Shown here: in pieces, positions 1 to 56,183 of the stretch | How positions within the stretch are numbered: position 1 is the first letter of the stretch | Layout: each line of letters begins with the position of its first letter | IMG/VR virus record: IMGVR_UViG_3300017913_003170 | Location: 1-56,183 of that record | Source: a virus | Lineage: Duplodnaviria; Caudoviricetes | DNA: 56,183 nucleotides | Direction: 5' to 3' (one strand) | Notes under the pieces: generated by a model | Databases searched by the model: none | What the model was told of the DNA's origin: nothing | Seen by the model: only the letters and a program-made list of their open reading frames with translations | Position numbers and translations under genes: made by a program

Positions 1-1418
1 ACTGGATAAACAGTGTGGCTTGGACCATCTGTGATCACTGTTGCATAACCGCTATCGGAGTCATCGCCTGCTGTATCAGTGATATCAGCAAATAGAACAC
101 CACGTTCTGTGGTTTGGTCTGTGTTGCTGTGCTTGACCCAATCAGTCAATGTGCTGTTGTACACATGAATTACTGGATATGCACGTTCGTTGGCACCTGT
201 TGCACCTGTTGTGTCAACCCAAACATCGCCGTCGCTTGGTGATGTTGGCTCACTGCTTGAATATGTTGCAGTTACAGCTTCCCAACCACTTGTTGTTGCT
301 TTGTATAGGTCTAGACTGTTTACTGTGCTGTCATGCCAGTATGTGCCGTTGGCTGCTGTTGCAGTTGGTGTGTCGTTTTGTGCTAGTTTGCTTGTGTATG
401 CACTTAGATCTTCTGGTGCATCGTCTTCGTCAACTTGCTGGATAGTGATTACAGCTTTTGTGTTCACTTCCAAGTCAAGTAGCAATTGATTTTCGCTTAC
501 ATCGCTAGCTGTTAGTGCAGTTGTGCTTGTACCGTCTTGCTTGCGGAAGTCGCCAATTGCAGTTGATTTACCAGCTGTTAGTGCACTTGTAACACCTACA
601 ACAGTTTGCAAGTTGAACTGGCTGTTGCTGAATGTGTAGATCTTTAGATCAATACCATTTGCAGGTTTTGTTGTTTTGATCCAAATATCGTCATCGCTTG
701 GTGAACTTGGTAGGCTGTAGTGTGGTGCATATGTTACAGTTTCGCCTGAGCTCAATGCTGCGTCACTGTCTAGTACTTCCCATGCACTGCTTACACCATA
801 GAAATATTCAAGTGATAGATCACCATCTTGATCGCCATGTACAACAACTAGGAAGTCGCCGTCAACAACTGTGGCACTTGGTGTATAGTTGTCGCCGCCT
901 GCTTCTGAAGCAGTTGCATCAAGGTTTACTTCTACAGTCGGTTCTACGTTGCTCCATAGTCCTGTGCTGTCGTCGTATTGATGAATACCATATTTGCTGG
1001 CATTTGTATCCAGCCACATGCTTGCCGCTGTGCTGTATGCCGCAGTTGGTTCTGTTGTTGTTGCAGTTAGAGCCGATAGGTCAATATCTGCACGTTGAAT
1101 GTATGCGCTACCGCCTTGTCCTAGGAAGCTGTATGCTGCTAGTAGACCGTATTCGCTTGTTTCTGCACCTGCTGTAGATGCAAAAGAGACATTACCGAAT
1201 TTTTGTGATAGTTCTCTTTGTGAAGTAACCAGTACTGGTACATTGGCTGCCGAAGACTTGGTGCTTGCTGCAATTCCGTCTGATGCTGCACCAGTTGGAT
1301 CTGTTTTATCGTTTGCTGTTGCAAGGATAATTAGAGGTACTGTGCCTGCACCCGGAGAAGCGTATGCGCTTTCGTCTGAGATGGTAACCGATACACCTGG
1401 TGATGTTAGTGTAGCCAT
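1..1418 (-). CDS. gp18: Contractile tail sheath protein, N-terminal part (runs off the window)
   Basis: Not in the ORF track. Hand translation from ATG 1418 gives MATLTSPGVSVTISDESAY...VPVLVTSQRELSQKFG...SEYGLLAAYSFLG...AYIQRADIDL, a typical sheath N-terminus. TAAATA box upstream. Confidence 0.9.
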   Translation of the reverse strand, partial: MATLTSPGVSVTISDESAYASPGAGTVPLIILATANDKTDPTGAASDGIAASTKSSAANVPVLVTSQRELSQKFGNVSFASTAGAETSEYGLLAAYSFLGQGGSAYIQRADIDLSALTATTTEPTAAYSTAASMWLDTNASKYGIHQYDDSTGLWSNVEPTVEVNLDATASEAGGDNYTPSATVVDGDFLVVVHGDQDGDLSLEYFYGVSSAWEVLDSDAALSSGETVTYAPHYSLPSSPSDDDIWIKTTKPANGIDLKIYTFSNSQFNLQTVVGVTSALTAGKSTAIGDFRKQDGTSTTALTASDVSENQLLLDLEVNTKAVITIQQVDEDDAPEDLSAYTSKLAQNDTPTATAANGTYWHDSTVNSLDLYKATTSGWEAVTATYSSSEPTSPSDGDVWVDTTGATGANERAYPVIHVYNSTLTDWVKHSNTDQTTERGVLFADITDTAGDDSDSGYATVITDGPSHTVYP

Positions 1419-1454
1419 TTTATTCCCTTTCTCTAGTTAGGTATCTTCTAAATG

Positions 1455-1460
1455 TATTTA
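1455..1460 (-). promoter_or_regulatory. T4-type late promoter (TAAATA) for tail sheath
   Basis: CATAAATACA about 37 nt upstream of the sheath ATG; the same box recurs before many structural genes. Confidence 0.7.
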
Positions 1461-1512
1461 TGGGAGAAAGGGCTAAAACCGCCTAATTTGCAGTTATGTG
1501 GGTATATAATGA

Positions 1513-2250
1513 TTAGCCAATAATGATGCCAAAACCTGCTGAACCTTCTGCATAGGTTTTTAGATCTTGTTCTAGTTTTTCCAATGCAGTCTGTGCATCA
1601 ACTCTCAATGCATCACTATTCAATGTAGTGCCGCCCTGTGGTCCGGCAATCTGTGTAAATTTGCCACGTGCCTCTGCTAGAATTAGTTTGGCTTGTTGCA
1701 GTGCATATTCTTTTAGCCATGGTCCTGCATACACATCTTCTAGTAGTGCATCTTGTCCTACTTCTTTGTAAACATGCAGTACCACACTGTTGTTGGCTTT
1801 GACTTTTCTGTGCAGTGTAAGTTTTTTGTTACGTTCGTTCCAAGTAAAAAGTATTTCAGAACCAAACAATCTGCCCAGTGTTTCTCTGTGCTGTTGTAGG
1901 AAATCAAATGTTGCTAGTCCACCTGCTCTACCACCTGCTAACAAATAGGTGTTCAAGTATGCTGCTTCAAATGGTTCAATATCGTTTCCTGTGCTTTGAT
2001 TGGTACCACTGGTCCTTTGATAGATATCACGCACTTCGATGATATCCTTGGGCAGTATATACTCGCTTACTTCTTCTACAATGTCTAAAAACACAAATGC
2101 TTCTTCAACACTGTTTTCTGCACGTTGGCGATACTTTTCCAATGCCTTGCGAACACAAAGATCGTAGTGCTCAGGATCAAGCTCTACGTCTACCATTTGT
2201 CCGCCGAGGCGAAGTTCTATTTCTTTGATTAGGTCATTTGTAGCTGTCAT
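1513..2250 (-). CDS. gp13: Neck protein / head-tail adaptor, gp13-like
   Basis: LRLGGQMVDVEL..EH N-terminus and WLKEYALQQAKLILAEARGKF...GPQGGTTLN C-terminus match T4-like neck proteins; context agrees. Confidence 0.85.
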   Translation of the reverse strand: MTATNDLIKEIELRLGGQMVDVELDPEHYDLCVRKALEKYRQRAENSVEEAFVFLDIVEEVSEYILPKDIIEVRDIYQRTSGTNQSTGNDIEPFEAAYLNTYLLAGGRAGGLATFDFLQQHRETLGRLFGSEILFTWNERNKKLTLHRKVKANNSVVLHVYKEVGQDALLEDVYAGPWLKEYALQQAKLILAEARGKFTQIAGPQGGTTLNSDALRVDAQTALEKLEQDLKTYAEGSAGFGIIIG

Positions 2251-2258
2251 GCTATTAT

Positions 2259-3428
2259 TTATTTGAAAACTCTCAGTATGACGGTCTCGTCATTGAAACG
2301 TCCGTTCATCTTTGTGTCTGTGGTTTTGAGATTTTCGTACAGTTTCATGCAGCGTGTTTTAGGTGCTTTTTTGTACTCAGGAAGTACTTCAAGTGGCTTG
2401 CGCACTGTTTTCTGTGTACTGCGTTTTTCATCAAAGAACTGTAGTGTTGTGCCTTTTACACTGAACTGTGTATGATCCTCAGGATAGTATATGCCCAGTT
2501 TTCTAGTTTTACAGTTGAACACCACCAGCATGTTTGCACCAACAATTTCTTCTGGCTTCACACTGGCAATACCAAAATCTGGATCACTGATTTTGTACTT
2601 CATCTTTTTGGTTAGTTCAGCTGCACTTTTCTTTTTGGGCTTGCGCACAATACGATTGTGTTTGTTCTCTGCTTGCAAAATGTCAAATGCTTGAAACAAA
2701 CGCTGATAGAACATCTGCAGATCTTTTAGCTGTGCTTTTGTGTATTTGCTGTATCCTTCTGCTAGCTGCTTTTGCATTTCATTACGCTTGCTGGCAGTGG
2801 GCAGTGTCATGAGCTCGTCAATTTCATCTTGCGGACCTGCATACCATTTTTTGTAAAAACGCACATGTCCCAAGTTGACACCTTGTTTTTTCAGCTCACC
2901 AAGTATGTTGTGTCCTTTTAGCGGATTCTTTTTTGGGTCACGAATGAAGTCGTCTAGCCATCCTTCAATGTTTTCATACTTGATTTCTGCTGCTTCTTCT
3001 AGTCGTTCCTGAATAGTAGGCACATAGCGTTTGTTTTTGGCTTTCTCTTCGGCTTTCTTTTCTTCTACAATCTTTGCGCCTTCTTCTGCCAAACTTTTGA
3101 TCCATGCATCAAGTCTTCCTACATAACTTTTATGAATCAGATCAGGTCGTTGTTCTTCAAAAACAGCCGCAGTTGCATAGTGGCTCTTCCCACCAACCTT
3201 CCAAGCCGGTAGCTTATTGATAGCCGCAACAGTTTTCTTATCATAGTGTTTTTTGATATATTCACGTACTTTGGTTTCCCATGATTTGCTTTCGATCATG
3301 TAATGAATATGATACTGTGCTGCATGCCAGCCCTTGTCAACCGGAACCATATCCCACTCACTACCACGTCTTTGTCTACGAGGTGCCTTGCGTTTTGTTA
3401 CTTTTGCTGCTTTTGCTGCACGAGCCAT
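2259..3428 (-). CDS. Hypothetical basic protein (K/R-rich N-terminus)
   Basis: Long ORF; likely start MARAAK at 3428 after a GGAG RBS; preceded by a sigma70 promoter. Confidence 0.75.
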   Translation of the reverse strand: MARAAKAAKVTKRKAPRRQRRGSEWDMVPVDKGWHAAQYHIHYMIESKSWETKVREYIKKHYDKKTVAAINKLPAWKVGGKSHYATAAVFEEQRPDLIHKSYVGRLDAWIKSLAEEGAKIVEEKKAEEKAKNKRYVPTIQERLEEAAEIKYENIEGWLDDFIRDPKKNPLKGHNILGELKKQGVNLGHVRFYKKWYAGPQDEIDELMTLPTASKRNEMQKQLAEGYSKYTKAQLKDLQMFYQRLFQAFDILQAENKHNRIVRKPKKKSAAELTKKMKYKISDPDFGIASVKPEEIVGANMLVVFNCKTRKLGIYYPEDHTQFSVKGTTLQFFDEKRSTQKTVRKPLEVLPEYKKAPKTRCMKLYENLKTTDTKMNGRFNDETVILRVFK

Positions 3429-3455
3429 AGGTATCTCCATTCATTTTACTGTGTA

Positions 3456-3484
3456 AGTATATAGCAGTATTGAATAGTTGTCAA
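3456..3484 (-). promoter_or_regulatory. sigma70-type promoter TTGACA-N17-TATACT
   Basis: Perfect -35, 17 bp spacer, 5/6 match at -10; lies upstream of 2259..3428. Confidence 0.8.
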
Positions 3485-3489
3485 TCAAA

Positions 3490-3495
3490 TAAATA
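3490..3495 (+). promoter_or_regulatory. Late promoter TAAATA for the 3517-7276 operon
   Basis: AATAAATACT followed by an AGGAG RBS and ATG 3517. Confidence 0.7.
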
Positions 3496-3516
3496 CTAGT
3501 AACCAGGAGACTTACC

Positions 3517-4143
3517 ATGAAAATAGGTGCAATAGTATGGAACATGGACGACTTCAGTGAAGCGCACATTGATAAATGGATAGCTCAAATGAGCATGAGC
3601 TTGGATAGATTGAACATTGGCATTGAAGATACCAAGTATTTGCTACCCAATTCTAATCAACGAGATCCACGCGATCACATCGATTGGTTCAAAGAAAACA
3701 ACTATGATTGGGTACTGTTGCTCACTGATGTTTTTTATGTGTTTGAAAACCAAAATTTAGACATGCTGTTACAAAGCCAGCAATCAAAAGTCACATACAT
3801 TGCTGAAGGTAACTATAGTACGGACATTGATGATTACAGCATGGCGCCTATTATAATAAATCTTCATGCAGAGTATACCAAAGAATTTTTTATCTTTAGC
3901 CGGCCATTGAGCAATATCGACGAAGGAAAAATCAAATCATTTGAGTTCAGTTCATATGGATTGAGTCATTTCAGCGGACAAATGCTAGAACACGATGATG
4001 TAATACAAGACTACATGGCCAACGACGAACACGAAACACTGTTAGACGCTGCATTTGCTGCTGGCAAAATTGATTGGTACTATGACAATGTTGTAGTAGA
4101 CGAAGACGTAATGCAGTTGATCAGAGAGGATTATAATGCCTAG
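3517..4143 (+). CDS. Hypothetical acidic protein
   Basis: 208 aa ORF with AGGAG RBS; overlaps the next gene; no recognisable motif. Confidence 0.7.
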   Translation: MKIGAIVWNMDDFSEAHIDKWIAQMSMSLDRLNIGIEDTKYLLPNSNQRDPRDHIDWFKENNYDWVLLLTDVFYVFENQNLDMLLQSQQSKVTYIAEGNYSTDIDDYSMAPIIINLHAEYTKEFFIFSRPLSNIDEGKIKSFEFSSYGLSHFSGQMLEHDDVIQDYMANDEHETLLDAAFAAGKIDWYYDNVVVDEDVMQLIREDYNA

Positions 4144-5212
4144 ACTGAGTTTATACAAGTCTCAGAAAACCAGTGATTACTATTTCATGGATAGAACTAT
4201 CCGTGAACAGTTTGATATTGGCGGAGTAGGTGTTATAGTACACAAGTACCTAGGCCCCGATGCAGATGCTGTGGTCAACAGCACTGACGACAAAAGCCAG
4301 CCTAACTACTTGGACAGTAGTATGACTGACGCAAACGACATTGAAACAAATTTAGAAGCATCATTGAATGAACTGGATGTACAAGACGTATTGTTTCTAG
4401 AAAATAGAGACAGAATGTATGATCCAGACATTTACGAACTTCGTGGAGTGTACAATGTAGCAGATACTGATTTTGATTTGTCGCAATTTGGGTTGTTTCT
4501 AACAAACGACACACTGTTTATGACATTCCATCAAAACGATATGATCACTAGAATGGGCAGACGTCTTATGGCAGGTGATGTTATTGAAATGCCGCACCTG
4601 CTAGATGAGCTTGCACTGGATCAAAGCAAAAAACCAATACCCAAATTTTACACTGTAACTGATGCAAGCAGAGGCAGCGAAGGATTCAGTCAAACTTGGT
4701 ACCCGCACATTTGGCGTGTAAAATTATCACCGCTAAACGATTCACAAGAATACACCAATTTGTTGGGCAGCAACGATGATCAAGACAGCCTTGCAAGTCT
4801 TGTCAGTACATACAATCAAGAACTTGATTACAACGAAAAAATTATTGCACAAGCAGAAGAAAACTACAAAGGCGAAAAAGACGACGACCATTTGTACACA
4901 GGTGCTGCACCTGCTAGCAATGCATATAACCACGGCGAAACAATACCAACTGGTTTGAGTTTCCCAGCTGATCCAAATGAAGGCGACTACTTCATACGCA
5001 CAGACTTTGATCCAAACAGATTGTTTGTACGCAGAGGATCTAAATGGGTTAGACTATATGACAACATTACAACAAGAACTTGGGATGATAGTGTATACAG
5101 CACTGTAGAAGACTTTGTAAATCAAATGGGCAAAGACAGTGTTCACAACGACGAGTTTGATGTACGAACTCCACTATCTCAAGCATTACCACCAAAGGAT
5201 GAAAACTCATAA
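4136..5212 (+). CDS. gp14: Neck/head-closure protein, gp14-like, with C-terminal extension
   Basis: MPRLSLY..., QDVLFLENRDRMYD, FDLSQFGLFL..D...F.......GR.LMAGDVIEMPH fit the gp14-like pattern; lies just upstream of gp15. Confidence 0.75.
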   Translation: MPRLSLYKSQKTSDYYFMDRTIREQFDIGGVGVIVHKYLGPDADAVVNSTDDKSQPNYLDSSMTDANDIETNLEASLNELDVQDVLFLENRDRMYDPDIYELRGVYNVADTDFDLSQFGLFLTNDTLFMTFHQNDMITRMGRRLMAGDVIEMPHLLDELALDQSKKPIPKFYTVTDASRGSEGFSQTWYPHIWRVKLSPLNDSQEYTNLLGSNDDQDSLASLVSTYNQELDYNEKIIAQAEENYKGEKDDDHLYTGAAPASNAYNHGETIPTGLSFPADPNEGDYFIRTDFDPNRLFVRRGSKWVRLYDNITTRTWDDSVYSTVEDFVNQMGKDSVHNDEFDVRTPLSQALPPKDENS

Positions 5213-5484
5213 TGATTCAATTCATAATTTTTGGCATTGTAGACAATGCTATCATGATACTAGGCGCAATGACTGGGCTCAGTGTTGAAAAGTATCTACC
5301 AGCTAGATTTCAAAAAGGACTTGCTGCTGTTGTAGGCGCAGGCATTGGCAATGCTGTTAGTGATTTTCTAGGAGGTGCTAGCACAGCCAGCTGGGAACTT
5401 GCGTTTGGTACAGCATTTGGTTGTATCATTGGTTTGATTTTCATTCCTATTTTCAAACGCATTGCTGACTGGAGCGCCAAATGA
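5212..5484 (+). CDS. Small membrane protein, TMEM65-like
   Basis: Three hydrophobic segments carrying FGIVDNAIMI, GIGNAVSDFLGG and GTAFGCIIG, resembling TMEM65 motifs as I recall them; translationally coupled at both ends. Confidence 0.7.
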   Translation: MIQFIIFGIVDNAIMILGAMTGLSVEKYLPARFQKGLAAVVGAGIGNAVSDFLGGASTASWELAFGTAFGCIIGLIFIPIFKRIADWSAK

Positions 5485-6833
5485 ACTATTTCTATGACAA
5501 ACAAATAAGAAGATATCTTTTACAGTTTGTCAGACTGTTCAGCAACTTCAGTGTGCAAATTGGCACTGGACCCGCAGGGGATCCAATTTACAGAACAGTA
5601 CCAGTGAAATACGGAGATCCGTCACGCATGGCTGCTGCTATTATGCGTGAAAACTCAGAAAACAAAATGCTCAGTGTTCCGATGATGAGTGTGTATATCA
5701 CAGGATTGCGCATGGCACCAGAACGCAGAATGAGTCCTACGTATACAGAAACTCGTGCTGTTTATGAAAAGAACTTCAATGAAAGCACCGGTGAATACAC
5801 AAACGAACCAGGCAATGCATACAGTATTACCAGGCATATTCCTGTGCCTTACAACTTGGATATCAATGTAGATATATGGACCAGCAACACTGATCAAAAA
5901 CTACAACTGTTTGAACAACTGTTGGTATTGTTCAATCCAACTGTGGATTTGAATACCAGTAACAATCCGTTTGATTGGACTGCGCTTACCTACAACGAAC
6001 TTACAAACATCAACTTCAGCAGTAGAAGTCAGCCGGTGGGTACAGAAGATATCATTGATATTGGTACGCTAACATTTAGTACACAAATCAATCTAACACC
6101 GCCGGCCAAGTTCAACAGAAACAAAATCATTCACACAATTATCAACAAGCTGTACACAGTAAGCGAAGACCAAGTGGACGACTTTGCAGCTGGCAACAGT
6201 TTTTCATACGATGACTTGAGTTATGTTGTAGTAACACCAAGCCAATATTATATTGAAGTTACAGGAAACGAAGTACAACTGCTCAACAGAAGCTTTGGTA
6301 CTACAGATGAAAATGGTGTAACATTGGATTGGGAAAAGGTATTGATACCATATGGCGAGTTGAATCCAGGATACAGTCAACTTAGATTGCGTCTTGCAGG
6401 CACACCTGATGACAACGATGATGATGTAATTGGTACAGTTGATTTTCACAGTTCAGACAGTACCAAACTGGTACTCACACTGGATGACGATACTTTGCCT
6501 GCTGCTACACTAACCGCAGTAGATGATGTTGTAAACCCACAAACCAGTTATCCAGGGGACGGTACACTGCCTGCCGCAGACAGCGGACAAAGATACATTG
6601 TAACTTCAGCAGTGCCCAGTGGTGCAAATTGGGGTACTATCAGTGCGGACGCAGGCGATATCATTGCATACGATGGAACAGACTGGACAGTGAGCTTTGA
6701 TGCTAGTGCTGCTAGCGGAGATCCATATGTAACAGACAGCGACACAGACACACTGTTGTACTGGGACGGCAGCGATTGGGTAAACGCATATCAGCAGCGT
6801 TACAAACCAGGATTTTGGAGATTGTTTATTTGA
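5481..6833 (+). CDS. gp15: Tail sheath stabiliser/terminator, gp15-like, with C-terminal DUF2793-like extension
   Basis: YFYDKQIRRYLLQFVRLFS, VPVKYG, PVPYNL...IWTSNTDQKLQLFEQLLVLFNP are gp15 hallmarks; C-terminal GQRYIV...GDIIAYDGTDW module. Confidence 0.85.
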   Translation: MNYFYDKQIRRYLLQFVRLFSNFSVQIGTGPAGDPIYRTVPVKYGDPSRMAAAIMRENSENKMLSVPMMSVYITGLRMAPERRMSPTYTETRAVYEKNFNESTGEYTNEPGNAYSITRHIPVPYNLDINVDIWTSNTDQKLQLFEQLLVLFNPTVDLNTSNNPFDWTALTYNELTNINFSSRSQPVGTEDIIDIGTLTFSTQINLTPPAKFNRNKIIHTIINKLYTVSEDQVDDFAAGNSFSYDDLSYVVVTPSQYYIEVTGNEVQLLNRSFGTTDENGVTLDWEKVLIPYGELNPGYSQLRLRLAGTPDDNDDDVIGTVDFHSSDSTKLVLTLDDDTLPAATLTAVDDVVNPQTSYPGDGTLPAADSGQRYIVTSAVPSGANWGTISADAGDIIAYDGTDWTVSFDASAASGDPYVTDSDTDTLLYWDGSDWVNAYQQRYKPGFWRLFI

Positions 6834-7276
6834 TAACAGCCAGCGGATGTCTTTTCTTAGCACTTGACACTGGGCGCATTTGTTTACAGCAAAGAAGTAG
6901 CAATACTAGCCATCCTCGTACTTGGGCGTTTTGGGGAGGCAAGGCAGAAAAAGACGAGCGCCCTATTGAAACTCTGCTTAGAGAACTAGAAGAAGAAATT
7001 GGTATGATACCGGAGATGCAAAAAGTATATCCGCTGCACACGTTTGACAGTAAACGTGGCGAGTTTGAATATCATACATTTGTTGTAACTGTGTACGAAG
7101 AATTTATTCCTATACTGAACAACGAAAGCGATGGATACTGTTGGGTAAAAATAGGCAACTGGCCAAGACCGTTGCATCCAGGAAGTAAAAATATACTCTA
7201 CGAAAAACGTATAGCCAAAAAAATTGGAACCATATACAAGAAACATAGTTCAGGTACAGGTTCCAATTTAGATTAG
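6830..7276 (+). CDS. NUDIX hydrolase
   Basis: Nudix box GGKAEKDERPIETLLRELEEEIG. Probable TTG start at 6830 overlapping the gp15 stop, with GGAG upstream (ORF track starts at 6776). Confidence 0.9.
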   Translation: MITASGCLFLALDTGRICLQQRSSNTSHPRTWAFWGGKAEKDERPIETLLRELEEEIGMIPEMQKVYPLHTFDSKRGEFEYHTFVVTVYEEFIPILNNESDGYCWVKIGNWPRPLHPGSKNILYEKRIAKKIGTIYKKHSSGTGSNLD

Positions 7277-7281
7277 GCGTG

Positions 7282-8442
7282 TTATACAGTTAGCTTTTTC
7301 TTCATTGACTGCAAGAATTGCTCCTTGAGCCAATCAAAGTCATTGATTTTTGCCAACTGCTCTGGACTCTTGGCAAAACGTTCGCCATATGCTGCACCGT
7401 CTTTTGCACCACGCAGTGCATAGCGTCCAAAACGAGCACCATTGTCAACTGTAGTCCATTTGTCCAACCGTTCTTGATTTTCTTGCACTCTACTGTTACT
7501 AATAATGTTACTAGACAGTTTAGCACATTCACGGAACGCTGCACGCCAAGTACGATATGGATCTTTGTTGAAGGCTGTGATATTGCTGACTTGATCAATT
7601 GGTTGAAAAAATGCAACATTGGTACTAAAATCTGGCATTTTATTACCCATGTCCATCAACTGTTTTCTTGGAAACAGTTTGATTGCACCATAACCATACT
7701 CTAATCCATTTACAGGATTTCGAGCTCGCCAACAATAAGTTGTATTATTCCGCTTGCTTTTAGGAGGCACAAAATCAAATCGGAAATGATCTAGTACAAC
7801 TGCATCAGCATCGACGATCCACACCATTTCGCTTGAGCTGGTAGTTCCAGCTTCTTTGTATGCATTTTCGATACCTTTGATATTACGAATATGACGAACT
7901 TCAGGAAACCGTTCGCTAAGACGCTGAAAGTTTCTGTCTGCTTCGCTTTCGTGATAGCTGATAAAGCAAATATCAAATTCTGTATCTACGTATCCTGCAA
8001 TAATACGACTTTTGATTGTTCCCTTAGGAGTGTTTCTAGTTGGTACAAGACGTACAATATCCCATCCCAACGGTCGTTTACTGCGATGACTTACACGTGG
8101 AAATTCATACACGTAGTCAGTATCTGGTCCAGCTGGTCTCCAATGCCATGGAAAGTCATCTGCAACCACATATTTTTCATTGACAACCCAAATATGACTG
8201 AACTCGTCGGCATATTCGGCAGCCAGTGCATGCACCAGTTCCATGTCGTCAATGTCATCCAAGTATAGTCTTGGAAACTCTTGCACAATCTTTAGAACAC
8301 GTGCCCAAGGACTAACTTGAACTTCGCCTTGGATTCGATCAACATATGCAGGATCAAACTGTGAGTTCCATGTAGAATCCCACATACCTATTTCTGTATC
8401 AGTGCCAAAGCTGTAGTTTAGTCCATGTGGTGTAATGTTCAT
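7282..8442 (-). CDS. Glycosyltransferase-like protein (GT-A fold, two related domains)
   Basis: FDICFISYHE...WIVDADA DxD motif; degenerate N-terminal copy (IWVVNE...DDFPWHWRP). Confidence 0.6.
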   Translation of the reverse strand: MNITPHGLNYSFGTDTEIGMWDSTWNSQFDPAYVDRIQGEVQVSPWARVLKIVQEFPRLYLDDIDDMELVHALAAEYADEFSHIWVVNEKYVVADDFPWHWRPAGPDTDYVYEFPRVSHRSKRPLGWDIVRLVPTRNTPKGTIKSRIIAGYVDTEFDICFISYHESEADRNFQRLSERFPEVRHIRNIKGIENAYKEAGTTSSSEMVWIVDADAVVLDHFRFDFVPPKSKRNNTTYCWRARNPVNGLEYGYGAIKLFPRKQLMDMGNKMPDFSTNVAFFQPIDQVSNITAFNKDPYRTWRAAFRECAKLSSNIISNSRVQENQERLDKWTTVDNGARFGRYALRGAKDGAAYGERFAKSPEQLAKINDFDWLKEQFLQSMKKKLTV

Positions 8443-9095
8443 TCTTCAATATCCTCAAGTGTAAATGCTTTGTTGCCAACATGAGCAACTTTTTCAGCAA
8501 GTTCAAAGTCAGCATAGATGTCAAATTCTGCATTTGCTGCTTTTTCAAAGAAGTAGATGTCTTCACCCATAACACTTTCTGATCCTGGATCCCATTTCAA
8601 TCCAAAATAAGGACTATCCATAGATTCAAACACACTTCGGTGTATAAGAACACAACCAAATCCCAAGGCAGCTACCTTTTCCAATTTGTTTCGTGTTGTG
8701 GGTTTGTTCAATCTAGCATTGTAATCAAATCTACTTGTAAATGCTGTACTGCGAATTGGTCGTGTACGTGTAGCATACGGTACACCAACAATCTTACATT
8801 TGCGGTTCAACATATTATCCAGTAGATCGCTTGGAAAATGCATGTCGCTGTCAAGCCAAAGAATATAATCTGCACGTGTGTTGTTCAAAATTTCACTTGC
8901 AAGATCTTGTCTTTGCGATACAATATTGCTACCATGATTCATGTGCAATGAAATAGGTTTACGATCTTGTCCGCATTTGTGCATTAGATTTGCTAGGCTA
9001 CGTGTAAACAACATGCTGGTTGTATCACGCACAGGCACAGCAATTGCTACTCGTGCACCATCGTTGTTTGCATAAGTCGAAGGAATACTTACCAT
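8439..9095 (-). CDS. GT2/GT-A-like glycosyltransferase
   Basis: VAIAVP, ADYILWLDSDM (DxD), GFGCVLI, GEDIYFF, HVG motifs. Confidence 0.75.
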   Translation of the reverse strand: MVSIPSTYANNDGARVAIAVPVRDTTSMLFTRSLANLMHKCGQDRKPISLHMNHGSNIVSQRQDLASEILNNTRADYILWLDSDMHFPSDLLDNMLNRKCKIVGVPYATRTRPIRSTAFTSRFDYNARLNKPTTRNKLEKVAALGFGCVLIHRSVFESMDSPYFGLKWDPGSESVMGEDIYFFEKAANAEFDIYADFELAEKVAHVGNKAFTLEDIEE

Positions 9096-9104
9096 TGATT
9101 CCTC

Positions 9105-9602
9105 CTACATAAGCTCTTGCGGTACCATGTCCTGCGATAGCTGACGCTCTGCTTGAACAACACCATCGTTTAGAATCTTAGCAAGTTGTGTGGTTGTTTT
9201 CACACAGTTTGCAAACGCTACATCATTTAGTGCAGCAATGCGATTCATATGATCTGGTTGAATTTTACCAATTGTGAGCATGTCAATTGCTGCTAGACGT
9301 GCTAGACGATCTACCCAGTACTGCTCTTCATATGTTTCAATGTTATCAAGCAGTGCTTTGACATCATGTTTGTCGTTCATGTTGACAAGAATGTCGTATA
9401 GAATGTTCAGTTCAGCTTTTAGTCCGGCAGCAGTGTGTTCGTCAGCATCACCAGATGCCAGTGCATGTTCTACACAGCGGATTTCTTTTACAAGCAATTG
9501 TGCTTGTCGTGCAGGATGCGGATGCTCTCCTAGCACAAAGTTTTCAAGTTCGTATCGTGTTCTGTGAATCACAACACCTTCAATGATATTACTATCGGCC
9601 AT
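9105..9602 (-). CDS. Hypothetical helical protein
   Basis: Likely start MADSN at 9602 with GGAGG RBS, downstream of a sigma70 promoter. Confidence 0.7.
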   Translation of the reverse strand: MADSNIIEGVVIHRTRYELENFVLGEHPHPARQAQLLVKEIRCVEHALASGDADEHTAAGLKAELNILYDILVNMNDKHDVKALLDNIETYEEQYWVDRLARLAAIDMLTIGKIQPDHMNRIAALNDVAFANCVKTTTQLAKILNDGVVQAERQLSQDMVPQELM

Positions 9603-9639
9603 TGTTTTACCTCCATAAGTTTTACAATGTATAAATTTT

Positions 9640-9668
9640 ATATTACTATATATTTGCGGATTTGTCAA
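9640..9668 (-). promoter_or_regulatory. sigma70-type promoter TTGACA-N17-TAATAT for the glycosyltransferase operon
   Basis: Perfect -35, 17 bp spacer, TAnnnT -10. Confidence 0.65.
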
Positions 9669-9692
9669 GCAAGAAATATCATCTTGCTTGAC
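9664..9692. repeat. Perfect 11-bp inverted repeat GTCAAGCAAGA-N7-TCTTGCTTGAC
   Basis: Seen directly; overlaps the -35 box and follows the stop of 9700..9930; no U-tract. Confidence 0.8.
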
Positions 9693-9699
9693 CTATTGA

Positions 9700-9930
9700 T
9701 TAGTAGTTACTGCTACCGTATTCATCAAGGTTAGGAGCAACACCAGAGCTTGTACCCCATTGGTTACCATTTTGCCATCCACCAAATGTAGCACTCAATT
9801 TTGTGTTTGTGGTAACACTTGGTGTAATGAATGCACCTAAGGTAGCACTCAGACTGACCTGACCGGAAAGTCCGAAAAAGTCTCTTACTTGACTCATTGA
9901 TATCTGACTGCCGGTTGCAGGTAATGCCAT
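9700..9930 (-). CDS. Small fibre-associated protein
   Basis: MALPATGSQISMSQV N-terminus is typical of small genes that follow S74-chaperone tail fibres. Confidence 0.6.
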   Translation of the reverse strand: MALPATGSQISMSQVRDFFGLSGQVSLSATLGAFITPSVTTNTKLSATFGGWQNGNQWGTSSGVAPNLDEYGSSNY

Positions 9931-9933
9931 AAC

Positions 9934-12900
9934 TTATTTCTCGCTATTATTGTTTATAACAGTATTTAGTTGGTCTGTCAAGGCTTGAATTTGCTCCTGT
10001 TGTTCTTTTACTGCCTCAATCAATAGCGCCACCATTCTGTCATAGCGCACGGCTTTTATGCCGTCCTCTCTTGTGCCAACCACCTCTGGAAGCACTTGCT
10101 CAACCTCTTGAGCAATAACACCTACATCGTGTCTGCGGACAAAATAATCATCTTCTCCGCCTTTGTTTTCAATATATTCATCTGTCCAGTCAAACTCAAC
10201 ACCGCGCAGTTGTTGAACTTTTAGAATTGGATCTGCAATGACTTCTACGTTTTCTTTCAGTGTGGCATCGGATGAGTAATACGCTGTAACATCGTTTGTT
10301 GCACGTATTTCACCAGTAGTACCACTGGCTGCTGTACCAACACCAAGAGAGTCAAATCGAACATCATCGTCAGTATCAAGATTCAAAGTACCTCGCGTCA
10401 CCGTCGCAGAATTTATTCCAGTAACGTGACCATAGGTATCCAAAGTAATGTCTTGAATAAAAGTATTACCAGAGTTGTTCACTGACGCCTGTGACGATGT
10501 ATCAACGTGTTTAATTGTTAGATCGTATGGATCGCCACTGGAACCCGTTGACGTGTCTGTAAAGTTGATATCAATACCACCACCCTCAACGAATTTCAGG
10601 TACTTGCCCTGACTTATGGTGACGTTTGTGCTGTCACCATCTTGCACGACGAATGTCGTTAGCTGGTTGGTGTTGGTGTCTGTCGATGCAAATGTAATTT
10701 GACCATCGTCGTTGCGAGTGACTGTTACGTTCGTACCGCCAACAAGTTGCACAGTATCATCTGTACCAGATGATGCATCTAAGAATAGATTTGGATCGCT
10801 GTTATTACCACCAGTTTGTTGTGCTTTTAGCAAATATGTTGTATTAGTGTTGTCACTTGCTGGAACTGTAACAGTTTTTGTGTTTACGCCAGTGACGTGT
10901 CCTCTTGCGTTTGATGTAATACTGTCAACCACAGTAAATGTTGCACCATATCCTGGTGCCGCTGTACTGGTTGTATTTGTACGTGTTGTATTTTTATGTG
11001 TAAACGTCAAATCATACGGATCACCATCACTACCTGTACTTGTGTCAGTCCAGTTGATGTCAATGTCATTGCCCTCAACAAATTTCCATTCTTTGCCATG
11101 ACTGATTGTAACTTCAGTACCATCGCCATCTTCTACTTGGAATGTCGTTAGCTGGTTTGTGTTGTCACTTGCTGGAATTGTAACAGTTGAAACATCAATT
11201 GCTGTGACGTGACCTTGTGTGTTTGTTGTAACACTGGTAACTGCTTCAAACGTACCACCGTAGCTTGGTTCGTCAGTTGAGGTTGTGTCTGTGCGAGTTA
11301 CTGGTGAATGTCGTACTCTAATAGCATCATTGGTTGCAGCGTCTGCATCGATGTCAATTGCTACTCCACTTACCAACGTAAGAGTATCGTCGTTGCTGTC
11401 AGCAACCACTGTAGCAGTTTCGCTCCAGCTGTATCCACTGTCTGTGTCAGTTACTGCAAAGTTTTTGAAGATGTTCTGCGAACTACCTCTGTCACTGTTG
11501 GTAACTGTAATTGTTTTATCAGAACTTGCGTTTGCAGTAAATGTAGGTGTTGCACTCAAGCTAACACCTGTACCTGCTGCAACTGTCAGTGTAGCATTGT
11601 TGATATCACTAGTTAGTGCAAGTGTACCAGTACCACTTGGAATAGTGTGTGTATTCAAGTTATTACCACTAACAGTCAAATCACCGCCAATGGTCATGTT
11701 GTTTGTACTTGGATTGTAACTAATACCTGCATCTGTGTATACTGCGTTTACACTCAAACTTGAATCATTGCTGTCAACAAATGTCAAATAGTGTGTAGCA
11801 TTTGTACTGCGCTGTATTGTGTGAATTGTACTTGCTTCTGTTGCACTTGAAGCATTACCAGTAAGAGCACCTGTAAATGTATCTGCTTCTACTGTTTCCA
11901 GTACTAGATGTCCTAGTTCAAAGCTGCTGTCACTGGTGTCAATGTTGCCTGTAATATCCGGATCGTATTCGTCGAACAATCTAAACTTTTGATCGGTAAC
12001 GTCAAAGAACATACCAACCTGTGTAAATCCTACGCCGCTTGAACCTGTGTTTCTGAAACCAATCATACCCAAGTCAAGGTTAGCCGGTGATGCTGTACCA
12101 CTCCAAACATCGTTTAGTGTGTGTCCAGTTGTTGAAACAAATTTTACACTGATACCGTTGTCCAATTCTTGGCTGTTGCCTGTAATGTCGACACCTGTTT
12201 CTTCTGTGGTTGAGAAGTTGTCTTTACTCCAGCTAAATGTGTCTGGTGTACCAGTGCCGTCAATCTTCACGTAGTATGTTGTACTTGCTGTACCTTCAAA
12301 CAATCCAAGAAATGTAGCGTCATCAAGCCCGCTGCCTGTTGTTTGAGATGTTCCTGCTTCACCAATACTGTCACCACTACCCAAGAACACATATGGATCT
12401 TCAACGTTCAAGCTGTTCACTGCTGTTTCAGTAGTGTCACCTAGGATGGTCAAGTTACCACCAACTGTAACGTCACCTTCAAAACGTGCATCGCCTGTGG
12501 TTCTGTATGTTTCACTTACATGGTGAACAATGTCAATTAGAATACAACCATTTGAGCCATCACTGACCAAACATAAACCTACGTCAACTGCAAAGTCTGG
12601 ATAGCTAGGTGCTGTTTCCTGTAGATTACCATTTGATCCAACGTGTACTCTAGAACCAGCAGAGATACCACTAGTGTCAATACCTTCAACAAGACCATAT
12701 GTGCTAACATAACCGTATGAAGCATCGGCAATATCACTGAACACCAAGCCAACAGTGTTGTCAACATCTGCTGTACTCTTGTCTGCTAGTGCAAGTTTTG
12801 GTGTACCGCCTGCTGTAGCGCCAATAAATCTAACAGCCTTACCTGCTGTGATTGTAGCACCCGAATCGTTGTACACTCGTTGGAACAGTTCTTGTCCAAC

Positions 12901-15069
12901 TGAAATAGTGTTGTTGCTATCGTTTGTGTAAAATGCAAGTGTATCAAATCCGTTATGGTAGAACAGTCTGCCTTCGCTGTTTGAAGGAGTACTGTGTGAC
13001 GTGTCAAAATCTATATAATCAACACCAGTGATTTCACCCTGTAGCAGTGCTTTGTCTGCGTGTAGTTCTGCCCAACGTAGTGCTGAAGTACCTAGGTCAC
13101 GTGTTCCATCTGTACTTGGCACAAAGTCGCTGTCTACTCTTGCTGTAACAGTAAGTGTATCAGTTGTAGCATCACCTAAATCAGTATTGCCATTTACACC
13201 AAGATCTCCGTGTACTGTGGCATTTCCGTCAACGTCTAGATTGCCGCCCATGTTTAGGTTTTCAGCTAAACCAAGACCACCGTCAATGATAACTGAACCT
13301 GTGGTGTTGCTTGTACTTGCGGATGTGTCGTTGAAACTGGCTACACCTGTTACATCAAGTGTACCTTGTAGTGTGGTATCACCCGGAACTGTAACGTCAC
13401 CGCCAAATTCAGCATCGGTGTCTGTCCACATGATGGCCAAGTCATCATTGCCACTCATGATTTTTAGGTTGCCGCTGCTGTGATTCATCAGCTGACCAAA
13501 TACTACACCGCCGTCTGCTAGATCAACATATCCATTTTCGCTGTCAAGTGTTAGTGTGCCAGGTGCATCCAATGTTACGTTTGTTGCACCGTTCATTACA
13601 ATGTCTAGTACAGTAGTGCCATTGTCTTTTATTGTAATATTGCCGCCGTCGGCATCAAGAATAATGTCGCCAGTAGCATCTAGTGTAAGATCTGTTGCTG
13701 CTGGAGTATCAATAAGCGGAACAGTCAATGATGTTGCAATGTCAACTGCGTTTGGCAATCCAATGGTTACTGTTTGAGCTGATGCACTGGTTTCGATTTC
13801 ATTTGCTGTACCGCTAATAGTCAAAGTTTCACTTGCTAGAGCTACTGTGCCAGTGCCGCTGTCACCTGCTGTACTCAAATCTGTACTGATGCTTGCTGTG
13901 CTTACCGCTGTAATCAAGCCTTTGGCATTTACTGTAACAACTGGAATTGCTGTAGCACTACCAAATGCACCTGTGTTGCTGTTTACTGTTGCAAGTGTCA
14001 GGGCTGCATCTACTGTAGCACTACCGTCAACACTGCTAAGTGTACCAGATGCATCGCCACTGAATGTTAGGTCTCTTGCTGTTTCCCATGCTGTTGCAGT
14101 ATCGGCATTACCTGTCAAATCACCTGTTACATCACCTGTTACATCACCTGTGTATGTAGAATCAGTTCCGTCAGTTCCTGCTTCTAAAACTTTACTGGTT
14201 CCATTGGATGCATAAACGTCACCAGTAAGATCACCAGTTACATCGCCAGTTACATCACCTGTTACATCGCCAGTTATATCACCTGTAATAGTACCTGTTA
14301 CACTTAAATTATAAGCTAAAGATATGTTACCTGTTGAACTATCTACTACAAATGAATCATTTTTCCAGTTTCCGCTATCAACACTTGGATCTCTTACAGT
14401 AATATAAAAGTCATCGTCATTGTTTCTACCAAAAGCTGCTCGTTGTACATCGTTATTTGCAAATGTAACTGTAGAAAATCCGCCGTTAGTATCGTTTAAG
14501 TAGATGTCTGGTTCAACACTATCAATACGTAGCGCACCTACGCCGTCATTTAAACTAGATGCTGTAAGTTGCAATGGCGGCGTTGTAGTTTGAGTAGAAG
14601 TTAGTTCTAAGATATCCATTGTTATAGTGCCGCCGGCTGTAATGTCACCGGTTGTTGTAACAGATCCTACTGTGACTGCACTAGGAAGCCCAACTGTAAA
14701 TACACCGCTTGATTCGCTAACTTCAACTTCGTTTGTTGTACCGGTAACATTGATTGTGTCACCTTGTTCTACTGCTGTTGCACCTGCTGTAAACAGTGTA
14801 CCAGACAAACCGCCAGCTGGCATGTTGACTGTTGCAGTACTAAAGTCTACTGTGCCTGTTGCAGTAACATCGCCTGCTGTTATTGCTTTTCCAAAAGTAA
14901 CTCCTTCGCTACCGTCGGTACTTACAAATGTAAGGTATGTATTAGAACCTTCTTGAAATGTAAATGCTGTTGCACTGTTGTCGCTGATTTCAACACTGCT
15001 GTCATTGCCAGCAGTATTTTCAACAGTGAGGCCATTTTTGACCTTGAAATTATGTTCAAATGTTGCCAT
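9934..15069 (-). CDS. Long tail fibre with C-terminal intramolecular chaperone (peptidase S74-like)
   Basis: C-terminal AYYSSDATLKEN...LRGVEFDW...DVGVIAQEV..VLPEVV...AVRYD...LLIEAVKE; GDVT repeats; internal duplications. Likely start MATFEH at 15069. Confidence 0.85.
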   Translation of the reverse strand: MATFEHNFKVKNGLTVENTAGNDSSVEISDNSATAFTFQEGSNTYLTFVSTDGSEGVTFGKAITAGDVTATGTVDFSTATVNMPAGGLSGTLFTAGATAVEQGDTINVTGTTNEVEVSESSGVFTVGLPSAVTVGSVTTTGDITAGGTITMDILELTSTQTTTPPLQLTASSLNDGVGALRIDSVEPDIYLNDTNGGFSTVTFANNDVQRAAFGRNNDDDFYITVRDPSVDSGNWKNDSFVVDSSTGNISLAYNLSVTGTITGDITGDVTGDVTGDVTGDLTGDVYASNGTSKVLEAGTDGTDSTYTGDVTGDVTGDLTGNADTATAWETARDLTFSGDASGTLSSVDGSATVDAALTLATVNSNTGAFGSATAIPVVTVNAKGLITAVSTASISTDLSTAGDSGTGTVALASETLTISGTANEIETSASAQTVTIGLPNAVDIATSLTVPLIDTPAATDLTLDATGDIILDADGGNITIKDNGTTVLDIVMNGATNVTLDAPGTLTLDSENGYVDLADGGVVFGQLMNHSSGNLKIMSGNDDLAIMWTDTDAEFGGDVTVPGDTTLQGTLDVTGVASFNDTSASTSNTTGSVIIDGGLGLAENLNMGGNLDVDGNATVHGDLGVNGNTDLGDATTDTLTVTARVDSDFVPSTDGTRDLGTSALRWAELHADKALLQGEITGVDYIDFDTSHSTPSNSEGRLFYHNGFDTLAFYTNDSNNTISVGQELFQRVYNDSGATITAGKAVRFIGATAGGTPKLALADKSTADVDNTVGLVFSDIADASYGYVSTYGLVEGIDTSGISAGSRVHVGSNGNLQETAPSYPDFAVDVGLCLVSDGSNGCILIDIVHHVSETYRTTGDARFEGDVTVGGNLTILGDTTETAVNSLNVEDPYVFLGSGDSIGEAGTSQTTGSGLDDATFLGLFEGTASTTYYVKIDGTGTPDTFSWSKDNFSTTEETGVDITGNSQELDNGISVKFVSTTGHTLNDVWSGTASPANLDLGMIGFRNTGSSGVGFTQVGMFFDVTDQKFRLFDEYDPDITGNIDTSDSSFELGHLVLETVEADTFTGALTGNASSATEASTIHTIQRSTNATHYLTFVDSNDSSLSVNAVYTDAGISYNPSTNNMTIGGDLTVSGNNLNTHTIPSGTGTLALTSDINNATLTVAAGTGVSLSATPTFTANASSDKTITVTNSDRGSSQNIFKNFAVTDTDSGYSWSETATVVADSNDDTLTLVSGVAIDIDADAATNDAIRVRHSPVTRTDTTSTDEPSYGGTFEAVTSVTTNTQGHVTAIDVSTVTIPASDNTNQLTTFQVEDGDGTEVTISHGKEWKFVEGNDIDINWTDTSTGSDGDPYDLTFTHKNTTRTNTTSTAAPGYGATFTVVDSITSNARGHVTGVNTKTVTVPASDNTNTTYLLKAQQTGGNNSDPNLFLDASSGTDDTVQLVGGTNVTVTRNDDGQITFASTDTNTNQLTTFVVQDGDSTNVTISQGKYLKFVEGGGIDINFTDTSTGSSGDPYDLTIKHVDTSSQASVNNSGNTFIQDITLDTYGHVTGINSATVTRGTLNLDTDDDVRFDSLGVGTAASGTTGEIRATNDVTAYYSSDATLKENVEVIADPILKVQQLRGVEFDWTDEYIENKGGEDDYFVRRHDVGVIAQEVEQVLPEVVGTREDGIKAVRYDRMVALLIEAVKEQQEQIQALTDQLNTVINNNSEK
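14110..14300 (-). repeat. 12-bp tandem repeats encoding (GDVT/GDLT/GDIT)n
   Basis: acatcacctgtt-type units; related arrays at about 20100-20175 and 20320-20365. Confidence 0.85.
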
Positions 15070-15153
15070 GCTCGCTTCCCTCTCCACGTAATAGGCTACA
15101 TCACTCTCGTCATGTTGCTACTATTTATACAAAAGTATCTGCGATTAGATTAG

Positions 15154-15912
15154 TTAGATTAGATGTTTTTCAGCAATGAAACGATAGTTCATTGAATCTG
15201 TACTATCTGGAGTAATCAAAAGTCTTATGTTGCCGCCGTTTATATCAGCCGACGATGTAAACTGTACAGCATCGCTTATCAATGTCCCGTATTTGGTGAT
15301 ATACACATCTGTGCCATCGTGCATTACCATAATTTTTTCCACATGATATTCACTGTCAGTTGTGTTTTCGCAACTGATAAAATATTCTGCACTTCGGTAC
15401 TCAGTTACATCCCAACTGTCTACTGCAAATTGTGTGGTTGCACTACTAGTAGCTGTAGAAGCATGCGAATGATATGCATTGTGCATGTGTACGTTGTTGG
15501 TAAACACAGTATCCCATTGTTTGGTTTCGCTTCCCAAGTTATGGGTATCATCTGTTTCAGGTATAATGTTGCTATCAACCTGACCTGTAAATGTGATAGT
15601 ATCGCTAGTTGCATCACCTAAATCAATGTCGCCGTTGAGTATAGTGTCGCCAGTAGAAGTAATCGAACCAGTTACACTCAAATCACCATCTTCAGTAAGG
15701 GTAAGAATGTCAGTCGAACCAGTTTGAACTTTGAATGTTTCATCTGTTGCATTGTTATCGTTGTCAATCTGCACAATCAAACTACCTGGTGAAGTGAATT
15801 TACCACCGTCTGCAACGATATAATTTGAAGTAGCGTCTACAACTTCGACATCATTGATAAACTGTTTCTTTGTTTTATTATTCCATTTCCATCCACGTGT
15901 TCTTCTTGGCAT
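15154..15912 (-). CDS. Putative virion structural/fibre protein
   Basis: LGDATSDTITF and THNLGS...W fibre motifs; C-terminal YRSAEY...HDGTDVYITKYG domain shared with 33611..34576; basic N-terminus. Confidence 0.65.
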   Translation of the reverse strand: MPRRTRGWKWNNKTKKQFINDVEVVDATSNYIVADGGKFTSPGSLIVQIDNDNNATDETFKVQTGSTDILTLTEDGDLSVTGSITSTGDTILNGDIDLGDATSDTITFTGQVDSNIIPETDDTHNLGSETKQWDTVFTNNVHMHNAYHSHASTATSSATTQFAVDSWDVTEYRSAEYFISCENTTDSEYHVEKIMVMHDGTDVYITKYGTLISDAVQFTSSADINGGNIRLLITPDSTDSMNYRFIAEKHLI

Positions 15913-15922
15913 AATCTTTTCC

Positions 15923-18900
15923 TTAGTTGACTACTTCTGTCGTTGTAACAATCGCAACCCATTTGATTGTCTTACTGGCTTCGCCGGTACAAGTAATTTT
16001 GAGTGCATCGTTTGTATCATCTGCTTGCGCATCTACTTGCCAGTCTTCATCATCTTGTGCAACAATAATCTCGTACAAATCGCCGACATCGGCAGTTGTA
16101 CCGCTATGATTGTCAACGACACCTTTTACATGCCAACCTGCGCCTTCGCCTGCGGCATCTGTGCGTCTAGCAACAAATTTGATTTCATAGAACATGGTAG
16201 TGTTACTTGCAACACCTACTCTGCTGTTAGTAGTTCCGCCTACAAAAATCTCTGTTTCTGTAGCATCTGTAGTTGTGCCATATAGCACATATTGTCTTGT
16301 GTAATATCCTGTATCACCGTGATGAATATACTTGTCTGCATCATCAACTACAAGGTTAGCTGTAATAGTTGCATCGCCGTCGACATCTAGTGTGCCGCTT
16401 ACAGTTGCATTACCACTTACATCTAGATTGTTTGCAACAGTTACATCGTTGTCTGTATCAACAGTAAGTGCTGTTCCAGTATCTGTTGAACCAAGTATCA
16501 AATTATTGTTGGCAAAAACTCTAGTATCGTTTCCAGAAACAATAAAGCCGCCTCTGCTGGTTATTCTAAAGCCTTCACCATCTGTTGTGCTTGCTACACG
16601 AATCATACCGTCTGCACGTAGTGCATGATCGCCTGTGCTGTTGATTTCTACAACACCATCAATTGTAGTTGCACCAGTTACATCCAGTGTACCGCCGATT
16701 GCGGTATTACCACTTGCTACTGTTACGTCAAATCCTGTACCAACTTCAAATGTTGTACCATCAAATGTTAGGTTTGCATCATCTTCTAGAGAGCCTGCTG
16801 TACCTGCAATAACAATTCTATTGTCTGTCAAATCACTTACAGTTGCACTTGCCAGTGTTGATTCGCCTGTTACATCCAGTGTTCCACCTACAGTTGCATT
16901 GTCATCAACTGTCAATCCGCCCATGTGCAAGTCTGCATAGTCGTCGATTGTGATGTTACCGTTTGTTGTTCCGTCTTCTGTGTTTGTGTTTGCTACGACA
17001 AATTCATCTGCACTTTCATCCCAGAAGAAGCTGACATTGTTAGTGTCTTCGTCGGTTCCGTCTCCACGTGTGAACACCATACCCAAATCAATTGCTGTAG
17101 CTGTGTTGCCATCGCCGACTTTGATCAGTGCATCACTTACATTCAGTGTGGTTGTGTCTAGTGTGGTTGTTGTTCCACTGACTGTTAGGTTACCTGCAAT
17201 TGTTGCATTACCATCAACATCCAAGTTACCGCCCATGTTTAGATTTTCAGCTAAACCCAAGCCTCCGTCAATGACCACAGCACCAGTTGAATTGGTTGTA
17301 CTTGATGTAGTGCTGTTGAAGTTTACATCGCCGGTAACATCCAGTGTACCGCCAATTGTTGTGTTACCGCTAGCACCAAGCACCTGGAATACATTTACAT
17401 CTGAACTGTTGTCAATATTGAATGTGATACTGTTGTCAAATGTAACATTGTTGCTGACAGTTAGGTCCAAGTCAATATCAATACTGGTGTTGGCAATATC
17501 AATATCAAACAGTGTTGTGTCTGAACTGTTGTTGATTGTAAAGCTGTTGTCTTTGAATACAACATCACCTTCAATGGTTGTATCACCAGTGCTCATGTCA
17601 ATTTGGAACACTTGTGTACTTGAGTTGTTGTTGATTGTGAAGTTGTTGTTGCTTTCAAATGTTACTTCATTGTTGATAGTTGTACTACCTTCAATGGTTG
17701 TATCACCGGTACTCATGTCAATGTTGAATGTGTTGGTGTTACTGTTATTTTGAATTGTGAACGTATCGCTGCTGTTATCAACCAATGTCATTGTGTTGTT
17801 TACAGTTGTATCACCTTCAATAGTAACTGCACCAGTACTCATTGCAATGTTGAATACCTGCGTATCACTGCTGTTATTGATTGTAAAGTTGTTGGTTGAA
17901 GAATCTGTAAATGTAACGTTGTTGTTCACAGCCATTGTGTTGTTGATGGTTGTAGCACCTTCAATGGTTGTATCACCAGTACTCATGTCAATATTGAATA
18001 CCTGCGTATCACTGCTGTTGTTGATCAAGAAAGTATTACTACTATCATCAGTAAATGTAACACTGTTGTTCACAGCCATTGTGTTGTTGATAGTTGTAGC
18101 ACCCTCAATGGTTGTATCACCTGTGCTCATATCAATATTGAAGGTGGTTGTGTCACTGCTGTTGTTGATAGTAAATGCGTTGCTGCTATTGTCATTCAGT
18201 GTTAGACTGTTTTCAATAGTGGTAGCACCTGTGCTCATATCAATTTGGAACACTTGTGTACTTGAACTGTCATTGATTGTAAAGTTATCGCCACTTTCAA
18301 AAGTAACTGCACTGTTGATTGTTGTGTCGCCTTCAATAACAGTATCACCAGTGCTCATATCGATTTGGAATACTTGTGTACTACCGCTGCTGTTCAATGT
18401 AAAGTTGTTGTCGCTTTCAAACGTTACAGCATTGTTGATGGTTGTGGCACCTTCAATTGTGGTTGCACCTGTTGCACCATCGATTTGGAATATTGTTACT
18501 GGTGTGCCGCTGTTGTCTGCCATTGTAAAGTCAGCTGCTGCACTTAGGCTAACATTGTTGCTCACTGCCAGTGTGTTGTTGATAGTTGTGCCACCACTGA
18601 TAATAGTGTCACCTGTGCTCATATCAACGTCAAACACAGTTGTATCGCTGCTGTTGTTGATATTGAAATTGTTACTTGAACTATTGGTAAATGTAACGTT
18701 GTTGTTGGTTGCCACAGTGTTGTTGATCACAGTCGGACCAGCAATGGTTGTTGCACCAGTGCTACCTACAACTTGGAATACCTGTGTACTCGATTCATTG
18801 TTGAATGTAAAGTTGTTGTTGCTTTCCAGTGTCAAGCTGTTGCTAATCGATGTAGCACCATCTGCTGCAATACTGAATGCATTGCTGGTACCTGCGTTGA

Positions 18901-21121
18901 ATACACCATTTACAGTTACATCACCGCTTTCCAGTGTGAGTGTATCAGTAACAGTGCCTGCTTTCATTGTGCCAAAAACCAACTTACCATCTTCTGTGGT
19001 GTCGGTAATATCTGTGATTGTACCAGTTAGTCTAGCAATTGTTTCAATGTTGGAACCATCGTCATATGCACGGAATTCCATAATACCGCCAACATCGTTG
19101 TCTGCTGGTGTAGCACGTTCGTTACAAATAATCAGTGTAGGTGATGTTGCATCATCTGCTGTGTTTTGTACAATAAATTCTGGCTGACTTGCTGAGCTTG
19201 AAGTTACAAAAATTCTACCGTTTGATTGACCAGGTTCAATATTGCCATTGATTGTAATAGTATCGCCTGTGCTGTCGCCAAGTTGTGTTGTACCTTCAAC
19301 TGTTAGGTTGCCGCCCATGTATAGATTTTCAGCAACACCAACACCACCATCTACTACAAGAGCGCCAGTGGTTGCATCAGTTGCAGTTGTAGTATCGTCA
19401 ACGTTGACCATTCCAGTAACATCCAGTGTACCGCCAATGGTTGTATTGCCTGTGATATCAGCAGTGCTGGTTGCTGTAAATGCACCATCTACGTTTACTG
19501 TATCATCAAATTGTGCACCAACATAAAAATCAATTTCTGGTGATCCTGTTGTGCTTATGAATGTCATAAAGTCAACTGGTGTACCAGCTACATCTTGAAT
19601 AGTCAATGCGTCTGCTTGGTTGGTACCAAATTGAATAATGTTTGCACCGCTGGCACCAGTGAATTCAATGTTTGACTTTAGGAACAAGTGGCGCCATGCA
19701 TTGCCAGTGGTTGTTTGGCCCAAGTCGTATGTGTTGTCAGCATTTGGAACAAGGTCTCCGGCAGCATCAAGTGAACCAATTTCCAAGTCGCCTTTTGTAC
19801 CTGAGAACACCTCTGAACTGTTGGTAGCATCTGTAAGGAATGTAAATGCACTTGTGCTGTCATCATAACCAAAGAAGCCCAGTTTTGCACTGCCGTCGTA
19901 GTATCTAAATTCGATACCTCTGTCTTTGTTGTCGTCTGTGCTTGGTGCTGTGTCGCCACCTAGTGTAAAAATTGGATCGTCGATTGTGACTGTTGTACTG
20001 TTGACTGTTGTGGTTGTACCATCGACTTGAAGGTTACCGCCTACTGTAATGTTACCAGTTGTTGTAAGAGATCCCATTGTGTTGGCACCTGTACTGGTTA
20101 CATTACCTGTCAAATCACCAGTTACATCACCAGTTACATCACCTGTCAAATCACCAGTTACATCACCAGTTACACCACCGCTTGCAGTGATAGCACCTGT
20201 AGCACTAATTGTTGTAAATGCACCAGTTGATGCAGAGTTTGCACCAATTGCTGTGCCGTCGATGGCACCGCCGTTGATATCAACTGTTGTAAATGTACTT
20301 GTACCAGTTGATGTGATGTTACCTGTTACATCACCTGTTACATCACCTGTCAAGTTACCAGTTACAGTGTCAATGTAAGCATTGGCCCATGCATTGCTGC
20401 TATCGCCCAAATCATGTGTACTGTCTGTTGCTGGAATTAGGTCACTGTCGATGTCTGAACTAAATGTAACAGTGTCAGTTGCAGCGTCACCGATGTCAAT
20501 GTTGCCTTGGCCTACAATGGCTCCGCCTACATATAGGTTTTCACTAACGCCAACACCACCTGTTACAATAAGTGTACCGGTAGTTGGACTGGTACTGCCA
20601 GTACCGCCTGTTAGTGTTAGACTTGTAAAGCTAGCTGAGCCGCCACCTGAAATATCTGATAGAAATGCTACTGTACCACTAGCATCCTGGAATGTAATAG
20701 TTCTGTCTGCTGTTGGATCTGTAATTGCAAACGTGGTTTCATAATCGTCTGCTGTAGCACCTTCGAATACCAACGGTGATCCACCGCTAAATGTTGCTGA
20801 ACTAATGCCTGTAATAGCACCACCGGTTATAGATATAGTGCCGTCTGTAAGTGTAGTTACCGTAGCCGTAGCCAATGTAGGAGAGTCAGTAGGAACAAAG
20901 TTTGTTCCATCATATGCAAGTATATCATTATTTGATGGTGCGTTTGTTGTAAGATCAAATTCACTTAGTTTATCAGCTGATACTGATGTTGTTAGCCATG
21001 TACCACTGGTATCATCGTATATTAGAAAATCACCGTCTGCGTATGCATCGGCTGCTACATCTGTAAAATCTCTCAGTGCCCCAACGACTGCTGTGCTTAC
21101 ACCTCTCCCTATATATGCCAT
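15923..21121 (-). CDS. Large repetitive fibre/adhesin-like structural protein (1732 aa)
   Basis: T/G/D/S/N-rich; TGALVVDGGVG fibre repeats; array of ~38-aa Asn/Ser repeats. Confidence 0.75.
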   Translation of the reverse strand: MAYIGRGVSTAVVGALRDFTDVAADAYADGDFLIYDDTSGTWLTTSVSADKLSEFDLTTNAPSNNDILAYDGTNFVPTDSPTLATATVTTLTDGTISITGGAITGISSATFSGGSPLVFEGATADDYETTFAITDPTADRTITFQDASGTVAFLSDISGGGSASFTSLTLTGGTGSTSPTTGTLIVTGGVGVSENLYVGGAIVGQGNIDIGDAATDTVTFSSDIDSDLIPATDSTHDLGDSSNAWANAYIDTVTGNLTGDVTGDVTGNITSTGTSTFTTVDINGGAIDGTAIGANSASTGAFTTISATGAITASGGVTGDVTGDLTGDVTGDVTGDLTGNVTSTGANTMGSLTTTGNITVGGNLQVDGTTTTVNSTTVTIDDPIFTLGGDTAPSTDDNKDRGIEFRYYDGSAKLGFFGYDDSTSAFTFLTDATNSSEVFSGTKGDLEIGSLDAAGDLVPNADNTYDLGQTTTGNAWRHLFLKSNIEFTGASGANIIQFGTNQADALTIQDVAGTPVDFMTFISTTGSPEIDFYVGAQFDDTVNVDGAFTATSTADITGNTTIGGTLDVTGMVNVDDTTTATDATTGALVVDGGVGVAENLYMGGNLTVEGTTQLGDSTGDTITINGNIEPGQSNGRIFVTSSSASQPEFIVQNTADDATSPTLIICNERATPADNDVGGIMEFRAYDDGSNIETIARLTGTITDITDTTEDGKLVFGTMKAGTVTDTLTLESGDVTVNGVFNAGTSNAFSIAADGATSISNSLTLESNNNFTFNNESSTQVFQVVGSTGATTIAGPTVINNTVATNNNVTFTNSSSNNFNINNSSDTTVFDVDMSTGDTIISGGTTINNTLAVSNNVSLSAAADFTMADNSGTPVTIFQIDGATGATTIEGATTINNAVTFESDNNFTLNSSGSTQVFQIDMSTGDTVIEGDTTINSAVTFESGDNFTINDSSSTQVFQIDMSTGATTIENSLTLNDNSSNAFTINNSSDTTTFNIDMSTGDTTIEGATTINNTMAVNNSVTFTDDSSNTFLINNSSDTQVFNIDMSTGDTTIEGATTINNTMAVNNNVTFTDSSTNNFTINNSSDTQVFNIAMSTGAVTIEGDTTVNNTMTLVDNSSDTFTIQNNSNTNTFNIDMSTGDTTIEGSTTINNEVTFESNNNFTINNNSSTQVFQIDMSTGDTTIEGDVVFKDNSFTINNSSDTTLFDIDIANTSIDIDLDLTVSNNVTFDNSITFNIDNSSDVNVFQVLGASGNTTIGGTLDVTGDVNFNSTTSSTTNSTGAVVIDGGLGLAENLNMGGNLDVDGNATIAGNLTVSGTTTTLDTTTLNVSDALIKVGDGNTATAIDLGMVFTRGDGTDEDTNNVSFFWDESADEFVVANTNTEDGTTNGNITIDDYADLHMGGLTVDDNATVGGTLDVTGESTLASATVSDLTDNRIVIAGTAGSLEDDANLTFDGTTFEVGTGFDVTVASGNTAIGGTLDVTGATTIDGVVEINSTGDHALRADGMIRVASTTDGEGFRITSRGGFIVSGNDTRVFANNNLILGSTDTGTALTVDTDNDVTVANNLDVSGNATVSGTLDVDGDATITANLVVDDADKYIHHGDTGYYTRQYVLYGTTTDATETEIFVGGTTNSRVGVASNTTMFYEIKFVARRTDAAGEGAGWHVKGVVDNHSGTTADVGDLYEIIVAQDDEDWQVDAQADDTNDALKITCTGEASKTIKWVAIVTTTEVVN
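17380..18860 (-). repeat. Tandem array of about 13 ~38-aa repeats (FTINNSSDTQVFNIDMSTGDTTIEGATTINN...)
   Basis: Visible in protein and DNA (recurrent ccttcaatggttgtatcacc.gt.ctcat). Boundaries approximate. Confidence 0.85.
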
Positions 21122-21122
21122 C

Positions 21123-21452
21123 TTATGTTATCTCCAATACACTTACAAAAACTTCGCAGTCGTCGGCTGATGTTGCTGTAACCACTAGCTTGTCACCTGT
21201 TTCAAGGTTGATAGGTTTGTCCCAGAACAGTGTTGTTTGCACCGGTACCACTATGCTATTTCCCAACTTGCTGTAGCTTCCTTCGCTATCATCATAAACT
21301 TCGACGTCTACAGCAATATTTATCGATGCATCAACATTGGCAATGTTGAGGTTGTGAATCACACTGGTGGTATTACTGGGTGCAGTATAAATGTCAGTTC
21401 GTGTATCGGCTGAGCTTATTGTTGCGCTTGCGTTTTTGAAACTACTTGCCAT
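21123..21452 (-). CDS. Small beta-rich structural protein
   Basis: MASSFKNA...IYTAP...NIANVD...KPINLETGDKL; this type of small gene follows genes ending in AIAFAIALG in aquatic phages. Confidence 0.6.
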   Translation of the reverse strand: MASSFKNASATISSADTRTDIYTAPSNTTSVIHNLNIANVDASINIAVDVEVYDDSEGSYSKLGNSIVVPVQTTLFWDKPINLETGDKLVVTATSADDCEVFVSVLEIT

Positions 21453-21458
21453 ATTATA

Positions 21459-22190
21459 TTATCCTCCAAGTGCAATTGCAAAAGCTATCGCATCACCTTC
21501 TGTTACATATCCTAAACTATTTATTGTTGCAGGTTCCCACTTACTTGTGCTAGCATTGTACTGCAAAAGATCACCGTCGTTTGGTGTTCCTACTATAGAT
21601 ACATCTGATAAATCGTTTAGAACTGTTCCGCTAGCACTTGCTCCAACACCTTTGTTGCCTACATAACGTGCACCAACTACATAGATTACATTGCTGGTAC
21701 CTGTGCCGATGCTGGTAGGAAGGTTAGTACCAATGAAATGAAGTACACCAGATTTGTAATCAAAGTACCATTCGTCGTTGTTACCAGATCCTGCTGCAAA
21801 CAGTTGTGTACCATTGGTTTGCGGTGCACTGTCGCTTGCACTACTAGCATAGATTTTTACTTGATATGTACTACCAAATTCAGGTGGAATCCAATCTGTT
21901 TCACCTGTTTTCCAAGTTCTATTGTTGGTTGCAGTTGAGTCTTCTGTTGCTTCAACAGTGGCATTGCCGTTGCCACTGTCATCATATATTTCTACGTTGC
22001 TATCGTTGCTGGTAGGAATAACACTGGTTATTTGATCAGCATTACTCCAAACTTCATCGCCACGCAGTAGTAACGGACTGGCAATACTTTCATTGGTAGC
22101 ATTTTTTACATCATTGGTATCAGTTTTGGTTACACCATAACCCAACTTCTTCCAAAGATAATCTACCTTTTGTGCATCAGATATTGCCAT
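21459..22190 (-). CDS. Structural protein; paralogue of the N-terminal domain of 22208..29359
   Basis: Shares MAI.D.QKVDYLWKKLGYGVTKTD...YFDY.SGVLHFIGTNLP; LNDLSDV...GDLLQYN...W linker; ends DAIAFAIALGG. Confidence 0.7.
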   Translation of the reverse strand: MAISDAQKVDYLWKKLGYGVTKTDTNDVKNATNESIASPLLLRGDEVWSNADQITSVIPTSNDSNVEIYDDSGNGNATVEATEDSTATNNRTWKTGETDWIPPEFGSTYQVKIYASSASDSAPQTNGTQLFAAGSGNNDEWYFDYKSGVLHFIGTNLPTSIGTGTSNVIYVVGARYVGNKGVGASASGTVLNDLSDVSIVGTPNDGDLLQYNASTSKWEPATINSLGYVTEGDAIAFAIALGG

Positions 22191-22207
22191 TGTTTATCCG
22201 TCTCCTA

Positions 22208-25200
22208 TTAGCTAATGCTCAATGCTGTAACACTGTCACCGCTTGCTAGTGCAATTCTTACTAGAACTACATTGCCAGTAGCGTTTGTCATGTTTTCAGT
22301 ACCAAGTGTCATTGTGTAACTGCCACTTAGTGCACCCGATCCAATAATATCACCAGTTGTTGATGCACAACCGTTTGATCCGTTACCGCCGGAACCTGTA
22401 TTAGCACCCGGAACACCGCTACCTGCATACGCTATACCTGCATCTAGCCAACCACTGATTGAACTTGCATCGTCAATTGCTGTACCTGGTGCAGCAATCC
22501 ACAGTCCTTCAATACCTGTGCTACTTGTGATGTTGATATCAAAGTTAGCAACAACTGTTCTACGGAATGCAAATGTAAAGTACTGTGTACCTGTGTCTCC
22601 GCTTCTGTCTGGGCCAGCTGGCAAGTAACCTGAACTATAGTCTGTGGTATCATGTTTTAGTGTACCAAATCTAATAGTTGCTTCTTTGGTTCCTTCTACA
22701 CCTGGGTCACTGCTTTCGCTGTATACATCGTTTGTGTAGTAGTTTGTTGTGTCACTGATTGTTGGATTGTCAACAGTTGCAGCATTGAAATCAAATACAC
22801 GCACACCGTTGTCGTTGTATGTACTACCTAAACTACTACTTACACTGACACCAATTTCACTGATACCACTTTGCGATGCTGTATGCACTTGTAGTTTTGC
22901 AGTTGCATCACTTGAATAGCTGCCTGTACCGTTGACGTTGTAAGCACGTGCTTTGATAGTTTCTACAGTTCTTACACTACTTGAAGTAATATCAACTGTC
23001 AAGTCACCAATTGTGTATGCACTGCTATTACCAGTGTTTGCATTTGGAATACCGCCAGTTAGATAACTAGTGGTGCCATCGACTTCAGCATATGTAAAGT
23101 ACTGAGTACTAATTGCACTCTGTGATGTGCTTTCGTAGTTTGTACCACTAGTTACTTCTACAACCTGTGTGGTGTTTCTATATGTTTGTCCAATCCAATC
23201 TGCAAGTGTTGTACCGCTCAATGTTACATTTGGTGATCCGCTGTTGTAATGCGGAATACCTGAAATGTATCTGTAAGTACCATTGGTACCTGCTGCCAGT
23301 GTACCAATTGTTGTGGTTGGCGTATTGGTAACATCATCTTTTACAAATTCAACAGTGTTTGTATCTCCGCTTGTGCTGTGTGACAGTTGGAAACTGTTGA
23401 TACCGTTGCTTACACCGCTTGCTGTTTTTGATACTCTAGCTTTGAAGCCTTGGAATGCATCTGGATAGTAGATACTGCTCGCAAATGTTGTTGAGCTACC
23501 ACTAGCATTCAACAGTTGATAATCACTTTGATCGGTAACATCCAAACTTGTGTATGTTCCTGTTTTATCAGTACCATCAAATGTTACGTTGCCGTCGCCG
23601 CTGCCGTTGACGTTTGCAGTAAGTGTTCCAGCATCTGCATCATATGCAAATGTGCTGATTGCTGTACTGCTGATGCTGCCGCTTGTACTTGTTGTTCTGT
23701 TTACATTGTCGCCTGCACTGTATGTTGCACCACCTGTGTTATCAGTTGCACTTGCTGCCAGTTTAGGCGAAGTACCTACACTTCCGCTGAATGCAATTGT
23801 TTTAGTGCTCAGTCCATTTGGTGCACTTGGTGCATCGTCGTAAACTTTTAGCAATACACTGCCTGTTGCAGGAATAACACTTGGGTTAGCAGTTGTGTGA
23901 CTGTCTAGTTCTAGTGTTGTTGTATCTCTGCCTGTGCCACTGTTGGTGCCTTGGGCCCATGTGTGTTGTAATCTGCTACCGCTTACACCACCGTCGGCTG
24001 CATCGCTAGCAATTGTATCGTTGCTGGATCCATCACCCCAATCCATGTCATATGTAACTGTTGCCATAGTTGTATTGGTTGTGGTGTTTTCCATGTATAG
24101 ACTGTCGCCTTCTTTGACCCACAAGTCGTTTCCGCTCAATGCGCTACCGCCTGTGCTTGCTCTGAAGTAATCAAAGCTAACAACTGGGTCTGCTGTGTAG
24201 ATAACAATATAGTCTGTTCTGCTAGAGCTAGCACTACTACCTGTTCCGCCACCGCTGGTGTTGCTTGCTGTTACACTAACAGTAAACGGTGAGTTTGTGT
24301 TGCTTGAATATGTGTGACTTGGTGTACTATCACTAGTTGTGTCACTGTTACCATCACCCCAATCTATTTCAAATTGGTTAGCATTACCGTCTACAGTTGT
24401 TGTAAGTGTTACAGTTGTTCCTGCGCCGCCTGCTGTAGTATCTGCTACAAATGTTACACTGCGCACAAATGTATCATTGCGAACGTTTTCAATAATTTCG
24501 TTTAGATCATCTAGTACGTTTACAATTTTGTTTGTGTCTGCAAAGTCTTGATATGCACCATCGCTACTCCAGCTACCGTCTGTCGGAGTACCTGCATCAA
24601 GTTCTGCGCCTGTTTGCCCATCAACGTATGCTTTGATACTTTGCTGTGTTGCCAGTGCTGTGTCGCTATCACTGGTCATATCATCTTCATCAAGAATGTT
24701 GTCCACTGTTGTTGAGCTGTTGATTGTCAAGTCTGTGTTTACATTCAAGCTAGCACCAACATACAAGTTTTCGCTGATACCAGCACCACCTGCTACTGTC
24801 AATGCACCAGTGCTTGTACTTGTTGATGCTGTTGTGTTTGTTACACTTGTAGTACCAGCAATGCTTGTATTACCTGTAGCACCTGCAATTGTAAAGTTGC
24901 TGTTTACATCAACGTCTACTGCAACACTCAAGTCTCCTTGGAATGCAGCATCTGCGCCTGTGAATTCAACGGAAGTTGTACCGTTGCTCGAAATCGACAT
25001 GTTGTTGCTGCCGCTTACTTTTGACAAGCTACCAAAGTTTGTACCACCTGCATCAAATGTAATGCTTGAACTTGCATCAATATCCAAACTGATGTCAGTT
25101 GCGGCTGTAAAGTTGATTGCTTGTCCAGAAGTAACTGCTGCATCATTTGAGCCTGTTGTTGTAATTGTGTATGCGCCTGCTACTGTACTACCTGTAGCAG

Positions 25201-28200
25201 ATACTGTCAATCCATCTACGTTTAGATCGCCTCCGACATATAGGTTTTCAGCAATACCAGCACCACCATCAATAATCACAGCACCTGTTGTTGTGCTTGT
25301 ACTTCCTGTGGTATCATTGAAGTTTGTTGCTCCAGTGACATCCATTGTGCCTGCGACCAATGTGTTACCAGTTGCATAGTCCACTGTAAATTTGTTTGAA
25401 CTGTCACCAAATGTCAAATCACCTGCGCTGTCAATTTGCATACGCTTGGTGCCTGCTGTGTAAAATTCTAGTGCATCAATATCGCTGCTGCTTTCAGCTT
25501 CAATATATGTGTCTTGATCAACATCTTTTACGCCGCCCAATGAACTCCATGCACTGCCATCGTATCCTTCAAATGCACTGTCAGTTGAATTGAAGCGAAT
25601 TTGACCAGTAACTGCTGTAGGACGCTGTGCTGTAGTACCTACCGGAATTTGCACACTGCCTGTGCTGTCAAAGATAGCATTACCAAATCTAACATTGCCT
25701 TTTGTGCCCGAGAACACTTCGCTAGCATTGGTTGCATCAGGAATAAATGTAAATTCGCTGGTGCTATCGTCAAAACCAAAGAAGCCTAATTTTGCATCAG
25801 TACCGTTGTGATAGTGGAATTCAATACCTCTATCTTTGTTGTCGTCTGCACTGATGTCTGTATCGCCCAGTGTGATAATTGGGTCATCAACTTGAAGTAC
25901 GCTACTTTCAACTGTTGTAGTAGTACCACTAACTGTTAGATCACCAGTTAGGCTCAAGTTACCACCTAGGTTCAAGTTATTGGTAATTGTAGCATCATCA
26001 ACGTAAATGTGTTGCCATCTGTTTGTTGTATCACCAAGATCATAAGAACCATCTGTGTCAACCAACAAGTCACTTGCTGCTTTTGCAGTAAATGTAACAG
26101 TGTCTGTGTTTGCATCACCTAGTGTAGTGTTACCATCTACACTCAAGTCGCCTTCTGCTGTAACGTTTCCAGTTAGCGTACTTGCACCAGTAACTGCTAG
26201 TGTTGTGCTCACTGTTGCTGCACCAGTTACTGCCAGTGTACTACCGTCAAATGTTAGGTTTGCACTGTCTTCAATTTCACCGTCTGTGCCTGCAAGTACA
26301 ACTCTACCCGATGTCAAGTCTGAAATCTTAGCACTTGAAATAGTAGCTGCACCCGATTGGAATGTACCGCTTACAATTGTGTTACCTGTGCTCATTTCAA
26401 CATCAAATACAGTTGTATTACTGCTGTTGTCGATATTGAAGTTGTTGCTACTGTTGTCTGTAAATGTAACGTTGTTGTTTACAGCCATTGTGTTGTTGAT
26501 AGTTGTAGCACCTTCAATTGTTGTTGCACCAGTACTACCATCAACGTTGAAAACGTTTGTGTTTGAGCTGTTGTCAATGTTGAAGTTGGCATTGTTTTGA
26601 ATGTTTACGCCTACATCAATGTCAACTGTTGTGTTGATAATAACGTTACCACCGCCAAAGTCTGCCGTTGCTGCTGCAATTTCACCAGTTAGGTTAGTGT
26701 CGCCTCCAACATATAGATTTTCAGCAATACCAACACCGCCATCTACTACAAGAGCACCTGTTGTTGTGCTTGTGCTGCCTGTTGTGCTGTTTAGGTTTGT
26801 ATCGCCTGTAACATCAAGTGTACCGCTCAATGTTGTGTTTCCTGTAACTGTTGCTGTTCCATCAACATCCAAGTTACCACCCATGTTCAAGTTTTCAGCT
26901 AAGCCAAGGCCACCGTCGATAATTACAGCACCAGTGGTGTTGCTTGTACTTGTGGTTGTATCATTGAAGTTGGCTGCACCTGTTACATCAAATGTGCCAC
27001 CTACAGTTGCGTTGCCATCTACATCCAGTGCGCCGCCCATGTTTACTGCGCCTGCAATACCAACGCCACCGTCTACTACCAATGCACCAGTGGTGTTTGA
27101 ACTAGAGGCAGTGGTGTCATCAATGTCTACTCGGCCTGCAAAACTTGTGTCAGGTGTAACTGCCATTGCGTTACTGCCTGTTGTACTTGTTAGTACAATA
27201 AAGTCGCTTGTACCGTCTGTGATGCTCAAACCATCTGCTAGGTTAGTTGGGAAAACAATTTCGCTTTCTCCGGTTGCACCGCTGAATGTAACACTTTCTG
27301 AAAGGAATATATCTTTCCATGCTTTGCTACTGGTACCCAAATCGTATGTGTCAGTAACATCTGGAACAATGTTTGATGTAACATCTGCACTGAATGTAAC
27401 AGTGTCAGTGTCTGCATCACCAAATGTTAGGTTACCTGCAATTGTTGCATTGCCTGTAACATTTAGGTTACCGCCAATATCAACATCACTTGATACATAA
27501 AGTTTTTCGCCAATACCAACACCGCCTGCTACTGTTAGAGCACCAGTTGATGTGCTGGTTGAAACTGTTGTACTGTCAATGCTTGTATCACCTGTAATTG
27601 TTGCTGTACCTGTAATTGCAGCATCGTCGTCAATTGTGGTTGTACCACCAGCACTGTCAATGGTCAAGTTTCCTGAACTTGTGTCAATTTCATTTGTGCC
27701 AGTTGTTGCAATTTGAATGTTGCTAAAGTCTGCGTTTGTACCTGTAACGGTATCAATGTATGCATTTGCAAAACGGTTTGTTGTGTCACCTAAGTCATAG
27801 CTGCTGTCAGTGTCAACCAATAGGTTGCTACCCAACTTGGCTGTAACTGTTAGTGTGTCACTATCTGCATCACCAATGGTTACATCGCCGTCCAATGATG
27901 TTGCACCAGTTACATCCAGTGTACCGCCAACTGTAACATTTCCGTCAGTTAGAATTGTTTCAACATACAGGTTATCCCATTTGTTAGCATTGCTACCCAA
28001 GTTGTAGGTTGCATCTGTATCTGGAACTAGGTTACTGCCAACTTGGCCACTAACATCCAATGTGGTTTCAACTGTTGCTGTCTCAACATACAAGTTGTTC
28101 CAACTGTTGGTGCTGTCGCCTAGGTCGTATGTTGCATCTGTGTCGACCAACAAGCTGCTGGCTGCTTTGGCTGTGAATGTAACAGTGTCTGTGTTTGCAT

Positions 28201-29359
28201 CGCCTAGCGTTGTGTTGCCTTCTACAGTCAAATTGCCTTGGGCTGTTACATTACCTGTTAGTGTACTTGTACCTGTTACTGCCAGTGTGCCAGTTAGTGT
28301 AGCATTACGACCATAAATGTCTTGAATATCCAAGTCACCAAATGTACCAGTTACTACTTCGCCTGATATAGTTGCATCAGGAGTAAATTGGAATCTGCCT
28401 GTGCTGTCGTCAAATCCAAAGAAACCTGTTTTTGCTGTTGATCCATCATGCCAATTGAATTTGATACCACGATCTTTGTTATCGTCGGAGTCTGGAGCGT
28501 CAGTACCGCCGAGTGTGAAGATTGGATCGTCGATTACAATTTCTGTCGAACTAATAGTAGTAGTTGTACCTTCAACTGTCAAGTCTCCTGTGATACGTGC
28601 ACTACCATCTACATCAAGTGCAACAGTTGGAGAAGTTTGGTTGATACCTACTCTGTCGTTTGTTTCATCTACAAATAGTACACCACTGTCAACATTCAAT
28701 CCACCACTAATAAGAACATCGCCGGTGCCATTAGGAGCAAGTGTTAGGTCACCGTTTGTGTCTGATGTTGAAATTGTATTACCGCTGACTGAAATATTAC
28801 CAAAGCTACCCGAAGCAGATGTTGTACCAAATCCGCCAATATAACGAGCACCTGAAATGTAAATTTTCTTACTTGAGGTAAGTCCGCTTGGAAGGTTAGT
28901 ACCAATAAAGTGCAGCACACCCGATTGATAATCAAAGTACCATTCGTCATTGTTGCCACTACCAGCTGCAAAGATCTGTGTACCGCCAGTTTGTGCATCA
29001 GTTTGGCTTGCATCATCAATGTAAACTTTTACTTGATACGTACTACCAAATTCAGGTGGAATCCAGTCTGTTTCACCTGTTTTCCAAGTTCTACGTGAAC
29101 TGGCTGTGTTGTCTTCTGTTGCTTCAATAGTGGCTTCTGATCCACCATCTTTATAAATTTCTACTACGCTGGTGCTTGCACTTGGAATAACTCCAGGTAC
29201 ACTGCCTGCATCGCTCCATACTTTGTCACCACGTAGTAGTAGTGGTGATGCGATGCTTTCGTTGGTTGCATTTTTGACTGAGTTTACGTCTGTTTTTGTA
29301 ACACCGTAACCTAACTTTTTCCAAAGATAGTCAACCTTTTGTGTGTCGGTAATTGCCAT
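22208..29359 (-). CDS. Giant fibre/adhesin-like structural protein with PKD-like domains (2383 aa)
   Basis: Fibre repeats, FEIDWGDG/YDMDWGDG PKD-like motifs, C-terminal region homologous to 29408..33583. Confidence 0.75.
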   Translation of the reverse strand: MAITDTQKVDYLWKKLGYGVTKTDVNSVKNATNESIASPLLLRGDKVWSDAGSVPGVIPSASTSVVEIYKDGGSEATIEATEDNTASSRRTWKTGETDWIPPEFGSTYQVKVYIDDASQTDAQTGGTQIFAAGSGNNDEWYFDYQSGVLHFIGTNLPSGLTSSKKIYISGARYIGGFGTTSASGSFGNISVSGNTISTSDTNGDLTLAPNGTGDVLISGGLNVDSGVLFVDETNDRVGINQTSPTVALDVDGSARITGDLTVEGTTTTISSTEIVIDDPIFTLGGTDAPDSDDNKDRGIKFNWHDGSTAKTGFFGFDDSTGRFQFTPDATISGEVVTGTFGDLDIQDIYGRNATLTGTLAVTGTSTLTGNVTAQGNLTVEGNTTLGDANTDTVTFTAKAASSLLVDTDATYDLGDSTNSWNNLYVETATVETTLDVSGQVGSNLVPDTDATYNLGSNANKWDNLYVETILTDGNVTVGGTLDVTGATSLDGDVTIGDADSDTLTVTAKLGSNLLVDTDSSYDLGDTTNRFANAYIDTVTGTNADFSNIQIATTGTNEIDTSSGNLTIDSAGGTTTIDDDAAITGTATITGDTSIDSTTVSTSTSTGALTVAGGVGIGEKLYVSSDVDIGGNLNVTGNATIAGNLTFGDADTDTVTFSADVTSNIVPDVTDTYDLGTSSKAWKDIFLSESVTFSGATGESEIVFPTNLADGLSITDGTSDFIVLTSTTGSNAMAVTPDTSFAGRVDIDDTTASSSNTTGALVVDGGVGIAGAVNMGGALDVDGNATVGGTFDVTGAANFNDTTTSTSNTTGAVIIDGGLGLAENLNMGGNLDVDGTATVTGNTTLSGTLDVTGDTNLNSTTGSTSTTTGALVVDGGVGIAENLYVGGDTNLTGEIAAATADFGGGNVIINTTVDIDVGVNIQNNANFNIDNSSNTNVFNVDGSTGATTIEGATTINNTMAVNNNVTFTDNSSNNFNIDNSSNTTVFDVEMSTGNTIVSGTFQSGAATISSAKISDLTSGRVVLAGTDGEIEDSANLTFDGSTLAVTGAATVSTTLAVTGASTLTGNVTAEGDLSVDGNTTLGDANTDTVTFTAKAASDLLVDTDGSYDLGDTTNRWQHIYVDDATITNNLNLGGNLSLTGDLTVSGTTTTVESSVLQVDDPIITLGDTDISADDNKDRGIEFHYHNGTDAKLGFFGFDDSTSEFTFIPDATNASEVFSGTKGNVRFGNAIFDSTGSVQIPVGTTAQRPTAVTGQIRFNSTDSAFEGYDGSAWSSLGGVKDVDQDTYIEAESSSDIDALEFYTAGTKRMQIDSAGDLTFGDSSNKFTVDYATGNTLVAGTMDVTGATNFNDTTGSTSTTTGAVIIDGGAGIAENLYVGGDLNVDGLTVSATGSTVAGAYTITTTGSNDAAVTSGQAINFTAATDISLDIDASSSITFDAGGTNFGSLSKVSGSNNMSISSNGTTSVEFTGADAAFQGDLSVAVDVDVNSNFTIAGATGNTSIAGTTSVTNTTASTSTSTGALTVAGGAGISENLYVGASLNVNTDLTINSSTTVDNILDEDDMTSDSDTALATQQSIKAYVDGQTGAELDAGTPTDGSWSSDGAYQDFADTNKIVNVLDDLNEIIENVRNDTFVRSVTFVADTTAGGAGTTVTLTTTVDGNANQFEIDWGDGNSDTTSDSTPSHTYSSNTNSPFTVSVTASNTSGGGTGSSASSSRTDYIVIYTADPVVSFDYFRASTGGSALSGNDLWVKEGDSLYMENTTTNTTMATVTYDMDWGDGSSNDTIASDAADGGVSGSRLQHTWAQGTNSGTGRDTTTLELDSHTTANPSVIPATGSVLLKVYDDAPSAPNGLSTKTIAFSGSVGTSPKLAASATDNTGGATYSAGDNVNRTTSTSGSISSTAISTFAYDADAGTLTANVNGSGDGNVTFDGTDKTGTYTSLDVTDQSDYQLLNASGSSTTFASSIYYPDAFQGFKARVSKTASGVSNGINSFQLSHSTSGDTNTVEFVKDDVTNTPTTTIGTLAAGTNGTYRYISGIPHYNSGSPNVTLSGTTLADWIGQTYRNTTQVVEVTSGTNYESTSQSAISTQYFTYAEVDGTTSYLTGGIPNANTGNSSAYTIGDLTVDITSSSVRTVETIKARAYNVNGTGSYSSDATAKLQVHTASQSGISEIGVSVSSSLGSTYNDNGVRVFDFNAATVDNPTISDTTNYYTNDVYSESSDPGVEGTKEATIRFGTLKHDTTDYSSGYLPAGPDRSGDTGTQYFTFAFRRTVVANFDINITSSTGIEGLWIAAPGTAIDDASSISGWLDAGIAYAGSGVPGANTGSGGNGSNGCASTTGDIIGSGALSGSYTMTLGTENMTNATGNVVLVRIALASGDSVTALSIS

Positions 29360-29407
29360 TTTTTACGCTCCTAATGGTTCTCACATCATAATATCTGATA
29401 TAGTTAT

Positions 29408-32400
29408 TTATGCACTACCAAAACTTATCGAACTGACATAATCGCCATCCGCAAGCTCAATACTGAACAATAACTGATTACCTGTTGCATTGGACAAGTT
29501 TTCGCTACCCAATGTCAACTCAAATGTTTGATTGCTAATAACAGATCCAGTGGTAATAGTGTCTCCAGATGTTTTAGCACATCCGTTTGAACCGTTACCA
29601 CCATTGGCAGTGTCGCTGCCCGGTACACCACTACCGGCATATGGAACAGTTGCATCTAGCCAACCTCCCAATCCGCTAGCATCATCAATACCTGTACCCG
29701 GAGCTGCTATTTTGAATCCTGAAATTTTTCCTGTAATCGTTACAGAAAAGTTTGCCACCAGTGTTCTGCGGAACGCACCTCTAAAGTACTGTGTTCCACT
29801 TCTACCTGTTGCTAGATCTGGTCCTGCTGGCAAATATCCGCTGCTCAGATCTGTGTCAAAATGTTTTAGTTCTCCAAACCGTACAATAGCATTGTCTGTA
29901 CCTGCTACTGTTTGACTACCACTCCATGCATCGCCTGTATAGTAGTTGGTTGTTGAAGTGTAAGCAGGAGTAGCGCCGCTCAATGTGCTCATAACAACAC
30001 GCTTGGCATTGTCTGTAAATCCGCTGCCCAATCCACTTACTGTAATATCACCTTCGTCAAATCCACTGAGGCTTTGACTGTATAGTTGTATTTTTGTTGG
30101 CAATGTAACATAGCTGCCGCTGCCGTTTACATTGTTACCTCTCATGCGTATTTGACCAACTGCACGTGCACTACCATTGATGTTCACTATCAAATCGCCC
30201 ATACTGTACGCTGTACCATTTCCTGTATCTGCATTCGGAATACCACTGGTCAGAAATGTTGTTGTTCCGTCAATGTCGCTGTAACTTTTGTTTTGTGTGT
30301 TTACAAGACTGCCACTAGTGCCTTCGTCGTTGCTGGCATGCACAAAGGTCAACACTGTGCTGGTATCTCTGTAGGTTTGTCCAATAAAGTTGTCAATTGT
30401 AGCACCTGCAATTTGAATTGCACCGCCGCTGTTGTAATATTCAACTCCGCTGATGTATCTTTTTGTACCTGCACTGCTTTCAGTCATTGTAACACTGCTT
30501 ACGTCAATGGTAGGTGTAGCAGTTAAATCATCTTTGACAAACTCCAGTACGTTTGTATTACCATTTGTGCTGTGTTGCAATTGATAACTGTTTATACCAT
30601 CACTTACTGCACTGGCTGTCTTTGAAATTCTAGCTTTGAAAACTCTGTAAAAATTGTTTGGATACGTACTTCCACTTGAGTTCTGTCCGCTGCTGTTTAC
30701 AGCATTTGCGTCGATGTCTTCTGTTACTACCAAACTCAAATTGGTTCCTGCATTGTTGCTGCTGGTAAATGTAATTGCACCATCTGCACTGCCATTGACC
30801 ATTGCAGTGAGTGTACCGCTGGCAGCGTTGTATGCATATGTGCTCAATATGTCAGACTGTATTGTACCACTGGTGTCGGTTGTTCTGTTTACATCATCAC
30901 CCGAGCTTACAGTAGCACCGCCACTGACATGATCAGTAGCGCCATGTGCAAGTTTTGGACTGGTACCTGTGTCTTCGCTAGTAAACGTCAATGTTTTACT
31001 GTTCAATCCTTGTGGTGCACTTGGTGTTGGTAATATTTGCACACTGAAGTTTTCAGTATCATCAGATGCATTGGTACTGTATGTACTGTGGTAGGCTAAC
31101 AAGCTACCGTTGTATGTTCCAGTACCGTCACTGGTATAATCATGTGTTTGGCTGGCAGTAGTTGTTACTGCGTCAGTTTCGCCGTCGCCCCAAGTCCAGG
31201 TATAGTTGGTAGCATTTTCACTGGTGTTTGTGCCTGTAACTTCTGCATAGTTGTTGCCATCATATCCAACAAATGCATATCCTCTAGTGTCGCTTGCACC
31301 ACTGATACCTGTTGCTTCGTTGGTAAACACCACACTTACATTGGCACGTGGATCTGGATTCACTGTGATAGTGGTTGCACTGCTAACAAACGGACTGCTG
31401 CTGTTTCCTGTGTTACAGGTAAGTGTAACATCAAATGTTTCGCCTACTGCTCTGTCGCTAAGATCAAAAGTGTGTGTAATAGTTTGGCTTGTATCACCAC
31501 TGGCACCGCTGCCGATATTCACAGTGTTGCTTGTACCATCATCCCAGTCCCAAACATATGTTTGTTGGTTACCAAATGTGCTTCTGCTACCAGGACTGCC
31601 TGTTGTGTTGTTTGTAAATGTAACAACCAAACCATTGGTTGCTTCTTCGTTATTGCCACTGGTAACATCTGCACTAAAGCTAGGTGAAATAGTGTTTTCG
31701 TAAACTTTGAAAGTTTTGCTGGTGTTAGTTGGAATATCGTCACTTGCAGCACTACCGTGTGCAGTCACTTCAACATCGACTGTGAATGTAGTATCGCCGG
31801 TAACAGTTGAATATGTGTGGCTCAATCTTGCACCATCTCTACCACCAGCATCGCTGTCGCTGCTCACAGTATCAGTGTTGCCGTCGCCCCAATCAATAGT
31901 GTATTCTACTGTGTTGGATAGCCCTGCTGCTGCACCTGTGTTTGTTGTCAAGTTTTCCAAGTAAACTGTGCTGCCTTCGTCAACTCCGTCAGATGTAACA
32001 TCAGTGCCTCCAGTCGAAGCACTCCATAGTTTGAAATCAACCACAGGTGTGGCTGTAGCAACTGTAACCATGTTTGTGTAAATTCTCTGTGCAGTTGCAT
32101 TATTGCCTGTACCATCAGTGTTGGTAGCATCCACTGTGACTGTAAAGTTACCACCGCTGGCATAGTTGTGTGTAAATGTTGTGCTGCCTGTGTTGTCAGA
32201 CCCAGTTGTTACTGTATTATCCGCGGCTTGCACGCCGTCGCCATAATCAATTTCAATTATGTCTGGATTACCATACCAGTTTACTGTGAATGTAATATTT
32301 TGCAATGCAGGAGGTGTAGCATTGCTCACTGTTGCACTAACATCACGTACATATGTATTTCTATACACATTCAACATTGCTTCGTTGAGAATATCAACTG

Positions 32401-33583
32401 CATCGCCAACCATTGTGCTGGAAACCAGTCCAGTTGCAGCACCGTCACGTGTTCCAGTATAACTGTCAACGCCTGGTGTTTTGAAATATGCACCGTCAGT
32501 AGGAGTACCAATTTGAACACTACCACCACCACCGCTGATGGCACTGTCTACATATGCTTTTGTGGTTGCATCTGTAGTGGCTGTAGGTGATGCTAGATTT
32601 GTAATTCTATTGCTGCTTACATCAATGTTGCCAGTTGGATTGATTGTGAGATCACCTGCACTGGTTTTTATTTGACCAGTGTACACTTCTGCCATTTGAG
32701 CAGTGCTGCTACCTAGGTCATATGTGTCATCTGTGGTTGGTACAAGATCTGAACTGATGGTAGCATCAACAACAAGAGTATCTCCGTCTCCGCCTGCACC
32801 AAGTGTGATATCACCCTGTGCAATAATATCGCCAGTTGCTCTAATAGTACCAGTTACATCAAGTGTGTATGCTGGAGAATCTGTGCCAATGCCTACTTTG
32901 CCGTCGTTTTTGATAACAACACGTCTTTGACCAGCTGTAAAGAAATCCAATTCGTCATTGTCGTTACCGGCACTGTCTTCTGCACTGATATAGGTATCTT
33001 GATCAACATCCTTGACACCACCCAAGCTGCCCCAAGCTGTGCCGTCATAACCTTCAAATGTAGTATCGTCGCTGTTGTAGCGAATCATGCCCTGTTCAGG
33101 TGTACTTGGGCGTTCAGCTACTGTGCCAACTGGTAGTACCAGTGCACCTGTCATGTCTATTTCAATTACATCACTGCTGTGATCCAATGTGCCAACACTC
33201 AACGTGCCAGCGATTGTAGTATCACCAGTGGTTTGATTGATTGTAAATTCTGTAAGATTTGTACCAAACGAAAGATTACCGCTAGCGTCAATGTTCAGTC
33301 TAACTTCGCTAGTGGTTGTACCTGTATACAGATTTATCTGATTGGAAACATATTCATCTTTGCTGAGGTTACCATCTTCGATAGTACTGAATGTAACCCA
33401 TTGTGTTCCGTCATAGGCTTCATACTGGTTAGTTGTTTCATTGAATCTAATTTGACCTTCTGCTGCGGTAGGTCTTTGTGCTGTTGTACCAACTGGAAGT
33501 ACAATACTTCCAGTGTCGTCAAACTTCAACGTCCCAGTGGACGTGTGTATCCTATGTTGTCTGTGATCAAAATTTATGGACAT
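29408..33583 (-). CDS. Fibre/adhesin-like structural protein with multiple PKD-like domains (1391 aa)
   Basis: LPVGTTAQRP...GQIRFN hinge motifs; IDYGDG, IDWGDG, WDWDDG, WTWGDG PKD-like motifs. Confidence 0.75.
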   Translation of the reverse strand: MSINFDHRQHRIHTSTGTLKFDDTGSIVLPVGTTAQRPTAAEGQIRFNETTNQYEAYDGTQWVTFSTIEDGNLSKDEYVSNQINLYTGTTTSEVRLNIDASGNLSFGTNLTEFTINQTTGDTTIAGTLSVGTLDHSSDVIEIDMTGALVLPVGTVAERPSTPEQGMIRYNSDDTTFEGYDGTAWGSLGGVKDVDQDTYISAEDSAGNDNDELDFFTAGQRRVVIKNDGKVGIGTDSPAYTLDVTGTIRATGDIIAQGDITLGAGGDGDTLVVDATISSDLVPTTDDTYDLGSSTAQMAEVYTGQIKTSAGDLTINPTGNIDVSSNRITNLASPTATTDATTKAYVDSAISGGGGSVQIGTPTDGAYFKTPGVDSYTGTRDGAATGLVSSTMVGDAVDILNEAMLNVYRNTYVRDVSATVSNATPPALQNITFTVNWYGNPDIIEIDYGDGVQAADNTVTTGSDNTGSTTFTHNYASGGNFTVTVDATNTDGTGNNATAQRIYTNMVTVATATPVVDFKLWSASTGGTDVTSDGVDEGSTVYLENLTTNTGAAAGLSNTVEYTIDWGDGNTDTVSSDSDAGGRDGARLSHTYSTVTGDTTFTVDVEVTAHGSAASDDIPTNTSKTFKVYENTISPSFSADVTSGNNEEATNGLVVTFTNNTTGSPGSRSTFGNQQTYVWDWDDGTSNTVNIGSGASGDTSQTITHTFDLSDRAVGETFDVTLTCNTGNSSSPFVSSATTITVNPDPRANVSVVFTNEATGISGASDTRGYAFVGYDGNNYAEVTGTNTSENATNYTWTWGDGETDAVTTTASQTHDYTSDGTGTYNGSLLAYHSTYSTNASDDTENFSVQILPTPSAPQGLNSKTLTFTSEDTGTSPKLAHGATDHVSGGATVSSGDDVNRTTDTSGTIQSDILSTYAYNAASGTLTAMVNGSADGAITFTSSNNAGTNLSLVVTEDIDANAVNSSGQNSSGSTYPNNFYRVFKARISKTASAVSDGINSYQLQHSTNGNTNVLEFVKDDLTATPTIDVSSVTMTESSAGTKRYISGVEYYNSGGAIQIAGATIDNFIGQTYRDTSTVLTFVHASNDEGTSGSLVNTQNKSYSDIDGTTTFLTSGIPNADTGNGTAYSMGDLIVNINGSARAVGQIRMRGNNVNGSGSYVTLPTKIQLYSQSLSGFDEGDITVSGLGSGFTDNAKRVVMSTLSGATPAYTSTTNYYTGDAWSGSQTVAGTDNAIVRFGELKHFDTDLSSGYLPAGPDLATGRSGTQYFRGAFRRTLVANFSVTITGKISGFKIAAPGTGIDDASGLGGWLDATVPYAGSGVPGSDTANGGNGSNGCAKTSGDTITTGSVISNQTFELTLGSENLSNATGNQLLFSIELADGDYVSSISFGSA

Positions 33584-33610
33584 ATACTTACACCTTTATA
33601 GTGTATGTAT

Positions 33611-34576
33611 TTATGCGTCGATAGTGTGTCTAATCAGCTTGATAGTAGCAGCATCAGCACTGTTCATTGTTACAAGGAATCTACAGTCAGTTCCGCTAAC
33701 ATCTGCGGTAAATGCTCCTAGGTTTCCGTTGCTTACAATTGTACCATAACCTGTGATAAACGCATCAGTACCATCACTTACAACCAAAAACTTTTGACTG
33801 TGAATACTACCACCCTGTGTAATCTGCACTGTGTATTCTGCTGTGCTGTATGTGGCATGTGCAAATGTGTCAATTGCAGTCTGTGTTGTTGTGCTGATGC
33901 TTTGTGTGCTGGTTGTTAGGCTTGCATTGCTGGTGTTCACAGTAGGAACAGTTACACTGGTTGTAATAGTAACATCATCTTCAAGACCGTATGTTACAGT
34001 ATCCGGACTGCTGACAGTTGCAGTGGTTTGGTTTGCAGCGCCTCTAAAATTGATTGTGTCTGCACCGCTGATTGTTTCAGTTAGTACACCATCGCCAATA
34101 AAAATACTTGCAACACCGCTGGATCCAATTGAATCAGCATATGCTTTGGTTACTGCGTCATTTTGGTGAGTTGGTGCAGCAACTCGCAATGGTCTGTAGG
34201 TCATTGCAATGTCGCCAGTGCTTGAACCAGTTGCTGTGGTTGTACCTACGGCAAATGCATCTTCACTTTCGTCCCAAACAAAACATGCATTGTCGCCTGT
34301 TGTGCCACGTTCAAAAATAAAGCCAACATCGTTGGTATTGGCAGCAGCAAGTCCGCTGTTCAATTCAAACAGTGTATCTGAAATTTGGCTGTTCTGTGTG
34401 TTTAGGCTGGTTTGCGTACCTGCAACTGTTAGGTCGCCTGTGATGTATACGCTTTCTTTGATAAGGTTACCGCCGTCTAAAACAACAGAACCTTCAGTGC
34501 TGCTTGCGCTGGTTGTATCCTGAAAGAAGCTACTGGTGTTGCCGCTTCCTGATGCAGTATTTCTAAAACTTGGCAT
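33611..34576 (-). CDS. Putative virion structural/fibre or decoration protein
   Basis: GFIFERG...FVWDES.D fibre motif, PT..NDAVTKAYAD motif, C-terminal domain shared with 15154..15912; AGGAG RBS and TAAATA at 34595-34600. Confidence 0.65.
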   Translation of the reverse strand: MPSFRNTASGSGNTSSFFQDTTSASSTEGSVVLDGGNLIKESVYITGDLTVAGTQTSLNTQNSQISDTLFELNSGLAAANTNDVGFIFERGTTGDNACFVWDESEDAFAVGTTTATGSSTGDIAMTYRPLRVAAPTHQNDAVTKAYADSIGSSGVASIFIGDGVLTETISGADTINFRGAANQTTATVSSPDTVTYGLEDDVTITTSVTVPTVNTSNASLTTSTQSISTTTQTAIDTFAHATYSTAEYTVQITQGGSIHSQKFLVVSDGTDAFITGYGTIVSNGNLGAFTADVSGTDCRFLVTMNSADAATIKLIRHTIDA

Positions 34577-34603
34577 GTGTAATCTCCTACCAAGTATTTA
34601 TTC

Positions 34604-34631
34604 AAAAAGAAAGACGCACAAGGCGCCTTTC
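34604..34631 (-). terminator. Intrinsic terminator of the candidate ncRNA
   Basis: GAAAGGCGC-CTTGT-GCGTCTTTC followed by TTTTT. Confidence 0.8.
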
Positions 34632-34859
34632 AAAACTTCTTTAGGAGTAATAGTGATAGGTGGGACTAAGGATTACCCACAACTGCCGCAACAAATCCTG
34701 TCATAATTTGGCAGAGCCTTGATATCTGGAAGTTACTCCTGAAATGTATCTCTTTGTCTCCAAAGTCATACACTGCCACCACAGCTACCAATCCAAGTTA
34801 ATGCCTTTGTAAAGCATCGTTTCCTTGCACTATCTAACTTAGACCGTCGTCTTTGTTAT
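34604..34859 (-). ncRNA. Candidate ~255 nt structured ncRNA with several pseudoknots
   Basis: Own promoter and terminator, no credible ORF, at least eight hand-checked helices with G-U pairs on the minus strand, one GNRA-capped hairpin. Confidence 0.7.
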
Positions 34860-34865
34860 GTTTAT

Positions 34866-34894
34866 AATATAGTGTTTCTGTATCCAAAAGTCAA
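34866..34894 (-). promoter_or_regulatory. sigma70-type promoter TTGACT-N17-TATATT driving the candidate ncRNA
   Basis: 5/6 at -35, 17 bp spacer, 5/6 at -10, AT-rich upstream tract. Confidence 0.75.
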
Positions 34895-34924
34895 CCAAAA
34901 AATGCAACTTTTTTATCTTTTTTC

Positions 34925-34955
34925 AAAAAAAAAATGGGCCACCGAAGTGACCCAT
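34925..34955 (-). terminator. Intrinsic terminator after major capsid gene (cUUCGg loop)
   Basis: ATGGGTCAC-TTCG-GTGGCCCAT followed by a T run of about 9. Confidence 0.92.
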
Positions 34956-34980
34956 CTTTGAAAGTTGTATAAGCCTAAAC

Positions 34981-36138
34981 TTATGTGAAGCTTAGGTTGC
35001 CGCTGTTGATTGTGATACCTTCAACGTAGTCAGCTGCGTTACCTAGTGAGCTTGCTTGGTTTGTTAGTTCAACATAACCGTAGCGTGTCATAAAGCTAAC
35101 AACTGGCTCGAATGAACTTGGGTCCATTACAACGCCTGAGCTCATTAGTGGGATGTATGGGCAGTAGTATGCTGGTGCATCCATTTCGCCTGAGCCTTTG
35201 TAACCTACAAGTGCTACTGTTGAGTCACTTGCGTACTGGTCTACATATACACGCATTGTGCCGTTTAGTGTACCAACGAATTTTGTGTTTGTTGGTGCTT
35301 CAAATGGGCCTTCTGTTGTACGTGCAAATGCTGATGTTGTTGCTGACTGTAGTACTGTTAGCATTGCTGGTGATACTACTAGGTAGTTACCTGCGCCGCG
35401 ACGTGTACGAGCTGCAATTAGGTTTGCTGCACGGTTGACTAGAACTGCAAATGCTGCATGTTCGTCACCAACGAATGTAGCTGTACCTGATACACCTGCT
35501 TGGTTGTATGTTAGTGTTGGAGTACCGGCTAGTGTACGTAGAGAGTTGATGATCTCTTGGTCGATTTCAGCAGTAATCTCTTGTGCTAGTGCAGCCATGA
35601 TTTCTGCTTCAACGTCTAGGCCGTGCATTGAGTTAGCGTCTTGCGCTGCTTCGAATGTCCAACGTGCTGATAGTTTGCGTGTTTTAGCTTCCACGGTCTG
35701 CTTTAGAACTTGGATGCTTAGTTTTGCGCCTGCTTCTGCTTCTAGCGAACTTGTTGACGCTGGAGCGTTTGCAGAACTATCGCCTGAATAGTTACGAGCG
35801 ATTAGGAACGGTGATAGTGCCTCGTCGCCGCTTGTTGCTGTGTCTTTTGTTTCAGCATAACGAACACGTAGTGTGTGAATCTGGCCTACTGGACCAGTCA
35901 TTGGCTGAACACCAACTAGCTCGTTAGCGATAACTGTTGGCATAACACGGCGAATGACAGGAAGAATAACTTTGTTTAGAGTTGCAATGTTACCAGCCAT
36001 TGTTGTGCCGGCGTCTGCAGTCTCTGTCAAGTATGATTTTGTGTTTTCTAGAACACTTTCCATAACTTGTTTTTTGTTACCCTCTAGGCCATCAACCAGT
36101 GCTTCTCTTGTTTGATTCCAATTTTCAAAAAGGTTCAT
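34981..36138 (-). CDS. gp23: Major capsid protein
   Basis: LPVIRRVMPTVIANELVGVQPMTGPVGQI, VEAKTRKLSARWTFEAAQD, YYCPYIPL, SFEPVVSFMTRYG. Confidence 0.97.
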   Translation of the reverse strand: MNLFENWNQTREALVDGLEGNKKQVMESVLENTKSYLTETADAGTTMAGNIATLNKVILPVIRRVMPTVIANELVGVQPMTGPVGQIHTLRVRYAETKDTATSGDEALSPFLIARNYSGDSSANAPASTSSLEAEAGAKLSIQVLKQTVEAKTRKLSARWTFEAAQDANSMHGLDVEAEIMAALAQEITAEIDQEIINSLRTLAGTPTLTYNQAGVSGTATFVGDEHAAFAVLVNRAANLIAARTRRGAGNYLVVSPAMLTVLQSATTSAFARTTEGPFEAPTNTKFVGTLNGTMRVYVDQYASDSTVALVGYKGSGEMDAPAYYCPYIPLMSSGVVMDPSSFEPVVSFMTRYGYVELTNQASSLGNAADYVEGITINSGNLSFT

Positions 36139-36156
36139 TGGATTATCTCCTAAAAA

Positions 36157-37263
36157 TTATGTGCGGATACCCGCCAGTTTGCGAAGGTTGATAATTTCAG
36201 CCTGTGTTTCGCCTGATTCAGACGTTACAGCGGCTTTGTTACCTGTGAACTCAGTCTTCTGAGATTCATTTAGTGTGGTTTTTGATGCTTTTGGTGCAGC
36301 GTCTTCTCTTAGTACACTTGGTAGGTACTTTTTGAACTGTGCTGCTAGACGATCTGTTTGAACTGATTCAAGTAGGTCGCCCATGATTTCACGCTTGTCT
36401 TTAGCAAGCGGTGACATCAATTCACCGAGGATCTTCTCACGTTGTGAACGGCTTTCCATTACTTTTACAGCTTGTTTAGATTCTGCAATCATAACATCTT
36501 TGTCGTTCAGTTGCTGCTCTGCTTCTTTTAGCAGATCAGTCATTTCCTCAATTTTCTTGGAAAGTTTTTTCACTTCTGTGCCTTCAGCTAGATAGCTTGA
36601 CATAAATTCACCTGCAAATGTTTCGAAAATCTTACGTCCGAATTCATTTTCACGTGCTGTTTTGATATCTTCTTTCAACGTAGCTAGTTCAGATACAAAA
36701 CCTTGTGATACAACGTTGTGTACTTTGTCTGATGCTTGCTTGATGAATGTAGCTTTGGCTTCTTCAATTACTTTCTTTCCTTCTTTGATCATTTTGACTT
36801 TTTGTTCAACTAGTGAACGCTTGTCTTCATGAAATTCATTTAACTCCTTAGTGAGTTGCTCGATCGCAAAGCCTTCAAGTTTAGCCATTTTATTGGCTTG
36901 AGCTGTACGATCTTCTCTCAGTTCGGAAATTTCCTTCTTGAGAGTTTCCATAATGAATTTGTTTAGAACCTGTGCATGTTCAGCGATTGCTTTTTTATAA
37001 GCAACACGTTCTTCTGCAACTGCCTTTTTGTCTTCATTGAACTCAGTAAGTTCTTTGACAATGACATCACGTAGCATTTTGTCTGCTGCCTCAACAATTT
37101 GTGATTTGTCGTGGTCATAACGTGAAGCAAATTCTTCACGTAGTTCTGATGTGATCTCTCTACGTGCTTCTTCTACTTTTGCTTCAAATGCTTCGCTTAG
37201 GCTTGTTCTTACTTCTTCGGAAAGCACCTCGGAGCCTAGAAGTTCTTCAAATGCATGAGCCAT
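36157..37263 (-). CDS. gp22: Prohead core scaffold protein
   Basis: Coiled-coil E/K-rich protein between protease and capsid; GRKIFETFA.EF motif. Confidence 0.85.
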   Translation of the reverse strand: MAHAFEELLGSEVLSEEVRTSLSEAFEAKVEEARREITSELREEFASRYDHDKSQIVEAADKMLRDVIVKELTEFNEDKKAVAEERVAYKKAIAEHAQVLNKFIMETLKKEISELREDRTAQANKMAKLEGFAIEQLTKELNEFHEDKRSLVEQKVKMIKEGKKVIEEAKATFIKQASDKVHNVVSQGFVSELATLKEDIKTARENEFGRKIFETFAGEFMSSYLAEGTEVKKLSKKIEEMTDLLKEAEQQLNDKDVMIAESKQAVKVMESRSQREKILGELMSPLAKDKREIMGDLLESVQTDRLAAQFKKYLPSVLREDAAPKASKTTLNESQKTEFTGNKAAVTSESGETQAEIINLRKLAGIRT

Positions 37264-37268
37264 TATTA

Positions 37269-37898
37269 TTATCTCCTATACCCAAGGTCATTAATGAACC
37301 TGAGCATCTCTTCCTTGAGATACTTCTGGGCTTTTTTATCATGTGATGTAGCACGGGCAACATCCATCAGCACTGTTCCTTTACGACCATGGTTCATTAG
37401 CTGTTCGTAAATTGGATCTGGATATGCATCTGGAGCACTTGGGTTAGCAACGATATCGACTGTGATGATTTCAAAGTCGCTAACGTGGCCACTTTCCGTA
37501 ACGTTGCCGCTACCTCTACTTGATACGCCTAGTTTTACTCCACTCTCGATTAGGGTCTTACAAATATTTCCCATTGGAGTAGGTAATAGTTTTAGCTTGC
37601 CGATCCCATCTGCTCCGTTCATAGTCATATCGGTGATAACATGACTAACACGGTCTAGATTGATTTGCAAATCATCTGGATGATCGGCTTCGCCTAATAC
37701 GCTATATCCGCCTTGAATCTTTTCTTGCATTGTTTGTACTGCTCGAGTGATTTCTTTTAGCGGATATACTCGTCCGTTTTGATTCTGCTTTTCACCTTGA
37801 ATAAAAATGCCTTTCATATACAGGTCTTTACCATCGCTGCTGCTTTCTGCAACGAAGTTGGCCTGTGCTGGTGACATTGTTTCAATAAGTGTACGCAT
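37269..37898 (-). CDS. gp21: Prohead protease
   Basis: GIFIQG..NQNGRVYP, GEADHP, RVSH, LGVSSRGSG, DIVANPSAPDAY. Likely ATG at 37898. Confidence 0.95.
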   Translation of the reverse strand: MRTLIETMSPAQANFVAESSSDGKDLYMKGIFIQGEKQNQNGRVYPLKEITRAVQTMQEKIQGGYSVLGEADHPDDLQINLDRVSHVITDMTMNGADGIGKLKLLPTPMGNICKTLIESGVKLGVSSRGSGNVTESGHVSDFEIITVDIVANPSAPDAYPDPIYEQLMNHGRKGTVLMDVARATSHDKKAQKYLKEEMLRFINDLGYRR

Positions 37899-37904
37899 CG
37901 TCAA

Positions 37905-38687
37905 TTACTTCTTTTGTCTTGTTTCGTTCATTTTTGGTTTTGGTGCTGCGTTCATTTTCGCATCTTGTGTAGTTCCACCACCAAAGTCACCTGAACTAGG
38001 TGCTGATCCACCTTTTTCTTCTGATGTGTCTGTTGGGTGTGGTTTACTATCGTGCTCGTTACCAGCGTCTTTTACTGGTGACTTTGCACTTGCATCCGTA
38101 CCATCTGGCATTGCAGTGTTGACTTTTTCTGTGTATTCACGCAGATCGTCACTGTCATCGCTTTCTTCTAGCTCTTCGTCACTTGCTTCATCAAGTTCTT
38201 CTTCAGCTTCTTCGAACGCAACTTCTTCTTCCATATCTGGCATTTCTGGCATTTCTGGTGCATCATCAGCTGGTGCTTCGTCGCCCATAATACCTGCAAA
38301 TACGTCTTTTAGTTCTGCTAGTGCGTCTTCGACGTTCATGATTGCATCTTCTGCTGCATCCATGTCACCGGCGTCCATATCGTCGTCGCCTTCGTCTTCT
38401 TCTTCGTCGTCTTCACCAAAATATTCTTCAGATTCGATCTCTTCTGAATCTGACTCAATATCGTCAAGGAATGCAGCTTCGTCGTCTTCACTACCGAAGT
38501 CTTCATCTAGGTCTTCCTCTTCCGCTTCATCTACGATTTCATCTTCTTCGATTTCGTCTGATTCAACAAGATCTGACCATACTTGACGGGCTAGTCCAAC
38601 ATAATAATCATGCAGAAGTTCTTCTGCTGCCTCGTTTTCCTCGTTGATGAGGTGCTCGAGTGCCTGTTCTAGTTTATCTTGACTCAT
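37905..38687 (-). CDS. Highly acidic putative prohead core/internal protein
   Basis: Long D/E runs; occupies the gp67/gp68 position between portal and protease. Confidence 0.6.
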   Translation of the reverse strand: MSQDKLEQALEHLINEENEAAEELLHDYYVGLARQVWSDLVESDEIEEDEIVDEAEEEDLDEDFGSEDDEAAFLDDIESDSEEIESEEYFGEDDEEEDEGDDDMDAGDMDAAEDAIMNVEDALAELKDVFAGIMGDEAPADDAPEMPEMPDMEEEVAFEEAEEELDEASDEELEESDDSDDLREYTEKVNTAMPDGTDASAKSPVKDAGNEHDSKPHPTDTSEEKGGSAPSSGDFGGGTTQDAKMNAAPKPKMNETRQKK

Positions 38688-38732
38688 TATCAATTCTCCC
38701 GTTAGTAGAGTGTGTTTTTATACGTGTTTATT

Positions 38733-38757
38733 TAAGACTTCTTGGTAAGATGTCTTA
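38733..38757. promoter_or_regulatory. Tandem palindromic sites TAAGActTCTTG and TAAGAtgTCTTA overlapping late promoter TAAATA (38729-38734, minus)
   Basis: Seen directly; a third copy TAAGAagTCTTA lies at 39048-39059. Confidence 0.5.
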
Positions 38758-38816
38758 TCAAACATAGGCCAGAACTGCGGTTCTGACTAAATTCAATGAT
38801 TTGCCTGGGGTTTTGC

Positions 38817-39017
38817 CTAAACTTCGTCGCTTTTGAATCGTGAACCGTATATTTCTTTATAGTCTTTTATACGTTCCATTTCTTCGTATTTTTTACTAGC
38901 GTTCAAGTTTTTCAGTTTGTTTAGATGCCGTAATGTAAGCCTTGGGCGCCTTGCTTGGTCCAAGTCTACTTTGCTGTATTCGTCATTTTCATGATCTTGG
39001 AATTCTACTAGACGCAT
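38817..39017 (-). CDS. Small hypothetical protein in head operon
   Basis: 66 aa, GAGG RBS, own TAAATA box at 39036-39041; RRPRLTLRHLNKLK basic helix. Confidence 0.7.
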   Translation of the reverse strand: MRLVEFQDHENDEYSKVDLDQARRPRLTLRHLNKLKNLNASKKYEEMERIKDYKEIYGSRFKSDEV

Positions 39018-39065
39018 TGTTTTTCCTCTATGTGTTATTTATATATCTAAGAAGTCTTACTTCGT

Positions 39066-40733
39066 CTAGTTTTGGGGCTCAGAACCAGCATTATCACCAC
39101 CCAATGGTGATGCAGTGTCATCGCCGACACCATCTAGTTCAGCATCTGGTGCAATGTCAATATTTGTATTAGTGTTGAGTTCTTCTGGTCTCATGCCCAC
39201 TGCACTTAGGTTACCACTGTCGCCTGCACTACTTTGTAGTTCAGACATGGTGCCCATTTCTTCTTTCCACATGCGTTCGTTGTCAACAATCTCGTCTTCG
39301 CTTAGACCCAAGTACTTGCTTAGGATAAAGCGTCTACTCAAGTAAGGTACACCTTCCAAGTTGTTGAACAATCCACTGCGCTGTGTGTCCAACTCAATCT
39401 GTCTGTAATCGCTGAAGCTCTGTGGCTCCATGAATCGCAATTCAAACAACTGTGCTGGAATTTCAATACCTTTGTGCTTGCAGAACATTTTGAACTCTTG
39501 ATCAAAACTGGCTTGCATAATGTTTTGTAGTCGTAGGCAGTATTTGTTGAATCTAAATTCTTGAATAAACGCAGTGCCTACTCTGCCGTCATTGTAACTT
39601 TGTGTGCCATCGTCCGGTCCTGTCGGAAGATAGCTGCTAGGAACACGCAGTGCTCTCAGCATCTTGTTTGTGAAGTATTTTAGGTCATCAATTTGACCAA
39701 GATTTTCACCGCCAGGTAATACTTCGACCTTACTGCCACGTCCTTCTGCAGTTTGTGCAAAGAAATAGTCTTCCATAATGCTCAACGGATTGTATGCTGC
39801 ATCCATAATGTTAGCACCACCACCTGTTTTACTTGGAATACGTCTTTGGTGAATTTCGTTTTTCACACGTTCAACAAAGCTCATGGCTTTGTGTGTGGGC
39901 ATGTCTCCTACATCAACATAGAAAACCCTGCGTTCAGGAGCTCTTTGGACACGATAGATAATAATCGAGTCCTCAAGCAATTCTTTTTGTTTGTATGTTT
40001 TGAAAATTGGATCAAGGATACTTGTACCAAACGGATAGTTTGCATCCATGCCTTCTGTCATAGCAACGTGCACAATGTGCTGTGCATCCACAGCAAATTC
40101 TTGTATCTTGCCTTGGCTGGCTTGATTGCTCCATACACCACCGCTTTGTGCTTGTCCACCTTTGGGCAAATTGTCAATGGTATTGAAGTTGTCTTTGTGC
40201 TGCTTTACTTCGCTGGCAACCAATGTTTGTAGATTTAGATCGATTTGCTTGAGAACATACTGGTCAATTTCTTTGCCCTTGCTATCATTGATGATAACCT
40301 TGCTAACATCCACTGGGTTTATCCAGATCAGTTTGTATGTTTCTGGATCACGTACAAAAATTTGATCGCCATACTTGATAGCATTGCGGAAAATTCTAAA
40401 CAAGCGTTTGTCAAACTCATTGATGTTGCACCACTGTCGCAGTGCAGTGTTCAGTACTTCAACTTCGCTTTCTGTGCTGTCTTGTTTGTAATTGATTTCA
40501 AATGGTAAATTGTCATCGTCCGATACCTGTGTGCTAAATTCACTGATGGTATCAAGTGCAGCATTGATCTCGCTGTCCATATCCATAGCGTCATATTGCA
40601 TGTAACGCTCAACACGGTTAGGATGGCCGCTGTAAAGTTCTGGCAAATAGCTTTGCCATCTGTTTGCACTAGTTGACCCGGCAGTGCCGCCTTTGCCAAC
40701 GTTGTATACTGTAAAATTCTTTTTCCAACTCAT
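39066..40733 (-). CDS. gp20: Portal vertex protein
   Basis: LLEDSIIIYRVQRAPERRVFYVDVG.MP, MEDYFF....GRGSKVEVLPGGENLGQIDDLKYF..K..RALRVPSS. Confidence 0.97.
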   Translation of the reverse strand: MSWKKNFTVYNVGKGGTAGSTSANRWQSYLPELYSGHPNRVERYMQYDAMDMDSEINAALDTISEFSTQVSDDDNLPFEINYKQDSTESEVEVLNTALRQWCNINEFDKRLFRIFRNAIKYGDQIFVRDPETYKLIWINPVDVSKVIINDSKGKEIDQYVLKQIDLNLQTLVASEVKQHKDNFNTIDNLPKGGQAQSGGVWSNQASQGKIQEFAVDAQHIVHVAMTEGMDANYPFGTSILDPIFKTYKQKELLEDSIIIYRVQRAPERRVFYVDVGDMPTHKAMSFVERVKNEIHQRRIPSKTGGGANIMDAAYNPLSIMEDYFFAQTAEGRGSKVEVLPGGENLGQIDDLKYFTNKMLRALRVPSSYLPTGPDDGTQSYNDGRVGTAFIQEFRFNKYCLRLQNIMQASFDQEFKMFCKHKGIEIPAQLFELRFMEPQSFSDYRQIELDTQRSGLFNNLEGVPYLSRRFILSKYLGLSEDEIVDNERMWKEEMGTMSELQSSAGDSGNLSAVGMRPEELNTNTNIDIAPDAELDGVGDDTASPLGGDNAGSEPQN

Positions 40734-40786
40734 GAGAGATCTCTACTGTTATAATATGTTATTTATGCGTGGATGTCAACCTGCTA

Positions 40787-43700
40787 TTAGTCTATGTTGT
40801 TATCGCGATTTTGTCTTAGATCACGTATTCTACCCTGCTCCAGCAATCCAACTTGTGCTTCACTGGTGACGCCAGTTGCACTTGCAATCTGTTTCAGCAG
40901 TTCAATCATTGCTTCTGTGCTGGTTGCACTTTCACGCAGTCTTTGATCACTGACCAAGTCAGTGACACTGGTACCAAACGCTTCTAATGCCATGTCAATT
41001 GCATCTATTTGACCGCCGGTGTTTCTTTCCAGTGCGTCTTCCAGTGCTATCAACATGTTTCTTTCACTTTCGTCAGTAACACCTGCACGTGCTAGATCTT
41101 CGTCGGTGATGGTTGCATTTACAAAGTTTCTGCTGAGTTTGTCAAACTGCGCAAGCATTTCGGGTTCGCCCAAACCCATGATTGTTCTAGTTGGCAACAT
41201 GCTTGCTTGGAACTCAATTCCTTGATCCAACAGCGGTTGTTGGATTTGATTGATTTGATCAACATAGCCCATGATTTGATTTTGAAACTCTTGCGGTATA
41301 TTTTCATTGCCCAACATGTTCATCAAACTGTCTTCTACAGCCTGCAACTGACGCATTCTTGTGTTTGCTTCTTCAACAACCGCAGGCTCAAAGTCTGCAG
41401 GGTTTGCCAAAATGTTTTGCAGTGCGGTGGCTTGATCAGCTGTGTCACCGAGTATGGTATTCAAAAACTCTGTGGCTTCTGCACCAATGAACGGATCAAA
41501 TGCACGTTCACCTGCGGCAACTTCTCTCAGTGTATCTACACTGGTTTGCATCATTCTAATATAGCTTTCGCCGTTGTCGCCAGCAAATTCCACAGTACGT
41601 ATTGCATTTTGTGCATTTTGTTTTAGCAGCTCTTGGAATGCATCATACAGTATGGTTTCCATTTCTGCTGTGTTTACATCAGCAACTTCAATGCCTTGTT
41701 CTCTCATCATGTTTGCAGCAGTGTTCAACACATCATTGGTTTGCATTCCAAACTCGCCAAATATACCTGCAAAGTTTGCATTGAGGTTGTCAACTGCATT
41801 GCTCACTGCTTCGCCTTGTTGATTCAATATATCTTCTTTTACAGTACTGGTTTTTGAAGTGTCAACTGCTGCGGCAATTGCTGCAACCAATCCGCCAACA
41901 ATAACCAATCCTGCACCAAATGGTCCACCCAAGAAGCTCAGTGCACGACCAGCAATGCCCACAGTTGCTCTACCAGTTGCTGCGGCTGCTGACTTCAGTC
42001 TAGTCAATCTACTGCCAGCTGTACCAGCGGCTGTTCCTGCGGCTGTACCGGCAGCAACTTCAGTAAAACCTGCACCGCCGCCAGTGTTGTTGTTGCGTCC
42101 ATTTGCAGCATCGTCTAGTCTAGCTGCACCCTCACGCCCTGCTATCAAAAGACCTGTGAGTGCTGCAATTTGTGTAGCACTGAATCCACGCACTTCACCT
42201 GTTTCCGGATCAGTGGTTGGTTGACCTGTTTCTGGATCGACCAATAGATTTGCATCAAGATCAATGCCCACTGCACCAAGTGCCCCAATAAGATTTTCCT
42301 GTATAAATTCTCCTACCGCAGCAGGATCGCCGCCTACAAAATTGAAACCTGTTGCAGTTGCTCTTGCTGCCAATTCTGCTGCAATACGCTGTAGTGTTTC
42401 GCCAGTTAGGCCAAGTTGTGCATTGTCCTGTGCATTGGCATCCAACATTCTTGCAATCTGTTCTGTAATAGGTGTGTCTGGATCTATGTTTGTAACAAAC
42501 TCATTTAGATCTCTGCGCAAATTGACCAATAACTCAGCAGCAGGATCACCAGCAGTTGCCAGTGCTAACAACATGTCTCTGTCAGCATCAATGCTTTTTT
42601 GCAGTGCTAGCACTGAATCAATTACACCTTGTTGATCTCCTTGAAGATACGCATTCTTTAGATCTTCAAATTCAGTGGCATTTATTTGTGCTGCACGTTG
42701 TAATTCTTCGGGCAATCTTGCAAAGAAAGGAATACCAGTTACATCTTCTGCATCAAATGCCATGGCCATTTGCTGACCAAGTTCAGGACCCAGTGTAGCC
42801 ACTATGGCAGCAAGTGCATCTTCGTTTGCTGCTAATTCTTCAGCAGTCATGTCTTCTCTACGTGCTGCACTGACTGCATCATTGCGCACTTCCATTTGTG
42901 CACGAATCATATCACGTCTATTGCGTCCAGTTAGCCTTGCAAGTGCAGTGCTTTCGTACAATAGGTTGCCAAGACCTTCGTTAGTGCCGTTGAGTCTGCG
43001 AATCATTTCTTCTTCGCTAGCACCACGTCTAGCCATCAATTGCATTTCTTCCAACATCAACTGATTGATTTCGCCAACATTCAAACCAAAGTTACCAAAT
43101 TGTCTAGTAACATCTCCTCTGAATGCATCGCTAAATCTTGCAAACTGTATCAATCCGCTGTCTATGTTGTCGCCCAGTCTAGCAACTGTGCCGCCTGCTT
43201 GTTGTGCAGCTTTGGTTAGATCGCTAACAAACAAACCTGCTTGTCCTGCTGCACCTGTTAGTGCCAGCATGTTTGTGTACAAACCGCCGCCTACTTCACT
43301 GGCCAATATCTGTGCTTGTTTGGTAAGTTCATCCAAACTGCCCAACAAGAAACCTGTGCCTGCTGCAACACCAGTGCCCAATGTATCCAACGCTCTAGCA
43401 AAGAAGCCATCACCAAGTCCACTGGCCAATCCAGTTACACCTGCAATCAACGGAGCAATTGTTCCGTTTAGGCTGCGCTGTTCTGAAAACAGATTGTCAA
43501 TGCCGCCTCTAATGCGCTGTCCACTTTGGCGTGTTGCCTGTTGCAGATCACGCAGTCTTTCACGATTGTCCGCAGTTGCTCTTTTGGTTTCAGTGTGCTG
43601 TCTATCGTCTTGTGCTCTGGTTTTTTGTTCTTCAACCTGTATAACAGTGCCCAGTTTGCTGATTGCGTCTTTGCTTAGACGCTGCCCACTGGCAATTGCT

Positions 43701-43828
43701 TTGAGTAGATCCGCAGCCAAGCCGGTGTTGGCAGCAACACGTTCAGTTGTTGCATCCAGTGCAAAGTCAGGAATGTCTGCTTGCATTGTTGTCCCGTCGG
43801 GACCTGCATAAATGTTGACTTGAGCCAT
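40787..43828 (-). CDS. Tape-measure / baseplate hub (gp29-like) protein
   Basis: 1013 aa, Ala/Gly/Gln-rich helical protein with hydrophobic segments; divergent from the gp26-like gene. Confidence 0.6.
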   Translation of the reverse strand: MAQVNIYAGPDGTTMQADIPDFALDATTERVAANTGLAADLLKAIASGQRLSKDAISKLGTVIQVEEQKTRAQDDRQHTETKRATADNRERLRDLQQATRQSGQRIRGGIDNLFSEQRSLNGTIAPLIAGVTGLASGLGDGFFARALDTLGTGVAAGTGFLLGSLDELTKQAQILASEVGGGLYTNMLALTGAAGQAGLFVSDLTKAAQQAGGTVARLGDNIDSGLIQFARFSDAFRGDVTRQFGNFGLNVGEINQLMLEEMQLMARRGASEEEMIRRLNGTNEGLGNLLYESTALARLTGRNRRDMIRAQMEVRNDAVSAARREDMTAEELAANEDALAAIVATLGPELGQQMAMAFDAEDVTGIPFFARLPEELQRAAQINATEFEDLKNAYLQGDQQGVIDSVLALQKSIDADRDMLLALATAGDPAAELLVNLRRDLNEFVTNIDPDTPITEQIARMLDANAQDNAQLGLTGETLQRIAAELAARATATGFNFVGGDPAAVGEFIQENLIGALGAVGIDLDANLLVDPETGQPTTDPETGEVRGFSATQIAALTGLLIAGREGAARLDDAANGRNNNTGGGAGFTEVAAGTAAGTAAGTAGSRLTRLKSAAAATGRATVGIAGRALSFLGGPFGAGLVIVGGLVAAIAAAVDTSKTSTVKEDILNQQGEAVSNAVDNLNANFAGIFGEFGMQTNDVLNTAANMMREQGIEVADVNTAEMETILYDAFQELLKQNAQNAIRTVEFAGDNGESYIRMMQTSVDTLREVAAGERAFDPFIGAEATEFLNTILGDTADQATALQNILANPADFEPAVVEEANTRMRQLQAVEDSLMNMLGNENIPQEFQNQIMGYVDQINQIQQPLLDQGIEFQASMLPTRTIMGLGEPEMLAQFDKLSRNFVNATITDEDLARAGVTDESERNMLIALEDALERNTGGQIDAIDMALEAFGTSVTDLVSDQRLRESATSTEAMIELLKQIASATGVTSEAQVGLLEQGRIRDLRQNRDNNID

Positions 43829-43838
43829 TATCTACCCA

Positions 43839-43882
43839 TATAAATATACTGTACGGACATGTGTCCGCTACTTGTATTTATA
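43839..43882. promoter_or_regulatory. Two opposed TATAAATA late promoters flanking the palindrome CGGACA-TG-TGTCCG
   Basis: TATAAATA on + at 43839-43846, on - at 43875-43882; inverted repeat at 43854-43867. Confidence 0.75.
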
Positions 43883-43892
43883 GAGGAAAAAT

Positions 43893-44723
43893 ATGTCTAC
43901 CAATCCATTAGCAGATTATATGAGACAAATATCTGTATACATTGCACTTCCCAGCGGTGGTAACTTCTACAAAAATCGTCCAGATCTAACCGACGATGGT
44001 GAAATTGGAGTAAGACCAATGACCAGTGCAGACGAAATCAACATGCGCATACCAGACAGTTTGTACAACGGCGAAAGCATCTATCATGTCATCCGCAGTT
44101 GTGTTCCAGGTATCAAGGATCCTACTGAAATGCCTTACAACGATCTTGAACCATTGTTGTTGGCAATTCGCAGAGCCACATACGGCGACGATCTAACTGT
44201 GCCACACAAGTGTAAAAAATGCGGAGAAGAACTGGATTATGTGCAAAGTATCGACAGACTGTTGGCAACTGTGCCCACATTGGAAAATCGTTACACTGTT
44301 GACGTAGGCGAAATCACAGTTTTCCTAAGACCTATCACACTGAAAAGCAACAACGAACTGCAACTGCAAGCTGTAGAGCAACAGCAGTTGGCACGTGGTT
44401 TACAACAGTTTTCAGAAGGCAACGAAGGCGAATTGATAAAGCAGTTTCAGCAAAACTTGATCAATGTTGCAATGAGCAATGTTAGAGTGTTGGCTGATTG
44501 TGTGTATCAAATTGAAATGCCGGATGGTACACGTGTTGACAATCCTGAGCACATTGGCGAATGGATCAACAACATTGACACTACCACGTTCAATCGTATT
44601 ATGGAAAAACTGTTAGAAGTACAAAGTGTACAAATGAATGTGGACTTCAAAGCAGAATGCGCTGAATGCAACACACCATTTGAAACACAGGTAATTGTGG
44701 ACCAATCGCGTTTTTTCGCATAA
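43893..44723 (+). CDS. gp26: Baseplate hub assembly protein, gp26-like
   Basis: NPL..Y.R...YI.LPSGG.FY, RPMT..DE, LLLAIRRATYG, CKKC...CAEC zinc motifs. Confidence 0.8.
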   Translation: MSTNPLADYMRQISVYIALPSGGNFYKNRPDLTDDGEIGVRPMTSADEINMRIPDSLYNGESIYHVIRSCVPGIKDPTEMPYNDLEPLLLAIRRATYGDDLTVPHKCKKCGEELDYVQSIDRLLATVPTLENRYTVDVGEITVFLRPITLKSNNELQLQAVEQQQLARGLQQFSEGNEGELIKQFQQNLINVAMSNVRVLADCVYQIEMPDGTRVDNPEHIGEWINNIDTTTFNRIMEKLLEVQSVQMNVDFKAECAECNTPFETQVIVDQSRFFA

Positions 44724-44770
44724 GCGTAGGTCGCAGCGATTACCAGCAGATTAGAGCTACGCAGGAAAAA

Positions 44771-44956
44771 ATGGCTGGAGAAGTAAAACAACTAGAAGCC
44801 AATCTTATGGATCTAGTGTTGTACACCGACGGCAAACTCACACTGGAACAGGCATACATCAATACACCTGCACAGAACAATCTATTTGCGGAAAGATTCA
44901 AAAGTTTCAGTGAAAAACGTGCTGATGCACAGAAAGCCAGCAGACGCTCTAGATAG
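44771..44956 (+). CDS. Small protein, possibly gp51-like hub assembly catalyst
   Basis: Position after the gp26-like gene, size, and Y..GKLTLEQAY..TP..N pattern. Confidence 0.45.
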   Translation: MAGEVKQLEANLMDLVLYTDGKLTLEQAYINTPAQNNLFAERFKSFSEKRADAQKASRRSR

Positions 44957-45458
44957 GACTTTGTGCATTGCGTTGACGCACAAATTCTTGATCTTCTAAA
45001 CTCCAACTGTCATAGTAACCAGCTTGTCGCAGTTGTTCACTGGCGCTGCTCAAACGACTCAAACGTTGCAGCAACAGCAAGCAGGCACTGCCAAAGTTCA
45101 TGCACACACCATTGATGTGCTCAGGATGATCCGGATGATCTCCTAGTAGCCACATGTCTTCAGCTCTCCAGATGTCATTGAATATCCATTTGTTGCGATT
45201 CATTTCGTCATAGCTCATCACATCTGGTGTAAACCAAAACAGTGCTACTTCTGCACTGTCGTCCCATTGTGCTGCAACTTCAGTGAGTCTATTCCATGTG
45301 GTAAAGCGTTCAATGTGTATACGATCTTCCAACAGTGCACGTTTGGCAAACGGACAAGGCGGAAAATTGTTCAGCATGGGATTGGGTCGGCTTAGAAACT
45401 CTGTGATCCATTCACGTAGTTCTGCCTCCATTGAAGTAATTACTAAGTTTTTCTGCAT
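44949..45458 (-). CDS. DUF1415-like protein
   Basis: WITEF...PCPFAKRA and DHPDHP...LLLLQR motifs. Confidence 0.55.
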   Translation of the reverse strand: MQKNLVITSMEAELREWITEFLSRPNPMLNNFPPCPFAKRALLEDRIHIERFTTWNRLTEVAAQWDDSAEVALFWFTPDVMSYDEMNRNKWIFNDIWRAEDMWLLGDHPDHPEHINGVCMNFGSACLLLLQRLSRLSSASEQLRQAGYYDSWSLEDQEFVRQRNAQSPI

Positions 45459-46329
45459 GCTCTTTTACCTTTGTGTAGTTGTATCCTGCAACAATTGCCA
45501 ATCGTTGTCCGCCTGGCGGATGTGCACAATCCCAATCATTTACATCCCAATATACATGTTCAATGTTTGGATCAAACCGTGCGCTCAATTGTTCGCGATC
45601 TGCTTTCTTTATTCGATAGCGTTTATTTAATTTACCCCACACAGGAACAGTGTAACAGGTCTCGCTTTGCAGTTTTGGTTTGCTCCAATTTTGGCCATTG
45701 TAGAAGTTTGCAACGCTGACAATATAGCCTTTGCCATAGCCCAGCATCATATCCATGTTGGGTCTTAGGTGCACTTCAATGCAATGATCGTCAATGAATT
45801 CAAAGTTTACACAGCCTCGGTATTGACTCAAATGATCTTCAATGAATCTCAGCACAAACTTTTTTCTAGTCAGCAGTGCTAGTTCTTGTGTATGATCAGG
45901 ACTGGTGTATTCCCAATGTGTAAACATACCCAAACCACTGTTGTGACCTATGCTGTATCTCCAATCGTACACTCGACAGTTGTCCACAACCACATCCAGA
46001 CAACTGTGCTCACCAGCCAATATCTCCATGCAAAGGTGTGCAGGTTTGTATGCAGCATAGTAATCATCGCTGTCGGTGCACACACAGGTATCTATGCCCA
46101 TTCCCCAAAGGTTTTCAAAGGGCTTGCTGAAACAGGGCAAAAACTCAGGTTCCATTCCATGTGGAAACCAGCGAAGATTTTGATAATCATACAGCTTGCG
46201 CTTGTCATATACCCAAGCATATTCTTTATACATTTTTATGGAATACGTATCTTCAAGAGGTATATCAGACTCAAGAACCACTTCCATGTCCTCACAGAAT
46301 TGTGAGAACTGTTCATTTCCTAACCACAT
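45412..46329 (-). CDS. ATP-grasp-fold-like protein
   Basis: PCFSKP..NLWGMG, MEILAGEHSCLD, GCVNFEFI....IEVHLRP resemble ATP-grasp K, E and ExNxR motifs; AGGAGG upstream. Confidence 0.6.
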   Translation of the reverse strand: MWLGNEQFSQFCEDMEVVLESDIPLEDTYSIKMYKEYAWVYDKRKLYDYQNLRWFPHGMEPEFLPCFSKPFENLWGMGIDTCVCTDSDDYYAAYKPAHLCMEILAGEHSCLDVVVDNCRVYDWRYSIGHNSGLGMFTHWEYTSPDHTQELALLTRKKFVLRFIEDHLSQYRGCVNFEFIDDHCIEVHLRPNMDMMLGYGKGYIVSVANFYNGQNWSKPKLQSETCYTVPVWGKLNKRYRIKKADREQLSARFDPNIEHVYWDVNDWDCAHPPGGQRLAIVAGYNYTKVKEHAEKLSNYFNGGRTT

Positions 46330-46471
46330 ACGTTATTATACACCTCCTGTATGTGATGTCTTACGACATCAGTTTCTTCGTCTTTCGACTCGAAACGCTT
46401 TTTTATTTACTACGTTTTGTAATTTATTCAGTGTTTCAATGTTAGTTGATAGTAGTCTATTTAATTAGTTC

Positions 46472-46758
46472 TTTGGCCGAAGTGTTCAGTCGCACTTAGC
46501 CTGTTTACGGCCAAGCACGACTTATTCCTTTGTCCTCGGAACACCCGCAATATCAATGTGCAACTTTATAACAAGCAGAGGCGGTTGAGCTATACCCCTT
46601 TACGCACGTCTTTACAACGCAGGACCATTTACAGCATTGATATACCCTGTAAACTGCCTCCGGGTTGCAATAGCACAGCAGAGCCCGGTCATTTGGTTTG
46701 TTGTCCTCGACAAGATCCGGTGGCGACGAGCTTTACCTCGGCTACCTCAATGTCACAA
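46472..46758 (-). ncRNA. Candidate ~290 nt structured RNA directly downstream of the GIY-YIG gene
   Basis: GC-enriched non-coding tract; 14-bp hairpin with G-U pairs (46488-46522), 9-bp loop pseudoknot (46635-46643 with 46550-46558), several further helices. Confidence 0.65.
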
Positions 46759-47193
46759 TTAGGAGGATATGGTTTGTTTTTGGAGAGATTCAGTTAGTGC
46801 CTTGGAGCCGCCTACACGGACGTTGATAATACCATTGTAGTATTCGTCCGTCAATAATACTTGCCTATCAAACTGTTCTTTGGCTTCTAAGTAACTTAGT
46901 TCGCCTCTGCTGGTGCAGTAGTACAGTATTTCTCTTGTGAAGTTTTCTGGGCCTAGTTGATTTACATCTGCTTGTAGTTTGTCACTTGAACCCCAGTAGT
47001 CACGCCAATCGCTTTCGACTGTGGTTCTTCTTTTGCGTTTTTTGCCTTTGAGTGGTGGCCTGGTTTTTTTGAACTGTGCTAGTTTTTTGCCTACGTATTT
47101 TTTGCCATTGGTAGTATTTGTAATCAGATAAACAAAGCCAATGTAGTGTTCAGGTATTGATTCAACTATGTTGCCTTCGTATGTCCAATGCAT
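46759..47193 (-). CDS. GIY-YIG endonuclease (Seg/EndoII-like, 144 aa)
   Basis: GFVYLITNTTNGKKYVGKK, WRDYWGSS, FTREIL...E......YYN. Confidence 0.9.
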   Translation of the reverse strand: MHWTYEGNIVESIPEHYIGFVYLITNTTNGKKYVGKKLAQFKKTRPPLKGKKRKRRTTVESDWRDYWGSSDKLQADVNQLGPENFTREILYYCTSRGELSYLEAKEQFDRQVLLTDEYYNGIINVRVGGSKALTESLQKQTISS

Positions 47194-47233
47194 GTTATTG
47201 TATGTTATCGTTGTGTTTAGTTATCGAGATATC

Positions 47234-47596
47234 TTAGTCTTTATCTATGTACTTTTTCTGTAAATGCGGAGGAAGTTTTCGTTCCATTGTTGTTCTTCGT
47301 GTATCCAATGTTAGACCACCGTGTATATCGGTAATATTGAAAGTATCTCCACTGATGGTATAACCGTATCCGCTTCCGTCGAGATCATCAGTTGAACTGA
47401 TTGTTATAGTACTAGTATCGCATGATGTTGACAATCCGCTCAAATCAATATCTCCCATGTTTTCAATTCGTGTACAAATTTCATCAACTGTGGTTTCCCA
47501 GTCTTTGTCTTCTTTGATCAATGTGCGTTCAGTTTCGCCCGACTCACGTGCATACACTGTTTTTCCGCCATCTGGCGATTCATAAATCTTAGCCAT
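47234..47596 (-). CDS. Hypothetical protein
   Basis: Likely start MAKIYESPDGGKTVYAR at 47596 with GGAGG RBS, overlapping the gp46 stop. Confidence 0.7.
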   Translation of the reverse strand: MAKIYESPDGGKTVYARESGETERTLIKEDKDWETTVDEICTRIENMGDIDLSGLSTSCDTSTITISSTDDLDGSGYGYTISGDTFNITDIHGGLTLDTRRTTMERKLPPHLQKKYIDKD

Positions 47597-49364
47597 CAAA
47601 CGCCTCCACATCGATGTCAAATGTTGTAAATCCATTTTCCTTGGTCACCTGTAGTACATTGTTTACTCTGCCCAGCAGTTCTTCTTTGTGTGAAATCAGC
47701 AGTATGTTTTTATCACGTTCACGTTCTACTTTTTTCAACACGCTCAATGCATTGTCTACACCTACACTGTCCATGCCCGAATCAATGAGTTCGTCAATGG
47801 CCATAAAGTTGATGCTGTGATTCATGCTTTCAAACACATCACGGAATGCCCAACTCATGCTGAGTATCAATCTGTTGCGCTCACCACGTGACAGGTTGTC
47901 AAAGTCTAGATCCTGTCCAAGTTGTGTAATACTCACTTCCAAATCTGGTTGGAATTTGACCTCATGTGGCAATCCCAGCTGGTTTACATAATAATCCAGT
48001 CTGTTGTTTAGGAATATCAAGTTCTGTTCAATGATACGCTTTCTAACAAAACTGTCTTTGTTTGTCAACAGTTTGTACAAAAAGTCCTGATGCTCACGTA
48101 CCTTGACCAGTTCATTCATGTCGCTCCAGTCAATCTCTTGCAAGCCTTCTTCTCGCATCTGTTCAATTTGTTCACCATACGGATCCACACTTTCCTGCAA
48201 CTTTACCACTTCTGCTTCCAGTGTTTGCAGTGTGTTTTGATGTTGCAGTGCTTCTTGTAGTGTGTTGTAGTGTGTAACTGGCATGCTGCCCAGTTCACCT
48301 ATGCTGCTCACAACAGCAGTGTGTTCTTCTAACTGTGTGCCATTGTTTAGAATGGTCAATGCTGCTTCTGCTTTTTGGTCTTCTTTTGCTGACAGTATGC
48401 TTTCTTGCTTTTCGTCGTGCAGTTCTTGTCCGCATGCATGGCACTTGTGCTCTTGCAGCAGTTTGATTTCTCTTTCCAGTTTCTCAATCAGCTTTTGCTG
48501 CTTGACGTCATCTCGTTCAATACTGCTGATCCAGCGATTTGCTTCTTCCAACTGTTTTTGTTTTGTCAGATAGTCTTCCAGTTCAGCATGTGCTGCAACT
48601 TCTGTTTCAATGTCCAGCCGTTGCATAGCTTCAATTTCTTTTGTGATAGTTTCAATATCGTCGTCGCGTTTTTTCAGCCACAGACGTTGTCTGCGTTCAA
48701 CATCGCTGATGCTTTTTTCAAAGCGTTCGTTTGCGTCTTGAATACTTTTCAGTCTATATTCTTCTTCTTTGATACTGTCACGTATTTCTTTTTGTTGTTC
48801 CTTGAGGCGTTCTGCTTTTTGTGTAAGCATGGTAATACCCAACAACTGTTCGATGATGTCACGTTGATCGTTGTTGCGCATGCTGAGAAACGGCTCAGTG
48901 TAGGTGTTGAGTGCAACAATGTGTTTGAACATGTCATGGCTCATACCCAATAGTCTGTCAATTACTTTTTGTGTTTCTCTGCCTTCGCCCTGTTGTTCGT
49001 CGGTAGCACCTTCACCATCCTGTTGATTGTTTACAAAGAAGTTGAAGTAGCGTGGACTGCGGCCACGTTCAATACGATACTCAACACCATCCTTTTCAAA
49101 GTCAACTGTAACAACCATGTGCTTGGCATTGGTCTTGTTGATCAAGTTGTCCTTTTTGATGTTGTACAGTGCATTGCCATACAGTGCGTAAGATAATGCA
49201 TTGATGATTGTGGTCTTGCCTGTGCCGTTTCGTGATCCGTCACCGCCCAGGTCCAAGTTGTTGCCCAATACAAGTGTAAGTCCACTGTTTTCCAAGTGAA
49301 CTGCTTGAGTGACATTACCCACACTCATAAAGTTTTTCATTGTGATTGACTTAAATTTTAGCAT
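47589..49364 (-). CDS. gp46: Recombination ATPase, SbcC/Rad50-like
   Basis: Walker A RNGTGKT, zinc hook CHAC, signature LSRGE, Walker B AIDE, ISH loop. Confidence 0.95.
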   Translation of the reverse strand: MLKFKSITMKNFMSVGNVTQAVHLENSGLTLVLGNNLDLGGDGSRNGTGKTTIINALSYALYGNALYNIKKDNLINKTNAKHMVVTVDFEKDGVEYRIERGRSPRYFNFFVNNQQDGEGATDEQQGEGRETQKVIDRLLGMSHDMFKHIVALNTYTEPFLSMRNNDQRDIIEQLLGITMLTQKAERLKEQQKEIRDSIKEEEYRLKSIQDANERFEKSISDVERRQRLWLKKRDDDIETITKEIEAMQRLDIETEVAAHAELEDYLTKQKQLEEANRWISSIERDDVKQQKLIEKLEREIKLLQEHKCHACGQELHDEKQESILSAKEDQKAEAALTILNNGTQLEEHTAVVSSIGELGSMPVTHYNTLQEALQHQNTLQTLEAEVVKLQESVDPYGEQIEQMREEGLQEIDWSDMNELVKVREHQDFLYKLLTNKDSFVRKRIIEQNLIFLNNRLDYYVNQLGLPHEVKFQPDLEVSITQLGQDLDFDNLSRGERNRLILSMSWAFRDVFESMNHSINFMAIDELIDSGMDSVGVDNALSVLKKVERERDKNILLISHKEELLGRVNNVLQVTKENGFTTFDIDVEAFDG

Positions 49365-49938
49365 GCTTTTCTATAAACTCATAGTCCTCTTTGTAAGTAT
49401 CTTCTACTATGGCAAGTTGTTTTTTACTAAACCATTGTGTTTCCCATCCGTGCGGAAAGTCGGTTTGATTTTTTGTTGGTATACCAAGCTCTTTGGTGAG
49501 ATTTTCAATCTGCATTACACGAAGTTGAGATTGGTATTGTTGATCGACAAAATGTGTTTGTGGATACAGGTGATGCACTTTCATGTTTGTGTCCAGTACT
49601 GGCCAATGATCCATCCATATTGCCAGTTTGCTTTTTACATTGTAGTCATCGATATCAATGTTTATTCGGTCAATAAACCATTCTTTAGTTTTCTTGTATT
49701 TGCCTTGACCTGGTATCATGTAGTGTCCAAATGTACCCCAAGCACGTTGAACAGGATCACGCACAAAAACCAGTATATCATTGACTGTGCTGTGTGGCTT
49801 TGTGTATTCCAAATTTGACTTCACTGTGTGGCTGCCGTTTTTTGGAATTTCAAACCAACCACGACCATCGGGCAACTGCCACAATGCTGGAAATACTATA
49901 TCAGTACAGTAACCACATTCGCAAGTTTGAAATATCAC
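49351..49938 (-). CDS. Sulfotransferase (Sulfotransfer_2-like)
   Basis: 5'-PSB-like IPKNGSHTV, 3'-PB-like FVRDPVQR, HLYPQTHF, C-terminal Y.EDY; N-terminal CECGYC. Confidence 0.7.
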   Translation of the reverse strand: MIFQTCECGYCTDIVFPALWQLPDGRGWFEIPKNGSHTVKSNLEYTKPHSTVNDILVFVRDPVQRAWGTFGHYMIPGQGKYKKTKEWFIDRINIDIDDYNVKSKLAIWMDHWPVLDTNMKVHHLYPQTHFVDQQYQSQLRVMQIENLTKELGIPTKNQTDFPHGWETQWFSKKQLAIVEDTYKEDYEFIEKHAKI

Positions 49939-50945
49939 AAACTTCTCCAGATGTCAACTAACATGCTTTTGTCAATGAACTCGCTGTCTACCAAGCTAAG
50001 TTGATTATACACGATTTGATCCACACTTTCAACCTCTATATCTGCCTCCGCTGCCCAATCAACTGCATGATCATCTTTCTTGGCAGGTTGCAAACTGAAC
50101 TCTCGCAGATTGTAATCTCTAGTGAGTGTTTCCTTTAGAAAGTTTGCTTCTTCGTAGCTTACGTTGACATCCAGTGTAACACGTGCATATGTGTTTTCAT
50201 CCAAATAACGATCAGGATCTTCTACTAATTGACTCAGTGGGATTGTAATGTACTTGGGTCCTGTGTAGTTTACATATTCAGGTTCTCCGTCCCATTCCAA
50301 GAACATTGCACCGCGCTCGTGATCCCACGCATCTGCATAGTTGTGTCCAAACGGTGAACCCAAGTAATGAATGTTGCCTTGATTCTGTCGTTTGTGAAAG
50401 TGTCCACTGAACACGTATTCAGGATTTGCAAAGTCTTCTGTTTTTAGTCCGCCATGATCTGGCATTTCTACCATAGCATTCATTTTGAAATAGGGCAACT
50501 CAAAATGTCCAAACACATATTTGCTTTTGAGTTTTTTCATAGCACGCCATTCGTCGCCAATGAGCCACGGAACCAGTGCTACACCGTCTTGTTCAAACAC
50601 ACCGTCATTGATCAAATGCACATTGTGATGCAGTCCTGCATACGGCATGCTGTGGATTTCACGCTTCTCACGATAGTATAGATCATGGTTGCCCATAATC
50701 ATATACACGTTTTCAAATGTTTCAGCTAAAAAGCCCACATTGCTCACACTGTAGTTCAGTGTACTGGTGTTTACTGTTGCTCTGTGATGATGCCAATCAC
50801 CCAAGAAGATGCAGGTTTCTGCACCACGTTCTTTTGCTTCTGCACAAAACCACTTGACAAACGCTTCACAATCGTCGTTGAACATACGATTGTTGTTTTT
50901 GTTGCCAAAGTGGATGTCTGTAAAACATGCCGCTTTTTTGAACAT
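49935..50945 (-). CDS. gp47: Recombination nuclease, SbcD/Mre11-like
   Basis: FTDIHFG, FLGDW, GNHD, FGHFE, SGHFH metallophosphoesterase motifs. Confidence 0.95.
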   Translation of the reverse strand: MFKKAACFTDIHFGNKNNNRMFNDDCEAFVKWFCAEAKERGAETCIFLGDWHHHRATVNTSTLNYSVSNVGFLAETFENVYMIMGNHDLYYREKREIHSMPYAGLHHNVHLINDGVFEQDGVALVPWLIGDEWRAMKKLKSKYVFGHFELPYFKMNAMVEMPDHGGLKTEDFANPEYVFSGHFHKRQNQGNIHYLGSPFGHNYADAWDHERGAMFLEWDGEPEYVNYTGPKYITIPLSQLVEDPDRYLDENTYARVTLDVNVSYEEANFLKETLTRDYNLREFSLQPAKKDDHAVDWAAEADIEVESVDQIVYNQLSLVDSEFIDKSMLVDIWRSL

Positions 50946-50946
50946 A

Positions 50947-51801
50947 CTAGTCTTTCTCTAAGTTTTTGTCAGGATACTGTTCACGCATTTTCATTTCGTG
51001 TTCGATTTGTCTTGTCCAACTTGGATTCTGTCCGTTTTCAATCAACAAATCGTCACGTATGTTTTGACTGCGTTTTTCCAAATTCAACACTCGTGTAAAG
51101 CTATTGGTAATAGCTGCGGTGTAATAAGCAAATGGATTCTGTGATTTACTTTCATCAAACTGCAAACCTATCTGTGATAGTTGCAGCAATGCCTGTGAAC
51201 GCATTTCGTCTACATAGGTGTATCCACGCCAGTTGCTGCGCATGCTGTAACGTTCGCATAGTTTCATAAACATTTTTGCAAGTTTATTGGTCATTTGTCC
51301 GTGGTCTACGCTGAAGCTGCCGTTGCCCAGTCCGCCTTCCCAGTGACTGCGACACACTTCTTGCCATTCGTTGTCCACTGTTGCATAATGCTTGAACGGA
51401 GGAAAGTTGCATCTTGCATGATGATCTGCAACTGTTTTGGGTTTGCTTTTTCTGCCTGGTTCCAGTGGTACATGATCAAATGTCATCACACGGATAACCA
51501 CATCCTCTGTTGGAATGCTGTCAGGCTCTACCACAAACTGATTCTGTTTGGGTTTTTGGCTGCGTTTGCCATTGGTCTCTTCCCAGTGCTTCAGTGCAGC
51601 TTCGTACTGTTTCTTTTCCATACGGTTGGCTCTGTTCTGCTTTGCCAACTCCACTGTGTCATCTGTGATGTCATCCAGTGACGGAACGATTACATCGTAT
51701 TCTGTGTACTTGTCTTCATTGAACCAACAGTAGCTGAGCTTGCTTTTATGTATTTCTAATAATAGATCTTTGTTGTTGAGATAGTTTACTCTTCTTGCCA
51801 T
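50947..51801 (-). CDS. gp55: Late transcription sigma factor, with insertion relative to T4
   Basis: NYLNNKDLL, NWRGYTYVDEM, FDESKSQNPFAYYT...NSFTRVLN.EK. Confidence 0.92.
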   Translation of the reverse strand: MARRVNYLNNKDLLLEIHKSKLSYCWFNEDKYTEYDVIVPSLDDITDDTVELAKQNRANRMEKKQYEAALKHWEETNGKRSQKPKQNQFVVEPDSIPTEDVVIRVMTFDHVPLEPGRKSKPKTVADHHARCNFPPFKHYATVDNEWQEVCRSHWEGGLGNGSFSVDHGQMTNKLAKMFMKLCERYSMRSNWRGYTYVDEMRSQALLQLSQIGLQFDESKSQNPFAYYTAAITNSFTRVLNLEKRSQNIRDDLLIENGQNPSWTRQIEHEMKMREQYPDKNLEKD

Positions 51802-51833
51802 TGACTGTTTCTTTCTAGATTCATATACTCATA

Positions 51834-51862
51834 ACTATACACGGCCTGCAAGTAGAAGTCAA
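51834..51862 (-). promoter_or_regulatory. sigma70-type promoter TTGACT-N17-TATAGT for the gp55-gp47-gp46 operon
   Basis: 5/6 at both boxes, 17 bp spacer; back-to-back with a late TAAATA at 51878-51883 (+). Confidence 0.8.
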
Positions 51863-51902
51863 CGGTTTTTTGCCGGCTAAATAATACGTAAGGACAGGTA
51901 GT

Positions 51903-52520
51903 ATGAGATTTATTGACTTATTTGAAGATGTAGCAGACAATGTAACAGTTTTCTACGGCGGGCGTTTTCAGCCTATGCATGTTGCGCACAAGCAGGTTTA
52001 CGAGCATTTGGTAAATCGTTTTGGTGCCGATAACGTATTTATCGCTACAACATTCAGTCAAAAAGCACAAAAAGCACATCAGAAAGGTGACTTCACCAGT
52101 GACCCGTTTACCTTTGATGAAAAAGAAACCATTATGAGCACAATGCACGGCATTCCAAGAAACCGTATTGTGAACACCAATCCTTATCGTCCTGACCCAA
52201 GAAAAGTAGGACGTGACCCAAACAACACTGCTATCGTGATTGTGTACAGTGCCAAAGACGCAGGACGTCTCAGCACAGGTGGTGCACTGCAACCATTTCC
52301 AAACGATGGCAAAAATCTACTGCCAACCACAGAAGTAGCAGCCTATGTATATGTGGCTCCTGAAATGGAAGGCGGTATGAGTGCAACTACATTCCGCGAA
52401 ACCATGTTTGGCGACGATGAACAAAAGAAAAAGTCAACATTCCAAAAGTTCTTTGGAAAGTTCAATCAAAAGATTTACGACTTTATTGACAACAGGCTGA
52501 GCAAACATGCTGACGGATAA
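51903..52520 (+). CDS. Cytidylyltransferase-like (HxGH superfamily) nucleotidyltransferase
   Basis: YGGRFQPMHVAH, PFTFDEK, MSATTFRE motifs. Confidence 0.8.
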   Translation: MRFIDLFEDVADNVTVFYGGRFQPMHVAHKQVYEHLVNRFGADNVFIATTFSQKAQKAHQKGDFTSDPFTFDEKETIMSTMHGIPRNRIVNTNPYRPDPRKVGRDPNNTAIVIVYSAKDAGRLSTGGALQPFPNDGKNLLPTTEVAAYVYVAPEMEGGMSATTFRETMFGDDEQKKKSTFQKFFGKFNQKIYDFIDNRLSKHADG

Positions 52521-53142
52521 ACGTGCAAGACTTAGAGCTAAACCAGGACTGACCACACCGTTCAACGGACCGGCTAGTGTTCTTGCAAATGATGGAGAGA
52601 TGGTGTTTCCGCATACACCTACTATTGCCTACAGTAGACAGGTAGGCTGGGGCAGCTATGATCTTCCGCACACAAATTATCAACCGCTGTATTGGCAGCA
52701 AACACGTTCACCTAACATACAGGTAACAGCCTTGTTTACAAACACAACACCAGAAGAACATGAATACACCAATGCATGTTTGCACTTCTTGCGTGTTTGC
52801 AGTTTAGGGCACTTTGGTATCAATGATCCATTAAGAGGCTCACCGCCTCCTGTGCTGGAGTTCAGTGCATACGGTGCCAATCAGTTTGCCAACGTACCGG
52901 TGTGTATTGGTAGCGTATCCTATACACTAGATAGTGATGTAGATTATGTAGAACAAGCCAGCGGACGCAACAGCACCGGAGCAAATGTAAACAACAATCA
53001 ATTGGATGATTCATTGGTATTGCCTGCACAGTTGTTTGTGGCAATTGATCTCATGTATCAGCCAAATCTAACAGACATGCGTGAAACATTCACAGCACAA
53101 GACATTGCCAACGGTAGTTTGCTCACACAAGGATTCTTATAA
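52507..53142 (+). CDS. Baseplate/tail-tube initiator-like protein (gp48/gp54-like)
   Basis: VFPHTPTI, HTNY, GSPPPVL.FSAYG...F.NVPV motifs; baseplate context. Confidence 0.6.
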   Translation: MLTDKRARLRAKPGLTTPFNGPASVLANDGEMVFPHTPTIAYSRQVGWGSYDLPHTNYQPLYWQQTRSPNIQVTALFTNTTPEEHEYTNACLHFLRVCSLGHFGINDPLRGSPPPVLEFSAYGANQFANVPVCIGSVSYTLDSDVDYVEQASGRNSTGANVNNNQLDDSLVLPAQLFVAIDLMYQPNLTDMRETFTAQDIANGSLLTQGFL

Positions 53143-53444
53143 TGGCCACATACAGAAGCGACAGTCATTTGGCAACAACTCCAGTGAACAGCAAGTACAC
53201 TGAATATTACGAACCAAATGCTGTGTACAGAGATCGTGCAACTCGTGTTGTTGAGTTGACAGAAAAGCATGCAGGACGTCCTGATGTGCTGGCACATGAA
53301 CTGTACGGAAATGCTAGACTTTGGTGGGTATTCATGCATATGAATCCAAACAAAATCAAAGATCCTGTTAGAGACTTTGTACCTGGCAAAAAGCTGTTGG
53401 TTCCAATCAGTATCAGTTCGAGCAATGCAAATGGGACGTTGTAA
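53142..53444 (+). CDS. gp53: Baseplate wedge LysM-like protein, gp53-like
   Basis: RPDVLAHELYGNARLWWVF...NP..IKDP..DF.PG. Confidence 0.85.
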   Translation: MATYRSDSHLATTPVNSKYTEYYEPNAVYRDRATRVVELTEKHAGRPDVLAHELYGNARLWWVFMHMNPNKIKDPVRDFVPGKKLLVPISISSSNANGTL

Positions 53445-53449
53445 GTACA

Positions 53450-55993
53450 ATGGCAAAAATACAATGGCAAGACAACACACTAAACAACAGTGATAATGTT
53501 ACGTACAAAGCAACTCTTTACTTTGACAATCGTAGCAGCATTCAAAGTGACAACTATCGACAGACTGGTATAATTGTTGCTGAAAGCGGCGGCACAAGCA
53601 AATTTCACATTGACAATATTGAAATCGCTGCCAGTGTGGGCAGTGCAGAAATAGTTACCAATGTGGCCAGCAGAGTGAATTTTACACTCACTGAGCCATT
53701 GGGCAGCAGTTTCTTTCCAGCATTGATCAGTGCAGGATTGAGCCTCAACATGGAAAACATACTTGAAGGCGGTTTTGTATTGGAAATACAATTCATGGGA
53801 TATGATCGCAACGGTAAACCAAAAGTATTGGAAAATGCAACTTGGGTGTGGAAACTGATCATGTTGGATATATCTGCCAAGCATGACGCCAGCGGTGCTA
53901 TCTATCAATGTACTGCTATTGAATTTGACAAGGCAGCCAATCTACGCAGTCACAACTTACCCGAGCACCAAATACGCATCACTGCTGATACACTGGGCCT
54001 TGCTGTGGATCGTTTGGAAGAAGAACTCAATGCCTATTACAACAACATAGCAATCAGCACAGGACAGTTTCAAACAGATCGTGTCATTATCAATATACCA
54101 GCAGAATGGAGAGAATGGCAATTTGCAAACATGGAAGCAGAAGTAGAAAACCCTACATCTGATGAGACCATGCGAGACTTTACACTGGAGCACGGTGCTA
54201 GTGTGCTGGGTTTCATTGGAGATCTTATACTGTCTACTGTGGACATGCGAGACAGAATTGAAACAGCAGGCGGTCAAGTAACACCAGATATTATCTCCGA
54301 TGCAACTCAATTATTGATTGCTGAATACTTCAAAATCAAAACCAGCACAGAGTTCAGTCCGCTGTACGACAGTGTTAGACATGAGTATGCAAGAACAATT
54401 ACATATGATGTTCAGACCACTATTGAAAATCCTGCAGAAAGCAGAAGACGATATGAACAGATTGTATCTGAACGTACACTGCAAAATCAAAAAGTAAGTC
54501 AAATTGTCAATGCTGAGTTGATGATCAAAAGATATGATTATCTTTACACAGGATTGAACACCGAAGTACTCAACTGTGACATTGTGTTGAACAATGCATT
54601 CAAAGAAGCAGAAATGATCTACTTGGGTACCACACAGTATCCGCAAAACGATGAGCCTGGACAGTTTCCAGAAGCACCACAGCAGTTGCCCAGTCCTGCT
54701 GGGCCACTTGAAGCACTTCAAGCAGAAGCAGAATTACTACAATCAGATATTAGACAAAACGCAAGTGCTATTCAACAGTTGCGCGATCAACAAATACAAT
54801 TACAACGAGACGGTGCATCTGATGCACAACAAGCATCGCTAGAGCAGACCATAGCACAAGCAAATGCACGTAGGCAGCAGTTGTTGGCAGATGCAGAAGA
54901 ATTAGCACAGCGTACTGCAAGTGAACGTATCGCTAGAGGCAGAGAATTTGAATACTTGGGTCAAATTGTAGAACAAACTGTAAACGATCTTATTAGAAGA
55001 TATGAACCCATGCACATTCAAAGAGACAGTAGTGAACAAGACAGCGGATTGTTGGCATTGAATCGTCAAAGACAAAACATGAGCACAGACCTATTGAATC
55101 TTGAACTGGAGATCAGAGGAGATCCTTACTGGTTGGGACAGCCTGAGCGCAGTTCTGATTTCAATGTGTTTGACTACGACCTCGGTCCCCCGTTTTTGTT
55201 GTTCAGTCAAAAGTTTCCAAGAGAACCCAACATCAGTGGTTTGATGGAACCGTTTTTCAATCCTGTTTACAGCGGAGTGTATCGTGTAATGAATGTGATA
55301 CACAGCTTTAGAGGAGGTGCGTTTACACAGTTCCTCAAAGGCATACGTGATATGACAATACTAAGCAGTGTGATACGAGAAATGGTAGACAACACGTTTG
55401 AGTTGACCGACGGCAGTGTTCCACAAACAGAACCGCCGAGTACACAAGATCCAGATGACACCGACATTGAAGACAATGCATCAGCTGAACAGAATCAACC
55501 TTCAACACGTATACCACCAGCCAACACACCAGCCAGCGCAAATGAAGAAACAGCAATGCAGTTCTTTGTTGACAACGGATTTACACCTGCACAAGCCGCA
55601 GGTATTGTTGGCAACTTGATCAGAGAAAGCGGCATCAGACCGCAGGCAATCAATCCAGGCGACGGCAACGATGGGTCTGATAGCACAGGTATTGCACAGT
55701 GGAACAGCACTCGTTTGACAGAACTGCAAAACTTTGCAGCGTCAAGAGGCAGCGATGTAAACAGCTTGGATACACAATTGAACTTTATTCTACACGAGTT
55801 CAACACAACAGAAACTGCTGCAAGAGATCAACTGCTGAATTCTACAAATGTTGCTGATGCTACAGTTGCTTTCAGCAAATTCGAACGCTATGAGGGACAC
55901 GAAGATAATCTAAGCAGCCCAGAAACAGCAGACCGTGTAGCAGAAGCAAAAGAAGCACTACGAGACTTCAACAATAGGCAACGATCACAATGA
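53450..55993 (+). CDS. Baseplate hub-like protein with C-terminal phage tail lysozyme domain
   Basis: KRYDYLYTGLNTEV, LEIRGDPYWLG, SGVYRV..V.HSF..G.FTQ.L hub motifs; C-terminal GFTPAQAAGIVGNLIRESG...GIAQW...R...QLNFILHE. Confidence 0.75.
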   Translation: MAKIQWQDNTLNNSDNVTYKATLYFDNRSSIQSDNYRQTGIIVAESGGTSKFHIDNIEIAASVGSAEIVTNVASRVNFTLTEPLGSSFFPALISAGLSLNMENILEGGFVLEIQFMGYDRNGKPKVLENATWVWKLIMLDISAKHDASGAIYQCTAIEFDKAANLRSHNLPEHQIRITADTLGLAVDRLEEELNAYYNNIAISTGQFQTDRVIINIPAEWREWQFANMEAEVENPTSDETMRDFTLEHGASVLGFIGDLILSTVDMRDRIETAGGQVTPDIISDATQLLIAEYFKIKTSTEFSPLYDSVRHEYARTITYDVQTTIENPAESRRRYEQIVSERTLQNQKVSQIVNAELMIKRYDYLYTGLNTEVLNCDIVLNNAFKEAEMIYLGTTQYPQNDEPGQFPEAPQQLPSPAGPLEALQAEAELLQSDIRQNASAIQQLRDQQIQLQRDGASDAQQASLEQTIAQANARRQQLLADAEELAQRTASERIARGREFEYLGQIVEQTVNDLIRRYEPMHIQRDSSEQDSGLLALNRQRQNMSTDLLNLELEIRGDPYWLGQPERSSDFNVFDYDLGPPFLLFSQKFPREPNISGLMEPFFNPVYSGVYRVMNVIHSFRGGAFTQFLKGIRDMTILSSVIREMVDNTFELTDGSVPQTEPPSTQDPDDTDIEDNASAEQNQPSTRIPPANTPASANEETAMQFFVDNGFTPAQAAGIVGNLIRESGIRPQAINPGDGNDGSDSTGIAQWNSTRLTELQNFAASRGSDVNSLDTQLNFILHEFNTTETAARDQLLNSTNVADATVAFSKFERYEGHEDNLSSPETADRVAEAKEALRDFNNRQRSQ

Positions 55994-56183
55994 GTATAGA
56001 TAGAAACAACAGACCTGCTAGCAAGCCAAAAAAGAATCATATTGATAGGATCAATCCTAGAGACAATATGCTGCATGGCATATACATTGGCAGAGTTATC
56101 AGCAATATAGACAAACAGCGCATGGGTAGACTCAGTGTAGAAATATTGGACAGTTTGTCACCGAGTGTGTTGCCACAAGAAAA
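55990..56183 (+). CDS. gp5: Baseplate central spike gp5-like, N-terminal OB fold (partial)
   Basis: Hand translation MSIDRNN...HGIYIGRVISNIDKQRMGRLSVEI; ATGA overlap with the previous stop. Confidence 0.75.
   Translation, partial: MSIDRNNRPASKPKKNHIDRINPRDNMLHGIYIGRVISNIDKQRMGRLSVEILDSLSPSVLPQE

Follow-up and report, generated by a model that had tools for sequence, protein, structure and literature searches.

The pRNA of phage phi29 is a small phage RNA with its own promoter, which oligomerises by covarying intermolecular loop-loop pairs and takes part in head morphogenesis, and ROOL and GOLLD are structured RNAs of phages and prophages, several hundred nucleotides long, that form RNA-only multimers. 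These last two are named as large ornate phage-associated RNAs in a July 2026 preprint (10.64898/2026.07.01.735769). The same preprint, which is unreviewed, describes manA RNA, which after annealing in 10 mM Mg was seen by cryo-EM to assemble in vitro into decamers, octamers and a 60-subunit icosahedral cage; according to its text these are built from pentamers through L5-L7', L8-L9' and L3-L8' kissing loops together with a contact between the GNRA loop L6 and its receptor. The manA RNA had been proposed as a riboswitch candidate in 5' UTRs (Weinberg et al. 2010, PMC2864571) and is called a riboswitch candidate without a ligand in the accounts found (PMC2864571, PMC9964418, PMC7779021, 10.1101/2020.02.04.933952), none of which, as far as they go, reports one. 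From 2010 on the family had the standing of an orphan 'riboswitch candidate', and the cages of the 2026 preprint are presented in its text in vitro without a biological setting.

The window analysed here, i.e. the whole stretch of 56,183 nucleotides, corresponds to IMG/VR record IMGVR_UViG_3300017913_003170 and comes from an uncultured marine jumbo phage: since the record is rated 15% complete, the window represents part of the genome of a large marine phage, and the DNA runs that contain this phage are seawater or marine metagenomes. All genes near the RNA element are on the minus strand. ORF 36138..34981 (-) encodes the major capsid protein (Pfam Gp23, 6.7e-99; PHROG 138), as the initial annotation had proposed, and its nearest cultured relatives, with 63-69% identity, belong to jumbo phages of 286-469 kb, namely Sinorhizobium phage Phosso, Vibrio phage 2.275.O, Pseudomonas phage PA5oct and Pectobacterium phage CBB. 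On the 3' side of the capsid gene follow, in this order, a terminator, a promoter, the RNA, a second terminator, a AATAAATAC box, an AGGAG and the ATG of an ORF of 321 aa, the distance between the capsid gene and the RNA being 118 nt. The first of the two terminators, found by consensus scan at 34930..34959 (-), consists of a 13-pair hairpin and a T-run and belongs to the capsid gene, so that the upstream insulation claimed for the RNA unit was borne out.

The ORF downstream of the unit (33611..34576, -), with AGGAG as its Shine-Dalgarno sequence, encodes a protein for which weak leads suggest a virion-like or fibre-like nature. This protein matched no Pfam or PHROG family, shares 36% identity with its homologue at locus L006 and gave 0 relatives when it was used as the query of a locus search. 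The unit itself had been described as devoid of ORFs, and its sole frame is indeed one of 41 aa with a TTG start; moreover the lengths of the homologues differ by non-multiples of three, and the median length of their stop-free stretches is 44 aa. Every string that had been quoted for this region was found in place on the minus strand.

A scan of Rfam with E-value reporting identified a core of 205 nt, at 34854..34650 (-), as a full-length match to manA (RF01745, model positions 1-192 of 192) with 44.2 bits and an E-value of 2.4e-10, the second-best Rfam match at the locus having an E-value of 0.53. The score falls under the curated gathering score of the family (55.2 bits), and a scan at curated Rfam thresholds gave no match in the window. 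When the 53 base pairs of RF01745 are mapped onto the window 47 are canonical, and the nine-helix architecture of manA is present, with P1 followed by a P2 that closes P3, a P4 sub-junction with P5-P7, P8 and P9. Among the IMG/VR homologues 25 were scanned at gathering and five of them (L013, L010, L039, L040 and L107) pass the RF01745 cut-off. We also built a covariance model, R1, from the clade of the window only, without any canonical manA member. It scores the window at 201.7 bits and matches the canonical manA of the cyanophages S-CREM1, P-SSM4 and P-SSM2 with 51.3, 42.1 and 39.7 bits (E-values of 1.1e-16 to 1.7e-12), at the coordinates given by Rfam, whose own model scores them at 96.6, 184.1 and 181.6 bits. 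Because of the RF01745 match, the homologues above the cut-off and the reciprocal matches of R1, the element is treated as a divergent branch of manA; it is a divergent member of this family and not a new RNA class. The initial annotation had left the RNA unassigned and had named an Rfam search as a check, and it was this search that placed it in a known family, an outcome which the annotation itself had listed as a refutation. The large divergent branch which is hereby added to manA lies mostly under the Rfam cut-off, and routine annotation consequently misses most of its members.

Many of the conserved positions of manA are common to the window: the GACG of L1, the AGUG junction, the UAA in P3, the GUGGUG of L5, the GNRA loop L6, the AGG junction and the UUGU-GGGUA..UCCCACC of P9, where UGUGGGUA..UCCCACC of the window aligns to upper-case consensus positions. 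The window also resembles known members in having a marine phage as carrier and, shortly ahead of the RNA, a promoter of the sigma-70 type like those of P-SSM2 and P-SSM4, where perfect TTGACA/TATAAT hexamers stand right before the canonical manA. However, P6 is longer by 5 bp than in the consensus, L7 is GUAACU where the consensus has ..ACCA.., and the CUGAAUAA junction differs, the window having GCAAGGAA where the consensus has GaCUGAAUAA. The known carriers of manA are T4-like cyanophages or Photobacterium, whereas the carrier of the window is a jumbo phage with a capsid protein of the PA5oct/Rak2 type; and the copy in the window, instead of preceding a metabolic gene as part of its 5' UTR, has its own terminator and lies behind a capsid gene. 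Marine jumbo phages are thus a new carrier of the family, with the RNA placed in the head-gene module.

The helices, all on the minus strand, are numbered here from 5' to 3', in a numbering inferred from the text of the preprint (L6 = GNRA). P1 (34841..34852) is a hairpin AGAC/GUCU with a GACG loop, and all 6 of its helix pairs are doubly changed in relatives. The remaining helices come from the Rfam model together with covariation. P2, which closes the fold as a whole, joins the 5' arm GAUAG (34830..34834) to the 3' arm CUAUC (34655..34659). It encloses P3 (34794..34827), which has the base CAAG/CUUG, an internal loop GAAACG, the stem AUGCUU/AGGCAU and L3 UACAA, and P4 (34719..34791), whose stem UUGGUA/UAUCAA surrounds the hairpins P5 (34775..34785; GC/GC with L5 UGUGGUG), P6 (34744..34773; GUGUAU..AUACAU plus a CUUUG/CAAAG extension and a GAGA loop of the GNRA type) and P7 (34726..34741; CAGGA/UCCAG with L7 GUAACU). 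Then follow P8 (34682..34715), with the outer stem CUGCC/GGCAG and a large interior/apical L8, and P9 (34660..34680), with GUGGG/CCCAC and an 11-nt L9, UAAUCCUUAGU. Conservation in the clade is poor for the inner P8 stem of the Rfam model, in which only 31.5% and 51.6% of the cells are paired in two alignments.

Tested on 18 sequences, in a MAFFT alignment made without regard to structure, the fold taken from Rfam has 80.6% of its cells paired, against 37-46% in slid controls, and double changes occur in 46 of 60 pairs, with 0 of 500 shuffles reaching these values. RNAalifold applied to a MAFFT alignment recovers P2, P3, P4, P5, P6 and P9 unaided. A further 69 distinct sequences gave 81.4% paired cells (38-45% when slid) and changes of both partners in 48 of 59 pairs, in an alignment fitted to the model which therefore favours the structure. 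The window alone is far less telling: its single-sequence fold has a z of -1.38, an equally good fold being reached by 19 of 200 shuffled sequences, and the region 33000-37000 contains 7 promoter-like sites where 7.1 are expected. We judge the unit to be real because promoter, fold and terminator are conserved in relatives, the statistics of the window by itself being weak.

Several of the helices proposed earlier from the single sequence are those of manA: AGAC/GUCU is P1, AUGCUUU/AAGGCAU is P3, the GNRA hairpin is P6 and GUGGG/CCCAC is P9, all of which match the Rfam structure and covary. GAUAG/CUAUC, which had been taken as a crossing long-range pairing, is a genuine and covarying pairing, but it is nested, being the closing stem P2. 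Other pairings did not survive the comparison with relatives. A G-U-rich stem of about 15 bp, which is contained in the minimum free energy (MFE) structure of the window and is favoured by single-sequence folding, was rejected by covariation (60.2% paired against 60.9% in shuffles); the crossing pairing AAGGA/UCCUU (54.3% against 54.2%) and AGGAGUAA/UUACUCCU (42.5% against 39.0%) likewise lack covariation. For CUAAGUUA/UAACUUGG the signal is weak (71.9% against 67.8%, with 3 of 500 shuffles as high), and this pairing competes with the CAAG/CUUG base of P3, which changes compensatorily in four divergent members (L040, L054, L071 and L044).

The idea of an RNA with multiple pseudoknots fared better than the particular pairings on which it had been based: two of the three crossings proposed are not conserved, but other long-range pairings, L3-P8, L5-L7 and L8-L9, do covary. 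Between the segment ACAAA of L3 (34806..34810, -) and its partner UUUGU on the 3' side of P8 (34691..34695, -), 83.7% of the cells are paired against 63.7% in shuffles, with 0 of 500 shuffles as high and 5 of 5 pairs doubly changed. L5-L7 is paired in 88.5% of the cells and one of its pairs is split into AU 8, GC 7 and GU 4, the complementarity in the window itself extending over only 3 bp (GGU:ACU). For L8-L9, which joins AGGAUU of L8 (34694..34699, -) to AAUCCU of L9 (34669..34674, -), the column-based test gave 55.5% against 44.8%, a result blurred by the variation in loop length, and we therefore relied on an alignment-free test in which the duplex energy with the partner loop of the same RNA is compared with that of a permuted partner from another RNA. 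In the first set the own partner gave -4.35 kcal/mol against -3.04 +/- 0.35 kcal/mol, with 1 of 2000 permutations as good, and in 62 independent sequences -4.38 against -3.33 +/- 0.18 kcal/mol, with 0 of 2000 as good, permutation values which shared ancestry inflates. A dozen different complementary cores were observed, i.e. many distinct complementary pairs, and in the same test four control loop pairs and the junction-L9 pair of the initial annotation had no sizeable effect. The covariation fits an intramolecular pseudoknot and an intermolecular kissing interaction alike. These are the same three loop pairs on which the manA oligomers of the preprint are built, according to its text, and they are complementary and covarying in the clade of the window; as far as that text shows, the members described there are other ones, none of them from this clade, and here sequences alone were compared.

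The promoter had been read as TTGACT-N17-TATATT, and the consensus scan places it there, preceded by GG, with TTGACT at 34894-34889 and TATATT at 34871-34866 (34866..34896, -; the hexamers spanning 34894..34866). Scored against TTGACA-N16-18-TATAAT, a promoter with at least 10 of 12 matches is present within the 55 nt before the RNA in 69 of the 75 loci listed with enough upstream sequence, compared with 47 of 2903 control windows (1.6%) in the same loci. It keeps a fixed distance to P1 irrespective of the upstream sequence. The predicted primary transcript of about 255 nt (34604..34860, -) would start some 7 nt past the -10 box and end in the T-run of the second terminator (consensus scan, 34604..34631, -), a 9-pair hairpin GAAAGGCGC/GCGUCUUUC (34631-34609) followed by UUUUU. 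This terminator, too, had been noted before and proved to be conserved: an own hairpin and T-run are found right after P2 in 32 of the 38 capsid-adjacent loci listed with 3' sequence, and an earlier scan of the loci listed counted 37 distinct stem sequences among 42 terminators. Two of the six capsid-adjacent loci without a terminator run directly into a tRNA. The view of a compact tertiary-folded RNA with its own host-type promoter and terminator, insulated from the capsid gene, is hence upheld, and far more firmly by the comparative data than by the single sequence.

Among contigs assembled from RNA libraries, X12 and X15, both from one sample, cover the capsid gene and end at 34951/34960, which is a weak hint of termination. 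On the RNA itself the contigs give only pieces of 33-50 nt at 34650-34702, with loose ends and from relatives, and X18 and X19 contribute nothing; being assembled contigs, they are evidence neither for nor against transcription of the copy in the window.

Homologues were found 3' of the capsid gene in 23 of 80 IMG/VR loci whose capsid protein is 72-90% identical. When IMG/VR was scanned for two invariant motifs, at least 119 stretches came up; R1 confirmed 75 of the 79 new loci among the matches listed, and after removal of duplicates there are at least 76 distinct loci, i.e. the window and at least 75 further IMG/VR homologues. None of the four cultured capsid relatives (Vibrio 2.275.O, Phosso, PA5oct and CBB), in which just about 100-150 nt lie 3' of the capsid gene, has an R1 homologue near that gene, and over their whole records R1 gave nothing except a PA5oct match of 13.8 bits (E 0.004), which we took as chance. 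Among 50,697 records of cultured phages, blastn with 34560-34980 found nothing beyond two spurious matches of 50 nt, blastn with the manA of S-CREM1 found nothing beyond this RNA itself, and manA was absent from all three of Syn9, S-PM2 and S-RSM4. In 185,579 prokaryote genomes a pattern scan gave 31 matches, roughly as many as 19 fixed bases should yield by chance, and none of them (0 of 31) was confirmed by R1.

Taken together, we consider it rather probable that the locus is an autonomous small-RNA gene of the manA family whose product is a discrete and stable RNA, acting in trans as a compact particle and probably self-associating. The sigma-70 promoter at 34894..34866 would initiate a transcript of about 255 nt, of which the 205-nt core folds into the P1 hairpin and the P2-closed junction holding P3, P4 (with P5, P6 and P7), P8 and P9; and the terminator at 34631..34604 would end it, the late-type ATAAATA box past the terminator presumably serving the next gene. 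The RNA would then accumulate as a discrete stable species and probably self-associate through L5-L7, L8-L9 and L3-L8, which are the kissing interfaces that the preprint text names for the manA pentamers, decamers and the 60-mer cage. For this clade the comparisons support a stand-alone gene, at odds with the 'cis-regulatory' label of the family. The promoter, the own terminator, the tRNA-flanked copies and the lack of an antiterminator argue for a free trans-acting RNA, not a leader. In the cultured phage S-CREM1 two tRNAs enclose the canonical manA, the gaps being 1 and 0 nt, and tRNA processing should set it free there as a discrete RNA; a tRNA also follows directly after manA in L057 and L105. 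The covarying loop contacts provide concrete compensatory mutants for assembly tests, and as the family is also present in the cultured cyanophages S-CREM1, P-SSM2 and P-SSM4, expression and deletion tests are possible.

We are more hesitant about a further step, namely that the RNA forms a self-assembling phage particle, a pentamer-based ring or closed cage, held together by the three covarying loop contacts and acting in trans during infection, which might have a part in assembling heads or packaging DNA, or might enclose or sequester a host factor; this we hold to be a speculative and, on balance, unlikely proposal. A possible role in head assembly or packaging is suggested by the 44 of 76 listed copies which follow immediately after a same-strand capsid gene, in a way that recalls the pRNA of phi29, since the RNA gene of the window sits in the head module. 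On the other hand, the fold and the phage group are different from those of pRNA, a portal-binding or packaging role of the window's RNA would be a conjecture by analogy, and the pRNA family was absent from the Rfam matches at the locus. ROOL and GOLLD are unrelated in sequence to the RNA of the window, whose core has 205 nt.

A comparably low probability is given to the RNA being a cis-acting riboswitch or attenuator, that is, the 5' leader of an early transcript, with the hairpin at 34631..34604 as an expression platform that gates read-through into the 321-aa gene and large structural genes. This would agree with the original proposal of manA as a 5'-UTR riboswitch candidate (PMC2864571), and the succession of promoter, structured RNA, terminator and Shine-Dalgarno/ATG is the classical layout. 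Moreover, 20 of the 31 copies listed away from the capsid gene are without a terminator, about 14 of these being placed 57-83 nt before one conserved gene of about 300 aa, with a TATAAATA box abutting P2, and the canonical manA of P-SSM2 ends 15 nt before purL. The manA family may thus be used both as a stand-alone RNA and as a leader. In the 42 loci with a terminator, however, no sign of an antiterminator was found: the 5' arm of the terminator is no more complementary to the RNA's 3' half than shuffled arms are (mean z -0.37, only 1 of 42 being below -2), and the terminator hairpin is kept in 42 of 42 full-transcript MFE structures. In the window P2 closes the fold 23 nt ahead of the hairpin.

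The gene downstream, in addition, appears to have a signal of its own. The AATAAATAC box (34594..34602, -), which is late-promoter-like, lies outside the RNA between its terminator and this gene, and the ATAAATA motif resembles the T4 late promoter TATAAATA. At least 10 of the 14 NATAAATAN boxes in the window are situated 13-60 nt before the start codon of a same-strand ORF of at least 90 aa, and because the box recurs in this way before large ORFs the 321-aa gene is credited with its own signal; a box is present within 160 nt downstream of the RNA in 54 of the 69 relatives listed. The arrangement in the window is accordingly not that of the 'Cis-reg' type of Rfam, as the terminator and the late-type box separate the RNA from the next gene. 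Against a riboswitch also speak the downstream genes, which are not the same between loci, the manA between tRNAs in S-CREM1 and the ligand, which none of the reports found has named.

It is very improbable that the element is not separately initiated but belongs to the very abundant capsid mRNA, as its 3' UTR or a read-through extension, serving for instance as a stabiliser or processing signal. The prevailing position 3' of the capsid gene and the short distance in the window would fit, but a strong terminator stands ahead of the RNA, the dedicated promoter holds its distance from P1 even after intervening ORFs, and it is kept in 32 listed loci in which the available stretch has no same-strand capsid gene upstream. 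The loose resemblance of two short strings to the P and Q elements had pointed to a catalytic RNA, such as a ribozyme akin to group I introns, but the chance of this is negligible, for no group I or other ribozyme family is among the 10 Rfam matches with E up to 10 over 34400-35100 and both strings fall in elements of the manA model (J2/3-P3 and P9).

The surroundings of the autonomous RNA gene that we favour are variable across the clade. The distance between the RNA and the capsid gene ranges from 92 to 1296 nt, and one copy lies on the opposite strand. Glutamine aptamers, freshwater-2 RNAs and intervening ORFs are present at some loci and absent from others.

In a group of manA-carrying phages the capsid gene is followed by a small island of structured RNAs, found at the IMG/VR loci L064 (4222-4772), L036 (4224-4772), L040 (4642-5289) and L013 (2935-3335), among others. 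In 4 of 20 loci a glutamine riboswitch aptamer (RF01739) separates manA from the capsid gene, and in 6 of 20 a freshwater-2 RNA (RF02980, 62-77 bits) is located 3' of manA, directly after a GATAAATAC box and ahead of a small ORF beginning MGRP(I/L)NK. Neither RNA was found in the window with Rfam at the gathering cut-off.

A second context class of manA-like RNA has the same promoter and RNA without the terminator (loci L107, L092, L116, L160, L161, L128, L156, L115, L125, L091, L158 and L130). Here a TATAAATA box adjoins the closing stem P2, and a conserved gene of about 300 codons starts 57-83 nt 3' of the RNA. Its product, with the N-terminus MNTSIAALKRSKSNLD... or MSFANLKRSRGNFD..., is, judged by eye, a putative T4-type gp32.

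We also observed tRNA genes directly adjoining manA RNAs. These lie 3' of manA in two IMG/VR loci (L057, 4487-4558; L105, 4366-4436), and in S-CREM1 (L204, 1133-1502) tRNA-Leu, manA and tRNA-Asn follow one another in this order, only 1 and 0 nt apart, in an array that also contains wcaG and abiF RNAs. One IMG/VR contig, L096, carries both manA and a permuted tmRNA of alphaproteobacterial type (12888-13275; RF04321, 118 bits; RF01849, 98 bits), a possible hint to the host range of some manA carriers.

In P-SSM4 the annotated PSSM4_169.1, a 57-aa "hypothetical protein" (L212, 1085-1258; record 164884-165057), lies almost entirely within the 184-bit manA RNA (record 164829-165014) and is probably a spurious ORF call.

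In the window, the 321-aa gene downstream of manA is followed by four very large ORFs (1391, 2383, 1732 and 1717 aa; 9934-33583, minus strand), the first of which has a PKD domain and matches virion-protein PHROGs. N-terminal pieces of these four proteins recur in genes 3' of manA at other loci. An ATAAATA box, probably a late-promoter element of this phage, is found 13-60 nt 5' of the start codons of large ORFs, on the same strand (1454-1462, 2255-2263, 3488-3496, 15121-15129, 29404-29412, 33607-33615, 34594-34602, 40759-40767, 43839-43847 and 43874-43882); ATAAATAC alone was observed 6 times in the window against 2.2 expected.

Follow-up and report, generated by a model that had tools for sequence, protein, structure and literature searches.

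The window, by which we mean the whole stretch of DNA that was analysed (positions 1–56,183), is a 56-kb IMG/VR viral record of a T4-like myovirus. The phage is marine, and because the closest cultured gp46 is only 47% identical to the gp46-like ATPase of the window, its clade is one of uncultured marine T4-like myoviruses. Read along the minus strand, the locus under study comprises a 336-aa ORF, a 591-aa SbcC/gp46-like ATPase, a 133-aa ORF, a 144-aa GIY-YIG nuclease, a 429-nt tract free of ORFs and a 305-aa ORF, in that order (Table 1). The 305-aa neighbour has no relatives among the viral contigs searched, so the insertion boundaries are not exactly definable. Elsewhere in the window, four giant minus-strand ORFs of 1391–2383 aa (9934–33583) are rich in internal repeats, of 12-nt period and longer, that are common to the four; they presumably encode structural proteins resembling fibres or adhesins.

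The 144-aa protein is a compact nuclease of the SegE type. Its sole Pfam domain, PF19835 (SegE_GIY-YIG; E 5e-36), spans residues 3–123, and PHROG 447 matches at E 1.3e-39. While a sequence comparison with the PDB gave no significant match, the AlphaFold model (pLDDT 86) finds its top PDB fold matches in the I-TevI catalytic domain, at a probability of 0.89–0.95 and weak E values (0.14–0.28). The C-terminus is modelled as a single short low-confidence helix, and neither Pfam nor the model reveals a second domain or a recognisable RNA-binding module. Homologues in 80 viral loci measure 139–151 aa; 144 aa is therefore a normal length and not the product of truncation. Seg-type free-standing GIY-YIG homing endonucleases share the catalytic domain with the window nuclease, but they possess a separate C-terminal DNA-binding domain, which it lacks, and are distributed sporadically as mobile elements, whereas the window nuclease is syntenic, lying downstream of gp46 in 64 of 76 gp46-anchored loci. 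Among cultured phages, each phage record carries one nuclease copy (522 records). Homologues of the protein in cultured cyanophages are widely annotated as 'NAD synthetase', a label that PHROG 447 bears as well and that looks like a propagated misannotation.

The nuclease gene is followed directly, on its own strand, by a structured RNA that extends from 46767 to about 46468 and is laid out as a 5' domain (P1, H1, H3 and H4) and a 3' domain (H5–H10 and a tail). The tract after the nuclease stop has a GC content of 0.495, above both the window (0.426) and the nuclease gene (0.407). Homologous loci show the same enrichment: in all 56 that have 400 nt or more of downstream sequence, the first 300 nt after the stop exceed the whole locus in GC. 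Most of them have an ORF-poor gap of 340–880 nt at this place. The tract folds at −99.5 kcal/mol compared with −87.5 ± 5.3 kcal/mol for shuffled versions (z −2.26), none of 100 shuffles being as low. It contains no minus-strand ORF of at least 40 aa; no reading frame is conserved across 52 RNA homologues, in which the longest open stretch is inconsistent; and a search of the window for tRNA and tmRNA found none. A 79-aa antisense ORF (46558–46797, plus strand) overlaps the RNA and is probably spurious, since an open stretch of at least 90 codons over the RNA is kept in just 3 of the 52 homologues. Assignment to the nuclease-sense strand follows from the never-varying G-U pairs of H6 and H10, which are compatible with that strand only. 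An nhmmer profile of RNA homologues has a single match in the window (46481–46752, E 5e-51), and R1, a covariance model of the 3' domain, scores 108.7 bits at 46469–46623.

Beyond the RNA comes an AT-rich spacer, alignable among close relatives only, and then two conserved hairpins at 46372–46396 and 46354–46371 that end immediately ahead of the next gene's ribosome-binding site. The hairpins are kept behind several RNA types. That they might represent a repeated element was ruled out, as they are single-copy in the window.

Table 1. Features of the nuclease–RNA locus, in order along the minus strand
Feature	Coordinates	Strand	Evidence or remark
336-aa ORF	49935-50945	minus	in gp47 position (placement only)
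SbcC/gp46-like ATPase, 591 aa		minus	Pfam AAA_23, E 5.8e-17
133-aa ORF		minus	between gp46-like gene and 144-aa nuclease gene
GIY-YIG nuclease gene, 144 aa, SegE-type, catalytic domain only	46759..47193	minus	Pfam, PHROG, AlphaFold
Structured RNA, ~300 nt, group-1 type	46468..46767	minus	nhmmer, covariation, R1 model
P1 5' strand, UCCUC	46763..46767	minus	within the final two sense codons of the nuclease gene
H1, variable hairpin, CGAG/CUCG at tip	46719..46746	minus	35 variants
P1 3' strand, GAGGA	46704..46708	minus	pairs with 46763-46767
H3 hairpin, internal loop and conserved 9-nt apical loop	46660..46688	minus	covariation
H4, 3-bp lower stem, 8-bp upper stem, pseudoknot-forming loop	46621..46659	minus	
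Pseudoknot 5' strand (H4 loop)	46635..46643	minus	
Central junction: H5, H8 (closing helix), H6, H7 (variable hairpin)	46558..46620	minus	
Pseudoknot 3' strand	46550..46558	minus	
H9 hairpin	46523..46543	minus	35 variants, all hairpins
H10, 14-bp stem, invariant 3' strand	46488..46522	minus	
3' tail, direct-repeat copy 2	46468..46487	minus	conservation stops here (A3)
Spacer, AT-rich, poorly conserved	46397..46467	minus	GC 0.30-0.32 (100-nt windows)
Two tetraloop-type (four-base loop) hairpins	46354..46396	minus	seen in group 2 and other loci

The fold is carried by a covariation alignment (A3) of 52 distinct group-1 sequences, in which eight column-stable helices were counted, pseudoknot included. 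Of the 2286 cells in their 44 column-stable pairs, 99.1% are paired, compared with 39–43% when the partner is slid by 1–3 columns. Compensatory changes occur in 15 of the 44 pairs, four of them in the pseudoknot, and two-sided changes number 184 cells versus 51.8 ± 7.4 in shuffles, a value reached by none of 500. Column-wise pair counts on the MAFFT alignment failed for H1, upper H4, H7, H8 and H9; variable stems were tested instead by per-sequence folds and by setting cognate against swapped duplexes. H1, H4, H7 and H9 occur as 35, 25, 19 and 35 distinct variants, respectively, all of which form hairpins at energies well below shuffled ones (for H1, a mean of −8.2 versus −4.6 kcal/mol). Cognate duplexes are likewise favoured over swapped ones in P1 (−9.05 versus −5.77 kcal/mol), the pseudoknot (−11.35 versus −7.39 kcal/mol) and H8 (−4.31 versus −2.17 kcal/mol).

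Individual helices bear out this picture. P1, a new long-range helix whose 5' strand occupies the 1–5 nt before the nuclease stop, has five pairs, 96.9% paired, three of them with compensatory changes. H3 is 100% paired, with compensatory changes in five of its eight pairs, and the lower stem of H4 shows them in two of three. The 9-bp pseudoknot is 98.1% paired, and four of its seven aligned pairs are compensatory. Immediately after its 3' strand, a UGC (46547–46549) pairs in relatives with a GCA near the 5' end, as detected by RNAalifold and covariation; in the window the partner site reads ACA (46751–46753), leaving one A-C mismatch. H6, with its conserved 13-nt loop, is invariant, and because it never varies covariation is uninformative about it either way. 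In the window, H9 forms between 46538–46543 and 46523–46528, while 12 columns of H10 are 99.5% paired, with one compensatory and five one-sided changes. A direct repeat of 9–12 nt has its first copy in the H9 loop (46523–46534) and its second after H10 (46468–46487), and the two copies co-vary between lineages in parallel orientation. All variable segments within the fold are base-paired stems.

Much of this architecture had been proposed in a sequence-only reading of the window, which described a GC-enriched non-coding tract after the stop, extensive folding of its minus strand, and wobble pairs that work only on the strand of the nuclease. These points hold, as does the claim of a real, conserved, pseudoknotted RNA after the nuclease gene, and the covariation looked for among homologues is present. 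Among the helices proposed there, CGAG/CUCG is the tip of H1, CCGGG/CCCGG enclosing UGC/GCA is H3, UUUACAG/CUGUAAA is upper H4 and the 14-bp stem is H10; the 9-bp pseudoknot was placed correctly. Two proposals gave way to the family-wide fold. The hairpin UUGUC-GAG-GACAA is displaced by P1, with which it is mutually exclusive because GAGGA pairs with UCCUC, and the GGGUGUUC/GAACACUU stem is lineage-specific, the family having hairpin H9 at that place.

The RNA belongs to a family that is abundant in marine viral metagenomes. Seventy-three downstream tracts form one blastn-linked cluster with the window, and of the 182 nuclease loci with at least 350 nt downstream, 144 contain the RNA by iterated nhmmer; such locus counts include some contigs fetched more than once and overstate the number of independent cases. 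The remaining 38 loci have other tracts, mostly a 'group 2' RNA of ~480 nt that shares with the RNA of the window an H10-type hairpin, the tail and the two downstream hairpins. A 16-base core pattern occurs in 108 viral stretches, 91 of which have a GIY-YIG gene within 900 nt upstream; the other 17 consist of two cut by contig ends, two with a PDDEXK gene, four with the GIY-YIG gene farther upstream and an ORF between, and nine without further similarity, as expected by chance for 16 bases. A 21-base core pattern found no match in 185,579 prokaryotic species genomes. In metagenomes, partly the same data as IMG/VR, it marks 83 stretches, of which 74 have GIY-YIG upstream, nine are too short upstream for a judgement and none has neither. 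A blastn comparison of three RNA types with cultured phages gave no match, and literature searches found no description of the RNA.

Within this family the RNA is modular, since a conserved 3' domain is joined to at least three alternative 5' domains. For instance, four relatives (L019, L045, L052 and L064) begin the tract behind the nuclease stop with 141 nt that match Rfam family RF01718 (Polynucleobacter-1) at 62–90 bits, above a cut-off of 37; a 3' domain homologous to that of the window comes next, so that RF01718 makes up 141 nt of a roughly 400-nt RNA. In Weinberg et al. (2010; PMC2864571), Polynucleobacter-1 appears as an orphan, possibly cis-regulatory motif from Burkholderiales and from fresh water or estuary. 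The four relatives carry it after an orthologous GIY-YIG gene, whereas the 5' domain of the window does not match it. When the L045 nuclease was compared with bacterial genomes, only eight metagenome-assembled contigs matched, none of them Polynucleobacter. Across the window and 32 loci, Rfam returned only RF01718, in those four relatives, besides a sub-threshold RF02942 on the downstream hairpin (22.5 bits against a cut-off of 103.4); the window RNA itself has no match at gathering, and none to RF01718 up to E 10 over 46300–47250. The sequence-only reading, which recognised no named family here, was right about the window RNA; the match to a described Rfam family that would tell against it does exist in part, as the 5' domain of the four relatives. 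R1 aligns full-length to divergent members, RF01718-linked and PDDEXK-linked loci included, and scores 85 bits in L194, a PDDEXK locus. Its default filters yielded 13 matches in 81 sources, a low number attributable to the narrowness of the model (effective sequence number 1.7), and divergent members were recovered with the filters off.

Metatranscriptomes bear on the expression of the RNA. Two seawater runs from one sample yielded contigs over 46544–46846 and 46830–47080, one of which spans the nuclease stop codon; these are contigs only, at a depth of about 3–4, for which DNA carry-over is possible. Contigs give neither strand nor ends, and that none covers 46330–46543 is no evidence of absence; from runs X3 and X4, only fragments of the coding sequence were recovered. 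The contigs are weakly compatible with co-transcription of nuclease and RNA. A good sigma-70-like promoter candidate inside the coding sequence (46826–46854) was discarded, as it is not conserved in homologues, and no conserved promoter for the RNA was found.

The physical relation of RNA to nuclease gene is close and yet separable. In all 166 loci holding both, the RNA lies downstream on the same strand, and the distance from the stop to the start of the match is below 400 nt in 154 of them and 486–1123 nt in the other 12. The five of these long-gap loci that were examined (L091, L139, L158, L258 and L215, with L139 and L158 identical in sequence) all have an extra ORF in the gap. The gap ORFs, found at L091:980–1840, L258:4369–5259 and L215:6555–6863 and also in L139 and L158, encode 102 or 273–324 aa. 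In four further loci (L084, L087, L194 and L195), a PDDEXK_15 nuclease of 168–181 aa stands between gp46 and the same RNA (PF24608, E 7.8e-26, L194:5941–6486; PHROG 244, labelled Holliday-junction-resolvase-like), which is a non-orthologous replacement at one locus. A basic insert in the GIY-YIG protein, stressed in the sequence-only reading, is present in the homologues of Melnitz and P-SSM2 as well, neither of which has a long downstream tract; the insert is therefore a family feature and not an RNA-binding add-on.

A separate observation concerns contig ends. Among 80 viral contigs (L001–L080), 24 break off within the RNA, 33–319 nt past the nuclease stop codon, at scattered positions that may be explained by breaks in the assembly graph where stems differ between strains beside a variable region.

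Taken together, this is an RNA family not yet described, conserved, single-copy and held by compensatory changes that include the pseudoknot, and its structure and conservation are solid. As to what it does, our tentative preference is for an autonomous, undescribed structured ncRNA that ends the recombination-nuclease unit and is probably protein-binding or catalytic. The RNA would sit at the 3' end of a gp47-gp46-nuclease transcription unit and be made by read-through from the nuclease gene, as we infer from a P1 that begins inside the coding sequence and from the failure to find a conserved promoter. The transcript would then function independently as an RNA, most likely as a protein-binding particle, with a ribozyme as the alternative. 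With its two direct-repeat copies on either side of a hairpin that has one invariant strand, the 3' domain could accommodate a dimeric partner, an idea that the duplicated motif may suggest. The link between RNA and nuclease would be one of shared operon and locus, not of guide-RNA targeting; the PDDEXK_15 replacement, the intervening ORFs, the insert kept in RNA-less homologues and the synteny of the gene all argue for independence from the nuclease. Against this reading, close adjacency to a nuclease of either fold and the overlap of P1 with the gene are also what a dedicated partnership would lead one to expect.

That partnership is the strongest of the rival explanations, a live alternative if an unlikely one. 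Here the RNA would serve the small DNA nuclease upstream as a cofactor, as a targeting RNA or as an uncleavable branched decoy, which would keep a structure-specific nuclease in check until needed. Precedent comes from the HEARO/omegaRNA of IscB and the reRNA of TnpB, large structured RNAs at the 3' end of compact nuclease genes; those of the HEARO and IS605-orfB families proved to be guide scaffolds. The window RNA resembles them in overlapping the 3' end of its nuclease gene on the same strand and in the variable sequence behind its scaffold. Its multi-helix junctions and the variable AT-rich tail, the invariable order of gene and RNA, their usual proximity and the overlap of P1 with the end of the coding sequence favour partnership, as does the fact that where GIY-YIG is absent its replacement is again a nuclease. 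IscB and TnpB nucleases are of the RuvC type, with or without HNH, whereas those beside this RNA are GIY-YIG or, in relatives, PDDEXK, and both of these unrelated folds would need to bind the same RNA. The window RNA has no match to the HEARO and IS605-orfB families in Rfam; its locus is syntenic and without transposon ends; the RNA is separable from the gene, an ORF sometimes coming between; and homologues at 43–71% identity do without it while keeping the basic insert.

No guide-like segment, for which the sequence-only reading had advised looking, emerged inside the fold. Compared with guide-bearing scaffolds, the RNA has variable unpaired sequence only in its AT-rich 3' flank, and no guide segment was identified. 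That reading had rightly seen a bare catalytic domain with no separate DNA-recognition domain, and such a protein, lacking any recognisable RNA-binding module, speaks against partnership. In essence, the earlier observation is partly confirmed and its interpretation partly supported: the RNA stands, while the guide-RNA reading is not supported, given a syntenic gene, the substitution of PDDEXK_15, the extra ORFs and an insert kept without RNA. Should partnership nevertheless prove true, the RNA would direct GIY-YIG and PDDEXK nucleases, or gate them as a branched-nucleic-acid mimic, in a system distinct from CRISPR and OMEGA.

Other large RNAs of phages offer further points of comparison. The T4 td intron with I-TevI exemplifies a phage group I intron that carries a GIY-YIG homing endonuclease gene, and the window resembles such introns in its T4-like phage, its I-TevI-like fold and its adjoining pseudoknotted RNA. 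Nevertheless, the group I intron core (Intron_gpI in Rfam) finds no match in the window, all helices of the window RNA close within the downstream tract, and no exons surround it, since the genes on either side are intact, and those downstream vary between loci in what they are and in their strand. GOLLD and ROOL are large orphan ncRNAs of phages and metagenomes; like them, the window RNA is phage-borne, several hundred nucleotides long, multi-helix and without an assigned function, but it matches neither in sequence or structure in Rfam, differs in size and keeps a fixed place after a nuclease gene.

Roles in cis are less likely. For example, the RNA could be a 3'-UTR element of the gp46-nuclease message that stabilises or processes the mRNA 3' end or couples folding to termination, perhaps through self-cleavage close to the stop codon. 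Such a role is doubtful, although the RNA invariably comes last among the conserved elements of its transcription unit, with a variable region after it, and although the role accords with the contig that joins coding sequence and RNA and with the want of a conserved promoter of its own; a terminating ribosome would, moreover, open P1. Yet an RNA of 300–480 nt that combines pseudoknots and invariant loops with modularity in its 5' domain goes far beyond what known 3' stabilisers require, the RNA is kept behind a different upstream gene or an intervening ORF, and no self-cleaving ribozyme family in Rfam matches it.

More improbable is a replication-origin element, in which a structured pre-primer would form an R-loop in the AT-rich sequence that follows. 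The RNA does adjoin recombination and replication genes, a spacer of ~70 nt (GC about 0.30) followed by conserved hairpins lies in the right place, and the contigs that end inside the RNA might be read in the same sense, but those ends are scattered, as strain variation in variable stems would give, the spacer is not conserved, and neither iterons nor evidence of origin activity of any kind was seen. That there is no functional RNA at all, and that the tract either is what remains, after decay, of the C-terminal DNA-binding domain that a Seg-type homing endonuclease would have or folds by chance, is scarcely credible: T4 Seg proteins are indeed longer than 144 aa and an antisense frame is open across the tract, in the window alone, but compensatory changes and slid controls contradict decay, homologues of 139–151 aa are the rule across the 80 loci, and no frame is conserved.

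Large, intricate RNAs backed by covariation are rare, and earlier examples found beside nuclease genes proved to be guide scaffolds or ribozymes. The present family also means that the orphan motif RF01718 is to be read differently, as one interchangeable 5' domain of a larger RNA. A single locus that pairs this RNA with two unrelated nuclease folds raises the question of whether the RNA binds or modulates either enzyme.
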